Of a stretch of 64,000 nucleotides of DNA, positions 1-64,000 are shown one piece after another. Source of the DNA: Neodothiora populina (Eukaryota); the NCBI RefSeq assembly GCF_041146345.1, contig NW_027191417.1:248001-312000 (forward strand), in the 5' to 3' direction. The position numbers were made by a program, and so were the translations under genes. The notes beneath the pieces are model-generated. The model ran no database searches. It had not been told where the DNA came from and saw only the letters and a program-made list of their open reading frames with translations. Each line of letters opens with the position of its first letter. Positions within the stretch are counted from its first letter, which is position 1.

Positions 1-2323
1 TGCGGGCAGCGACACTGGAATAGATGGAAGAGGGGGCTCTGTCGCAGCTGGTGGAATGTGGGGCGAGAAGCCTAGCACTGCTGCCGAAGGGTACGCCTCG
101 CTCCCGCAAAACTATAGTGAACAGCCTGTTCCGGAGTCCAGACGAGACGTAGAGCGATCAGGTGTCCTTGTGAATGTCCCCAGCCCGACAAGAGGCTTGA
201 GGAAGAATGGGCCGACTCGCGCTCAGTATCAGTATCATGCCGCGCCCAGATACGAAGATGGAAGAGTCAGCAGGTCAAGCGGCAATATTCATCCTATCGA
301 GGAACGCGACGAAGAAGAGGATAGAACCTCAGCGACGGGTGGAATGAAGCCTTTAACCCTAGTCGAACGCAACTTCGGACCAGCCGCAGGTGCCCATGGC
401 GGAGACAAGAGACAAGACGATCCATTCAAGGACCCACCACCAAATCCCCTACGCAGCCATCCTGTTTCTCCTGAAATCGGTCCTCCTGTAGGCAGTACTG
501 TTCGTCGCTCGATTACCAATGCGACAAACGCAACGAATATTAGCAACATCACCACTGGCACAGACCAAGTCTCGAATTGGATTCGAGAGTGGACTGCCTC
601 GTACGCCGCAGCAATGCGTCCAACCTCAGACAATCCAGCTAGTAACAGCAGTGGACGTGTCTCTCCGACCAAGACGGACGAGCGAACCTCATCAAACCTG
701 AGTGAGCAATCGAATCGTTCTGGTATTTCAGCCGGCGCGACCAGCGTTGCTCGTACTTCATCCACCCGCTCGGCCATGTTCTTTGGTCTGTCCGGGAGAC
801 CATCCATCACACCTTCACACACACCTATTGAGTCCACATTCCCTAATAACATCTCGGGCCCCAGTCGAAGCGGATCACCTATTCGCAACGAGTTTCGGTC
901 CCACTCGGGTCATCATCTCGTCGCCGAGCGTCCCTACGCCCAGCGAAGTACAACCGCAGATTCGTACAGTACAGCAGCAACCACCTGGGGTCAACTGATG
1001 GAACAAGGCGAGGCTCTCCTTGGAACTGCCAGTCCGACGCATAATACCAGGAAATATGACACCGCCATTGCACCTCTCAATTACCCCAAGCGACGTAACG
1101 GTCAGAAACCAGGACAATTGCCGCACGAACAATCAGATTCGTACCTTTTGGCTAATGCCGGTCCGACACCTCCAATCCCACCTCGCAGACGACTCGGTTG
1201 GATGGGGAGTCTTCGTCGTGCGCTTGGTACCTACGATCGCAGTTTCTCGTCTGCAGCACCTCTGAATCCTCATCATGGAGATTCGAAGTCAATGCCGCCG
1301 CCCATGCAAGAATACTATGACCACATCGCATCAATCCGTTCCAACTCAACTTCACCGAACAGGGGCCAGCGCGCTGGGGCTCACAGTCGCGCAGGTGCTT
1401 CGTCCAGCATGTCAAACGGCCCTAGAAGAACAGCGAGCGACAGTTCCGAGTTTCTGCGTCTGAAGCGCGGTAGACGCGACTGGGAGGCTGACGCAGGAGA
1501 CGGAGAGGATCCACGCTGGGCGCCCTACCGCGATGAACCAGACCTGGGCGATTGGGGAGAGGGCATGGTACCGGACATCGTGCTGCAGCGATACTACGAC
1601 GTCGATAAGCCTCTACCTCCTATCACAGGCCCGAATGGCGTCGGAAAGAGGGGACATGGCAGGAACCGAAGTGGAACAGTGCTCAGCTCGCGCAGGCCCG
1701 TCGATAGTGCCATGGATGTAGATCTGCGCCGGGATGCGGGCTCACGACAAGAACCAAGAAAAGCTGGCCCAGACGGCGACGAGGACGGCGAAGGCGATTG
1801 GGACGTCGAAGGGGCGATCGCCAAACGAGACGTCCAGGTCATGTTCACCTTACCCAAAGCTCGCTTACGAGTCGTTAATGCGGACCCGGAGAGTGCGAGC
1901 CAAAGAAGCGTCAGTGGAGGCAGTGCTGCAGCCGTCAATGTGGTGACAGCAATCAATGATCCTACTGCTGTCACCGCGGCTCAGCAGCAGCAGCTTCTGC
2001 GAGTCAAGTCCGAAACGGACAGTCTCGAATCCTTCCGGACCGCACAAGCACAAGTCGGCGCGAGCTCCCATGACAGTAACGGTGGAGATTCGGCCCGCGA
2101 GAGCGCAGAAACCGTCCGCAAAACGAGCAATTACGGCGTCGAAATCACAGAGTGGGAACGCCAGGCGCTCGAGCAGCGAGACGATGAAGAAAACCAGCGT
2201 GTACCTCCACCCACCACGACAGCTACCACTATATCGCGAAAGCCCATTCCTCGTCGAGCTGTCGCGAATAACAACGATGACGACGATGTACAGGTTGTCG
2301 ATATGAGGAGAAGCAGAAGATAA
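1..2323 (+). CDS. 3' part of a hypothetical protein (long Ser/Arg/Pro-rich disordered tail); 5' end lies outside the window
   Basis: Open frame of more than 750 codons ending at TAA 2321-2323. The motif DWDVEGAIAKRDVQVMFTLPKARLRVVNAD resembles, from memory, the C-tail of Pezizomycotina kelch-type single-pass membrane proteins; family call tentative. Confidence 0.6.
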   Translation, partial: AGSDTGIDGRGGSVAAGGMWGEKPSTAAEGYASLPQNYSEQPVPESRRDVERSGVLVNVPSPTRGLRKNGPTRAQYQYHAAPRYEDGRVSRSSGNIHPIEERDEEEDRTSATGGMKPLTLVERNFGPAAGAHGGDKRQDDPFKDPPPNPLRSHPVSPEIGPPVGSTVRRSITNATNATNISNITTGTDQVSNWIREWTASYAAAMRPTSDNPASNSSGRVSPTKTDERTSSNLSEQSNRSGISAGATSVARTSSTRSAMFFGLSGRPSITPSHTPIESTFPNNISGPSRSGSPIRNEFRSHSGHHLVAERPYAQRSTTADSYSTAATTWGQLMEQGEALLGTASPTHNTRKYDTAIAPLNYPKRRNGQKPGQLPHEQSDSYLLANAGPTPPIPPRRRLGWMGSLRRALGTYDRSFSSAAPLNPHHGDSKSMPPPMQEYYDHIASIRSNSTSPNRGQRAGAHSRAGASSSMSNGPRRTASDSSEFLRLKRGRRDWEADAGDGEDPRWAPYRDEPDLGDWGEGMVPDIVLQRYYDVDKPLPPITGPNGVGKRGHGRNRSGTVLSSRRPVDSAMDVDLRRDAGSRQEPRKAGPDGDEDGEGDWDVEGAIAKRDVQVMFTLPKARLRVVNADPESASQRSVSGGSAAAVNVVTAINDPTAVTAAQQQQLLRVKSETDSLESFRTAQAQVGASSHDSNGGDSARESAETVRKTSNYGVEITEWERQALEQRDDEENQRVPPPTTTATTISRKPIPRRAVANNNDDDDVQVVDMRRSRR

Positions 2324-4486
2324 CCCACTCGTTGTCCTTCTGCTTCAATAAATGAAGTATAGATATCATGAAGGCTGGCTGGGGATATAGAAAAGGGAAA
2401 AATTGGCTTCGGCAGGTATATATATCATGGCTAACATGGGATCTTGGATTGGACGAGACGATGGCATCATGATGATTATATCTATCATCTTTACGACCGA
2501 GCTGGGCCCCGGGAGGGATGGGCTATCTGTGGGATTGTTTCTGTTTACACCGCGCTTGCTATTTACTTGCTTGCTTGGCTTTCTTCGTTCTCCTCTGCCA
2601 TGTCTCGTTCAGGGATTGGTCGACTGACTTACTTGTATGACTTTTTTTTCCTCTTGCGAAGGCGTTTTCGCAAAGGAGGGGAGGAGGGCCGTTATCCACT
2701 GCTTGGTGGTGGGAACCTCATCTATCAGCAAACCCAACCTGCTGCTGCTGCTGCTGCTCATGTGTCGAGACAGACCTGGACATCGTCGGTGTTTTATGTA
2801 CCTTTTTTGCTGTTGATAGAAATACTGAAGTTGAGACTTTTTCTTGCATCTGTGATGAATGATTTGAGAATCATTCGCGTATGCAATGTGTCGCTTCTTA
2901 CTGTAATGCTATGCTCTATGGATTGAGTCTGTGGTCTGAGCACATACTTAGCGACAAATACTTCGATCGCCCAGAAATTCGTCTTATTGTCCATCGACAC
3001 TCCAGTCCATGCTTCAGTTGTGAAGTCCCAACATGGCACTGAATCACATGTCCAGAGATGCCTTACTGCAGATAGGGGTAATTATTGTACAGTAACCCTA
3101 CAGTACTGTAGTTGCTTGCTTGCTTGCTTTATCCAGTACAAGTAAAGCAAGCGAGAAGCCAAGGCTGAGCTGCTGCTTAAGAAAAGGGGCGGCCAATGCA
3201 CGATCATGCTTGGCCGTGCGCGCGCGCGCGCGAAAGAGGTCCCTTATCGGTCGGTACAGTAGGTCGATCTACTGTAATTACTCCTTATAGGCGCGTCTAT
3301 GGTTGTTCCTGCGCGTTTCTTACTCGGAGTCGACTAGGCTACTCGTCGCCGCAGGCCTCTTTTGTTCATGGAAGCAGATTTGCGCTATCTCCTTTCTTTC
3401 GTGCGCCTCTCGGCTGGGATGCCGATGTAGATGTGGCGTAGTACAGTGGCACTCTATGTCGTGTAATGGTTGGGAGATGTGGAAAAGTTACCTGCTGTAC
3501 TTCGAGTTGGGACTCGTCTTGGCGTTCTAGTGCGCCTGTACTTGTACCTGCAGGAGCGAAGTGGACCGCAGATCAAGGGTTGTAGAAGTACCTTACGACC
3601 AAGTGATCAAAGACTCAGACGCATTGAGGTGGTTTACTTATTTATGAGCACATCACAGCCTCTCAAGGTTCTTATCACGATTGCGTTACCGAATGACTCG
3701 TAGACTCTATAAACTTCTCACTGCTCGACCAGTCGCTGTCTTGCTGCAAAGTGTATCTCTTCCACCATTAGACTTTCGCCTCAGGGCCTGCCGCCCCAGT
3801 GTCCAGCACGCGCGCTAAAAGGCTAATCCATCGGTGAGATTTCGATAACCAACGGCTACATGGGTGATCTTGCACGTAAAGATGCATGACCGTTTCCACG
3901 ACCACAGCTGAGACGAGCTGAACTGGACAACGTCTTTCGAGGTCACTCTTTTACCTCCTTCAGTCGAGGTGCTTGCTACAAGTCTCTGGGTCGCCATCGT
4001 TGGATATGGTGGTTCTGGGGTTGGGACTATTGGCGGCCTACGAGCGAACCTTTCATGGGGCCTCTTCTGTCGTCTCGTCGAGTAAGTGACTGGCTACCTT
4101 ACTTCCTGTGTGAGCGATTGGTGGTCGATCCACTGTACAGTACTGTAGTTCTACCGTCTTGTGGAAACTCCTCTTGGGACTGCGGGACATCTTACAGTAG
4201 TAGGTAATATTCTGGCCCGAAACGGTAATGTGAGAACCTGGTTGTCCTTTTTCCCCCCTTTGCGATGGATTGACAGCTACTACTGTATGTGGCACCGAAA
4301 AGACGGTACAACAGCCACCAACCCTTATACCTATCTTAGGGGGTTCAGCAGAATCCAGCCAATACAATTGTCTGCCATGGGTTTGGCGTCCACACAGGTA
4401 GGTCTTGTGGGAAGCTCTCTTTTCTTTCTTGTCATCTTGTGTCGCATCTGTTCCTCTTTCCCATTCTTGTATAGGCTGTCGTCGCG

Positions 4487-5930
4487 ATGGCTTCTACCAC
4501 TTCCATTCCTTTAGTGTTTCGTACGACGACTTTCAAGATCTTAATACCTTTGGTGCTGCTGGCGGTGTCTTCTTATTTCTTCTGGCCTATACCCTCGTCT
4601 GCAACATCAACGTTACCGACGCCACACTTGGACGTGAGCAAATGGGGATTATCCAGCTCTAGCACCTGGGTCTACAAGTTCCCTAGAGATGCGAATCACC
4701 ATGGTCTCTCTGCAGAACAATGCGATGCGGCATTTCCAGGATTCTATGGAGATATTGAGTCTGCGGTAGAGTCGCGGAAGAACAATCCAGTCACTTTGAA
4801 TGAAATTAAGATTCATGATGACAAGTGCCTCGTACGGGTCCTGATCTACGATTCCGAGGTATGTCAAATCTGGCGCGATGTTTTCCGTAAAGTACGACTA
4901 AACCATTCCAAGATCTTCATTATCCAAGGAAAGACAAACAAATATTGCTGGATCGGACAATGGCATGAGCGAACGACTGGACTTTTACATTCCATCAACC
5001 GCGCAGTGATGAGCGTGCCATACGGAACCATCCCGAATATCGAGTTCGTGTTAGACTTCGACGATGACCCGCAGAGACCCATCGACATCATGCGCGGTCA
5101 TGGTTCAAACAAGTCGACAGTCTGGGGACTCACACGCCGGGAGAACCAGCGTCACATCTGGCTCATCCCAGATTACGCATACTGGGCATGGCCATCCGCG
5201 CGCGTCGCCAGCCACCAACAAGTACGCCGCAAGATGGCAGACGCCAACGCCAAATTCCCCTGGGCGAAGAAGATATCCAAAGTCGTCTGGCGCGGCACCA
5301 CACATCTGAACCCCGGCATCCGATGGCCGCTTGTGAAGCTGGCAAAGGAAAAGGAATGGGGCGACGTCAAGGTCTGCGACATCTACCAGCCAAAGACAAA
5401 GCAATTCTGCATCACACAGGACCAACATTGCCAGTACAAATTTCCTGTGCACACGGAAGGATACACGTACTCTGGCCGCCTGAAGTACCTCCAACTATGC
5501 AACAGCGCGCCCGTGGTGCACAAGCTCAAATGGCTCGAGCACCACCACGGCGTCATGCGACCAAACGGCACGAACCAGAACTTCATCCAGGTGGAGCGCA
5601 ACTGGACAGATCTAGAATCAAAGGTAAGCAGACCCTGAAACACCCCACGACCCAGCACTAACCCCCCCAACCCAGATCCTCTACTATCAAGAACACGAAG
5701 AAGAAGCGCAGCGCATAGCGCAAAACAACTACGAAACCTTCTACGAGCGCTACCTGACGCCCGCCGCGACATCATGCTACTGGCGCAAGGTCTTCCACGG
5801 CTGGTCGCGCGTCCAAGGCTTCGAGCCCCAGCTGTATGTCAAGAACGAGACGGACGGCAGGATGATGCTGCGCGGCACGTCTTTTGAACAGTATGTTGTT
5901 AACGCTACTAAGGCTTGGCCTGCTGCTTGA
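4487..5930 (+). CDS. Glycosyltransferase family 90 (CAP10/POGLUT-like), type II membrane protein
   Basis: N-terminal TM segment (ILIPLVLLAVSSYFFW). Motifs WLIPDYAYWAWP, KVVWRG, HCQYKFPVHTEGYTYSGRLKYL and RYLTPAATSCYWRK. Introns about 4859-4912 (GTATGT..AAG) and about 5623-5675 (GTAAGC..CTAAC..CAG); stop TGA 5928-5930. Confidence 0.85.
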
Positions 5931-6246
5931 GATTTTGCGTTTCTTTTCGCTGTAGCTTTTTGGATCGAGGGGTTTGGGGGTTCTTTTTTGGTGGGTTGGG
6001 ATCACGGAGTCTTGATAGGGTGAGAAGGGTGTGTGATCGATGATGTGAATATAATCTGAGAGATATCCAAATGTAAAACGCGGCATATACTTGACCTATC
6101 AATTCCATGCTTTCCGAGCTCACAAACGCACGCGAGACACTCATTGCGAAAACAAGACTGAGTAATGCAAGACAGAAAAAACCGTGTCCTGATACAGAAT
6201 ATATATATGCATATACGAAACTCATCCCCATCAAGCCAACCTCAGC

Positions 6247-7758
6247 TCACAAACACCAATCGACCTCAATAACACTATCAATATCACTCCTGCCACCCGG
6301 CCGAGTGGGATCCGGAATCTCGGCGCGCTTGACATAAAACTGCCTGACGCAGCCCTGGGCGTCTCCCTCAGCATGCACGAAGCGCCAACTAATCTTTTCG
6401 ATGCCAGCCTTCAGCGCGGGCCTCAACTCGCCCAGACTATCGTGAAACTGCCACCCGTCGCCCGGCATCGAACTGCCCGGATACGGGTACATTGTGCCTT
6501 CTACAAGGTCCAAGTTCGGGAGGCCCTTGGGGTATCGCGCGATGCTGAACCCGTTGGTGAAGACGACTTCCTCGGCGTGCGAAGTGTAGCGTTGCAGAAA
6601 GGCGTCTGCGCCCGCGACGTCGCTGACGAGGTGAGCGGTCGGCACAGGGAACTTGTGCCAGCTCTTCCAGTGGTGGATGGTCAGTAGCGGGTCCGGCCCG
6701 GACTCGTACCATCCTGACATGTCGCCGAACATGTCTAGCTGGTTGAGACCGGGGAGTTGGGTCAGTTGCACGGTCGGGGAGGTGATTCTGCGCACGCACG
6801 CGCGCCACATGGCGTCGCCCCAGCCGGTCTTGAGAGCGAGGCATTCGGGCGTGTGAGAGGCTACTTGTGCGAGCAGGGGGAGTGATATGAAGATGCCGGC
6901 GCCACCCCATGCTTTGAGTCCCTCTGTTGCGATCCCGATATGGCGCTCGGACAGCGAGCCCAGGTACCAGTTTTTGGTAGGGTCGAAGGCGGAGAGAGCA
7001 TTGTGTAGGCGAGCGAGGGAGACGAAGAAGGTGTCGTCGTCTATGATGCCGAACCACTTGGTCTTGGGCCCGCGGTTGTCGTACATGGCCTTGCCTAGAC
7101 CGAAGTTGCTTTTCGACTCTGACTGCTCCGAGTAAGATGGTGGCAAGATTGTGACGTTGACGTTGAAGGCCACGATTGTGTCTAGTGTAGAGTGAAGCGC
7201 TGTGTCATTCGGGGTGTCTCGAAGCAATACCAGGAGTCGTGCGTTGGTGTTCGAGAGCCATCTCGCCATTTGCGGTAGACTGTCATCAAGTCGGTGCAGT
7301 GAGGTGGCCACTCCAAGCATGATCGTCTCCGATCCGGCAGCTGATATCGAAGCGCTGCGCGGTACAGGTAATGAAACCGTACTTCCGCAACTTGGGAATA
7401 GTGTCCGATTAACATCGCCTTTGTCATTGCTTCCTGCTGTTTCTATGTATGAGGGCTCTGTGAGGAGAGGCCATGATGCATTCAGGGCAGACTGTCGGAC
7501 TACTCCTCGCGAAGGCTTAGCCACTACACAGTGCCGACGATACTCGAACGTCTTCGATGTGATATTCAGGCGTTCTAAGACTTCCATGTCATACGAGGGA
7601 CTATTACTGGATTTCTTGCCCGTCCATTGTGACCGGACCATATCCGTGTAGTCCGGCGTACGGAAGAAAAAGAACGATGCAATAAGCAATAGGATTACTC
7701 CCGCCGTCCAAGCAAGACGATCATATCGCCTAGCTGGTGTTTTCATATAGATAGACAT
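6247..7758 (-). CDS. Glycosyltransferase family 31 (Fringe-like/DUF604)
   Basis: Intronless 503-aa ORF with N-terminal TM, KWFGIIDDDTFF (DxD motif), WYLGSLSE, AWGGAGIFIS and LTIHHWKSW. Confidence 0.85.
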   Translation of the reverse strand: MSIYMKTPARRYDRLAWTAGVILLLIASFFFFRTPDYTDMVRSQWTGKKSSNSPSYDMEVLERLNITSKTFEYRRHCVVAKPSRGVVRQSALNASWPLLTEPSYIETAGSNDKGDVNRTLFPSCGSTVSLPVPRSASISAAGSETIMLGVATSLHRLDDSLPQMARWLSNTNARLLVLLRDTPNDTALHSTLDTIVAFNVNVTILPPSYSEQSESKSNFGLGKAMYDNRGPKTKWFGIIDDDTFFVSLARLHNALSAFDPTKNWYLGSLSERHIGIATEGLKAWGGAGIFISLPLLAQVASHTPECLALKTGWGDAMWRACVRRITSPTVQLTQLPGLNQLDMFGDMSGWYESGPDPLLTIHHWKSWHKFPVPTAHLVSDVAGADAFLQRYTSHAEEVVFTNGFSIARYPKGLPNLDLVEGTMYPYPGSSMPGDGWQFHDSLGELRPALKAGIEKISWRFVHAEGDAQGCVRQFYVKRAEIPDPTRPGGRSDIDSVIEVDWCL

Positions 7759-8606
7759 GACAGGCGCTCACGTCTTCGACTCGTGAAATCGTGTACGATG
7801 TCAAGACCTCGAAAGTGTCCCTTGGATGTAGTTTGTAAATCAACCAGACAGACATGATCGAATAGACCTTATCAACTCCCATGATTAGTGGCGCTTGATC
7901 GCCTGCCGGGCAGAAAACGTTCACATCGTTTCAGGAGCTGATGCGTTGCTGCTGCCGCAAGTCAACGTTGTTGATAGTCGAGTCGTGTAGAGATCTGGGG
8001 TGGCGGTATAGTCAAAGTATCCTTTAAACCTGAGTAATTCAGTAACATACTGGGGAAAGTCGGATGATCCTTTCTTGTTGTGGTATTGATAGACCAGCAC
8101 TATCGTTCGTTTTATGATCTTGGTTAGCTTGGATATGCAGGGACAACGTCTTCCCCTTTTGCATTCTGTGATCAAGCCGCGCTCCACCAGCAGTCCAATA
8201 CCTTGCACTGTACCGCATGTGCTCTGCAGACCCCTATCTCCTTTGCTTCAATCGCAAATGTCCAGTCATTCTAGAGCGTAGACTTGAACTACACTACACC
8301 TACAAGTGACACATGTATACAACACTACTATCTGTAGTGACGGGCACGAGACAATGCGCTGCCTCTGTATAGAAATGATAATGAATGTATTTGATCTGCA
8401 TGTGCAGTAGGTGTCTTCTCAGAGCTTAGAGATCTGTGTTATTTTCTATCAGGAGGCGTTACTTGTGATTTAGATCTGGATGGCTGTACTACACGCTAGC
8501 AGTGGCCATGGATAATATAATATTAGTGGCGCAGAGAGCTGCTGAACAAGTTTTGACATCGCTGACAAGCCATCCGTGAGGCCTTAGTGCCTGCTTCGCA
8601 GCTTTC

Positions 8607-9591
8607 CTACTGCCATGAAGCTTTGTTTTCTTGTGCCCAGTCATCGAAACTTTGTGGTGCTTTTCCAGTCACCTTCTCAACTTCACCTTCAAGCGTCGCC
8701 TCAAAGCCGTCCCTAGCATACATCTCCAGCCATGCCAGCAATTTCGCATAGTCCTCGGCCAGACCCAAATTCTGGTAACGCTGCTGGACTTGCTCAGTGG
8801 ATATTTTGGCGTGGACTATTTCACGTCCCAAGATACTGCTAAGCTTCAGAGCGATCTGAAATGTGGGTCAGCATTCAGATTACTCTCGCATCTACGGATT
8901 ACAACATCTATACCTCATCGTAGCTCAGAGGCTCCGGTCCCGTAATCGTCACATCGGTCGGTGGCGGATTAAGACTTGTCAAGCATGTAAATCCTACGCT
9001 CGCGATATCTCGTGCGCTCACGAACGGGATCTTGCCATCTCCGCAGGCCGAGTATATTTTACCCTCTTGCATGATCGTAGGCTTGTGTTGCAATTCGGAC
9101 AGATTTTCTAGCAACACTTTCAGCATCGTGATTCGAAGCCACATCGACGACAAGATGGCTGTTGTCTTACCCATGAACCAAGTTGGACGGAGAACGGTGT
9201 ACTCAACACCTATATCGTCCAGATGCTGCCAGACTTTCCCAAGATGCGGTCCATCCTTGGTTGCCGTAGTATATCCTAACAAGACAAAGCGCTTGACCCC
9301 ATACTGTTGGGCTGCAAGGTCGATGAAGGAAGTCAAAGCAGACGTGCTATCAGCCAGTGGTGATGGGACAATATATGCAGAGGTGATTTTCTGCTTTCCT
9401 GGGAGTTCATGGGTGAACGGGCTACTGTAAGTAGACTGGTCAAGCCAATCAAACTTGACCGGTATCATGCCTTTTGGTGCATTCTGTTCTGCACCTCGAG
9501 AAGCTACCAGAAAAGGAATATCTGCATCCTCGAGCATTCGAGCAAGGTGCCGGGAGGTCTTGCCTGTACCACCAGTAAGAAGGACCGCCAT
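8607..9591 (-). CDS. NmrA-family atypical SDR, agroclavine dehydrogenase (EasG/FgaFS)-like
   Basis: MAVLLTGGTGKTS Rossmann start, YTVLRPTWFMEN, GDGKIPFVSARDIA, TGPEPLSYDE and VEKVTGKAPQSF. Introns 9108-9170 and about 8857-8913. Confidence 0.85.
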
Positions 9592-10012
9592 GTTCGCAAT
9601 ACTCGATGGTCTTGCAGAGTAGTATTGATTGTGTATAAGGAATCAGGCGAGCTGCTCCATCAGAAGTCCTATTCTTGATATCATGTAGTCTATTATGTAG
9701 TCTCTGCTCATAGTCACACGGCAGTCACTGTATTTATGTTTCTCGCACACTGGTGACTGGAATTACTGAATAGCAAGGCACCTGCAATACCCAAGTATGA
9801 TTTATAATCGTATACAGTCCTGCCAGACTCCACGGTTGGTAAAGTCTTGGTTGCAAACTATTAATGAACGATCTCACGTTCGCAGCTCTTGATCGAACGC
9901 ATAGGCAAGCGAATGAGCTGTGGAATGATAGTCTTTCGGAGGAATACATTCTCCCATTTGGAGAGACTGCTACTGTATCAATCTGCGCTTGGCTCTGACG
10001 CCCAGCTCTAAA

Positions 10013-10029
10013 CGGAGGAATCCTTCCCG
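10013..10029. promoter_or_regulatory. Gal4-type zinc-cluster site CGG-N11-CCG (CGGAGGAATCCTTCCCG)
   Basis: Inverted CGG triplets with an 11-nt spacer in the divergent promoter between the reductase and the Zn2Cys6 gene. CGGAGGAAT recurs at 9937-9945. Confidence 0.4.
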
Positions 10030-10290
10030 CTCATCCTGACGGAGTTAAGTGTACGTCCTGACCTGCTGGAGTCAACAAGTGTACATCCTGACATGCCACA
10101 CTTCATGCATTTGGGTGGTGCAAACATCCGTCGCCTCTGATAAATCAATCTTGTGCGACATTGTGTAATACTTGTGCAACACTTTAACTGCGCCTCGACT
10201 CGAGAATAGTGCGAGGCTTCACGATAGTCGTCCGCACAGATGATCACGAAGCTTCGTCGTCGTTGATCAATCATTTTATTTACCTTAACC

Positions 10291-12801
10291 ATGTCCTCAC
10301 TATCCCACCATCAAAGTGTCTTTCACATTACAAAGCCCAGCGTGCCTAATGATGGCGCCCACTCGGGTGCGAGAAAACGAAATCGCCAAGCTGTATCATG
10401 TGCAGCATGTAGAGCAAGGAAGTCAGTATCACCTTTGAATCACTATTCGATGTGAGGCACTACTAACGAAATCGAAGGCTGAAATGTGACCGACAACTAC
10501 CATGTACTGGATGTGCGAAGAGAGGAGACTCGGACTCTTGCATATATGCCAATGACAATACTAGTGATCGTAGCCACCGTGATGGAACCCCTCGAACCTC
10601 AGAGGCACAGTTTCGCCTGCAAAGGCTCGAGTCTATCGTCACTAGTCTCATGCAGATGCCTAGTGACAGTGGTAGACCTCAGAATGAGTGTAACGCCGAG
10701 GAGGCAGGTATGGAATGCGTGAACATGCCGCAGGTCATTTCTTCGGGAGGCCATCTCGACATGCGTGGATCAGAAAGCAACTATTTTGGGAACACTCATT
10801 GGACGACTATACTGGAGAATGTAGGTGTACACGAATGCTCGTAGTCATGATCAGGCATCGTTGACAATATCAAGATTCGGGAGATCCAGGGTGTTCTTGA
10901 AACGACCTCGGATGACAATGACCAGATAGACTCGTCGACTCCGATAGACGGCGCAGATATTGTCTTTGGATCACTGCAACCGCTTACGATGAATGAGGCC
11001 TGCAAATCGTTGCCGCCGAGATCTACCGTCGACAGGATGCTGGCAGTGTATTTCAATGCCAAACAGATACAATTTTTAGGTCGGCTGATGTACCAAGTCT
11101 CTTGTTCTATACGTTACTGACCTAGACCAGGACTGACACATACTGGTAAATTCTTGCGTGAGGTAAATTCATCTTATTATCCTCTTCTACATGACAAGGA
11201 CACAGAAAACTGATAGTAATACATAGTACGAATCCTTCTGGGCCGACGCATCTTCTGTATCACTCCTCTGGATGTCAATGCTCTTTTCGATACTCTTCAT
11301 TTCTTCGAGAATCGAGCAGGCAAAGACGTTCGACGGCTCAGTCTACACTAACGAGATATCTCAAAACATCTACTTCACTCGCGCTCGACAAGCACTGATC
11401 GCTGGAGAGTACCAAAAGGGAAAACCTTACTCGGTTGAGTCGGTGACTATCTATGGCATGTGCAAATACACGCAGTGCGACGACCCCGACTCGGATGTAT
11501 GGATGATCATGGGTGTTGCTACACGCCTTGCTGTGAAGATGGGATACCATCGGGACCCCCGTCATCTGGGTCAAGTCTCTGCGTTCGAAGGAGAGATGAG
11601 GAGGCGAGTTTTCTTCTATGTACAGACTTTTGATCTAATTTTGTCTTTTTCTGCTGGACTCCCCGCGATGATCCGTGAAGAAGAATGCGATGTCGACCCT
11701 CCGAGCAATCTTTGGGACTCTGACTTCGACGAAGACTGTGAGGTACTTCCACCATCGCGCCCGCCAACCGATCCTACACCCATGCTCTATTATTGTACCA
11801 AGGATCGACTACTTAGAGTCTTTCGAAGTGTATTTCGCCTGGCGATGTCCTTTGAAAGCCATGCCTATGCAGATATACTCAAGCTCGACAAGGAACTTGA
11901 CGAGGTTCGCTCATCGATCCCACCCACACTACGACCGAAACCTCTGAGCTCTTCAATCGTTGATCCTCCTGATCTTATCGTTAACAGACGACATCTTGAG
12001 ACGATGTATCTGAAGGTCCTCTGCGTCCTACATCGTAAATACCTCACCCACGACAGGTCGAACCCCAACTTTCAGTATTCTCGCGACAGATGTACAAGTG
12101 CAGCACTGAGATTACTCGAATATCAAATGGAACTTCAGATCGCCTGTCGACCAGGAGGTCAACTCTACGAAGAAAGATGGATGCTGTCCAGCATCAATCA
12201 ACAGAATTTCCTCCTGGCGGCCATGATCATCTGTCTTGACTTTTATGAAGTTGCCAAATCCCCCGAATTCGCAAGCTCCGAGGAAAGAGCATCACAGTCC
12301 AAGAAACAAGAACTGTTGAAGCGTGCTTACGACATATGGGTTTCGTTTGGAGACCTCTCACGGGAAGCTCAACGAGCGGCCAAAGTCATTTCTGCTCTGC
12401 TGTCAAAAGTGCAACGGCCGGACATGGCTTTCACGCCATCAGCTTCGAGTCGCAGTAATCCGACATCGTTAGGCAGTATTTTATCGGAGCCTGGCTTGAC
12501 AAATGTCTCCATCGCCTTGATTTCCCCTGAAGATCTGATCCATGGCGAGTCTGCGTCGAATGATTCAGTGAGGGAACAAATGCACGCTAGTTTCGACTCA
12601 TTACAGGTAAACATGAGCTGTGTAAATCCACTAGATACGCTTTTCGATACCTCTGATAACTTCGATTGGGTAAGATCATCGTATAAAATATTGCATTCGC
12701 AAATACGAACCTGTATCACTAATGTGTTGTCTTGCTAGGCACTTCTTGATCAAGGTTTCTTCGATCGTCTTCAAAACGTCGATCAAAACTTTCAGCTCTG
12801 A
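10291..12801 (+). CDS. Zn(II)2Cys6 transcription factor with fungal-specific TF (middle homology) domain
   Basis: Spliced RKRNRQAVSCAACRARK|LKCDRQLPCTGCAKRGDSDSC zinc cluster, then MGYHRDP..FEGEMRRR motif. Several GT-AG introns; last exon ends at TGA 12799-12801. Confidence 0.88.
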
Positions 12802-13397
12802 CACCAATCATATGACTGGCAGCTGCAGAGGAACTCAACTTTAGCCACAACTATGGATGAATGTCCAGTATCACGACTTAATGCTGTAGCTTGGGGGGTA
12901 AGGGTACAGGCACACCTCTCGGCTCACTCTCACTAGAGGCGCGAGTATGGATGGTCGAGATGTACGATCGTCTCTCGGCGTGTGCCTGGTGTTCTGGGGA
13001 TGTGCTGGCTCGCACTCATATAGAGTGTACATTGTCTTATAGCCAGCACTCGATCATGAAGTGGGAGTGACTTCCACGACCAAGTTGTGACTGAGTAGCA
13101 GCTAAGCAATGACCAAGAGATGACTGACAGAATGATTGCAGTCATGCTTGTCAGATGGCGCAAGCTTTACTCGATAGACAGCTCATTAGCTACGCTAAAC
13201 TGGGGGTCATCTCCTGGCAAAATTTCGACGCTAGCTATGCGGTGTCCTAATCGACATTTCAGCTAAAAGTGTGGTAACTCTTTGACCTGCAATTCGGCTT
13301 AGGATCTACCGAGAAAGCTCTCCAATTCCGTATAAGATGGAGGTGAAACTTTGTGCTCTCCCAGACATGCGATGCTGTAAGACTCATTTTGTGCGTG

Positions 13398-14663
13398 TCA
13401 CTCGATTACTCTCACCGGATTATTCAGACCATGCTTGTTCGTCTTCGCTCTCCGAGAAGTCTGCATTTTCGGGAGCTTTGGCAGCTCAGGACCCCAGAGA
13501 CTGTACTCCCTCTGCTTTTCACACTCGCACATTTCTCTGGCTTTGGTCGTGCCGTCCACTGCTGCACTTCCTTCGCGGCAGCTCTCGCAACATGTCGGGT
13601 CTTTCTCCTCGCAATCCGCGCATACAACTAGAACAAGATGACACCTCGATGTACGACACTTGCTCAACCTATCTTCGGCTTTGCCACAGACATGGCATTG
13701 AGAGACAGGATCATGCGAAGCCTCGTCAAGACTCATTGCTCCTCGAGCGTCGAAAACGTAGTTCTTGCCCTTGAAAAGCGAATCATCTGCAGTCATTCGT
13801 CCAGCGGCTATTTCCTCGTCCACCCAATCTAGGTATGCTGCTATACCACCACGCAGTGTGCATATCTGGCGATTGACACCGACCGTAGCATCGTCGCGCT
13901 CAGCCATCCATCTTGTGGCTTTTTCGCATCTGATACCACCGGTGCAGTACGTCAGTATCTGTCTCTGCGACTCCCCCTCACCAGTCGGTGTCGGCGAGTC
14001 CCGTAAGTAAGCCGCCTTATAGTAACGAGGAAACTGCGAGAAGCGGCGAATCTGTGGCCGTACCGCCGGACTCCTCGTCCTAGGATCCACAAAGTAACCG
14101 ATCCTGCTTTCGTAGTGATTCCGTAGATCCAGCAGCTCGATGTTTTCTTCATAACAGCGACGATGGAACTCGGCCGGCGCCAGTTCCGCGACGACTTGCC
14201 ACGACAAGGGCGCATAGTTCGTGATACCCAAAGGTGTAATCTCAGCGCAAACACGCACAGAAGCATCCGTGGCTGGGTTGAAGACACAAGCGCAACCCGG
14301 CGACGGTTTAAAGAATGCCTTGCGCTCTTCTTCTGACGAAAGCGCCAATCTCGCAAACGACCAATGCGTCGTGCACGCAGAGATGTATTCCTCGATCGCG
14401 AAATCCGTGCCGCCGACAGTCACATTGAAGCCTTCAACCGCCACCCTGATCTTGCCCGTGATCTCGAGCCTCGAGGTAATGGCTCTGTGCCATGAGGCTA
14501 ATTCTTCTACTTGCTCGGATGTGGGCGTGGGGATTGCGGGCTGGTTCGCAAAGTAGCGGTAGAATAGAAGAACTTTGCCGCCGCTGCCTTGCTCGCGCGC
14601 TGGACATGTGCATTCGTATGATATCGGGTCTGACGTCCCTTGTTCAAGACGTCGAGTTGTCAT
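13398..14663 (-). CDS. Rhodanese-domain protein of the TrhO/YceA (UPF0176)/TSTD2 family
   Basis: LLFYRY, GKIRVAVEGFNVTVGG, LDLRNHYESRIGYF, active-site loop YCTGGIRCEK, FKGKNYVFDAR and a Cys-rich C-terminal domain; intronless, 421 aa. Confidence 0.85.
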   Translation of the reverse strand: MTTRRLEQGTSDPISYECTCPAREQGSGGKVLLFYRYFANQPAIPTPTSEQVEELASWHRAITSRLEITGKIRVAVEGFNVTVGGTDFAIEEYISACTTHWSFARLALSSEEERKAFFKPSPGCACVFNPATDASVRVCAEITPLGITNYAPLSWQVVAELAPAEFHRRCYEENIELLDLRNHYESRIGYFVDPRTRSPAVRPQIRRFSQFPRYYKAAYLRDSPTPTGEGESQRQILTYCTGGIRCEKATRWMAERDDATVGVNRQICTLRGGIAAYLDWVDEEIAAGRMTADDSLFKGKNYVFDARGAMSLDEASHDPVSQCHVCGKAEDRLSKCRTSRCHLVLVVCADCEEKDPTCCESCREGSAAVDGTTKAREMCECEKQREYSLWGPELPKLPKMQTSRRAKTNKHGLNNPVRVIE

Positions 14664-15333
14664 TTTGCAGCTGGACTGATATCAGGAATACATGGGTCTG
14701 AGTGCACTCTTTAATACCATTGTTGTCCAACTCATAAGTGTGTACCATTAGCGAAGGCAGAGTATGGGCAATAAATCAAAATGACATTTTCCTTGGCGGA
14801 TTGGTCAACACGCACCAGTCGAGAGGAGGAATTGATGCGTTTTGACCAACACCAGATAATCAATAAAGACATGTGGAGAATATTAATGGGTTTCGTAATG
14901 GTAAAAAATACTTGAGTCCCATGCATCAGAGCCAGCGTGGAAAAAGTCACTCGTAAAGTGCTATTGGCATCATATCATGCTGGTCCTATCTACAAAGGAT
15001 TTTCCATCATAAGGTATCTACAGTCGTACTCTTCTTGTTAGTCAAGAATCAATATGCTACGTGGTCCTCCGTAACACTTTTTGCCAACGCCAGATGGAAC
15101 ACGAATGCTCATGCAATATTGGGGTATCCAATCCTGATCATGATTTCCGGACTCACCCTACCATCAAGTATTGTCCCTTTCCATAAAGACACTTCTTAGC
15201 GTGCGCTGCCCAATGAACGGAACCAAATGTTCGGTAAAAGACATAAGGGGTATCCATGAAAACGCCGTCATAACCCCAGAACGCCTTGCGAGAAAATTGA
15301 AACAAATGCAAAAAAGAAAGTGGGAATATCTTG

Positions 15334-18093
15334 TTATGTGGGAGAATTTTGCGGGACGCTGCTGTCGCCGCTTCCACCCCGCTCCCTCCACTCCGTCTTG
15401 ATGCCGCCTGTCGATCTTTTCTTGCGGAGGCTGAATAGACTCATCGCTCTGCTGGCGATGCTGTTTCTAGAGTCGTTGTCCGATCGCGGCTCCTCTTCTT
15501 GGCCCGCTATTTTACTAGGGTCCTTCAGAGGGTCTACGAGAGCACGCGTTCGAGGCCCAAGATTCAAAAGGATAGGGTACAGAGCACCGCCAGCGAATCC
15601 AACCACAGCAACGACGATCGTATACTGGACACCTCTCGAGCGGCTGACGGCATACGCTATAGCAGGTAGTATTGCGCCGCCAGAAATGGCAGCGGTAATG
15701 ACAGCACTAGCGTCTTTGGTATGTCGGCCCATGCCACGTAAGGTCTGAGCGAAGATGAGAGAAAATATAGGGCCTTCGAAGCAGAATGTCATGGTGAGCA
15801 TAATGGATGCCTTTCTTCCTTGAAGGCTCATGGCTAAGGCAGAAAAGACAATCAGACCAAGAAAGTAGAATGCCAACAAATGTCGTGGCTTGAAGAGTAA
15901 CAGCAGCCCAGCAGTGAGGAATCGGGCGGCAGCAAAGACACTGTGGTCAACAGCAACTGCATAGACGTCATCTACTTCAGGGTCCAGTACACCAAGGTAC
16001 GAAGAAAGACCTGCTGCGATCACCTCTTGAGCGCCGACATAGCACCACATGGCAAAAGTACCGATGGCGAGCGTGACCCAGATGATGCGGACGCGGCCGC
16101 CGAGGACCGTGGCATAGTTGGCACGGTCCATACGCTCGCTGCGCTCTTCCAGCTCCTCATCTGTGCCTTCTGGAAGGGGCACGTAGAAGAATGCGATGGC
16201 TAAAGCCACGGTGAAGAGGGCAATCCCGGTGTAAGCCCATTGAGTATTGACAAGAGATCCTGCGTCGGTCTCTTTGAACAGCGCCTTCCGCGCAATCAGA
16301 GGAGCAATTACTGTTCCTATTGCTTGGAAGCCCTGAGAGAGACTCAAACGGATCTCGGCATACTCTTGCGGGCCACACATAGCGATGAATGGATTCGCAG
16401 AGATCTCCAAGGTTGAGAGACCCAAGCCAACAAGCACGTTGACTACAATGAATGTAGGGAACGACACTAATACTGCCGAGGGCCAGAAGATTAGAATGCC
16501 ACATGCATATATGGCCAAGCCAACTGTGTAGCAGGCGGCGAAACCGTAGTGTTTCAGTACTAGGCGGCCGAAGGTCAGAGGACCAATAAAGTATCCGGCG
16601 TAATATGCACTGTGTATGCTGACCGTCTGCCCAGCCGACATGTGAGAGACCTTCTGAAACTGGGCATTCAGTACATCCAGGAGGCCATATTCGAATCCCC
16701 AGATGAAGAACAGGATGGTGACCATGGTGATTGGGAATATGGATTCGCGATTTGTCATCTGCACAAAACTTTTCTTGCCCTTCACATTGACGAAATCAAA
16801 AAAGTTTTGTGAGCGATGACTCGTGTTTCGAGACGAATTGGTCAAGGCGGTTTGCGAACGCTGGAGCTGGTCCGGGAATTCGTTCATGTCTGGTGTCGTC
16901 AGGAAGTCCATCATTCCCATGGGTCCATCGTCTTCCTCCTCCGTTGCGTGCCCATGCGTCGTTTGCTGCTCCAGCCAGGCATGCTCCGGCACAGATGGCA
17001 CCCGATGCATCTGGGATTGAAAAGTAACACCTTGGTCGATGGATGAATGTTTCTCGGTGACGTCGCCTTCGTCGCGCAGCATCTTGGGTAAGTATCGCGA
17101 CACCAGAGGTTTCAATGCGGGCACACATGCGCACATAATGCCCACGTTGACCTCAATGGCCGACCACATGAAGGAGAAAGAGGAGTACCAAGAAAAGTCG
17201 GTGGCATCCTCGACCTTACTGCCATATGTCTGGACTTCCGAAGTGATTTCCTTCAGTCGGTAGGTTGAAGCTGATTGCAGGTAAGCGATCCTGATGATAT
17301 CAACCACGGCAACGAAAACACCAAAGCCAAAAGTCACGACAACGATAATCTTCTGTTTCCTCGGCAGTCGCATAGAAGTCAAGATTGGCATCGGAATGAA
17401 CAATATTGCCAGGTCGGTGATGATATTGAGTGGCGCTGAAGCCAAGTAAATTGTCACAATGTCAGTACACTTGGCATGCGCTGGCGTCGGGAAGTCGTAT
17501 GCAGCATGAACCGGATCACACTGGAGGATGGTAACCAATGTGAGGGCAAGGCCACCTGCGTTGACTACGAATAGCGCGGCTATTGTGGCCCATCGGAACG
17601 TCCGGTTTGTCTTTGACAGTGTAAGATAAAATGCTAATATGGACGTCTTCTCAGCCATTAGTGCTGGATTCTGCACGGTATGTTAGCAATCACTTCATCA
17701 GTGGCTCTGTTAAGAGACTGATCGTACATATAGCACACTGAAGGCGTATTGACTCTTCAGTAGCGCATTTTGCCACGATGATGGAACGTCGTCTTCGTGA
17801 CGGCCTAGTCCATTAAAGGTGCCGTAGCAGATTGCAAAGGACATGCCAAAAGCAAGCATCTTGTGCAGGTGTCAGCATGCATATTTTCAGCGGTTCGGTA
17901 ACCCGGATATTATACATACCCATGCCACCATCATAAAATAATCATCAAGCATGAACTTCTTAACGATCCCCGCGCGCGAGATGCAGCGCAAGGTCACGAA
18001 GGTGGTCGAGAGGCATGTCATCACAACCACCACGGTGAATACGGTGGTGCTGCGCGAATCATATTGACCGCTGTCTATTGTGCGTTTGTCCAT
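15334..18093 (-). CDS. Fusion of a PTH11-like (fungal rhodopsin-domain) 7-TM protein and a FucP/GluP-type MFS sugar permease, about 880 aa
   Basis: Exons 18093-17920, 17859-17728 and 17670-15334. N-half has LDDYFMMVAW, GLGRH, KTSILAFYL, NIITDLAILFIPMP and WSAIEVNVGIMCACVPAL. C-half has ILFFIWGFEYGLLDVLN, GLSTLEISANPFI, RLSLSQGFQAIG, WCYVGAQE and TAAISGGAILP. The junction lies inside one uninterrupted exon. Confidence 0.88.
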
Positions 18094-20543
18094 AAGAGTC
18101 GAGGTCAACCAGTCAGATATGTCGGGGTAATATGTCGCTCCAACCCATCCTCCTACGCCATGCAGTCCGGAAGCAGCCTTCGAACTCTTGCCAAATTTAA
18201 TGACGGCCGCGGCACCTGTGGCAATGGCGTCCACTGCCTCACAGAGATGTTGACGGCCGGGCTTACTCGACTGGTGACTAGATAGTATTGCTCGGAGTCT
18301 TCAAGCCAACCTATGACGCTTCAGACCCGCCACCTCTTTCTTCCTTTGGTCTCTTTTCTCGATCTCTGGGATTGCGCAGTCTGAAGCTTTGAGTATTTGC
18401 GGGGCAGACGCTTGAATATTATTCTTTTGCCTGTTAAACACGCTTGGAACAGGCAACAAGGTGAAGCGGTGACACGTGGACGGCAACGCTGATCCGAAGA
18501 AGTAGCAGGTATGTATGGACAGCGTACTATGGCAGGAGTATGACAACAATGTAGGATATGTACAGCAGGAAGAGGAGGTCAGCGTGAATTGAGATGCACT
18601 CGAAAGCGCCGTTAGGCGGAGTAGACTTTCCACCGTCACGCTCTTTTCCAACGTCTTGTTTGGAGGGTCGAGCCAGTCTTGGTACCTCAGCCAGGCCCGA
18701 CTTGGTAAAGAAAGCAACTGATCATGTTCTGTGACTGAATCGTCGCACATGTGGTCCCGCCTTTGACCCCCTCCCGAATTTTGTCCCCGGATGTCTCTTT
18801 GGCGTGAAGCTTGACACTGGTTGCTGTCTAGAGGACACGCTACCGTGGCTCCGCTCTCGCTCTGCTTAGCAAGAAGGCAGACTTACGGCGCACTAGTCGC
18901 TTGCCATGTCGTGGCTACGAAACATAGAACGACTGTACAAGTACAGTAGCTTACCCCATATTTACGAGGGAAAATTGCGGGTGAGTAGTGGCCATGAGAG
19001 CAAGTGTTATGACGCTCTCTGGCCCTTGTCGTCCCGAGTACACGGCGCAACCATCATGCACCTTGTCTTTGCTTTCCCCCATCTTCGTGTATTTTGACAG
19101 CTCGACTCTCGCGACCGCCACTCTGCAGAGTACCACTCGTTCATGTGTTGGCTTCGATCGATATCGTGGGGTACATAATCGCTGCACATCACGACATATG
19201 AGGCGCACACACTGACGTTGCGACTTGTGATAGTAAACGTGATCGGCAATTTGACGCCTCGCATATCCGTGCCGAGGTCGCCGTGAATAGTATCAATAGG
19301 CGACTCGCGCATGACCGGAAGGGCGGCTTTAGTAGTACAAGAAATTTTTGTGCTCGAGCATGGATATGTGATCTTCAGCTCACGACCTCGTGTCGAATCC
19401 TCTTAGCACATAGAAATCTCAGTTGCTCAAGGTCCTGCAGATCATGTTTTGACCAAGACTTGGAGGGAGGCAGAGCGGCTCAACGTTGTCCGCACGGCAC
19501 CGTTGCTTCCGCTTGCCTGCTGTATCGAACATATTATCTACCTGTGGGCATGAAAGTGAGACATTTCGCTGCCAGCACAGTGATTGTTGATGCTGCACAG
19601 AGCCTGATCGAATGGAGTCCAAAATCTGCTTACCGTGAAGCTTTTGGCTGGATCGCCATTCACACCTTTAGTCGCCGCATTGTATGGTCATGCACTCATG
19701 CATCCGTGCTCCTTAGATCTGCTTTTTAGTTTGAACTTTGCATCCTTGGCTGTGAAGTTCGGCTGTCATCTTGCGCGTGCAGGAGATGTTTTCCCACGCG
19801 GTTCACGAACAAGTACACGTCGAAGCTACAAGTAGCCTCCACATAACCTTAACCCTTTTTGCGGGCACCTAAGACATCCCAACGAATACGAAGGTATACG
19901 GAGTACATTTAGCAGAACTCCGTGATCAGGCTCCGACACTTGATGAGCCATGTGTTGTTCTACTAGCTGTACCGTTGCTTAGCTCCGACGTGGAATCGGT
20001 CCATATGAACTAGATTGGTCCTTAACAACACATGGACTCGAACAATCCAGTCCATTAGCCGATATGTGGACTGCCTTAGGGGGAATTGCTCTCACCAAAT
20101 ATGCTGTTCACAACCACCTCAACCCATATTATTTCCTTCTGACCCCCCATGTTACCAGCGACTAATGTCGATGCCATGCCTGACATCGAATCATCTCCAG
20201 TTTCGATACCCTGTGGTGGCTACTGGACTAGTAAGCCAACTAATATTACGCCAACTTCAGTTGTACAGTAGATACTGTATTGGTGAACCCAGGGCCATGA
20301 CTCACCGAGTCCTCCACCATGACCTATTCCCTGACCGAGTCCAAGCCACGAAACGCAGTGACTGATCGTCATGAGTACTCCTGGAGTCTCCCAGCTTTCC
20401 CCTGGATTCAGTCATGCCGACTGCTATGAATGAGCAGGTAGCCTCTGGCGCCATGTCGTTAATAGATAGTTGCACCAGAGCGCATTCTCGGCACAAGATA
20501 ATGCCCACTTCTTTAGAAGACAACGCCGCCAAGTCCATCGCGC

Positions 20544-21516
20544 TCATTCTTCATCGAACCAGGCATCCCGTAACGACTGGCTTGCTGTTGACCTATCCCT
20601 CCAGTCCAGTCTCATGATTCGCCCGATGAAGTCTTTGTCGCTCCGACACACTTCTTTCTCCGTCGTACGTTCAAAGGGTGTCGTCTTCGATTGCGAAATC
20701 TCACTCATGAGCCAGAGATTCGCGGCAATGGTTGGTGGTTTAGCTATTTCCTCATATTTGCCTGGGAATGGGCCGAAATACTGAACGTGTCGCTTTAGTA
20801 CTTCTAAGCCATACTCTTCATGGCCGTATGGAACAGTTCTCGGGCGAAAAAGATTGAAGTTCCCGCCGTAAATCAAACTGATGACCTGGCCTAGCATTAG
20901 AAAGGAGCAGAAAGAGCCACACAAAATCTGTGAGCTCTTCTCGAGTTCTACTTCAACATACCATTGCTCCAAACGACCAGATATCAGTCGCAGTATTCCA
21001 TGGCGTCTCCATGATTACTTCAGGACTGCTCCACATAGGGGCTCTAATTGGAGTGCCATCTCTAGCCCACTTGGACTTCTGAGAGTAGCACTCCCAAAAT
21101 CTCCGAGTTGTATGTCCGTGAAGCGGTCCTCCCCTTCTATGTAATTCACGAAGATATTGTCAGGTTTGACGTCTGCAGATTCTGATCAGCGTTACGCGCG
21201 TGCTGGGGCAAGACAGTCTTACAAACCTGTATGTACAATGCCATCACTATGAAGTACCTGTAAGGCTTCAAGTATGCATTTTGACACACGCTTAAGTTCT
21301 TTTCGATTGAGCGTTCTCTGAATCGAAGCATTGAGGAGGTCATCTTCGAGGTATTTTAGAGCGATTGTAGGATAATCGTGTGGCTCGATTATCTTATCAA
21401 TCAGTGGCCGAAAGTAGTGACAGCGGTCCTGGTAGCTCTTCAGCATCTCCGATTCATTCCTCACTCGAGGGTGTCCCAAGACTGCCTTTATTACAACATT
21501 ATCATGATGCTGATTT
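20544..21516 (-). pseudogene. Ser/Thr protein kinase pseudogene (fungal CMGC/SRPK-like family)
   Basis: VVIK, VHT|DVKPDNI, QLGDFG, WSSPE, TDIWSFG and YFGPFP motifs with two GT-AG introns. A 1-nt deletion just after DFG (about 21091-21092) leads to an early TAA, and no intact first exon was found. Confidence 0.8.
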
Positions 21517-22643
21517 CTTGTATCTTAGTGTGTAGGCTTTCGTACTGCTTAGAACCAATTTGATTCCAGTCTGTCTGTTGGCTCACTCCATCCGATTCTC
21601 ATCTCGCCACAGCAGCAGCAACAGACCCACAATAGACCAGCAGCAACCGCTATGATATACATCAACTACACACCAACACAACTATTCGATACGGCGTCCA
21701 AGTATCCCAATGACAGTCCTAAGACACAAGATATAACCAAAGCAATAAAATTAGAGAAACAGACAGGGTCGCCCTCGGCGTCGCACATCGGAGCACTCCG
21801 CGAAACTTACCTACGCACCACCTACACACGTGACGGAATAAGGCTGGTAGGAAGGGATAAACAGTCGAGTAGACAAATGAGGACCTGATATACACTTCAT
21901 CTAGTCCTTCTTTGCTTCTGATTCTGATTCTCGGCCGGCTGAGTAGGTACTTTCTGTAAAGGTCAAGACAACTGTAGAGCGACAACTACCCGTGCCATTG
22001 ACACACCTCGGTTATAGCTTGTTATCCCGACGATTCGACTCCATACTAGGCTCGTATTAGACAGTGCATGTTGAATGGGTAGCTAGTTTTGCTTTCTTCG
22101 ACACAAACTCGCTCTCGGTCGGGGGTCGAAAGATCGAAGGGAAATATACCTAGGAACCTCATGGGCAAATACAGGATACACGTGTGGCAGAGGCAGGGGG
22201 GGATCATCCACCGAGAGCAGGCGATGCTTGTACAAGTGCGAGTGGGACAACAAGAAAAGAGGTAAGTGAAAAGTGTAGTAGTAGTGGTAGTAGTAGTACT
22301 TCTTATAATTTACCGACCGATTGTCAAACCTTCCACGCGGAACAACAATAACCCCCCTTTCTGCATCCGCCTTCCAACTTCGCATCTTGTTGAAAAACAA
22401 ACTTCGCTCCCCTCTGCTTTCTGATGTTCCTCATTCTGCTGCATCTCTCGGCGGGATTCCATAGCTCCTGTTCCATGTCGCTTCTTCTTCTATTCCCGCT
22501 TCTCCGTCCCAACGTTAAAAGAGAGAGAGACAGAAGAGTGTAAAATAAAAGTAAAAAAAGCCAATGCAAAAACACAGATGTACAACAACGTCTTCTTCTC
22601 CTCCTGTGATCCCCCAAAACCCTTGTCTTTGCGATCGTTCTGT

Positions 22644-25686
<3,043 letters not shown>

Positions 25687-26334
25687 GTCGTCTTATCGAG
25701 GCCGCAAAGGCGGTGCGCTGAAGTGCAAAGGCTCAACAGCCTGGTGCTGCACGTGGAGAGTGTCGATGCCGCAAGCAACCGCAAGCAAAGAGAGAGAGAG
25801 ACAGTGTCGAGGAGGAAAAGAGTGCGACAGGAGCGTGCAAAAAACCCCCAGAAGATCCTCCGCTATCCAGGAGAACCTTGGAAGGCGACAGCAACCAACA
25901 GCAAGTGCCCAAAAGTGCAGCAACAGAGAGTAGTCGATGCGGGGCGGGGCTGTGTGTGTGGGATGATGCTGATGATGATGACTGGACGCTTCGTGGCGGC
26001 AGCGGCAGCGACAGCGGCAGCAGCAACGACAATTACAATAACCAACAGCGACAGCGACAGGAAAAAGAAAGTCGATGCGAGAGTGTCAGTGTGTCTTGTG
26101 ATGTATGATGTGCGTGAGATACAGGTCAAGAAAGTGCGTGTGAGGTGTGGCTATGCTAAAGTGGGAGGTGAGGTAATGTATGTACGTAGATAATGAAAGG
26201 TGGTAAAAGTAAGGTAAAGTCAAGTCATCCCCAATGTGAATCGTAAGGTATTGTAAGCCAATCTCGACCGACTTGCTGCTACTGGAACTGCACAACCGCC
26301 TCCGGGAGGCAAAGGCAAGGCAAAGTAAAGGCAA

Positions 26335-26372
26335 CCCAAGGCAAGGGCAAGGGCAAGGGCAAGGGCAAGGGC
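26335..26372. repeat. (CAAGGG)n hexanucleotide microsatellite upstream of rsp5
   Basis: gcaagggcaagggcaagggcaagggcaagggca read directly. Confidence 0.85.
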
Positions 26373-28438
26373 ATAGGCAGAGGCGAGAGAGAATAATGGC
26401 CAAGGGTCCAATTCACACTACTACGATCCTTTTTCTCAGCCAGAAGTTGATGCGCTGACTGATGTTCAGGAAAAGGCTTTGCTCAGGTAAGATAGCTCGT
26501 AGGTAAGGTACTGTTACATGGCTCTGCAGCCTAGGTTCACCACCTTATCCGCGCCAGTCTATCCTACCCTGTTCTAGCTGGAGAGCACGTTGTCTTGTCA
26601 CTAAGGCTACCTGCCCTGTGTGCACTGCAAATATACAGCAAGCGCAGTGTACATATTACACTATTGCACCATTACACCATAAACAAAGTCACAGACCCAT
26701 CGAGAAGAGTCGAGGGATCCAAGTCCACGGCAAGGCGTCCGGCCTGTGGGTTGTGGCGGAGACTAAGAGGAGCTTGCTTGGCTGGGGCTGCCACCACTAA
26801 AGGACCTTTCTGTTCAAGTCACCTCAGGTCCCTGTGGAACTGTGACAGTAACCACCGCGTCATATTGCCCCGTTGTGCCACGGCGCCCACCTCAGTCGAG
26901 GTACTCTGAATTTACAATAGCAGCTGTTTTCCAGGAATGTGCGGACAAGAGCCGCCCAATTACTGTACACGAGCGTCTCCGAGCGACTCCAGCCTTTCTT
27001 TTCTGTCTCCTAGTCATCATTCATCCGACCGCAAGCCCGTTCGCTCAGATTACGCTCAAAGTTCAGGCATACCATGCGAGGGAATAAATAACCATAATTA
27101 CTCGACTCACCAGAACGAAAAAATCCAACTCTTTTTTAAATGTCTCACCTCTCCACATCGCGGCTCTCTTTCCGCACGGAGTTCATGAGCCATACTAGGT
27201 AGGTAACTCTATATCACCTCCCGGTGTTCGAATACTACTTTACCTTGACTGGACGAGTCCACCATCATCGCGGAAACAAAGACCTGGTCCATTTCCGTGA
27301 CATCCGGTGTAGCGGTCTTGCTATGGCACCTCGAAATAACCGAGTCTGATTGAAAGCCATACGGTAAAGGGGTCCATAAAATAGCTCAAATGGTGCGAGT
27401 TCGAATCTTGCGCCCAAAAATAGACCTAAGCAAGCAAGCCAGCCAGCCGCCTGTGTGTACAGGTGTCTGTGTAGGGTCGAATAGCAATAACGCCTTTACT
27501 GTATTTCACTCGCTTTTTTTTCCGTCCCAATACTTCTAATCTCAATAACGGGCAGGCACGCAATCGTTCATCCCAACAATAAATGCATTTCTGCATTTTT
27601 CCCCCCACGAATCTCGCCGAATCCGTGTTTTTCTTTCTTGAGTACTTCACGCACAACATATTCCATAGACTCGCAGTGACCCTTCGGCCTAGCTCAGTCC
27701 GAGCCGAGAACGAGGTATACCGTGCTTGAAGGTACCGACCGCCCGATACAGCAAACATACAGTAATTGATATTAACCTTATATTCTTCCGTCTGCCGAAT
27801 AGAGTTCTCGTCTTCAGAGTGCAAATACATCAGGTCCTCATCTCCTTCGAGAAGGCGCCGCGGGCTATGGTAACATTATTGGGAGTGTGATTTCCACCAA
27901 TCGATCGCTTGTCTGTGGTCGTGTCTGTATACCAAGGAAGGTAATTAGAGAGACACCCACCTTGACCACTACTGCAAATCTCCCGCGCGAGATGAATAAG
28001 AAGCTTTGCCCTTTTCACTCTCTCTCTCGCGCATCGCCGCCCTCGTCTGCAGGTCTTGAATCACGATCCTCCTGGCCTGTTTTTGTGGCTGTGCTGCATT
28101 TGGTAGGATTCTTGGTCACTCCATGTCCTGTGCCGTCTTGCGGTGCTTCTATAGTGGTTGTATCTCGTGCAGGGAGGGGGGCTGTATCTGTTCGCTTGCA
28201 TGAGTTGAGATTGAGGACAAGACAGGAATAAGCGCGCGCGAGACACGAAGGATTTGCTTCCGTTGCTTTCATGTATGTTCTGCAGTAAGCGAGTCGTTAT
28301 GTTTACCTGTGTCTGTGTATATCTGCTATCTATGTTGTCAGATTTGTTCTCATTGGAGCACTTGAGTATGCTGTACTGTGCAACCAGGCTGTCTCGTATA
28401 TTCCCATGGATTTCGTCGTAGTCATGTTTCCGTCAAAT

Positions 28439-30326
28439 CTACCCCAAGGATCTCAGCTCGACTACATCTTCGTCGAAACTCTTCCGTCCGGCTTGTCCAT
28501 CTTCCATAGCTCCCATCAGTCTCACACCTTCCTCGTCGGTCCCCTCCAATCCCTCTCTGTTGCTGTGTCCAGCTAGTCCGTCACTTGTGTCGCCGCCTTC
28601 ATCCGACTCCTTGGAGGGACCAGGGTCCGCACTGCTATCTCTGTGTACAGCCATGTAGATGGCAGAACCGAGGATCAATGTGGATCCGATGATAGACATC
28701 GAACCCGGTGTTTGGCCAAAAACGAGCTTGTCGAAGGTGAGAGCGTACAGCATGCTTGTGTAAGTCATGTTTGTTGCGCGGGACGATTTCTCGTAAGACA
28801 AGCCTGCTGCAAGAAGGAATTGCTGTTGTAGGTGAGACGTAGTTAGTGTTGTTGATTCGATGTCTAGTGCCCCACGTAGACGATGGCCGTGCCAAGGGGG
28901 TCGATTGCTTACCATGGTGAATCCACAAATGCTATGATATATGTCAGCATCTGATCTGCTATGCAGTCGTTGCTCTTGAAGTTGTTTTGAGGTTGGACTT
29001 ACCCAAGGAAGATCAACATTCCCCATTCCCGTGCACTAGCAGGCAACAAAAACCCAACACCAGGCAAAGTCAATTGCGCAACAGTGCTGACTATCGTACA
29101 CCATACGGCGAAATAATTCGTACTGATCAAAGGATGCGCTCTCCTACCTATCCATCTGATGGTGGTGAATGCACACACGCTGCCGAAAACACCAACCAGT
29201 GCGAGTCCAACAGCCGCGAGACGCTGTGCAGGTGTTACGTTGTCATAGTTGGACGCGTCAGGTATACCCGGGGATGAAGAGGTGCCATTGACGGGTACAC
29301 CTGGGACCATGTCTCCTGTACTTCCTGCTGGTGGAGCGTCGGTTCCGGCACCTGCGAAGAGAGAAGTAGGTCGGGCAATGAAGATCACGCCAACAAATGC
29401 AACGAGAGAACCTATCTTCTCGATCCGTGTAAATGGTTCGTTGATGAGGAACGAGCATGCCCAGCAGGACAGTGAGGGGGCAAGGAAGGTGATGACTGTT
29501 GCGTCGGCCATAGGTAGATAAAGTAAAGAATCTGAATCAGAGACATCATGATGAGTGTGTCAATCGACAACTGAATGGGCAGGACAGGATTATGCTTACA
29601 ATACATTCCGAAAACGCCAAAGAACCCGCCCAGGCCACGGGCTACGAGTAACGACCGCACCTCCGGAGCACCCAATGGAAAGTGCGGAGTCTTCGTCCAC
29701 CACATGTACGCTGATGCTAGCACTACAGTGATGCTCATTCGCGCAAAAAGAATCTTCGAGTCAAGTCAGTCTACACAGCCTTGATTGTGTGTAATGTAGG
29801 GAACATCAGATGTGTCACGCACTTGAAAAGGGTGCAGTCCTTTGCCATTATTGCCTTCGACCTCCAGCATCCTAGTAGTGATATTCATCAATGTACCGAA
29901 GAACATGGCAACAAGCATATACAGTAGTCCTAGGTTATGGATCCAGATGGCCTTCAGTCTAGCACTCCAAGCTTTCCGCTTGTAAGCTTTCCCCTCTGGT
30001 AAGGAATGCTGTGCATCTCTATAGTCATGACGAGAGTACGCTGGACTGAGCGATCGAGGCCGCAATTGTTCATTCTCGTCTAATGACAGGTTGCTCAATG
30101 TGTCCGGACTAAGTGGCCTATTTGGTCTATGAAATGGCGGTGCTTCCAGAAATCGTGTGCCTTCCGGATCACTAGAGTGATGATATGGCTTCTCCGAGGT
30201 CACCCTATGAAGAGGTATAGTTGTTTCTCGCACGTGGCTGTCTAAGGGACTCGTGGACCTTGTTGTGGCAGATGAAGCTTTTTTGTCATCGTGGTAGTCA
30301 AGGTTATTGGGAACGGCCAAAGTCAT
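28439..30326 (-). CDS. EamA/DMT-superfamily membrane transporter (yeast YMR253C-like)
   Basis: NLGLLYMLVAMFFGTLMN, LHPFQ, LLVARGLGGFFGVFGMY, ADATVITFLAP, IRWIGRRAHPLIS and ATNMTYTSMLYAL. About 10 TM segments and several introns. Confidence 0.88.
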
Positions 30327-33300
30327 AATCAGTCGCTGAGAATTGGCATTAAAGGATATCAGAGAAAGAGCTAGCTAATTGATCTACTCCGGACCAGATG
30401 TGACCAAATTATTGCAGCTTCCTAACCAGGCCAACAACGAACGTGAGGCAGGACGACTTAGGTTATGGTCGGCTGGATATGGATGGGAAGAATGATTCCT
30501 GCACAAGAGTTATAGCACTCGCGTGCTTGACTTTTTGTCGATCGGATTGGTTCATGAGCGCGTGAGTGGAGGGAATGGGGGTTATGTGCGGTTGGCCAAT
30601 GAGAAGCCACGGCTCGATGTATGACAGCATGCGAAGTCATGATCTAACCTAAATAGTGCACCGCCCTCCTCCATTCGCCTATCTCATGGTTCTTCTGGGT
30701 CTGCGATACCGGAACAACGGTTGCTTTTGCATGACATGATAGCCGCGGAGGGGATCTGGCGGTGAATCTAATGTTAGCATTTTCGTGCTTGGAGGTACTT
30801 TGCACGTGACGCATCTAGGATTGGCGGTGCTAGACATGTTGTAGTACCTTCGTAGATGCCTCCCCCACTACCGTGTATTTCGTACACAATTGATGACCTG
30901 ATGATGTTGATCGAGATGGTATAGTACGTAACATACGAACACGGATCTGTCGCCATCAGCTGAAACTCGTCAGAGGGTCCCTCGCATTCTGCAAGCTGAC
31001 GTGTGGAGACCTCCCCCTAAGGTAGGGATATCAAGCTCATACAGCATCATAGGACGAGCACGGTATGCTGTTGCATGAAACATGCCACAAGTCAACTCAC
31101 GTGTGCTGTCTCAAGACATGGTCTCAACCTGAGCTTCTCGGGCCTGATATGTATGACTTGCGCTCATGCACTCATGTTTCCCGCACAGCTGTGTCGAGTG
31201 GATGCCAATTAGCCGTGTGCAAGGCACTTTGCCAAGGATCATCATCCACTCAAGGACAGTCACAAGCAATACTATATCCGGAGACACCATCGAAGCCTAC
31301 CATACACGGGTCGGAAGTAAGGTACCCGTTAGTAAGAGACAAGAGCATGCTGTCCTCTTTGATAGATGGATAGGTGAATCTTCTGCATATCAGTAGATCT
31401 ACCGAAACCTTCGAGGCATGACTAATTGCACCTTTTCCAACACTCGCCCATGTAGAACAGGCCATGGCGATGTATGCGGATACGTGTGTTGAAAAAGGGA
31501 AGATGGCGTTGGAGATAAAGTAAACGTGCCCATCTTGGGGTGATCCCGTACGAGGATGCAATCCGAGGCTCTGATTCTCAGCACTGCCTGCTAATGGCAA
31601 CGACGCTGAGATGGGCAGAGAAACCGGTAAGCAACAGTATACGAGTAACCTAACTCTAGACGAAAGCGCGCCCCGTGTTTGCATCCCTATGTACGTGTTC
31701 AGAGGAGATTATAGATTCGTACGCCAGATACCAACCATCTATGAGAAAGTGAAGGCTATTTGACGCGCATCAGGGTAAGTCTTGACCATATTCCGTGAAC
31801 ATATGGCACTTTGTGGCTTAGTGAGTCGCCACGCCAGTTGCGTATGGACCTATAATAGCTCTTATCGTTGTTCACCTTGTGCAGTTGTGATCATGAGAAA
31901 TGATGAAACGCGGTATATCGAAGCGCACGGGGCACACATTCCCCATGTAAATTATGATTTCGTTTTCGTGCCCCGGATGTAAGGCACACTTGTACGAAGA
32001 TAGAACGGCGGATCATTTGTGTGGCTGTTCGCCCGAGAGAGACGGAGGTAGGATCCTTGAGTCTTCTTGAAGTGTTCAACATGAAGGAAACGCTGGACAA
32101 TTGGTGGACAGCCTTCCACTAAAGTCAAGTGAATTCTGGAAAACCACGATGCACATTCTAGCCCGTGGAATTGGACAAGATAGACGTTGCCTATCACGGT
32201 AGCAATCTCAGTAAAACAGTAGAAATGAAGCGAGAAGCGATTAAGCCGATCAAACCAGTGAAGCTAGCTCTTCTGTACGGGTCATGGCGGAGATGGAGGA
32301 TATGGAAGATTCCTCAATACCTGCGAGCAAGGCGGATTTTCTCCAACGGTCTCGTTGCATATTTCCCGCAGCACATGAGGCCGAGGGTATAAGCCTGCAG
32401 CAGGTACGGGACTTCCACATGGTTCATCTCAAAAGACGAGAGCGGAAGTTGTTTGGTTGGACAAAACCCGCGAGGATGATGGATGCGGCGCAGGCAGAAG
32501 CGAGCCAAGCTACGGGAGGATAGATAAAGAAAGGCTTAGCGTGGGGAAAACAGATTGGAGGCGATTAGCGCAGGGATGCTAGGCTGTTAGAGGCATCAAG
32601 CTAACCTGTTCCTGGATGGGCTCATGCTGTTCAGTGGGTCTCGGGAAGAGTGTTTTTGTTATGATTGTGGATCAGGAGAGCGAAACACAAAGTGAAATTG
32701 GAGCTTGCGTGAGCAGGGGTTAAAGGTCAAAGTCTAGGAGTCGAAGAGACAGACACAAAGCGACTGGTACTGTATGTGAGAGGATGTAGAGCAGAGATAG
32801 GTATCTTTGGCAGTCTGCTCGACCACATGCAGGATGCAACAGGTTGTCTGTATATCGTGCCGTCTCATGGCAGATCGATGGTATCAATGCAGGGGAAATA
32901 ACGGCTTGTCAATTTCATCCTGAAGCATACTTCTGCCATGGTGACACAGCGGCCTCAGGGTTTTTCGAGGCTTACTCTGTATTGGCTTCCAAGATGACAG
33001 CGATACGCAATAGCGAGAGGATATGGAATAGACGGGCAAACGGTCGGTAATTGTGGTTGACAATGCGCCCCTGCTTAGCGCCAACTGGCGGTGGATGTTA
33101 TGGTGATGTGGTGGTCTTTGCACGAAGGCCCGGGTCCAGAGCGGAAGGCGGATTGGTGCGTTCCTTGAATCGAAGTGCAGTAGTTGGTCGGGGACTAGTA
33201 GTTAATGTAGAAGGACGGGGGTGGATATGCTCTATCTTCTTTCCCATCTCTAGGCGCAGGCGATTTCACAAACTACGAACACCATCACCAACTCCATCCC

Positions 33301-33754
33301 AGACCTCTCCCCAACTTGGTCTTCGATGATCTCAACGTTCTCGTCTCACTGACCCCAGTCCTTCCTTTTTTCAATTGTAGATAATCTTTGCCAGCATTCT
33401 TTTTTCGGGCCAGGATATCTCAGCCATTCTTTTTACTCCCCATACACTCCTTAATCCGCCAGCGCTTCACTTGTGAAAGACACTGCAATCACACCTCGAC
33501 GCCGCGAAGCGTCACAGACACCCAATCGACAATTATTGTAAACACACATTGCTCAGTGGCAAATCGAGACGTTGTATCGTTGCTGTAGATAATCATCTCT
33601 GGATCACTCGACATACGCCGCTGCTATCTTTGGATTTCCACAAAACGCCTTTGCAGAAGCCCATAATCACGGCACTGTTCTTTGCTTTGCATCTGCAGGA
33701 CGACCGACCATTTTGAGTAATTACAGCCACCGACCAAGCCGACATAATTCGAGA

Positions 33755-35794
33755 ATGAAGCTCCAATTGAGCTCACATAATGTCTTTCATCCGCATAACT
33801 TCCACGCCCAGAGTGGCTCGAAAGCGACGCGGAGTATGGAAGGCGCGGCGACAGTGGTAGAGAGATCCGGCGCTTCTGTCACTGCGTCGTCCAAAACCCC
33901 TGCACAAGAAGCCAACACCGACAACTTGATTATTGGTCTTACCGTAGCGTGAGTTTGAAGATCAGCCAGAAAAACATAATCATCAAAACTAACCGGCCAA
34001 CAGAATCCCCATCGCTGTAGCAATCGTGGTCTTAATTCTCCTACATCGCCGTGTCAAGCGAAAGCAAAGACAGGAAGATGCCGACGACAAGCATAAATCT
34101 CTGGACTTCGGCATGGACGACGTTGTCACCAGCAGCAAGAAGACGAAAGGAAGACAGCCCAAGTTGCCGGAGATGACGGTGACAGACATGGAGAAATCGA
34201 CCTTGTCAACCATCCACTCGCACAACAAGGGCATGTCGCTCGACATCAACACTCCTTATCTTCTTCCTGCCGACGTTAACCAATCGAGAGAGTCTTTCGC
34301 TTCAATGTCAAGGACGCCTCTTGACGAGGAAGACCCTTACCGACCTGTGACCATGGCTAGATCTGAGGCTAGCTCTATTAGTTCTCCCATCTCTACCCGC
34401 AACCCCAAGTTCGGTGGCGAATCCGGCTCCAACACTCCTTCCGGTGACGCACCCCATGCCGGACTGCTCCAAAACGCTCAACGCATGTCAACTTCTGATC
34501 CCTTCGCCGACGACGCTTCTTCTTCCTCCTCGCCTGACAGCGAGCACCATCACTACGAGCAGCACCTGTCTCCTGTCGACAAACGCAGATCTCTAGCCAC
34601 GTCTCAAACCCCTACCGTCCAGGTCACTCAACCCAAGGAAGTCCCTGCTGCCGTACCCAAGATCGAAGAACCCTATGTTGTCACCCCTCCATCCCCAGCA
34701 GCACAACAATCGCATCCTGCTGCTGCCGCTGCTGGACTTTCCATCAATGTCCCACCACCACCTCCTGTCATCAACGAGCCTGCGGTCGAAGAAGCTGCTG
34801 CTGCGCCTCAATCGAACCGCATGTCTACTGCCAACCCTGATGCCCGCCGAGTGTCCGTGATGGGCCTGAGACCTCTTCCTCCGGATGATCCTGCCGACAA
34901 CCCTGAGCAGCGTGCCAACCGTATCAGATCTTTCTACAAGGAGTACTTTGACGATTCTAAGCCCAACCCGTCCGGTATCTATCCCCAGTACAACCCTTAC
35001 GCAGACGAATACGAAGGTGGCTACCTCGAGGACGGTGCCATGTACGACCCTGACTCCGGTGACTTCATCCACGCACAACCACCTCGACCACCGTTCGCTG
35101 AAGGCATGACCCGTCGTGCCATGACCCCTGATTTCACCCCTGGCCGCCGCATGCGCAGCAACACTGCTTCTCTTCAATCTACTGGACACATTGACAACCC
35201 CGCTTTCCGTGGCCCTCGTGCACCTGCACAGAAGCCCATGCCTCCACCTTCGGCGCTCAAGTCTTTACCCACTCCTTCCAAACTTCAAGGCGACGATATG
35301 GTCTTCCTCAACCCTACCGACTTTGCCCCTCTGCCGACTTATCGCGATCAACAGCTAGGCCGTGGACCTGACAGTCCCCTGGGAGTTGTCAGACCTTATA
35401 GTCCCGCTGTTCCTGCTCACAACCCTCTCCTCAAGAGTTACGACGACATGGCCGCTCTTCCCAGCCCGTGAGTATCTTTCCATTTGTTATTCTATGAGTT
35501 TTTAAGACTTACGTAAATCGTTTCAGGCATCTCCTTCGTAAATCAGGCACCTTCACATCTCTCGACTTCGCACCTCCTCCGCGCTTCCGAAACGTCGATG
35601 GAGGAAGTGGTAGCGATGCAGGCAGTATCCGCTCGAACCGCAGCGGCATCTCCGCCATGCAAAACAACGCCATTCGTGCCGGCGCCTACAGAGTCTCTCG
35701 TTTACCGGCGCAAATGGTTGGCACAAAGGACGATCTCGCAATGTCATTACGTCCGACGTGGGAGTTGCGTGGTGTGAATCCCGGCTCAACCTAG
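33755..35794 (+). CDS. Conserved fungal hypothetical single-pass membrane protein with a long Pro/Ser-rich cytoplasmic tail
   Basis: Spliced TM segment LIIGLTVA|IPIAVAIVVLILL followed by HRRVKRK. Conserved-looking blocks DKHKSLDFG, PEQRANRIRSFYKEYF and PSPHLLRKSGTFTSLDFAPP. Introns about 33949-34003 and 35468-35526. Start could be ATG 33755 or 33836. Confidence 0.75.
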
Positions 35795-36784
35795 GATGAC
35801 ACATTATTGTGTCGTTGACCACTTGCAGCCACTCTGAGACGAACCATGCCCCCCCACATCCCCGTTGAATCTACCAAATCCATCTCCAGCGGAGTAGAGA
35901 GATCATTATCCCCACCACGTTTTGTTTTGTACGGCGAATTTCTTTGTTTTATTTGGTTTTTTACTATTCACTTCTCTGAGCGCCAAAGTTTTGTTTTGTA
36001 CCTATCTTCCGGCAATCTTATCTCGGCATCATCCATCCTCCCCTGAGCGAGGGGAGGCTTGCAATTTATCGTTGTTCATACGCTAGACAAATCGAAAGGA
36101 AAGGAGGGTTTTTAGAAGAGAGGAGGTGCACAAGCAAAGATTATCAAGAGAGAAAAGAAAACGCTCAGTAGGAAGAGGATGCGTCTCTGGAGGACAGAGG
36201 ACGAAGGGAAGAGAAGGGAGAGAGGAAGAGAGGGAAAAAGTCTACATGGTACATATGCACGTTCTTTTCCTTCTTTCTGATCTTTTCTTCTCGACCTTAT
36301 GTACCTCGAATATACCAAGACACGTATCGTGTTTTTTCTTATCCGTTACTTTTCTTGGCTTGGTATTTTTTTCTCCATTCATCTTCTTCCGATCGACTCG
36401 TCTTTTCCTTTTTTGCTTTGCTTTCTTTCGTAACTAAAACGTGTGTTCTCTGCTTGTTCCTGGTTTCAATGCGTGCATTTGTTCACTGGTACCACCCTGG
36501 AGTTGTTCTACCTGGCGTTCTCAGTGGTAAAAAGGGCGGTTTTGTGTTCATTCGCGTCCGGTAGTCGATGAGAAAGGTGTTTAGAAAAAATACAATGATC
36601 ACAATATATGTACATACCTTACATACATGACCTTGTCTCTCACATGCCTAGTGACGGCCATTTCCCTTAGTTCTTTCCATCAGGCTGGCTCTGTCAATCC
36701 GACACCTGTGACTTTTCCTTTATTTCCCTCTTTCGTTTCCTCATTTCTACTCCCGATTCGCGTGCATGAACCGACAGATACACT

Positions 36785-39748
36785 TCACAGCGTCCCGAAC
36801 GCAGGCCACCACTCCGTCATCATGACTCCTGTCCCTGTCCCCGTCGCGTTGGCGTTCGTCGTCAGATTTCCTGCTTCCGCTGAGCCTGATCCTGGTCCCG
36901 CTGTCCTCGTCATTGCATCTCCGCCTCCTGCTCCGCCTGCACCTACACTATCGGAGGTCGAACCCAGCTGCTGCTGCTGCTGCTGCGGGAGATATCCAAA
37001 ACCCCCGGGCGATCCAGTATCGTTACTATACCCATACTCAAATCCCGACAGAAAAGCTGAAGACGAGGGATGCTGTTGTTGTTGCTGCTGCTGATGTTGC
37101 TGATGAGTATTCGAGAAAAAGCCTCCAAGACTCACGAGGCCGAGGTTCTGGTTCAGACCGTTGACGCCGATGGATTCCGAGGTCAGCCAGTCTTCGAAGG
37201 GGGTCGAGAGGAAGAGGTTTGATGATTGGTCGTCTGAGAGGGGGGCTGGATCTGGGTGGTTTGGTTGGTGCGAGTAGAATAAGGGGTTGCTGGGGTGTTC
37301 TGTTGTCGAGGACTGGTGCTGGTGCTGGGGATCGGGCGGGGTTGTGCTTGCGTATGTTGGGCTTGCGGTTGAATGCACGCCGCTTGGTATCGTGTTGTCT
37401 ACTTTGCGTCGCTTTCTCGACGTGTTGTTCTGCTTGCTCTGCTGGACCTCACTCGTTTGTCTCTCGCGAAGACTGGCGGCTATGTACGACTTGGCCAACT
37501 TGGCGAATCCGTCGCATAGCCTGTGGAATCGGGTGATGGTGTCCGAGGATTCGTAAGCGGGGCCTAGGAGGATGGAGGAAACAAAGTCTTCGAGGAGAGA
37601 TAGATCGGGCAGGGAGAGTGTGTTTACGCAGTTTGTGAAGATTACCATGAAGGGTGTGAAGGGGGTGTTGAGAATTGTCCTATAATGGTCAGCCTTACTT
37701 GTAGGTTACTGCTATGGTAGGAAAGAAGAACTACCAGTTGAAGTATTCAAGCCAGACGTCTTTGCTCGCGACCTGAAGTGTTCGAATCGCTTTCTGGTGG
37801 GACAACATCGCGGACCGAGCTGCGTTGATGCAATACGTATTGAGCGACAGTGACAGATGACTCGGATCTGTGTTTGCCATGGGCATTTTGCGATACACAA
37901 GCGTAAGGAGGCAATCGAGAAGGACTTCGTTGGACTCGCCCAGCATCTTGAAGTAGAACTGCTCGAAATCAGGCGATTTAAGCATCTGTTTTAAGTCAGC
38001 ACATAATCACCGTAAGCTCGGGATACTGCTTGATTCTGATTTCAATGGCAAGAACGTACCTGCTCATTCTTTGCTGCCGCATCTTGGATCTGCCGAGCAA
38101 GGTCTTCAACGGCATGCATTCTCTGCTCAACCGTACTGGTCGAGGCGCCAGGACTATATAGCTTCTCGTAGATCATCCCATGTAGAGTCGCCACATCCAA
38201 CGCGAGATGCGCAAACAAGCCCCAATTCACCCATCGAGGATCTGTAGGTGGCTCTGGATACTCGAGAGCGACATCGTAATCCTGAAAGGTCGAAGACACG
38301 CCTAAACGAAGCGAGAGACACTTGTCGTTGAAGTAGATGGTCCAGAACAAACCTTTCTTGATTCTTGCTTCCTTGGGGTTGTCCTGATTGATGACGTTCT
38401 TACGGTGCCATCCGAGGCTTTGGCATAACCTTGCACCGGCGCACGTCAAAGTCCAGCATAAGGAAAAGTCCGCTGCTTGAATGGATTGGGCTGACTGCAA
38501 CAATGTCAGCACGTACTCTAGGTAGTGTCTGTCTCAGCCAACTTACTCCAGTAGCCAGAGCCGTAATGTTCTCTATTGTCGGCGCAAGTATCAGAGGAAA
38601 TTTGAGAAGACTATTCTTCAGATTCGCCAGACAACGTTCAGCATATACGCGATATGCAACGCCAGACGCATCGGTCTTGTTTGGCGAATGTTCGATGAGA
38701 AGTGGATGTCCGCTGAACATGGAGTACAGTCCGCTATGCACTATGACCTGTAAAGCAACAGAGGCTTGCTCGGGTGCATCGTAAAATCGTTTACAGTCGT
38801 TCGCGAATTTATCGGCATCGAAGTCCATGTACCAATACCAAGCCAGAATGGTTTCATCACCGGTATCTGATCGATCATCAGCCTGTGGCCTCGGAAAAGA
38901 AATTCAATAAAATCACTGGTGTGTACCTTTGACAGCCCGTATGACTTCCATCGCTGCTGAGCGAGGTGGAAGTGGCTCTGGAGTCCCAGCTGCGCCGTTA
39001 GATGTACGATTCACCCGAAGACGTGAACCGTGGCGATTAGGCCATCCATGTTGTTGCATTTCTTGCAATGCAACGAGGGCAGCCGACACATCCGGATCGT
39101 TTCGTACATTCGTATTGTGACCCAGCAAGCTTTCCAGTGTGCTGTGAGCTTGTTGGGTAGAGGCACTCAGAGACGATTCACCCTCAAATTGTGCCGTGGC
39201 ACTATGCTCAGGTCGAATACTCTCCTGGCCTGCATCGTGTTCTCTCTCATTCTCCCTGGGGTCTGTCTTGGGAGATAGTACTTTTGGTTCTTGAGACGAC
39301 TGGTTTTCAACCAGACGATGGAGCAGGCGCTCGATACCCGTCAAACGATCTTCAATCGCATCGATCTTTTGTTCACTACAGAACGATATTCAGTGCGAGA
39401 ACCTGCCGCAATCTGGAGAAAGACTCACTATTGGTTCGATATGAGCACTCGCTGACGCTGCTCTTTCGGAGGCCGATCAGAAGTGTGACAAGTTATTTTG
39501 GCCGTGGAGCAATTAGAGCAAGGCGTAGCTTTATCACAGCGGATCTTTTTGTTTTAAATCACGTTTTCTCAGCGATTACCTTCCAATGACGAAGACATTA
39601 CGCGACTCACCTTTCTGGCTCGACAATTGTCACACTACTCACATACAATATCAGAACTGGACTATCGGGACAGATACATGATTTCTCAACGAACCGCTCG
39701 CGCTGCTATAATACCCAAAGGCGTACTTCCCGACTCCGGGTCTGTCAT
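36785..39748 (-). CDS. Zn(II)2Cys6 transcription factor with fungal-specific TF domain
   Basis: Spliced MTDPESGSTPLGIIAARA|CDNCRARK|IRCDKATPCSNCSTAKITC, then ARLCQSLGWHR and LFWTIYFNDKCLSLRLG. Gln-rich C-terminus; many introns. Confidence 0.88.
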
Positions 39749-40232
39749 CTCAACGAATCACTCTGCGAACCATACAGGCATGGTCACCAAGGAAACGATG
39801 ACTCGATAAGATCTGGACGATTGTAAAGTTCCGTTTTTCTATGTTATGTACATGTTCCCAACAGCATCAGAGGGGCACTAGTTTGCACTGGAGACCTTTT
39901 CCAGCTGCCAAGTCAACGTTGAGATTAGTCGCTCGTGAGCGCATCTGACTTGGATTGCAACGATTGAAATGCATTGCACACGTGCTATGGATACCTGCTT
40001 AATTGAACAAAACGAATGTCGCTTGTACCGTAGAATAGTAAATCCACGAACATGTGGTTGGGGACGTGGCATCGTGAAATATTTATCTAGTGTCCTATCT
40101 GGTTTCGTAATTCTACTTGTGCCAAGTGACAACACTCGAGCCTTTCGTGACCGACTCCTCCACTTCACCCGATACATGCAATGCTCAACGCCATGCTGGA
40201 AAACAAAGGACAAGAAAGGAAATTGCTACTGA

Positions 40233-42824
40233 TCATGAATCTTTGAAAGCATTGTCTCTCGCAAAGGCAGCCATCATGTCCTCTCTGCGCACCGGTGCCG
40301 GACTCGCAACTTTCACTGGCACCGAGGAGGCCAGATCCCCTTCGTCGAGTCTCTTGTTAGGACTTCTCGGTCTGCTGCTGGGTGTCGAGGAAGGGGCTGT
40401 CGCTTGCTTTGGACTTGCACTATTCCTCGATCCAAAGCCCATTGCGGCAACCCCAGCTGACACCTTGTCTACTCCGTTTGAGATCACAACGGGGCTATTC
40501 TGAGGCTGCGCTCCCGGGCGTGGACTGTTCGTTCGACTTCCATTACTTGCATTAGTTCTCAGACTGTGCTCTGAGTTCTCGACACCTATTACCAGCGGCT
40601 CCCTCAGAGCACCACTCTCCTTGGGTAAGCTTGCAGCAGGAGCGGTAGGGGTACCGTTCATCTCTTCATCAGTGCGTCCATAGAGCTCAGGCCACCACCG
40701 AACTCTCCGAACATCCGGAAAAAGCAGACGTTCATTTCCAGGAACATTGTCGTCTACAGTAGGATCAAATGTAGGGTTTGTGAATTGATCGCGTCTAGAA
40801 AGGAAATAATCCCAGACGGATCGAGTGCGTTCGGCCAATCGAGCTTCCACACGCTCGCGCTCACTGTCCAGGAGGAAGGTACCGTACTGACAAGAGTAGA
40901 GCTGATAAAGGAGGCGGCGGAGGAAGCGCTCATTGTACTGAAAACGAGTCGGATGCTGCTGAAGAAGTTGATATGTCGCCTCCAGGAATTGGTGGAAAAT
41001 CGGGCTGGTCTCCTTGACCTTGGTCGCATGCTTGTCGGCCTTGCTAGGTGATCCAGAGGGGGCGAGATCTTCAGGGTCGATGGCAAGGGACTCTCTGCTG
41101 TCGTTCTTCTTGCTGTTGTTGTTTCCGAACAAACCACGAGCGGCGGACAGGGCGCTTTCGAAGGCATTACCGCCGCCATTACCGGTGTTTGACTGCGATG
41201 CAGCGTTGGCTTGGCTTTTGCGATCTCCCGCACCGGCGACACGCTCATTCTCGACTTCGAACCACTTTTCGCTGCCGAGGAAGCCCGAGCGATGCTTGAA
41301 CATGTGTCCGAACGAGACAAAATCCTTCTCCACAAGGACAATGAAGCCCTCGAGAGTGCGATAATACGGATCGAGACAGATCTGGCTGAGGGCGCTTATC
41401 TGACTGGTGCGATCCCAGCCATCGGAGCAGTGTATGAGAACATGTGAGTGGTTGATCCCCACCTGTCTGGCGACAAGATCGGCGCCGCGAAGAAGAATGG
41501 TAATGTAATCGAGCCACTTGCTCTTGGCCAGCAGCTCCTGACTAGGCGGGAAGTTGGTATAGTCAGAGGTGGAGCAAGCGTCGACGACTTTGTTGAGGGA
41601 GTCGCGCATGACATGGATGTTGGCGATTCCGAGGAACTCTTTGGTTGCATCTTTGTAGTACTCCATGTTCTCTGAACCCATACCAGTGGCCTGGTTTGCG
41701 ATTGCGTTAACCTGTGGTCTTGCATCGACGATGAAGTTGCGTTGCTGCGACCCGTAGATCTTGGGTATGGACGCAGGCGTGGTCGAAAGATTGGACTCGC
41801 TGAGGGACAGCTGAGCCTGATTCTCTTCCTCCTCGTTGTCGTGGTCAGATGCAGGTGTAGGCGAGGGCTGTGAAGAGGCTAAATCGGCATCCTCGACACT
41901 GTTGGTATCAAGACCCTGCTGTTGAGTTGACGGACGGGCTGAAGTGTCCGAGTCACTCGTGACTGGGCGTGACGTGGCGAAGATTGCAGCGACAAGGCGC
42001 TCGTCCTGAGCATTTCTCTTTCCCTGGAACATACCAACCAGTGGCTGCGCGCTTCTTGTGATCGAACAGTTGTTCACGGGGTGAAGATAGGTCAGGGCGG
42101 GGATGCGAGTCTTGGAGCGGTAGCCGCCTCCGTATTTGAGGACGTTGTCGGAGATGGTAGACGGCACTGCGAGAAGAGCCGGATATGTCGGTGAGTACTG
42201 GATGAGAAAGGTCAGCAAGGAAGCACCAGATGGCGTCTCCGAGACCTACAGCGTAGTCCTTGTTCAGATCCGACAGCCTCCATCCTCGATCGGGCAGTTT
42301 AGGATTGATGCCCATTCTCCTGAACTCTGCGCGTACGTCATAAACCTCCCAGCCATTGATCGCCTTCTCTGCCGGCGGAGGGCTGTATTTGAAAGCATAG
42401 AGCTTGTCGATGCGATTCAGACAGGTAAGCGCTTTGATCGTCTCGTAGACATCTCTGGCCTGGTCTTCATCGTCGAATTGGAGGGCCAGGAAGGTGAAGT
42501 CTCTGCAGCGTAATCGGATCGAGGAAGGCTGTCTGTACATGGAATGGATGGGCCTGAAGGTGCAATAGGATATGATTGGGTAAGTGATCCATATTTCCTT
42601 TGGTCGCTGCCTGGTAGGGAGTGCTTGTTGGTGATCCGGATCCGGACGCGCGGGCGGACAGTATGAGAAGATCAGGTGGTGCTGAGCAAGGTGTAGAGTG
42701 CCAATCATAGATTCTCCTCGTCGACATAATGTCACTTTCTCCACCTGCTACAGTTATTTCTTGACTCGGTCAAAGGAAGCGAAGGCGTGTGAATGCATGC
42801 CTTGGAGATCCGTATTTTGTCCAT
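40233..42824 (-). CDS. ymr1: Myotubularin-family phosphoinositide 3-phosphatase
   Basis: Catalytic VLIHCSDGWDRTSQ, CLDPYYRTLEGF, SFGHMF, SPIFHQFL and FIVDARP; N-terminal PH-GRAM-like GTLHLAQHHLIF. First exon MDKIRISK (42824-42801). Confidence 0.93.
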
Positions 42825-43271
42825 GTCTGTGTTGGTATGGATGTTGTTGTTACACAGCACCGCATCAAGTGAATGAGGGGTGATCGGGGAGGGGCATCAG
42901 TATCCGGACGTCATGGGATAGCGTTGAGTTGCGCGCGATAGACGACTTTGGGTTTGTTGCAGGGTATATCTGTATTAAGATGATTGACGAGGCGGGCGCA
43001 ATGAGGCAGCACAGTGCTGTACTGCACGTATAAGCCTCGGGGCGAGTGGTGGTGTATTATTGTTGCAGTATACTGTACCTTACCTTTGTACAAAGAAGGT
43101 AATTAACAATCGTGAGAAAGTGATAGCTTACAGTAGAGCAAGTTATCGTACAGTAGAATAAGGTATGGGGTAGAGAGGAGTACGCGGGTCGAGCAGCAAC
43201 AACACCAGAGATACTCTGTAGATAATTACAGTGCACTACAGCATCATGTGAACCACTTCATTTTTATACCT

Positions 43272-43281
43272 AGGGTAGGGT
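43272..43281 (+). promoter_or_regulatory. Homol-E-like ribosomal-protein promoter element AGGGTAGGGT
   Basis: Exact match to the S. pombe Homol E consensus, about 330 bp upstream of the RPS3 ATG. Confidence 0.45.
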
Positions 43282-43607
43282 CAGTAGGTATGACGGAATG
43301 TCAAGGATCCGCCGTCTGCCTTGAAATAAAGTAAGATATCTTGCAACAAATAGCCACAAGGTCAGGCATCCATCAATCAATCTTATCAGCGTGCGAGATT
43401 GCTTGGCACAGATAGCCTAGCTCAAGTAGTCCTAGTCTCGGGAGCGTGTGCCAAGCCCGCACACATTCGAAACCCGCTTCGCTTTGGCAATTGTCAGTAG
43501 CACACACGCAGCCGACGCTTCTTCGACCTTTTCGACGACCAGCGATTCTTCTTTAACGCCCTCGCCCATCCTCCCCTAACGTCGACCAGCACATATCGAT
43601 CGCAAAC

Positions 43608-44768
43608 ATGGCCGCAGTTCAAGCAGCAGGAGCCATGTGAGTTTCCACCTTCTGCACTTTTGCACTTTTGCCCACTTCAGCCCCGGAAACAGCCAATACT
43701 GAGATTGCGCACGACGATTGTTGGACGAGGACGAAAAAGAAGACACACAGAAAGAGACAGAGCAAGAGCAGTTCCGCTGACCACGTCAATCACAGCTCCA
43801 AGAAGAGAAAGTTCGTCGCCGGTACGATTACTCCCACCTCATTCATGAGATCCATCCCTCCGTATGCGCGAAGCGAGCGCGCACAGTGGCCCGCCACCGC
43901 GCGAGACTTGGAGGATACATACGGCGAACATAGCGAACAAGAATACTGAGAAAACAATGACAGATGGTGTCTTCTACGCCGAGCTGAACGAGTTCTTCCA
44001 GCGTGAGCTGGCCGAGGAGGGTTACTCTGGCGTCGAGGTCCGCGTCACCCCCACCGTCACCGACATCATCATCCGCGCCACCCACACCCAGGATGTTCTC
44101 GGTGAGCAGGGACGCCGCATCCGCGAGCTCACCTCGCTCATCCAGAAGCGTTTCAAGTTCCCCGAGAACTCTGTCTCTCTCTACGCCGCCAAGGTCCAGA
44201 ACCGTGGTCTTTCCGCCGTCGCTCAGTGCGAGTCCCTCCGATACAAGCTCCTCAACGGTCTTGCCGTCAGGAGAGCATGCTACGGTGTCCTCCGTTTCAT
44301 CATGGAGTCTGGCGCCAAGGGTTGCGAGGTTGTCGTCTCTGGCAAGCTCCGTGCTGCCCGTGCCAAGTCCATGAAGTTCACCGTATGTTCTTTCCCTTTC
44401 CCCGGCAGTGTAATAAAGCGAAGTTGCTGATTTTAACCAACAAACAGGACGGATTCATGATCCACTCCGGTCGTCCCGCCGAGGACTTCATCGACTCCGC
44501 CACTCGCCACGTTCTCCTCCGCCAGGGTGTCCTCGGTATCAAGGTCAAGATCATGCGCGGTTCCGACCCCGAGGGCAAGGCCGGTCCCCAGAAGACTCTC
44601 CCCGACTCCGTCACCATCATCGAGCCCAAGGAGGAGCCTTCCATCGTCCAGCCTGTCTCCCAGGACTACGGTGCCAAGGCCGCCGCTGCCCAGCAGGCCG
44701 CTGAGCAGGCTCGCGCCGCCGAGCAGGGTGAGCAGACCGAGGCTCCCGCCGCCGAGGCTGAGCAATAG
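43608..44768 (+). CDS. rps3: 40S ribosomal protein S3 (uS3)
   Basis: [36 protein letters not shown]...[24 protein letters not shown]. Introns 43637-43795, 43822-43963 and about 44383-44447; strong C-ending codon bias. Confidence 0.98.
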
Positions 44769-46366
44769 ACGTCTTATCAATGGTGATATGATCTGACAAC
44801 AAGAGGAATTCGGGCATGGTTCGGGTGTTTTCATCAATGCTTCGTTGCAATTGTTATGGCGACACGTAAATGGAGTAGGCGCTTTTATTACGCCCCAAAG
44901 ATGGGTCTTGAGGAAAAATAATCAAGAGACTCACACATCACGTCAACAAAACAAACCTTTTCAACTGCACACTCCCCCCTAAAAGTAATTTGCTTATATG
45001 AGAGAGAAGTGTGAAAAATGATGAATTTGAACGAGCCATTCTGATTCGAACTCGGCCCACCGCAAAACACACCCTTAAAGGTCAAGTTATCTGACCTGTA
45101 TAACACTCTTGATCTTCTGTCATGAACAGAATAGCTGTGTCGCCACACGAGCAACATGACTATGAAGCTGTGCGGTCTCAAGTCAGATCAGTCCTAACGT
45201 TCACGAAGCGAAGGGCAGTCGATGTGTTGCTCTCAGAAGTTTATGAAACCACTGCATGTATCCACCGTTGCTGTCATCGTTTTGATACATATGAAAACAT
45301 AGCCACATATAGGGGAATTATGCGTACCACCAATCTCCCCAATCTCTCCCCATGACCGTCGAGGAGAGCATGGGGGAGTCCGCTGCACTCGGTGACTCGT
45401 ACGTAAAGGATCATGAGATTTGTAGCTATGTGCAACAATCTTGACGCGGGTGTCCGATGATGTATACATCCTGAAATCTCGCGTAGCTGCATAACAGAAA
45501 CTGCGATGGCCATCGGCTGCGATTGGTTTGTCTCCCTCTGGATATCGCCTGTGAAAAGGTGGAAAATGGTCACAAGGCGGAGAAGATCGTTGCCGCCTTC
45601 CGACAAGTGCTTTGCGGAGAATTCGCGTGGAGTGGAGATTTTGGTGAAGCCAATGACGGAATGGTTCGCGGCCAGCCAAGCTCCAACCGAAGTTCGAGGC
45701 GAGAGGCAGCCCATGTTGTTTTTTGCTGCTAGTTCAATCAACGATTACTTTGCCTTAACCCGTACTTTTGGTGAGCCTAACGAAGCGGGTCGGAAAAGCC
45801 TTTGACCAAGTTCGAGTTAAGTTGGGACGACAGAGCGCCATGTGTGAATGATGCTCGAAGCTTTGTGCGGCTCTGGATCCAGGCCCTGATGCAACTGTCT
45901 GATTGCATCCTCATCCGCATCGCATCCATTAGTTCCATTAGCAGGACCTCGAGTAAAGTACTTGGACCTTGAGGCAAGGTAGGCGGGAAAGCTTGCTTCT
46001 TTTTTACATCATCGCCCTGCCGCTGCTCTCTTTCCCCTCTGCTACTTGTGCATGGCGTGTCTGTCGCTTATTACATTGCTTTGTTTTTGCACCCTCGACG
46101 GTTGTTGCCTGACTGATGTCTGAATATAGTCAAGAGGTTCCCAACTTGCTGCTCTGTTCCTGAAGCAATCTCGTATTTTCACTGCCCTACGATCAGCCGC
46201 TACCCGCCGTTCGTTTCTCCATATCACCCATTGTGGGGGCGGAGCTCTGATAAACAGCCCAGCCCAACAGCTTCAGTATATAATCCTTCGTCGATCGCCT
46301 TCCTTCTGCGCTTTCGTCTTTCTTGCCCATTTTTAAAGAGCAACTCAGCGTGTCCGAGCTGCGATC

Positions 46367-48656
46367 ATGGCCGCCGACGCAGAAGATGTGTACTGCACGG
46401 TTGGTCTCTCATATATTGACTATATCAACATAGTGCCCAGACTGACGAAGCGAAGCTATTGATGAGCGATTCTTATCTACCAGGTGAATATATTTGAACA
46501 ATAGATGTGCGTGTACAGCTATCTGACCAAATCACACTCAGGCGCTGCGGTACTGGCTCATTCCTTGCGAGACAATGGCACCAAAAAGAAGCTGGCCTGC
46601 TTGGTCACCATGGACAGCCTCCGGCCGAGTACGATAACAGAACTCAAGGCCATCTTCGACTATGTCATCCCTGTGGATCGCATAGGAAACCCGAGCCCGT
46701 CTAACCTCTATCTCATGAATCGCGGTGACCTGCTCTACGCATTCACCAAGATTGGTCTTTGGCGCCAGACGCAATTCCGCCGGATCGTGTACATTGACGC
46801 TGATGTCGTGGCGCTGCGGGCTCCTGACGAATTGTTCGACCTTCCGGACACCTTTGCTGCTGCTGCAGATGTTGGTTGGCCCGATATCTTCAACACCGGT
46901 GTCATGGTCTTGTCCCCGAACATGGGAGAGTATTGGGCCCTCCGTACGCTTGCCTCGACGGGCGACACCTTCGATGGCGCCGATCAGGGCTTACTGAACC
47001 AGTTCTATGAGCACAAGAACTGGCATCGCCTGAACTTCACCTACAACTGCACCCCTAGCGCTAACTACCAGTACGAGCCAGCATATCGCTACTACAAGTC
47101 AAAGATCTCCATGGTACATTTCATTGGCAAAGAGAAGCCCTGGATGACAACAAGAAGCAAGGATGCTGCTCCTGGTGCATACAACGAACTGCTATATCGA
47201 TGGTGGGCGGTTTACGATCATCACTTCAGAGCACCCGTACGTGTGCGAATTTCCCAAATTTGAGTAGGCGGTGCTGACCAAGCCGATGCAGACATCCGAA
47301 TACGCCTCCGGACGTTACACCCCTGCCTCCTCCGCTGTTGTGCGACACGTCGCCGAGCCGGAGCCCTCAGGTACTACCAATGTGGAACCGGAAGCGCTGG
47401 TCACAACGACAGAGCCGTCAATGGCAGAACCCGTCGTTCCAGCAGAAGAGCTAATCAAGGGAACAGTTGGACCAGTCAACACTGTGGCACTCAGTGACTT
47501 CAATCCTCCTATTATGGAATGGGATGCGACCAGGTTGGTGACCGGAGATGGACTCTTTTCTGACAATATGCTGACTCTTTCTCTAGATCAGCACCACCTG
47601 CCGAATCACGACCCGAGGCTGCCAATTTCCCCACTCAGACGTATGTCTTCACCGAGAACAAAGAGCTTTTCCGCGCGCCAAAGTCATATCCGGAGCCACC
47701 CAGAGACATGTGGTACGACGTGCCAAAGGAGAAACCAGCACCTCCGCAAGTCAAGCCGCCTTCGATCTTCCCATGGGAGCAGCGAGACCTTCCGAAGCCG
47801 TCGCGTGTCTTTGCTGAAGACATACAATCCCCTCCAGCCTCATCGCCCACCAAAGAAAAGGCAGAGGAAGAAATGGCGCCTCCGACACCGACAATCAAAG
47901 TCACGGCAGATGAGCCATGGTCAGCTTTTGAGTCTAAGAATGCGTGGGATCAAGTTACTGGTATTGATCGTTATGTGCGCGCGTTACACCAGCGGAACAG
48001 AAGTTCGATCAGCGGCGGATCGCGGATGAGCATCTCAGAAAGTGTCTCGTCGCCCTCTGTTGAGACATCGACGCCGTTCGAGAGGAAGGAGTCTTTGATC
48101 TTGACCGACTTTCCGTCCGAGGTTGACAGACCGAGTCTGCCGGTCACGCCAGCTCCTATGAGACGATCCATGTTCTGGGGCGAAGAAAGAGACGAGGCGG
48201 GCAAGCTGCCAAGTGCGGAGGGTGTACCTGACCAGGCTGACTGGGTAAGACGCACCTGTCAAGTATTTGGTGTCGTATGACTGACATGTGCATTAGGACC
48301 CATCGGAGAGATTGGAGGAGCTTAGAAGACATTCCCTGATCCTGACACAGACAGATCTGACCCTGCCTAGCAAGATACCCAACAGGGCTATGCCACCCAG
48401 CGCAGTCGAGGTCCCGGAGGCAACATCCCCGACCAAGGAATCAGGTTTGAAGACGGTCGAGGTCGCGCCCGGCATTGTACAGGATGTCCCAGCCAGGTCG
48501 ACCCCACCCGTTGAGGCCCCTAGACCCACACGGGCTGGCGGTGTTCGTTTCGGTGCGGTGGATTTCATCAAAGAGCCCGGTGATTGGGAGAGAGAAAAGC
48601 TACTTTCACCCACAGAGGGCGATGCCGAGGACGAAGATGCTTTCCTCGGCGAGTGA
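46367..48656 (+). CDS. Glycogenin (glycosyltransferase family 8) with long C-terminal extension
   Basis: DVYCTLLMSDSYLPGAAVLAHSL, YIDAD, WPDIFNTGV, FDGADQGLLN, YQYEPAY and VHFIGKEKPW; several introns. Confidence 0.92.
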
Positions 48657-49656
48657 TTTGCTGTGAGGAGGCTAGCATTGCGATTACGACACGAAAGAGA
48701 CTCACGATTTTCTTAAGAGGGGTGTATGGTCCAGAATGGTCGTAAGAGGATGTGGGATACAAGGGACAGAGGAAGAGAGTATCATTGCAGATCTTTTTGC
48801 TGTTGGTAATGACCGATACCCCCTTCTGCATCTTTTGCGTTAGGTGAATTACTTTTGTTTTTTCTCTGATCATGTATAACTATATGCACCCCAGTGTCTT
48901 TTTGTTTTCTGTATATATGTATATCAAAAGCCAAGGTATCTCATAGCATAGGTTTTTGCTTTCCTTTCTACGCATGTCACGATTCTTTGCGGTTGTCTAT
49001 AGAGCACACTGTGATCTACTACTAGAGCCCTTGCTCAGTATATCGCTCGCCTACCCTGTGTGGCCCCGAAGTCGGGCATTGTTTTGGTTATTACTGTAAG
49101 TAGGGTCTATGCAGGGCAAGGTAAGGTACTTCAGATAAGCGAGATTGAGGTACTTTAATCTTGTACTTGTACTTGCACTTGCGCGAGTGATCACCAGCGC
49201 TTACCGTCTACAGTATCTTGGCACTAGAAATGGTCTCTGAGATAAGATATGCCTAGCCAAGGACTGTCAATTTGCACTCACTGTACAGATGAATGTGGAT
49301 GTGGACCATTGAGGTGTGAGAGAACTAGCTGGTATGAACGCAGATGTTTTGGTCGTAGTGCAAATTGAAGGTGAATGACTATCCATGACCAGGGAATAAT
49401 AGATACAAAAGCACCACTTCCAGCAATGAGGGGAGATCGTCAAGGTCAAGGCAGGTAGGTAATTACCCCACGTGGAGTTGGCAGGTACGGTACGTGCCCT
49501 GTGATTATTTGTCCCACACAGGAAGGTACGGTTCCTTGTATCCAACCTTGTCCTTCTCACACGCAGTACACACAAGACACATACACCCAGCCAGACCCCC
49601 ACACCCCCCCCCTCTCTCCGGCAATACAATCCACATACATACCAAGGAGAGAAACA

Positions 49657-50200
49657 ATGTACTACATAACGCAAGCCCTGCACGTGCCGCAAGCACTGCT
49701 CTCCGCCTACGGCCTATACCTCTCCTACACGAGCATCCAGAACCTGCGCCAGTACGAAGCACAGAGCGAAAAAGCCGCCGAATGGAGCAACACTGCCGCC
49801 GAGCAGCTGCACAAGACCAGGACCACGCAGGCCAATGCTGCTATCACCGTATGTTCTCTCACTCGCGCAGGCGCATTCATACTCAAACAAGAGTTGTCCC
49901 GGGACATAGCTGATTTTCGCCTGCCAGATCCTCCTCTCTTTCTCAACGGCCACAGTGCTGACTTTCGTCCCGCACGCCCTGCCGTCGACCGTTCGCTTCG
50001 TGTTGTCGCCTGCTCTGCTGGTCGCGACTCTCGTCGCCCGCGGCCATGTGTCGAGTTTTTGGAGTAGCAAGGCCAAGGTCCCGTTCGTGCAGGGGTATAA
50101 TGAGGCGATTGGTACCACGAAGGATATCGTGGATGTGTTGAAGCTGTTGGAGTATAGTTGGGTTGGGATGAGCTTTTTGGGAGCGGTGGTTGGGTATTAG
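49657..50200 (+). CDS. Small hypothetical membrane protein (about 150 aa)
   Basis: ATG 49657, intron about 49849-49928 (GTATGT..CTGAT..CAG), hydrophobic segments, and blocks YEAQSEKAAEWSNTAAEQLHKTRTTQ and FWSSKAKVPFVQGYNEAI. Confidence 0.7.
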
Positions 50201-50925
50201 TAGTTTGCAATGGTTGAGGATCATGGCCTGGGGAATGGGCGATGGGTGGGAATGGGTCGGACTGGACTGGACGAGCGGCGAGATTTGGTATGGAAATGAG
50301 GTATGGTCAGGACAAGGGCTGGGAAACACGGCCTGGACGGAGAGACGCTCCAGTGAGGTTGTGTGGGATCATGCTCTAACGACGTTAATGGATTGCAAAA
50401 ACCTATGCGGACTGGCTTATGATTATGGGTTACACTCATCTACGGAAATAACGACAAGAGCCACGTACTGATCTACATCAGCGTCATCGATATACCTCTC
50501 TGAGTATCCACGATTAAACTTGATTACGAAGTCACATTCAACTTCACGTTTACTTTCTCGTTCAAACTGAACTCGATCAAAAAGTCACGTCGAATCCACT
50601 CCCAGCAAAAGAACCTCTATTCTCCTTGGAAGGCTTGATAATAACTTCATATTCAGCAACAACTCTACGATTATGGATTTTGAATCATGAAGCGTAGCAA
50701 GTAGAGAGAGAGCACAGAGTAGAAGAGAGCAGAGGACGAGGAGCACATACAGGCTTACCCCCCAAGTCAAGCAGCCATTAAATACCCTGCATAACCTTAC
50801 ACCGCTTCAACTTTACTATTAGGAAAATATTTAAAGATATACATACACTACCCATTTCCATCACGCAAATATGAACGATAGAGGATGGGAGTGAGAGGGG
50901 AAAAAAAAAGGAGGAGAAAAAATAT

Positions 50926-51023
50926 TGACCGCGCCAGGGGTCGAACCTGGAATCTCTTGATTTCGCATCCAATCCGAAGAATTGGAATCGTAGTCAAGCG
51001 CCTTGCCATTGGGCCACGCGGCC
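50926..51023 (-). tRNA. tRNA-Arg (anticodon ACG) with a 26-nt intron
   Basis: GGCCGCGTGGCCCAATGGCAAGGCGCTTGACT-ACG-A[intron]ATCAAGAGATTCCAGGTTCGACCCCTGGCGCGGTCA folds as a cloverleaf with A and B boxes; oligo-T terminator downstream. Confidence 0.96.
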
Positions 51024-51764
51024 TCGTTGATGTCTATCTCGCTCGCCCTGAAAGATTATATACTTTCCTCCGTGAGCATTTTCCAGTCAGGCGTGGTTTT
51101 GTCAAGGTTGTCGTGTTGTATCGTGAGTTGTGATCCACGACGTGTAGTATGCGTATGACTCACCCTGTAATCAGACCAAAGACCTTGTGTACCTAGTCTT
51201 CGATTTCGTACAGTGCGGGGCTCAGATCTACGGGGCTCAAGTCCACCAACAACTCATCTGCTGTACTTCAAAGTCTGCTGCCTTACCCTGCACTTCGTAC
51301 ATTACAACGCCCTGACATACGTAGCTATTACGAAGGCTGCTTCGCTTGTGGCTGATCTTGCAGCGCACAGGGGCACATGTAGGCAAGGTAGGTAGGTAGG
51401 TAAGCAGGCTCTGGGCCCCCTCTCGCTTAGGTCTAGATATGTAGTATTGACCTGTGAAGATCTGCATGGGGTTGTATATCTTGGTTGAGTGTTCGTGAGG
51501 TTGAAATATCTGCGCCCTGCCCTGTGCGTGCGTGCGTGTGTGTGTGTCCCTCTATCTCTCTATCTCTCTGCCTCTGCTTTGTTCAACTTGTCTCTAAGGT
51601 CGGAAACGATGACGACCCAATTCCTCTGTCCACGCTGGTGTAGCGGGAGGACGACACGATGGTCGAGTCGAAGATCACATGGTTGGTTTTGATAAAGCTT
51701 TAGGTATCATTGCATCTTTGCTACGGCTTCCTTGGTCGTGTCGATTTCTCTGATCCTATCTAGA

Positions 51765-51793
51765 AAGGTGCGGTGGAAGGTGCGGTGGAAGGT
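51765..51793. repeat. 12-bp tandem repeat (AAGGTGCGGTGG)x2.4
   Basis: aaggtgcggtggaaggtgcggtggaaggt read directly. Confidence 0.7.
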
Positions 51794-52300
51794 AAGTGAA
51801 GAGCAGAGTCCAGGTACAGTAGAGCGATGGGATGGTCATGGCGGCATTTTAGTAGTCGATATTCACCTAGTAGTCAGTGCCTACTCAGTGCCGTCGTGAG
51901 CCAAGGCTCAAAGGTCTACTGTGCTGTAGACTGGGTTAGACACGTAGTGTGTGAGGGTATAGTGGCTCGAGGTCTACTACCTACCTACGCTTTACTACTG
52001 TGAACGGCCGCAAAGTCTTCAATATCACTTCGTTGAAATGCTCTAGTGCATACTGTCGCAAATATGGCATTTCGATGTAGATGGCGTGGTTACTGACACG
52101 GCCGCATGTCTGGCAATTGGAGGGGATATTTGTTCTATAAGAGCAATGAAAGTCACAGTCTCTTGATGGATACTGCTTGTGTCCTGTTTTAAGATATTGG
52201 AGATATCCAGTCCAAGTTCCCCAGCTTGAGACAGAACGTAGCCTAGTCGGTTTTCATGGACTAGCATTGTCTCAACCTGAAAAACAACAACTACATCGAA

Positions 52301-53940
52301 TCACTTCGTCTTCTCGACTCCTCCGGGCCCAGAATAATGCTGTTGGACTCCATCGACGCCTCTAGCCAGTCCTCCAAGCTTAGCAAGAACCCACTCGACA
52401 TGGCCCCACTGAGTAAACGCAAATGTTCTTTCACTTCCTTTTCTCAGCTTACTTCCGACCCGGGCCTTTTCGAACTTAGCTTCGATGTCCGCCTCTGTGA
52501 AACGTCGAGTCTTGGTCTTCAACATGGCTGCTATTTCCTCGCGTGACATGCTCATCTGTTCCTTGCCGATCGGCACGAGGCAGTCGGCGAGGTACAAATA
52601 GTCTTTCGTCAGCAGTTTGAAAGTCATCATGTTGTAGTCGATGTTGTGAAAGACCAGTGCGCGGCCAGACGCGTATTGGGCTTTGGACTTGATGAAGTGC
52701 AGTGGCTGGTCTCGCCAGTGGCGGCGGGGATTCAGGTGGTGGGCGGTGTGGTAGCCGTCATTGAAGCAGAATCGGTTGGACTATTCGTCGTTAGTTCTGA
52801 CATTACACGAGAGGTTTCCTCTGGTGTGATAGAAGAACAAATTAAAGAAACCAGCAAAAGCAGTAGTATCATACTTGCGACTTGCTTCACGCTTCGCACA
52901 ATATCAAAATGGTTCGAGGAAATGAAACGTCGGAGTGTCAATGAGAAAAGAAAGAAGAGGGGAAAAAGACTCACAGGAACATCAACCAAAGTGATACTCG
53001 ACCGAAAGTCCGAATCCGGCTCAATCTCATCAACAAGGGCATGCTGACCAAAATTGCCGACCATCATAAAAAACCTTAAGATGCCAAAGGGCAAGAACAT
53101 AGCAAACAGCGTCGCTTTAAAGTTGACCTGAGTAGCCATGAACCAAAAGAAAGCATAGCTCGCGTACTCGCTCAGGCCAGCCTTAAGCGCCATGCCGGGC
53201 TTCCCCTTGCGCAGGAAATAAAGCGGCAACTCGAGCCAGACGAAGAACACAAATCGCCCGACATAGCAGAGAAAGTCAAAGACGTCGTCGCGTTGGTAGC
53301 GGAGTGTGGACGAGAGGTCATCGGCGCCGTTGCCTTCGACGTGGTGGTGCTTGACGTGATGGTAGTAGTAGCTGTCCCACGTGTGGCCCATCAATGGCTC
53401 CAGGATATAGGGAAACACACGGTCGATCAAGGAGAACTGCTTCGAGAGGATGCCGCCGTTGTGGATGTGGTTGTGCATCATCAGAGTGAAAGGACCAGCA
53501 CAGAAAACCGACCATATTGTGTGAGGCACAGCATGCCAATAGCTAAAGTGGCGAAACAGCAAAATCGCAGACGGCACAATCGTGGTGAAGTGAATGAGTA
53601 AATGCGTCAAAAAGACAACATCAGTAGGGTGGCGGACTATCTTCTGCCCGACCCGTGAGTATGGTTGCACAATATACTTGTTGAGTGTAGGGTTGATGTC
53701 CTTTTCGTCCCAGGTAGTGAAGACGGTAGGCTTGAACCGAGGATCGTTCTTGTTGTTGAAAGCCGTCAATTGATCGATGACTTCTTCGTCAGTGAACTGG
53801 TCATTGGTCGCAGCATTATCACCATCGCTTGCGGTAGACGATACGGCTGTCGTGAACTTCTCCTTCTTGATATCGCGGAATAAGTTCTCCAAGACCAAAG
53901 TATCCGGAACCGTCAGAGCGGGATCAATTGCGCCTGGCAT
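52301..53940 (-). CDS. Membrane fatty-acid desaturase-like protein (three His boxes)
   Basis: HNHIH, HHVKHHH and, after intron 52781-52974, FNDGYHTAHH; GNFGQHA; TM segments. Start MPGAIDP at 53940; extreme 3' end uncertain because a further intron is possible. Confidence 0.85.
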
Positions 53941-55049
53941 GATTAACCAGAGCAAAGAGAAAACAAACAAATCTGATAGCGACCGACGGTATATATAAGA
54001 CAAAACCACAAAAAAGATCGACAATTTACAAGACAAGACACCGACGCAAAATGAATACAAGCAAGTATGTGTACTCAGTTCAAGAAATAACACCTTCACA
54101 AGAAAGGGAACAGTACAGCAGGACCCTTGAATCACACACTGGAAACCCGCAAAGGCCGAGCGAAACTGGTGACCCTAAAGAGCTTCCAGACTTGGGGAAG
54201 ACTGATCCATCTGGCCCTAACAAGCTGCGAAGGTTGCTGTTGCCGGAAAGAGTAGAGAGAAGGGGGGGGGGCGGCGGAAAAGACGCGTGAGCGTAATTTG
54301 CCTCTTTGACAAGGTGATATTTATGCAGCTAGAATTGTGAAATTTATGTTGGTGAGGTTTAACATACACGACGCGGGAAAGAGTCGGCGATTTCTTTGGC
54401 CGTCGAGTCAGTTGCGAAAACGTTTGTTTGGTCAAACCACTTTTTGGACATTCACGGACTTTTCACTAGGACTTGTCAGAGCCTCGAACTTTACTCGTCG
54501 TGCTGTTGGGGTCTGATGCAATATATTTGTACCTCAGGCCATCAACTCATACTTCTTGCTATACCTCCCCAAGTATCGCTCTAATCACTTATCGTTCCAC
54601 AACATTACACGGAACTTGAAAGCGAGCTCAAAGAGATGGAGACGATAGCACTAATCGTACTGTGCTTGTACAGTATGCTGTACAGTACCTCGAGGCAACT
54701 TACCGAATCAGGAAATTTATACGCACCAAAGATGACGACGGGTCACGCACCATCCGCAAGACCCACCACGTTTGCCCATACAGTGACAACAAACCTGCTG
54801 TGCGATGTACAGATCACTGTGACTAGGTTAGGCAGCTAAATGGGCCTGAAGACACGTTCCTCTCCCTGTTAGTGATTCGACGGCTCACGCGGTGGGAATC
54901 GGCAGGCTAGTAATCGGTACAAGTACAGTAGTTGTACAGATACCACTGTGACATTCCTCTCTTCTTTTCTAGTATTTTTCGTTCTTATATACCCCTTGAA
55001 TACAAAACAGTCACACCTATCAAATCATCACTTCCTTTCTATCTCTCAA

Positions 55050-56125
55050 ATGCAGCCCTCAGAACCCACATCTCCCCGTGCCTCATGCCCGAACACAAAA
55101 GCTGCAACACCAGCTCTGACACTCTACGACACGCCGAGTAAAAGGCGACCAGCACCTGGGGTGGTCGCCTAATGCGTGGAAGAGTGAGTACTTTTCGACA
55201 ACACCAACAACCCCCCTTTGCACGTGTGTCCCACACTCTATGGATCTATTCGAAGATAAGCAAAGTGATTTGCGCCAAAGACTGATCAATCTACCGTTGC
55301 AGTCCGATTAGCGCTGAATTACAAACAAATCTCCTACCGGACCGTCTGGTTGGAGTTGCCAGGTATAGCGCCTACGTTCCGCGCAGCGTGAGTAGTCTGG
55401 CTCGAACATGAGTGTTCGTCAATGACTGACCAGGACCAATGATGTCGTATGCAGTGGGATCCCACCGAACAAAAAATGTCAAAAACGCATTTACGATCCC
55501 CGCCGTGTCATTCCCTCCTACATTGCGTTCTGATGGAGACCTGTCTATAATCCAGGACTCGGCGGTTATCGCTCCACTGCTTAACAGCTTGTATCCGGGC
55601 ACGCCTCATCTGCACATTCACGATAACGGCGCCATGGGCACCCAAAGCGACTCAACTGCGACAAAAGCCCAAACCTGCGTCGCGAGAATCTTCACTGCTC
55701 TTGCGCCACTGACTCTGCCGAGTGTCGCGCACACGCTGCTGAATGAGTCGAGTCAGCGGTTTTATATCGCCAAGCACGCGGCGCTGTTTGAACGGCTTGG
55801 TGTAGTCGATTCTTTGTCTTCTGGTCAGGGGGCAGATTACTCTATCGGGATGGAGGAGAAGGTGTGGGCGTCTGTACAGCCTGGCTTGAAGGAACTGGAT
55901 TCACTATATATCGTTGCTGGAAATGAAGAAGTCGAAGTAGGAATGGAACCAAAGCGGTTCTTGGGAGGGAATAGCGAGCCCTCGTTCACCGACTTCGTAG
56001 TCGTTGCTGCAATCAAGACTCTGCAAGTCGCCAGACGGGACTTATTCGAGAGGGTTGTGGGTGAATATCAGGGTCTGAGAGGGGTTTTTGGCGCGTGTGA
56101 AGAGTGGCTTGTGGAAGATTATTAG
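55050..56125 (+). pseudogene. Glutathione S-transferase-like gene interrupted by two +1 frameshifts (pseudogene or assembly error)
   Basis: LTLYDTPSK / GWSPNAWK|IRLALNYKQISYRTVWLE..GIPPN / FTIPAV..IQDSAVIA..FLGGNSEPSFTDFVV. Frame changes fall in A-runs at 55140-55143 and 55471-55476. Confidence 0.75.
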
Positions 56126-56134
56126 GCTGTTTGA

Positions 56135-58153
56135 TCATTTTCTGGTCTTTTTGAAAGCGCTGTCCAGAGTTCCTTGGCCTCGTTCTCTCTTCTTCCCTCG
56201 TGGTGTCATTTGCTCTTGCTTTATCCCTGCGCTTTTATCGACATCCTCCTCGCCTGCGTCGCCGCCTATACCTCCCTTTTGGCCTCTCGTGGGTCCCTCT
56301 CCTTCATCCTTGAACAGCGCTTTCCACGATCCGTCTAGCACTCGCGAGTCGTCCCCGTGCAACCCTACAGCGTATGCTTCCTTGAGTCCACTGATACAGA
56401 TCTCTCGCCTTTCAGAGAAATCAAACATCGGTTTAGGATACACCATGGATCCGTTATCGTCACGTTGGACTGAATCTCCTTTACCACTCACATCGCCCTC
56501 ACCTTTGACGACCACTCCCGCAGCCCGCTGATCCGCAATCGGCGCCTTCCAGGGCTCATAGATATACTTCTTATCCAGCGCTGCCAACTCCGGAACGTAC
56601 TTCCTAATGAACGCGCCCTCCGGATCCCATTTCTTGCCAAACGCAACCGGCGAGTAACATCTGTAGAATTGCGAGTAAAATGCCACACACGCCAACCACA
56701 TCCAGTTACCGCTGTTGCACGCCGTCTCGTGGTCGAGGAGCAGCTCCTCGAAGACTTCTGCGCCGCGCTCCCAGTGGATGTAGCAGCCTCCGCGCGTCAG
56801 GAAGCAGGCCACTGCGTGCCGGCCGAGATGGTGGATCCAGCCTTCGGTGCGCAGTTGGCGCATCAGGCCGTCGATCCATGGGAAGCCCGTCTGGCCGTGT
56901 TTCCAGCGTTGGAACCATTGTTCTGCGACTGGGGAGTCGATGGTGTAGGAGCCTGTTATGAGGTTTGGGATGGGGGATGAGGAGATGTCGTGGGTGGAAG
57001 GAAGGTGCCAGGGTATGAAGCGACAGATGGAGTTGCTGGCCTGTTGAGCGAAGTAGTAACCTTGAGCTGCTTGCGCGGCGAAATACATGTCTCTGAACAG
57101 CAATTGACCATGGAGCGAAGTAGGTGGTTCGGAAACGGGTTTCTTCTCTTTGCGCCGCTTGTCCAGGACAGCTTCGACGCGCCACCAAAACTCGTGCACC
57201 GACAGTGTCCCGAAATGCAGATGCGGCGAAGTGAGACACGTACTCTGAGGCTCGAAAGCAGTAGGTGCCGTCTTGGGCTTCTCAAAAGTACCCGTGAAAT
57301 CCTCATCCGCGATGACTTTCTCCAAAACCTCAAGCGCGAGTGTTTCGCCTCCTCGATGCGGCGTCGTCGCTTCTCCCAATCCCAATTCTTCCATTGTAGG
57401 CACGCCAAAATCACCGTTAGGACCAGCTATGCCCCCACCGTAACTGTTCTCTTTCTCTCCCTCCTGCCTACCACCCTCATTGAAATCAGGTTTCTGATCA
57501 GGAACGCTCTGTTCGACACCCTCTAAGCTCGTATCACCAACATCAGGCAAAGAAGTCGGCGCAGGCAGCGGCCTATCCACCTCTCCAATCTTCGCCCCAG
57601 CGGCCTGAAGCTGCGTGATAGTCATCGTCGGCTTGCCACCATTACACTTGACAATCTCATCTGGATCCCAGAGCGTCCGACCGCCCTTGACAACGGTCAC
57701 TCTGACGTCCATCTGTCGACAGATCTCGACGACGGCATCATCTCTCGCGCGAGCGTAAGCGTCCGTGTCCTTTTCGAACACGACATCGGTGATCCCCCAC
57801 TGCTTCAGCAATTTAGGAAACACAGTCTGTGGCGCTTCACGGACGACAAGAAGTTTCTGCGTTGGATTTAGTGAGGTCAAGGACTCGGACAGGTTGCGTT
57901 GGCTGTCGGTGAGGAATTGCCATCTGTTCGCGCCGACGCGGGCGCGGTAGACATAGTGAGGATCCCAGGTCCAGACGCAGTAGAGGGCTGTGGGGTTCAG
58001 AGAAAGGGCGTGAGCTAGAGAGGGAGAGTCGTGCAGACGGAGGTCTGTTCTGTACCAGTGTATCACGCGACGGGGTCCCTCATTGTTGTCTTTACCTGAA
58101 GGTTCGGATTGCTTCGTGCTTTTTGGTTGCACTTTTGCTTTCTTTGGGGGCAT
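56135..58153 (-). CDS. (6-4) photolyase / animal-type cryptochrome family flavoprotein
   Basis: VIHWYRTDLRLHDSP, GGETLAL, SPHLHFGTLS, GQLLFRD, WKHGQTGFPWID, GWIHHLGRHAVACFLTRG, NSGNWMWL and DPEGAFIRKYVPEL. Intronless; first ATG (MPPKKAK) at 58153. Confidence 0.95.
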   Translation of the reverse strand: MPPKKAKVQPKSTKQSEPSGKDNNEGPRRVIHWYRTDLRLHDSPSLAHALSLNPTALYCVWTWDPHYVYRARVGANRWQFLTDSQRNLSESLTSLNPTQKLLVVREAPQTVFPKLLKQWGITDVVFEKDTDAYARARDDAVVEICRQMDVRVTVVKGGRTLWDPDEIVKCNGGKPTMTITQLQAAGAKIGEVDRPLPAPTSLPDVGDTSLEGVEQSVPDQKPDFNEGGRQEGEKENSYGGGIAGPNGDFGVPTMEELGLGEATTPHRGGETLALEVLEKVIADEDFTGTFEKPKTAPTAFEPQSTCLTSPHLHFGTLSVHEFWWRVEAVLDKRRKEKKPVSEPPTSLHGQLLFRDMYFAAQAAQGYYFAQQASNSICRFIPWHLPSTHDISSSPIPNLITGSYTIDSPVAEQWFQRWKHGQTGFPWIDGLMRQLRTEGWIHHLGRHAVACFLTRGGCYIHWERGAEVFEELLLDHETACNSGNWMWLACVAFYSQFYRCYSPVAFGKKWDPEGAFIRKYVPELAALDKKYIYEPWKAPIADQRAAGVVVKGEGDVSGKGDSVQRDDNGSMVYPKPMFDFSERREICISGLKEAYAVGLHGDDSRVLDGSWKALFKDEGEGPTRGQKGGIGGDAGEEDVDKSAGIKQEQMTPRGKKRERGQGTLDSAFKKTRK

Positions 58154-59105
58154 TGTATTAGTCAATCTCGCCAAAGCTATAGTTTGCTGACATGCGACAT
58201 ATGATGTCGATTTGTCGCAAGGGAATGTCTCTGCTTTGAGGATAGCAGTATATCAAAGTAGTAGTGAGCTTGCTACCGCTTTACGCAAGGGATGTAATCT
58301 AGTGTAGTAAGAAGTAGACATTAGACCATACCTACACCAGCAACGGATCATGCACAGGACATTGGTAAGACCAGCTGATAGAAAACCCCAGCCACATGTT
58401 TGACAATACTACACCTAGCCAACGCTCATCGAGTCCTGATATATCCACATTCAGCCGATGATGACATGCCTCTGGAATAAGCTTTCGCTAATCAGGAGTC
58501 AGATCTGAACGCTGATCATCACCATCACTGGCGGCCACAAAAGGTAACCTCAAGTCGCCGAGACAATTGGTCGCCGGGAACGCCGAGACAAGACATTCAG
58601 GACAGCGGGATTCGATTGGAAAGAATAAGAGAAGAATCCATATACATCGCATTATCATAACAAATAGTAAGTAATATGGTAGGAACAATGGTGGTGGATG
58701 ATAAACAGATAAAGCCGAGAATGGAACCGCAAAACAAAAGTCCCTAACCACTATCCCCCATCGCAAAGCACGCCGACAGACGTACGTACATGCATACGTT
58801 CGCGCTGTGTGTTGTCTTCAAAGCAACAGGGTATACACCACCCAACTCCGCAGTCCGAAAAACCCAGTGTCCACGCCATTGTACGACCCCCCTATTTTGA
58901 ACCATTGCTCACCTCGCACACAGCGAAAAGAGCAGGAGAGTTTTGACTCGATCCCCGGTTAATGAAAACGCCAGCTTGATTCCCTTTGCTGTAGAATTGC
59001 ACGCATCTCTCCTTGAGGACTTCTGAGCGTCCAACGGACTATGTCGCGGCAAAAGACACACCGCCAAAACAGACCGGACCAGTATCATCACGAGAGGAAA
59101 GCACT

Positions 59106-59945
59106 TCATGCCTCGGCTTTGAGGACCGGGTATGAAATGTCCTCGTCATGCTTGATTTCATGATCCTGATGCTGAGGCTGCTCGTGGTGCTGGGGCTGCT
59201 CGTGCATGGCCTCGTGCATGGGCTCGTGGTGGTGCACGTGCTCGTGCTCCTGGGCTCCCTGGACAACGTCTTCCTGGCCCTCGAACTCCTGGCGCTCGAT
59301 TCTCTCGCGGATCCAAGAGCGCAGTGATTCGATGACCCTGATGTTCTCGATCCAGTTTTCTTGCGACTTGTCAGCATCGCTGTTGGCGGCGCTGGTGTTG
59401 GGTGACTGGACAGCGCTCTGAGGTGGCAGAGGAGTGGAACGAAGAGCAGGATCGAGAGAAGAGGAATCCGGGCGCTCTTCGGCTTCCTTTGCGTTGCGAG
59501 GAGTCTTGGAGCCATCGTCCATATCCATTGCATCCTCAGATCCGCGCTCCTCCTTTGGTGCGGGAGCTTCGCGCTGAAGGCGGCCGCCGCTGTACCTGCG
59601 GCCCTCGAATGAGTCAAAGGCCGAGCCGAGACCAGAGGCAGGCGCAGAAGTTGTCGACGGGTAGCCGTTGCCCATGTCAGAAACCGCAGTGACTGCGGGG
59701 AGGCTTGGGTACATGTTGTTGCCGTTGACACTGCTCATGCTGGCACGAGAGTTGGTCGACATGGGCGAGTGGCTCGACGAGGCGTAAGATGTGACGGAAG
59801 CGGGAGTAAGAGCAGGTGTGTCAAGGGCGCTTGCGCTTGAAGCCATGTTTGAAAGGCTAGAGACACCGTTGAGAGCAGAGACTGCGCCGCCGGATGACTG
59901 ACCGCCGTAGTGCATGTTTGGCGGGCTGTCGCTGGAGCGGTAGTG

Positions 59946-59978
<33 letters not shown>

Positions 59979-61519
59979 GAAGCCAGGGTACTGAGTGTGC
60001 TGGGCGTGGAGGCCAGGCTGCTGGATGCCGGCTGCGGCTGCGCTGTTGGAGTTCTCGTAGACGGTAGCCTGCAGCTGCTCGAGGAAGCGATCAATCTCGT
60101 GCAAGTCGTTCTTGGTGCGCGCATTGGGAAGCGGCAGCGAGTAGGTCTGAGACATGGAAGCGGCAGCCATGGTGCCGCCTGTGCCTCCCATCATGCCGCC
60201 GCTAGAGCCGCCGAAGCTGTCGAGAAGGCTCTGGGTGGTGTTGTAGGTGCCTGCGTTGCTACCTCCGTTGCCGCCAGCGTTGTAGCTGTTGCCGGTCGAG
60301 TAGCCGAAGCCAGTGCTGATGGGCAGGGGAAGATTCTGCGACTGCAGTCTCTGGCCGACATCGTAGTAGCTGCTGGGGTCGATGGCCCTGCGCTTGATGT
60401 CGCCGAGGAAATCGTTCAGAGCCTCGATGGCTCTCTTGCGCGTGTCCATGCTCTGCAAGTCCTGCAGGGTGTTGGTGGCAGGAGCAGGGTAGTTGACCTG
60501 GCCATAGCCCGCATAGTTCTGCGGGGCATAGTTGTTGAACTGGTTGTTGGCCATGTGAGCGGGGTGAGAAGGGTATGGGTGGGGTTGAGACAGATCCTGT
60601 CCCGGTCCATAGTAGCCTGCTGTAGCTATGGATGTTAGAAAATCTGACATCTGTCCACCGGGACCAGACTCACGCTTGCCATTTTGTTGGTAGGCGTTGT
60701 TGCCGCCCCTGTTCTGCATGTTCGGGTCTGGAGATCGCATGAGGACTGAGTCGTCGGCGTGAGTCTTGACATGCTTCTTCAGATCCTGGGGGCGCTTGAA
60801 CGCCTTGCCGCAGAAGTCGCACTTGTGGGGCTTGAGAGGCACGTGGACTCTGATGTGCGAGGTGATGTGGTCGCGCTTGACAGTGGTGGTGCGGCAGGCA
60901 CCCCAGTGGCAAGTCAGATTCAGGTTGTTAGTGCTCTTGCGGCCGACGTGGCGCTCACAGACGTGATCCTGTGGAGGTTAGTAATGCATTAAGATGAAAT
61001 AAAGATGATGCGACTCACGTAAAGAGCCTCAGGCGACTGAGATCTTTCGCCACATCCAACCCATTGGCACGTGAGAGAATCGACGGTCGAGGTGGGTGCC
61101 TGAGGCGCGGCAGGCTGCTGCTGCTGAGGGGTAACCATGCCGATCTGTGAGTTTGGATCGTGTTGCTGAGGCTGCATCATCGGCGACTGGTGCTGTTGCA
61201 CTTGAGGAGGCTGTGGCACGTGGTGTTGTTGCTGGGCCTGTTGTCCCTGCTGCTGCTGAGGCTGCTGCTGCTGGGAAGGGTCTAGTTGATGATCAAGAGT
61301 GTGATCGATCTGAGGTTGGTAGAGCTGCTGATCATGTTGCTGCTGCTGTTGCTGCTGGTGGTCATGTTGCTGGTGATCGTGTTGCTCATGTGGTTGCTGC
61401 TGAGGTTGCTGCTGTTGTTGTTGTTGTTGCTGTTCCTGAAATTGTTGTTGTTGATGCTGGTGGTGCTGCTGCAGCGCCTCCTGCACCTCATCGATCTGGC
61501 GTTGTTCCTGGGGATCCAT
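59106..61519 (-). CDS. pacC: pH-response C2H2 zinc-finger transcription factor PacC/Rim101
   Basis: [75 protein letters not shown]-like [18 protein letters not shown]; two YPxL motifs (YPSL, YPVL); signalling-protease box [12 protein letters not shown]. Two introns. Confidence 0.97.
59948..59979. repeat. (TTG)n trinucleotide repeat encoding poly-Asn in PacC
   Basis: Uninterrupted ttg run that translates on the minus strand to a poly-N tract of about 12 residues. Confidence 0.9.
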
Positions 61520-61599
61520 TTTATCTGTTGTCGCTGATGGCGATGGTCTATACCACTACTATACAGACGCTCCCAAGACCTTAGGGCGCTCGCGTAGTC

Positions 61600-63656
61600 G
61601 CCAAGAGTTATGAAGCTGGATGGCCCTGGAGAAAGGGTGTTATATGCGCGCGTCGTTCTGGTGCAGACGCAAAACAGAAGACTTGCAGAGTTACACGACA
61701 AGTGGAAAGTGTTGTAACGTGAGAAAACTCCTTTTTGGACGCGTCAAATCCACAGTCAACTTGTCCTTTTGTTACAACAAGTTTCGAGATAGAGAGACGA
61801 AAGGACGAGGTGGAAACGACAAGACAAAAAGTCTGGGCAGCGCGTGCGGAGGGGAGTTGCGAGTAATAAAAGTCCAGCACTCTAGCAGCCGGGCGGGGCC
61901 AAGGAAAACTGTGAGGAAGGAGGCCGGCCAAGGGAAAGAGCGGACTTGGCTGATTCGGGGTATGCGAAGTAATGCGATGGCTTGGCTAACGAGAACCTAA
62001 GACACCACCATTCGTTTTTTGTATCGCTTATGTGAACTCTGACCGTCCACTAGCCGTCTCTATGCCAAGTGATTGGATCAGTCGTGAATCTGGGTGGGTT
62101 CTGCCAAGCAGGCCAAGCCTTGGCGCCCAGTACCATCGCCGTTTGTCGATCCTTGCCCATGATGATGCGATGGGGCTGTGCAAATTGTCTTTTCGCGTCT
62201 CATCATGTCAGGCAAATATCATGTAGCCGTGGTTGGGTAGGTAGGTGTACTACTGACCAGGCAAAGCTAGGGTACTGCTGTACCGGTAGATTATCTACCT
62301 GCTTTTGTGCAGAGGTACAGTACGTCGTCTGTAGCTGAGAGCAATTTACGGAGCGAGTATTGCACGTATAGATATTCAGGCTATCGTAGGTAGGCAGGAT
62401 AAGGCTGGGCTTGGCTGGAAGACTAGATGTACAGCGGATACTTGTATGCACTCGAGCCTTTTGCTGCTAGAAATACACACACTGCGACAAAGGACTCACA
62501 ATATCACTACTCGAGTCAAAAGCGTTAAAAGACAGACTGAACGAGTAGTCAAGATCAACCGACGTCGTCGCGAAGATAAACCCTTCGAGCACACGCGACA
62601 TTTACTGTACTGCGACACACCGTCTCGTCCCATCGCATATCAAAGTTTAGTCCCAGCACTTCCCCACGCATCTAGTCCTCGTAGCTGCGAAAGCATGTAT
62701 CTCTGTACATGTTGACAGCTCTAGAGTGAGCTGAGCAGCTACTTCGTATCGCACATCATCTCGTCTGTCCGTCTCCTGAATCTTACCGTAGAGGGCTTCC
62801 GACGGGGGCGAGGTACTTTATACACAAGGTGGGGGTGCATTGATGTTACCATGCTGCACGTGTACAGTAGGAATTCTGCCTCACTGTTCGAGGAAATACT
62901 GCACATATTCGACGAGTCTGCCTGAAAAGACGAGGAACGAGGCTGTTGAGACAACATGTATATGAGATGTGAGGGTAGTAGCGGCGATACACGATCTCGG
63001 GGTACAATATAGTAGGTACAATAAATAGCCACAGTACACCGTACCGCACCTCCACGTCGAACAGAATATATTGAATAGTAGTACCAAAGACTCGCGCGGG
63101 CTGGCCACGTCCATCTCCATTCCTCCAACGAAGGGTCTTCGTCAGCTACCTTGGCCTACCTTTCCGCAATCAATCTTCTTCCCGTGTTTTGCGTGCCTCT
63201 CAATCTCAATCTCAGCTATATTCCCCGTCTCCTCTCCTTGCTCGTTCAATGGGAAACTTCCGCCCAACTTGGCGCTCAAAGCCAAGTGCCCAGAAAAGCA
63301 GAGGAGGGTTCCAAGACATTTCTGCTCCGCCCACTTGTGATTTCCCGCCCCCCGCCCCCTTCTCTCTCTCTCTCTCTCTCTCAATCATTTCGCCGAATAC
63401 GTACGCCTTGGTTGCCCTTTTGCGCTCGTTTCGCTTATCCCGCTCTCGCTACTCTTGGCTTCCCTCGGAGCCGGAGTATCTCCTTCGATAGTACATATCT
63501 TCATCTAGGGAAATCCCTTGACTACCGGGAAAAAAGTCTACTGCGCTTAGGTAGAGGTAGGTTTCGAGACATTTGGTCGGAACCAGACTCGTGTTTCACC
63601 AAGGAATCGAAGGGGATGGGAGTCGAAGCAAGCGATTCTTATGCTTTGGGCTTGGC
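61600..63656. promoter_or_regulatory. Cluster of 15 PacC consensus sites (GCCAAG/CTTGGC) upstream of pacC
   Basis: Sites start at 61600, 61898, 61927, 61945, 61981, 62064, 62103, 62112, 62119, 62410, 63150, 63268, 63281, 63454 and 63651. Confidence 0.85.
63361..63382. repeat. (TC)n dinucleotide microsatellite
   Basis: tctctctctctctctctctctc read directly. Confidence 0.9.
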
Positions 63657-63766
63657 GCACGCGTGGGTGGTTGGAGTAAGGCTGTGCTACTGTGCTACTG
63701 TGCTGCTGTGCGGTGCTGTGCTCTTAGCTAGCTAGGGGACTTACGCGTTCACCTTATGGATCCTCG

Positions 63767-63816
63767 TGTCTGTCTGTCCGTCTGTCTGTCCGTCTGTCCA
63801 TCTGTCCATCTGTCCA
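63767..63816. repeat. Imperfect (TCTG/TCCG/TCCA)n tetranucleotide repeat
   Basis: tgtctgtctgtccgtctgtctgtccgtctgtccatctgtccatctgtcca read directly. Confidence 0.75.
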
Positions 63817-64000
63817 TTTAGGTTCATGGAGGCAGGAGCACGTGGGCTCGAAGCTCTTCGTCATTCTGTCACCCCCGTTTCTGTAAGCGAAGTGGTGACA
63901 TGTCAGGCGAGGCGATCGTAAGTATTTCCCCTTCTGGCCGACCTTTTGTCTTTTCATGCTTTCGGACGCCACAGTCGTCTTATTGTGTCATTCCGTTTGC

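Follow-up and report, generated by a model that had tools for sequence, protein, structure and literature searches.

Among fungal receptor-like families, that of the PTH11-like proteins is the largest, and its members are almost entirely orphan; the yeast proteins Snf3 and Rgt2 are glucose sensors with a transporter-like fold. For the M. oryzae protein Pth11, and for Pth11 itself only, G-protein/cAMP coupling via MagB is documented in the available part of a 2026 review, which gives the ligands of PTH11-like proteins as unknown (PMC13308352). The use of a transporter fold in nutrient sensing in yeast, as well as the roles of Asp46 and Glu135 of Escherichia coli FucP as a protonation/substrate-coupling pair, are covered in the accessible text of a second review (PMC3824880), and FucP Asn162 is described, in the section available, as critical for active transport of fucose (PMC3417520). 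Finally, the accessible text of two reports on human LYCHOS (GPR155) describes this protein as 'a human hybrid of a plant-like PIN transporter and a GPCR' (PMC11525196) and calls it a 'transceptor' (bioRxiv 10.1101/2024.09.24.614577).

Here we describe an 880-residue fungal receptor-like/sugar-transporter hybrid that is kept in many filamentous fungi and has apparently never been studied. The corresponding gene occupies positions 15334..18093 of the window, i.e., the whole analyzed stretch of 64,000 nucleotides of Neodothiora populina contig NW_027191417.1; like all features given below, it lies on the minus strand. The predicted gene model has three exons. Exon 1 (17920..18093, residues 1-58) opens with the start ATG (18093..18091), encodes a short N-terminus on the extracellular side, TM1, and, where TM2 starts, the DDYF motif, and is followed by intron 1 (17860..17919, 60 nt) with a GTATGT donor, a CTGAC branch-like site, and an AAG acceptor. 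Exon 2 (17728..17859, residues 59-102), which contains TM2 and the extracellular GLGRH loop and reaches into the first part of TM3, gives a weak match to PF20684 when scanned alone (E 0.23), and intron 2 (17671..17727, 57 nt) has a GTACGA donor, a GCTAAC branch-like site, and a CAG acceptor. Exon 3 (15334..17670) encodes residues 103-880 and the stop codon (15334..15336); it holds TM3-TM7, the linker, the whole MFS domain, and the C-terminal tail in 778 codons without a stop, and the minus-strand stop-free frame here extends over 782 codons (15334..17682). Both introns are of the canonical fungal type, the exon junctions sit in motifs that align gap-free to 58 homologues, and the spliced 880-residue product is, letter for letter, the annotated 'hypothetical protein AAFC00_004500 [Neodothiora populina]' (P0002). 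An earlier note on this DNA had proposed one spliced open reading frame of about 880 residues with the domain junction inside a single stop-free exon, and both points are borne out, since exon 3 runs from TM3 of the 7TM half through the linker and past the MFS domain. A look for RNA runs covering the locus found none; one sequencing run, which is probably of DNA, provided two short contigs within exon 3 (161 and 170 nt) and no joints, and bears on neither expression nor splicing. Together with the structure predictions, the gene model shows the locus as a single gene for a predicted 19-helix membrane protein consisting of a 7TM domain, a linker, and an MFS domain.

The 7TM domain (residues 15-295; 17092..18051, with both introns inside), delimited by Pfam, AF2, and conservation, matches the Fung_rhodopsin profile PF20684 over its full length (residues 35-294, profile positions 1-237 of 237, E 1.1e-60), and its score of 205.6 bits lies far above the cut-off of 27. 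No Pfam match to CFEM (PF05730) was found in the 880-residue protein even at E<=1, and a mere 14 residues precede TM1; the protein is therefore PTH11-like and not an orthologue of Pth11. It shares with Pth11 and the PTH11-like proteins (class XIV, PF20684) the full-length profile match, seven helices with the N-terminus outside, and a distribution centered on the Pezizomycotina, whereas it differs from Pth11 proper in lacking CFEM and from PTH11-like proteins in carrying a complete MFS domain at its C-terminus. Furthermore, the hybrids form a conserved subclade of their own, apart from the fast-evolving expansions of PTH11-like proteins.

The AF2 model of the 7TM domain (pLDDT 89.3, pTM 0.87) has seven helices and a short C-terminal helix, with two invariant cysteines, Cys153 (17518..17520) and Cys170 (17467..17469), in the predicted outside loop between TM4 and TM5. 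In VIA-align, its top match was the class D GPCR Ste2 (7AD3_B; Z 18.4, rmsd 5.0 Å, 257 residues aligned), with a lead of 2 Z units over the second-placed entry; TAS2R14 reached Z 15.8 and many class A receptors Z 13-14.5, although VIA Z values of helical bundles run high from helix arrangement alone. Ste2 is thus the nearest solved fold, with 9% identity and no relation at the level of sequence, so that it is the helix arrangement only that is shared. A Foldseek search against the PDB gave no match at E<=0.001; the matches shown were all GPCRs but weak (best E 4.8e-3). We conclude that the modeled 7TM half has a GPCR-like fold, which concerns the fold only and says nothing on function.

The MFS domain (residues 406-815, 12 helices; 15532..16761), delimited by NCBIfam, PDB, AF2, and Foldseek results, matches Pfam MFS_1 (PF07690; residues 421-770, E 1.6e-16) and the NCBIfam model fucP (TIGR00885, E 3e-40). 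E. coli FucP was its top match in the PDB both by sequence (3O7Q, E 1.9e-32) and in Foldseek (3o7p/3o7q, E 1.8e-11, TMt 0.75-0.77). The MFS half therefore belongs with the FHS family (fucose/glucose-galactose/GlcNAc; FucP/GluP/NagP), with which it shares its best sequence and fold match, the 12 helices, and the acidic pair: D434 (16675..16677, LLDVLN motif) aligns with Asp46 and E524 (16405..16407, LEISANP motif) with Glu135. Unlike FucP, however, to which it is about 24% identical, the hybrid carries about 400 additional N-terminal residues, has Gln at the Asn162 site (Q551; 16324..16326) and apparently Phe at the Tyr365 site, where the alignment is poorly supported. Its scores also fall far below the equivalog cut-offs of fucP (138.7 vs 280.4 bits), NF007524 (119.8 vs 427 bits), gluP, and NagP. 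Gln at the Asn162 site is found in 130/136 full-length fused proteins, over which all counts out of 136 given below were taken, as well as in stand-alone MFS relatives from Mycena. Because of the score below the fucP cut-off and the Gln at this site, the label 'fucose' is unsupported, and L-fucose specifically is an unlikely substrate of the MFS module.

Between the two halves lies a poorly conserved linker of about 110 residues (296-405; 16762..17091), delimited by conservation, AF2, and loop charges, of which residues 309-399 are predicted to be disordered. It contains two islands conserved in the homologue alignment, PMGMMDFLTTP (residues 352-362; 16891..16923) and FFDFVNV (residues 392-398; 16783..16803), with F395 of the latter being invariant (59/59). 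The Met cluster of the first island (M353, M355, and M356, each Met in 40/59 sequences) looked like a candidate relic of an internal start codon, and several metagenome gene calls do start there; however, since the replacements are V, L, I, or F, a hydrophobic short motif would fit better. The poorly conserved C-terminal cytoplasmic tail (residues 816-880; 15337..15531) is predicted to be disordered from residue 829 to 880.

In the AF2 model of the full chain, 7+12 helices are present, K/R residues are found on inside loops, and the outside loops are net acidic. Together with the cysteine pair on the outside, these predictions show a seven-helix half in an N-out/C-in orientation, which would leave the linker cytoplasmic. 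The earlier note had read most of this from the letters, i.e., a PTH11-like N-terminal half without CFEM, a complete FucP-type MFS domain retaining the Asp46 and Glu135 equivalents, and 7+12 helices around a cytoplasmic linker. This description holds, as far as topology is concerned by prediction, and all motifs quoted in it (DDYF, GLGRH, KTSILAFY, WSAIEVNVGIMCACVP, LLDVLN, and LEISANP) were found again, whereas its linker length of about 120 residues needs to be corrected to the value given above.

The full-chain model, with a mean pLDDT of 81.1 and 152/880 residues below pLDDT 50, reached a pTM of 0.79. From the definition of the TM-score, we estimate that two domains placed independently of each other, one of about 410 and the other of about 285 residues, would reach a pTM of about 0.5 at most. 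Since the observed value exceeds this estimate, we infer from this one AF2 run and the pTM argument that the 7TM domain is packed on the MFS domain as a fixed partner and does not dangle on the linker. Such a packing would in turn make it most likely that the 7TM and MFS halves act as one unit.

In our view, the best overall explanation, to which we assign a probability of roughly 55%, is that the locus encodes an old 7TM-MFS fusion that is a working importer and whose halves form one transceptor-like unit. Because the pair equivalent to Asp46 and Glu135 is retained, the MFS module of AAFC00_004500 would be a working proton-coupled sugar importer. The 7TM module may then read the conformational or occupancy state of the transporter or, alternatively, gate or target it; the output could be G-protein/cAMP signaling or merely the regulation of transport and trafficking. 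A role as a sugar 'transceptor' coupling uptake to cAMP/MAPK pathways is plausible and suggested by the architecture only. The hybrid would thereby be a built-in transporter-receptor with a logic analogous to that of LYCHOS, which likewise combines a transporter and a GPCR-like 7TM domain in one polypeptide. This likeness does not go beyond the architecture, since the folds of the transporters are different (PIN-like in LYCHOS, MFS here), and no homology is implied. LYCHOS, a lysosomal cholesterol sensor, has 17 TMs compared to about 19 here, carries a DEP domain, and has its transporter first, the reverse of the domain order of the hybrid. The concept of a transporter fold serving nutrient sensing is also shared with the yeast transceptors and transporter-like sensors Gap1, Pho84, and Snf3/Rgt2; however, these signal via the transporter fold and their tails, and none has a covalent 7TM receptor domain.

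The strongest competing explanation, which we consider somewhat unlikely but deserving of attention, is that the protein is a transporter carrying an accessory domain in its own chain: the sole output would be that of the MFS domain, and the 7TM domain would serve structure, folding, lipid contact, or targeting/endocytosis without G-protein or kinase signaling. The database names of the members, which are those of transporters only, are in line with this, as are the rigid 19-helix body suggested by AF2, the conserved short motifs of a trafficking kind in linker and tail, and the fact that no G-protein-interaction feature can be read in the sequence. Furthermore, Fung_rhodopsin is also found fused to unrelated modules, e.g., a GMC oxidoreductase (ESM Atlas cluster), which fits a general membrane scaffold. 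It is, however, the 7TM half that is conserved above the transporter: mean identities to AAFC00_004500 over 58 homologues are 0.60 (7TM domain), 0.52 (MFS domain), 0.34 (linker), and 0.23 (tail). These values indicate that both halves are under purifying selection, with the 7TM domain kept slightly better than the MFS domain. An invariant cysteine pair and a GLGRH loop, both on the outside, likewise exceed the needs of a passive scaffold, the nearest fold is that of a true fungal GPCR, and Pth11 itself is described, in the part of the review available, as signaling via MagB/cAMP (PMC13308352).

Another alternative is that the MFS half has turned into a ligand-binding domain, as in yeast Snf3 and Rgt2, and that the protein solely reports sugar availability. 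Asp is present at the Asp46 site in 100/136 fused proteins and replaced in the remaining 36 (N 18, A 5, G 5, E 3, S 2, F 2, L 1); it is also replaced throughout clade B, one of the paralogous clades described below, where N, G, T, or F is found. As Asp is present in 100/136 only, proton coupling at this site would be dispensable for the conserved role of the family. These replacements, the scores of the family below the fucP equivalog cut-off, and the long disordered linker and tail, which resemble the signaling tails of sensors, are what a purely sensing protein would lead one to expect. However, AAFC00_004500 retains both D434 and E524, and across the fused proteins E524, N528, and Q548 are kept in 134/136, 134/136, and 130/136, respectively, as would be expected of a working binding/translocation site. 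Loss of the Asp could equally yield a uniporter, and we regard the sensor explanation as improbable. A bolder reading concerns the PTH11-like family at large, whose members might be 7TM partners of solute transporters that read or gate their state, rather than classical ligand-binding GPCRs; the fusion would then be a covalent, ancestral-style version and a fungal counterpart of LYCHOS, and clade B, having lost the Asp46 site, would have moved towards pure sensing. We offer this as a distinctly doubtful conjecture.

The fused architecture is widespread. All of the best 120 listed homologues (120/120) contain both Pfam domains, as do 101/120 of the best matches to the MFS half alone and, according to HMM searches, 51/53 of the representatives of at least 750 residues among the best 150. 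Fused forms span the Dothideo-, Leotio-, Sordario-, and Eurotiomycetes and include the genera Pseudogymnoascus, Tricladium, Halenospora, Chaetomium, Lasiosphaeria, Berkeleyomyces, Niveomyces, Cladobotryum, Penicillium, and Talaromyces. The Aureobasidium pullulans orthologue (P0010) is 66% identical, and one member comes from the Tremellales, where it may be vertically inherited, transferred, or a contaminant. Clade B was recovered in the tree of the MFS half (100* SH-aLRT) as well as in that of the 7TM half (93). On this evidence, the fusion is old: it occurs in at least four Pezizomycotina classes, and the trees of both halves place fused forms in at least two ancient paralogous clades.

We inspected database entries that appear to represent one half only. 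Among the 19 MFS-only entries within the best 120 matches to the MFS half, 13 carry the linker motif upstream and 2 the pre-MFS motif, 3 begin inside the MFS domain, and the last one, a fragment, lacks a start Met. Short matches to the N-terminal half numbered 168 at E<=0.001 among 1009 candidates; 13 of them were aligned, of which 11 extend as far as the pre-MFS motif or MFS TM1, and the other 2 stop within the linker. The 7TM-half tree includes 6 '7TM-only' entries, and the tails of three were inspected: P0320 and P0343, in which both the linker motif and the pre-MFS motif are present, stop at MFS TM1, and P0351 has a long, unrelated tail. Judged by these motifs, almost all of the apparent split forms inspected are shortened gene calls, and thus no convincing case of a stand-alone orthologue of either half within the fused clades was found among them. 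True stand-alone MFS relatives are those of Mycena (470-510 residues) and one from Drechslerella (515 residues), which may itself be a truncated model. That two adjoining genes were merged in the gene model, or that the fusion is peculiar to this assembly, is therefore very improbable: the one-half entries that could speak for it (19/120 of the best MFS-half matches and the short N-half matches) prove, where inspected, nearly always to be truncated models, the junction lies within one 778-codon stop-free exon, and the same architecture recurs in the best listed homologues from independent assemblies. The earlier note would have fallen with a fusion unique to this assembly or an N-terminal half without a rhodopsin-domain match, and neither objection holds, since orthologues conserve the fusion and the PF20684 match is of full length.

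With respect to previous work, the earlier note knew of no functional description of this architecture, and our full-text literature searches, in which we found no paper on a PTH11-like/MFS fusion, agree with it. The accessible text of a fungal GPCR classification preprint and of the 2026 GPCR review (PMC13308352) likewise mentions no such fused member; a survey that takes seven helices as its definition of a GPCR would probably miss a 19-helix one. The architecture is, however, already catalogued automatically, through Pfam domain pairs as well as in the ESM Atlas, where one cluster bears the name 'Fungal rhodopsin/Major Facilitator Superfamily domain-containing'.

The genes adjoining the locus encode a GT90 protein, a Fringe-like protein, an NAD-binding protein, a protein with a fungal transcription-factor domain, a rhodanese/UPF0176 protein, and a HECT/WW ligase; no sugar-catabolic cluster and no other functional clue was found among the genes around the locus.

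If the coupling between the two halves is real, the protein would stand beside human LYCHOS as a second, independent case of a transporter-GPCR hybrid and would bear on carbon-source sensing in filamentous fungi. Since the subfamily is conserved, usually present in one or two copies, and hard-wired to a sugar-type transporter, it may provide a tractable entry point to the orphan PTH11-like family. Orthologues are present in culturable fungi, e.g., Aureobasidium pullulans.

P0002, the 880-residue product of the hybrid gene AAFC00_004500 (15334..18093, minus strand), matched the whole Pfam profile Fung_rhodopsin (PF20684) over residues 35-294 (E 1.1e-60, 205.6 bits against a cut-off of 27) and MFS_1 over residues 421-770 (E 1.6e-16); the Pfam scan gave no CFEM match even at E<=1. 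Among NCBIfam models, fucP (TIGR00885) matched the MFS half with E 3e-40, but its 138.7 bits fall short of the 280.4 required for an equivalog, and gluP and NagP scored below fucP. The only solved relatives of the MFS half at the sequence level were two E. coli FucP entries (3O7Q, E 1.9e-32), which also topped the Foldseek list for the full-length model (E 1.8e-11, TMt 0.75-0.77). Since FucP is the best match in sequence and fold and the fucP score lies below the equivalog cut-off, the C-terminal half is an FHS-family MFS protein that is not demonstrable as a fucose permease.

This single-chain hybrid, in which a GPCR-fold PTH11-like domain is joined to an FHS-type MFS, is conserved. A search with exon 3 gave 1738 matches at E<=0.001 from 8000 scored candidates, and both Pfam domains were present in each of the best 120 (120/120), which span many Dothideomycetes (Delphinella, Aureobasidium, Hortaea, Cercospora, Pseudocercospora, Zasmidium, Elsinoe and several Pleosporales). 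With the MFS half alone as query and a length limit of 842 aa, 101 of the 120 matches listed had both domains. The 19 MFS-only entries comprised 13 with the linker motif upstream of the MFS, three of these opening with the end of TM7, 2 with the pre-MFS motif, 3 whose first residue already lies within the MFS and 1 fragment that lacks a start Met. HMMER, run exhaustively against 1.84 billion representatives, returned 317 matches at E<=1e-30; by two half-HMMs, the best 150 of these divided into 82 with both halves, 50 with the MFS only and 18 with the 7TM only, and both halves were found in 51 of the 53 members of at least 750 aa. Divergent named fused members (30-45% identity) added three classes to the Dothideomycetes: Leotiomycetes (Pseudogymnoascus, Tricladium varicosporioides, Halenospora), Sordariomycetes (Chaetomium, Lasiosphaeria, Berkeleyomyces, Niveomyces, Cladobotryum) and Eurotiomycetes (Penicillium canescens, P. 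ucsense, P. diatomitis, Talaromyces atroroseus). Short database entries with a match to the N-terminal half are, judged from their sequences, most probably truncated gene calls. As stand-alone 7TM genes they were rejected: of 13 aligned, 11 extend as far as the pre-MFS motif or MFS TM1, and the other 2 stop within the linker.

The history of the fusion was followed in two trees without outgroup. The first, a quick maximum-likelihood tree, covered 71 MFS halves, 59 from the aligned fused proteins and 12 chosen as apparently stand-alone. Six unnamed metagenome entries among the latter nest inside fused clades, the pattern expected of truncated calls; four Mycena and one Drechslerella stand-alone proteins group with the row P0368 and a fused Tremellales entry (7 rows, support 92, not starred). 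Fused proteins including P0002 form a large clade A. Clade B (16 rows, counting five of the six metagenome entries; SH-aLRT 100, starred) spans Leotio-, Sordario- and Eurotiomycetes, with P0232, P0239, P0246, P0249, P0252, P0255, P0260, P0262, P0273, P0275 and P0282 as its fused members in the 59-sequence alignment. In the second tree, with 43 7TM halves (37 from the 59 fused rows, with Dothideomycetes thinned, and 6 rows without an MFS match), a branch with support 93 separates clade B from the rest. As clade B appears in both half-trees, the two halves evolved together, and because Tricladium varicosporioides has one member in each clade, A and B are old paralogues. Five of the six rows without an MFS match group with the Tremellales protein in the 7TM tree (support 99, starred), and in two of three inspected tails (P0320 and P0343) the linker and pre-MFS motifs are present and the sequence stops at MFS TM1; this group resembles a third lineage of fused genes whose introns were mis-called rather than a set of free 7TM genes. 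On these unrooted trees, the simplest account is a single fusion early in Pezizomycotina, with stand-alone MFS relatives persisting in Agaricomycetes. The Tremellales entry (P0244; NCBI label Tremellales sp., partial, 854 aa, fused) is attributed to a basidiomycete yeast, although PTH11-like proteins are described as confined to Pezizomycotina; it lies with the apparently truncated fused genes P0320 and P0343 in the 7TM tree and near the stand-alone Mycena and Drechslerella proteins in the MFS tree. Its origin may be vertical descent, gene transfer or contamination.

A full-length AlphaFold2 model built on the 59-sequence alignment (mean pLDDT 81.1, pTM 0.79, 152 of 880 residues at pLDDT <50) places seven predicted helices in residues 15-284, a short one at 286-295 and twelve in 409-806, with disorder at residues 1-9, 309-399 and 829-880. 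With the N-terminus assumed outside, K/R residues fall on the inside loops (KKFM, MRLP then RKQK, and the post-TM7 helix), and four outside segments with three D/E each are neutral or net acidic, their K/R numbering 3 in the N-terminus and 1 in each of three loops. The TM4-TM5 outside loop holds a Cys pair, C153 and C170, that is invariant (59/59). Charge pattern and Cys pair together place the linker of the predicted topology in the cytoplasm, the side required for an MFS N-terminus. From the TM-score definition (d0 ~10 A at 880 residues), we estimated an expected pTM of only ~0.5 for independently placed halves whose largest rigid body is ~410 residues. Because 0.79 exceeds this value, both membrane domains appear, as far as a single number can tell, to be confidently placed relative to each other; the ESM Atlas model of P0002 has a pTM of 0.66.

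We therefore favor, with a probability of roughly 0.55, that the 7TM and MFS halves act as a coupled unit. P0002 would import a sugar, probably not fucose specifically, by proton coupling, and the 7TM half would be a fixed partner that either reads the transporter state outward to signalling or controls the transporter; within this reading, we put the chance of G-protein or cAMP output at perhaps a third. In its logic, the hybrid comes closest to human LYCHOS/GPR155, described in PMC11525196 as a PIN-like transporter fused to a GPCR domain, although its transporter fold is unrelated to the MFS.

Alternatively, the protein could be a transporter carrying a non-signalling accessory domain, which we consider possible but rather doubtful. 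Modelled alone, the 7TM half (pLDDT 89.3, pTM 0.87) found, among 48,161 PDB representatives, its best match in the yeast pheromone receptor Ste2 (7AD3_B; Z 18.4, rmsd 5.0 A, 257 residues), followed by designed GPCR-like folds (16.4), the bitter-taste receptor TAS2R14 (15.8), adiponectin receptor 2 (15.6) and then many class A receptors. Foldseek gave no match to this model at E<=0.001, with GPCRs only among the matches listed. The predicted fold is GPCR-like, which has no bearing on coupling. Mean identity to P0002 across 58 homologues was 0.34 in the linker, 0.23 in the C-tail and 0.60 in the 7TM half compared to 0.52 in the MFS half, so that the receptor-like half is the better conserved. 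The linker contains two conserved islands, both encoded on the minus strand: PMGMMDFLTTP (residues 352-362, 16891..16923), whose three Met are each present in 40/59 sequences and V, L, I or F elsewhere, and FFDFVNV (residues 392-398), with F395 in 59/59. The former may serve as a short docking motif or mark a start site, relic or alternative, of a transporter-only isoform; a motif is favored because the Met replacements are hydrophobic. Several metagenome gene calls begin exactly at PMGMMDFLTTP.

A non-transporting sensor is an unlikely reading of P0002 and gains weight for clade B. In the HMMER alignment, FucP Asp46, Glu135, Gln159 and Asn162 correspond to D434, E524, Q548 and Q551, and Tyr365 aligns to F738 in a weakly supported stretch. 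The review PMC3824880 describes the roles of Asp46 and Glu135 in FucP, and according to PMC3417520, Asp46, Glu135 and Asn162 are critical for active fucose transport. P0002 retains the acidic pair D434/E524, as the earlier note had claimed. Among 136 full-length fused proteins, the Glu135 site is E in 134 and the Asn162 site Q in 130, and at the Asp46 site 100 carry D, 18 N, 5 A, 5 G, 3 E, 2 S, 2 F and 1 L. What the whole family conserves is not proton coupling by way of the TM1 Asp. All clade B rows of the 59-sequence alignment lack Asp at this site (Asn, Gly, Thr or Phe), and clade B may consist of uniporters or of sensors that do not transport. In the four stand-alone Mycena relatives examined, the Asp46, Glu135 and Asn162 sites are occupied by D, E and Q; as these relatives share the Q, Gln at the Asn162 site is older than the fusion, and it argues for a substrate or binding mode unlike that of FucP.

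That the hybrid is an artefact is very improbable. A frame scan of the minus strand found 782 codons without a stop (15334..17682), to which two introns of canonical fungal type, read from the strand 5' of this frame, link two short upstream exons. Exon 1 (18093..17920, 58 codons, ATG at 18093) is followed by intron 1 (17919..17860, 60 nt, GTATGT...CTGAC...AAG), exon 2 (17859..17728, 44 codons), intron 2 (17727..17671, 57 nt, GTACGA...GCTAAC...CAG), exon 3 (17670..15337, 778 codons) and, directly 3', the stop codon (15336..15334). Scripted joining of the three exons yielded 880 residues identical to P0002, and the coordinates 15334-18093 and length of about 880 aa in the earlier note proved exact. 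Both exon junctions (slashes) lie within DDYxMxLAW/xLAFG...SVLY/NPALMA, and the splice sites are supported by the gap-free alignment of this stretch to 58 homologues.

P0002 is named 'hypothetical protein AAFC00_004500 [Neodothiora populina]' in NCBI and 'Rhodopsin domain-containing protein' in UniRef; family members are named 'MFS monosaccharide transporter-like', 'L-fucose-proton symporter' or 'Rhodopsin domain-containing protein'. Automatic catalogues already hold the architecture, as Pfam domain pairs and as an ESM Atlas cluster of 60 members ('Fungal rhodopsin/Major Facilitator Superfamily domain-containing'). We found no description or test of a PTH11-like/MFS fusion in the full-text literature outside subscription journals and supplements, and the fusion is absent from the available parts of a 1,357-species fungal GPCR classification and of a 2026 fungal GPCR review (PMC13308352). 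The receptor-transporter hybrid is real, old and apparently unstudied. For residues 1-300 of P0002, the ESM Atlas also holds a 52-member cluster (~1015 aa) combining CFEM and Fung_rhodopsin with GMC oxidoreductase N and C domains; the PTH11-like 7TM domain is therefore fused to more than one kind of partner.

Among the neighboring frames in the window, no sugar-catabolic cluster is evident near the hybrid gene. The immediate downstream neighbor encodes a rhodanese protein (13398..14681, minus strand; UPF0176 N-domain and Rhodanese_C), and a gene with a fungal-specific transcription factor domain lies at 11227..12738 (plus strand). Farther away are a glycosyltransferase family 90 frame (4475..5638, plus strand) and a Fringe-like/DUF604 frame (6247..7767, minus strand). 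About 4.5 kb upstream, two long frames with three WW domains and a HECT domain represent an Rsp5/Nedd4-type ubiquitin ligase gene (22490..24954, minus strand), which is probably a neighbor by coincidence.
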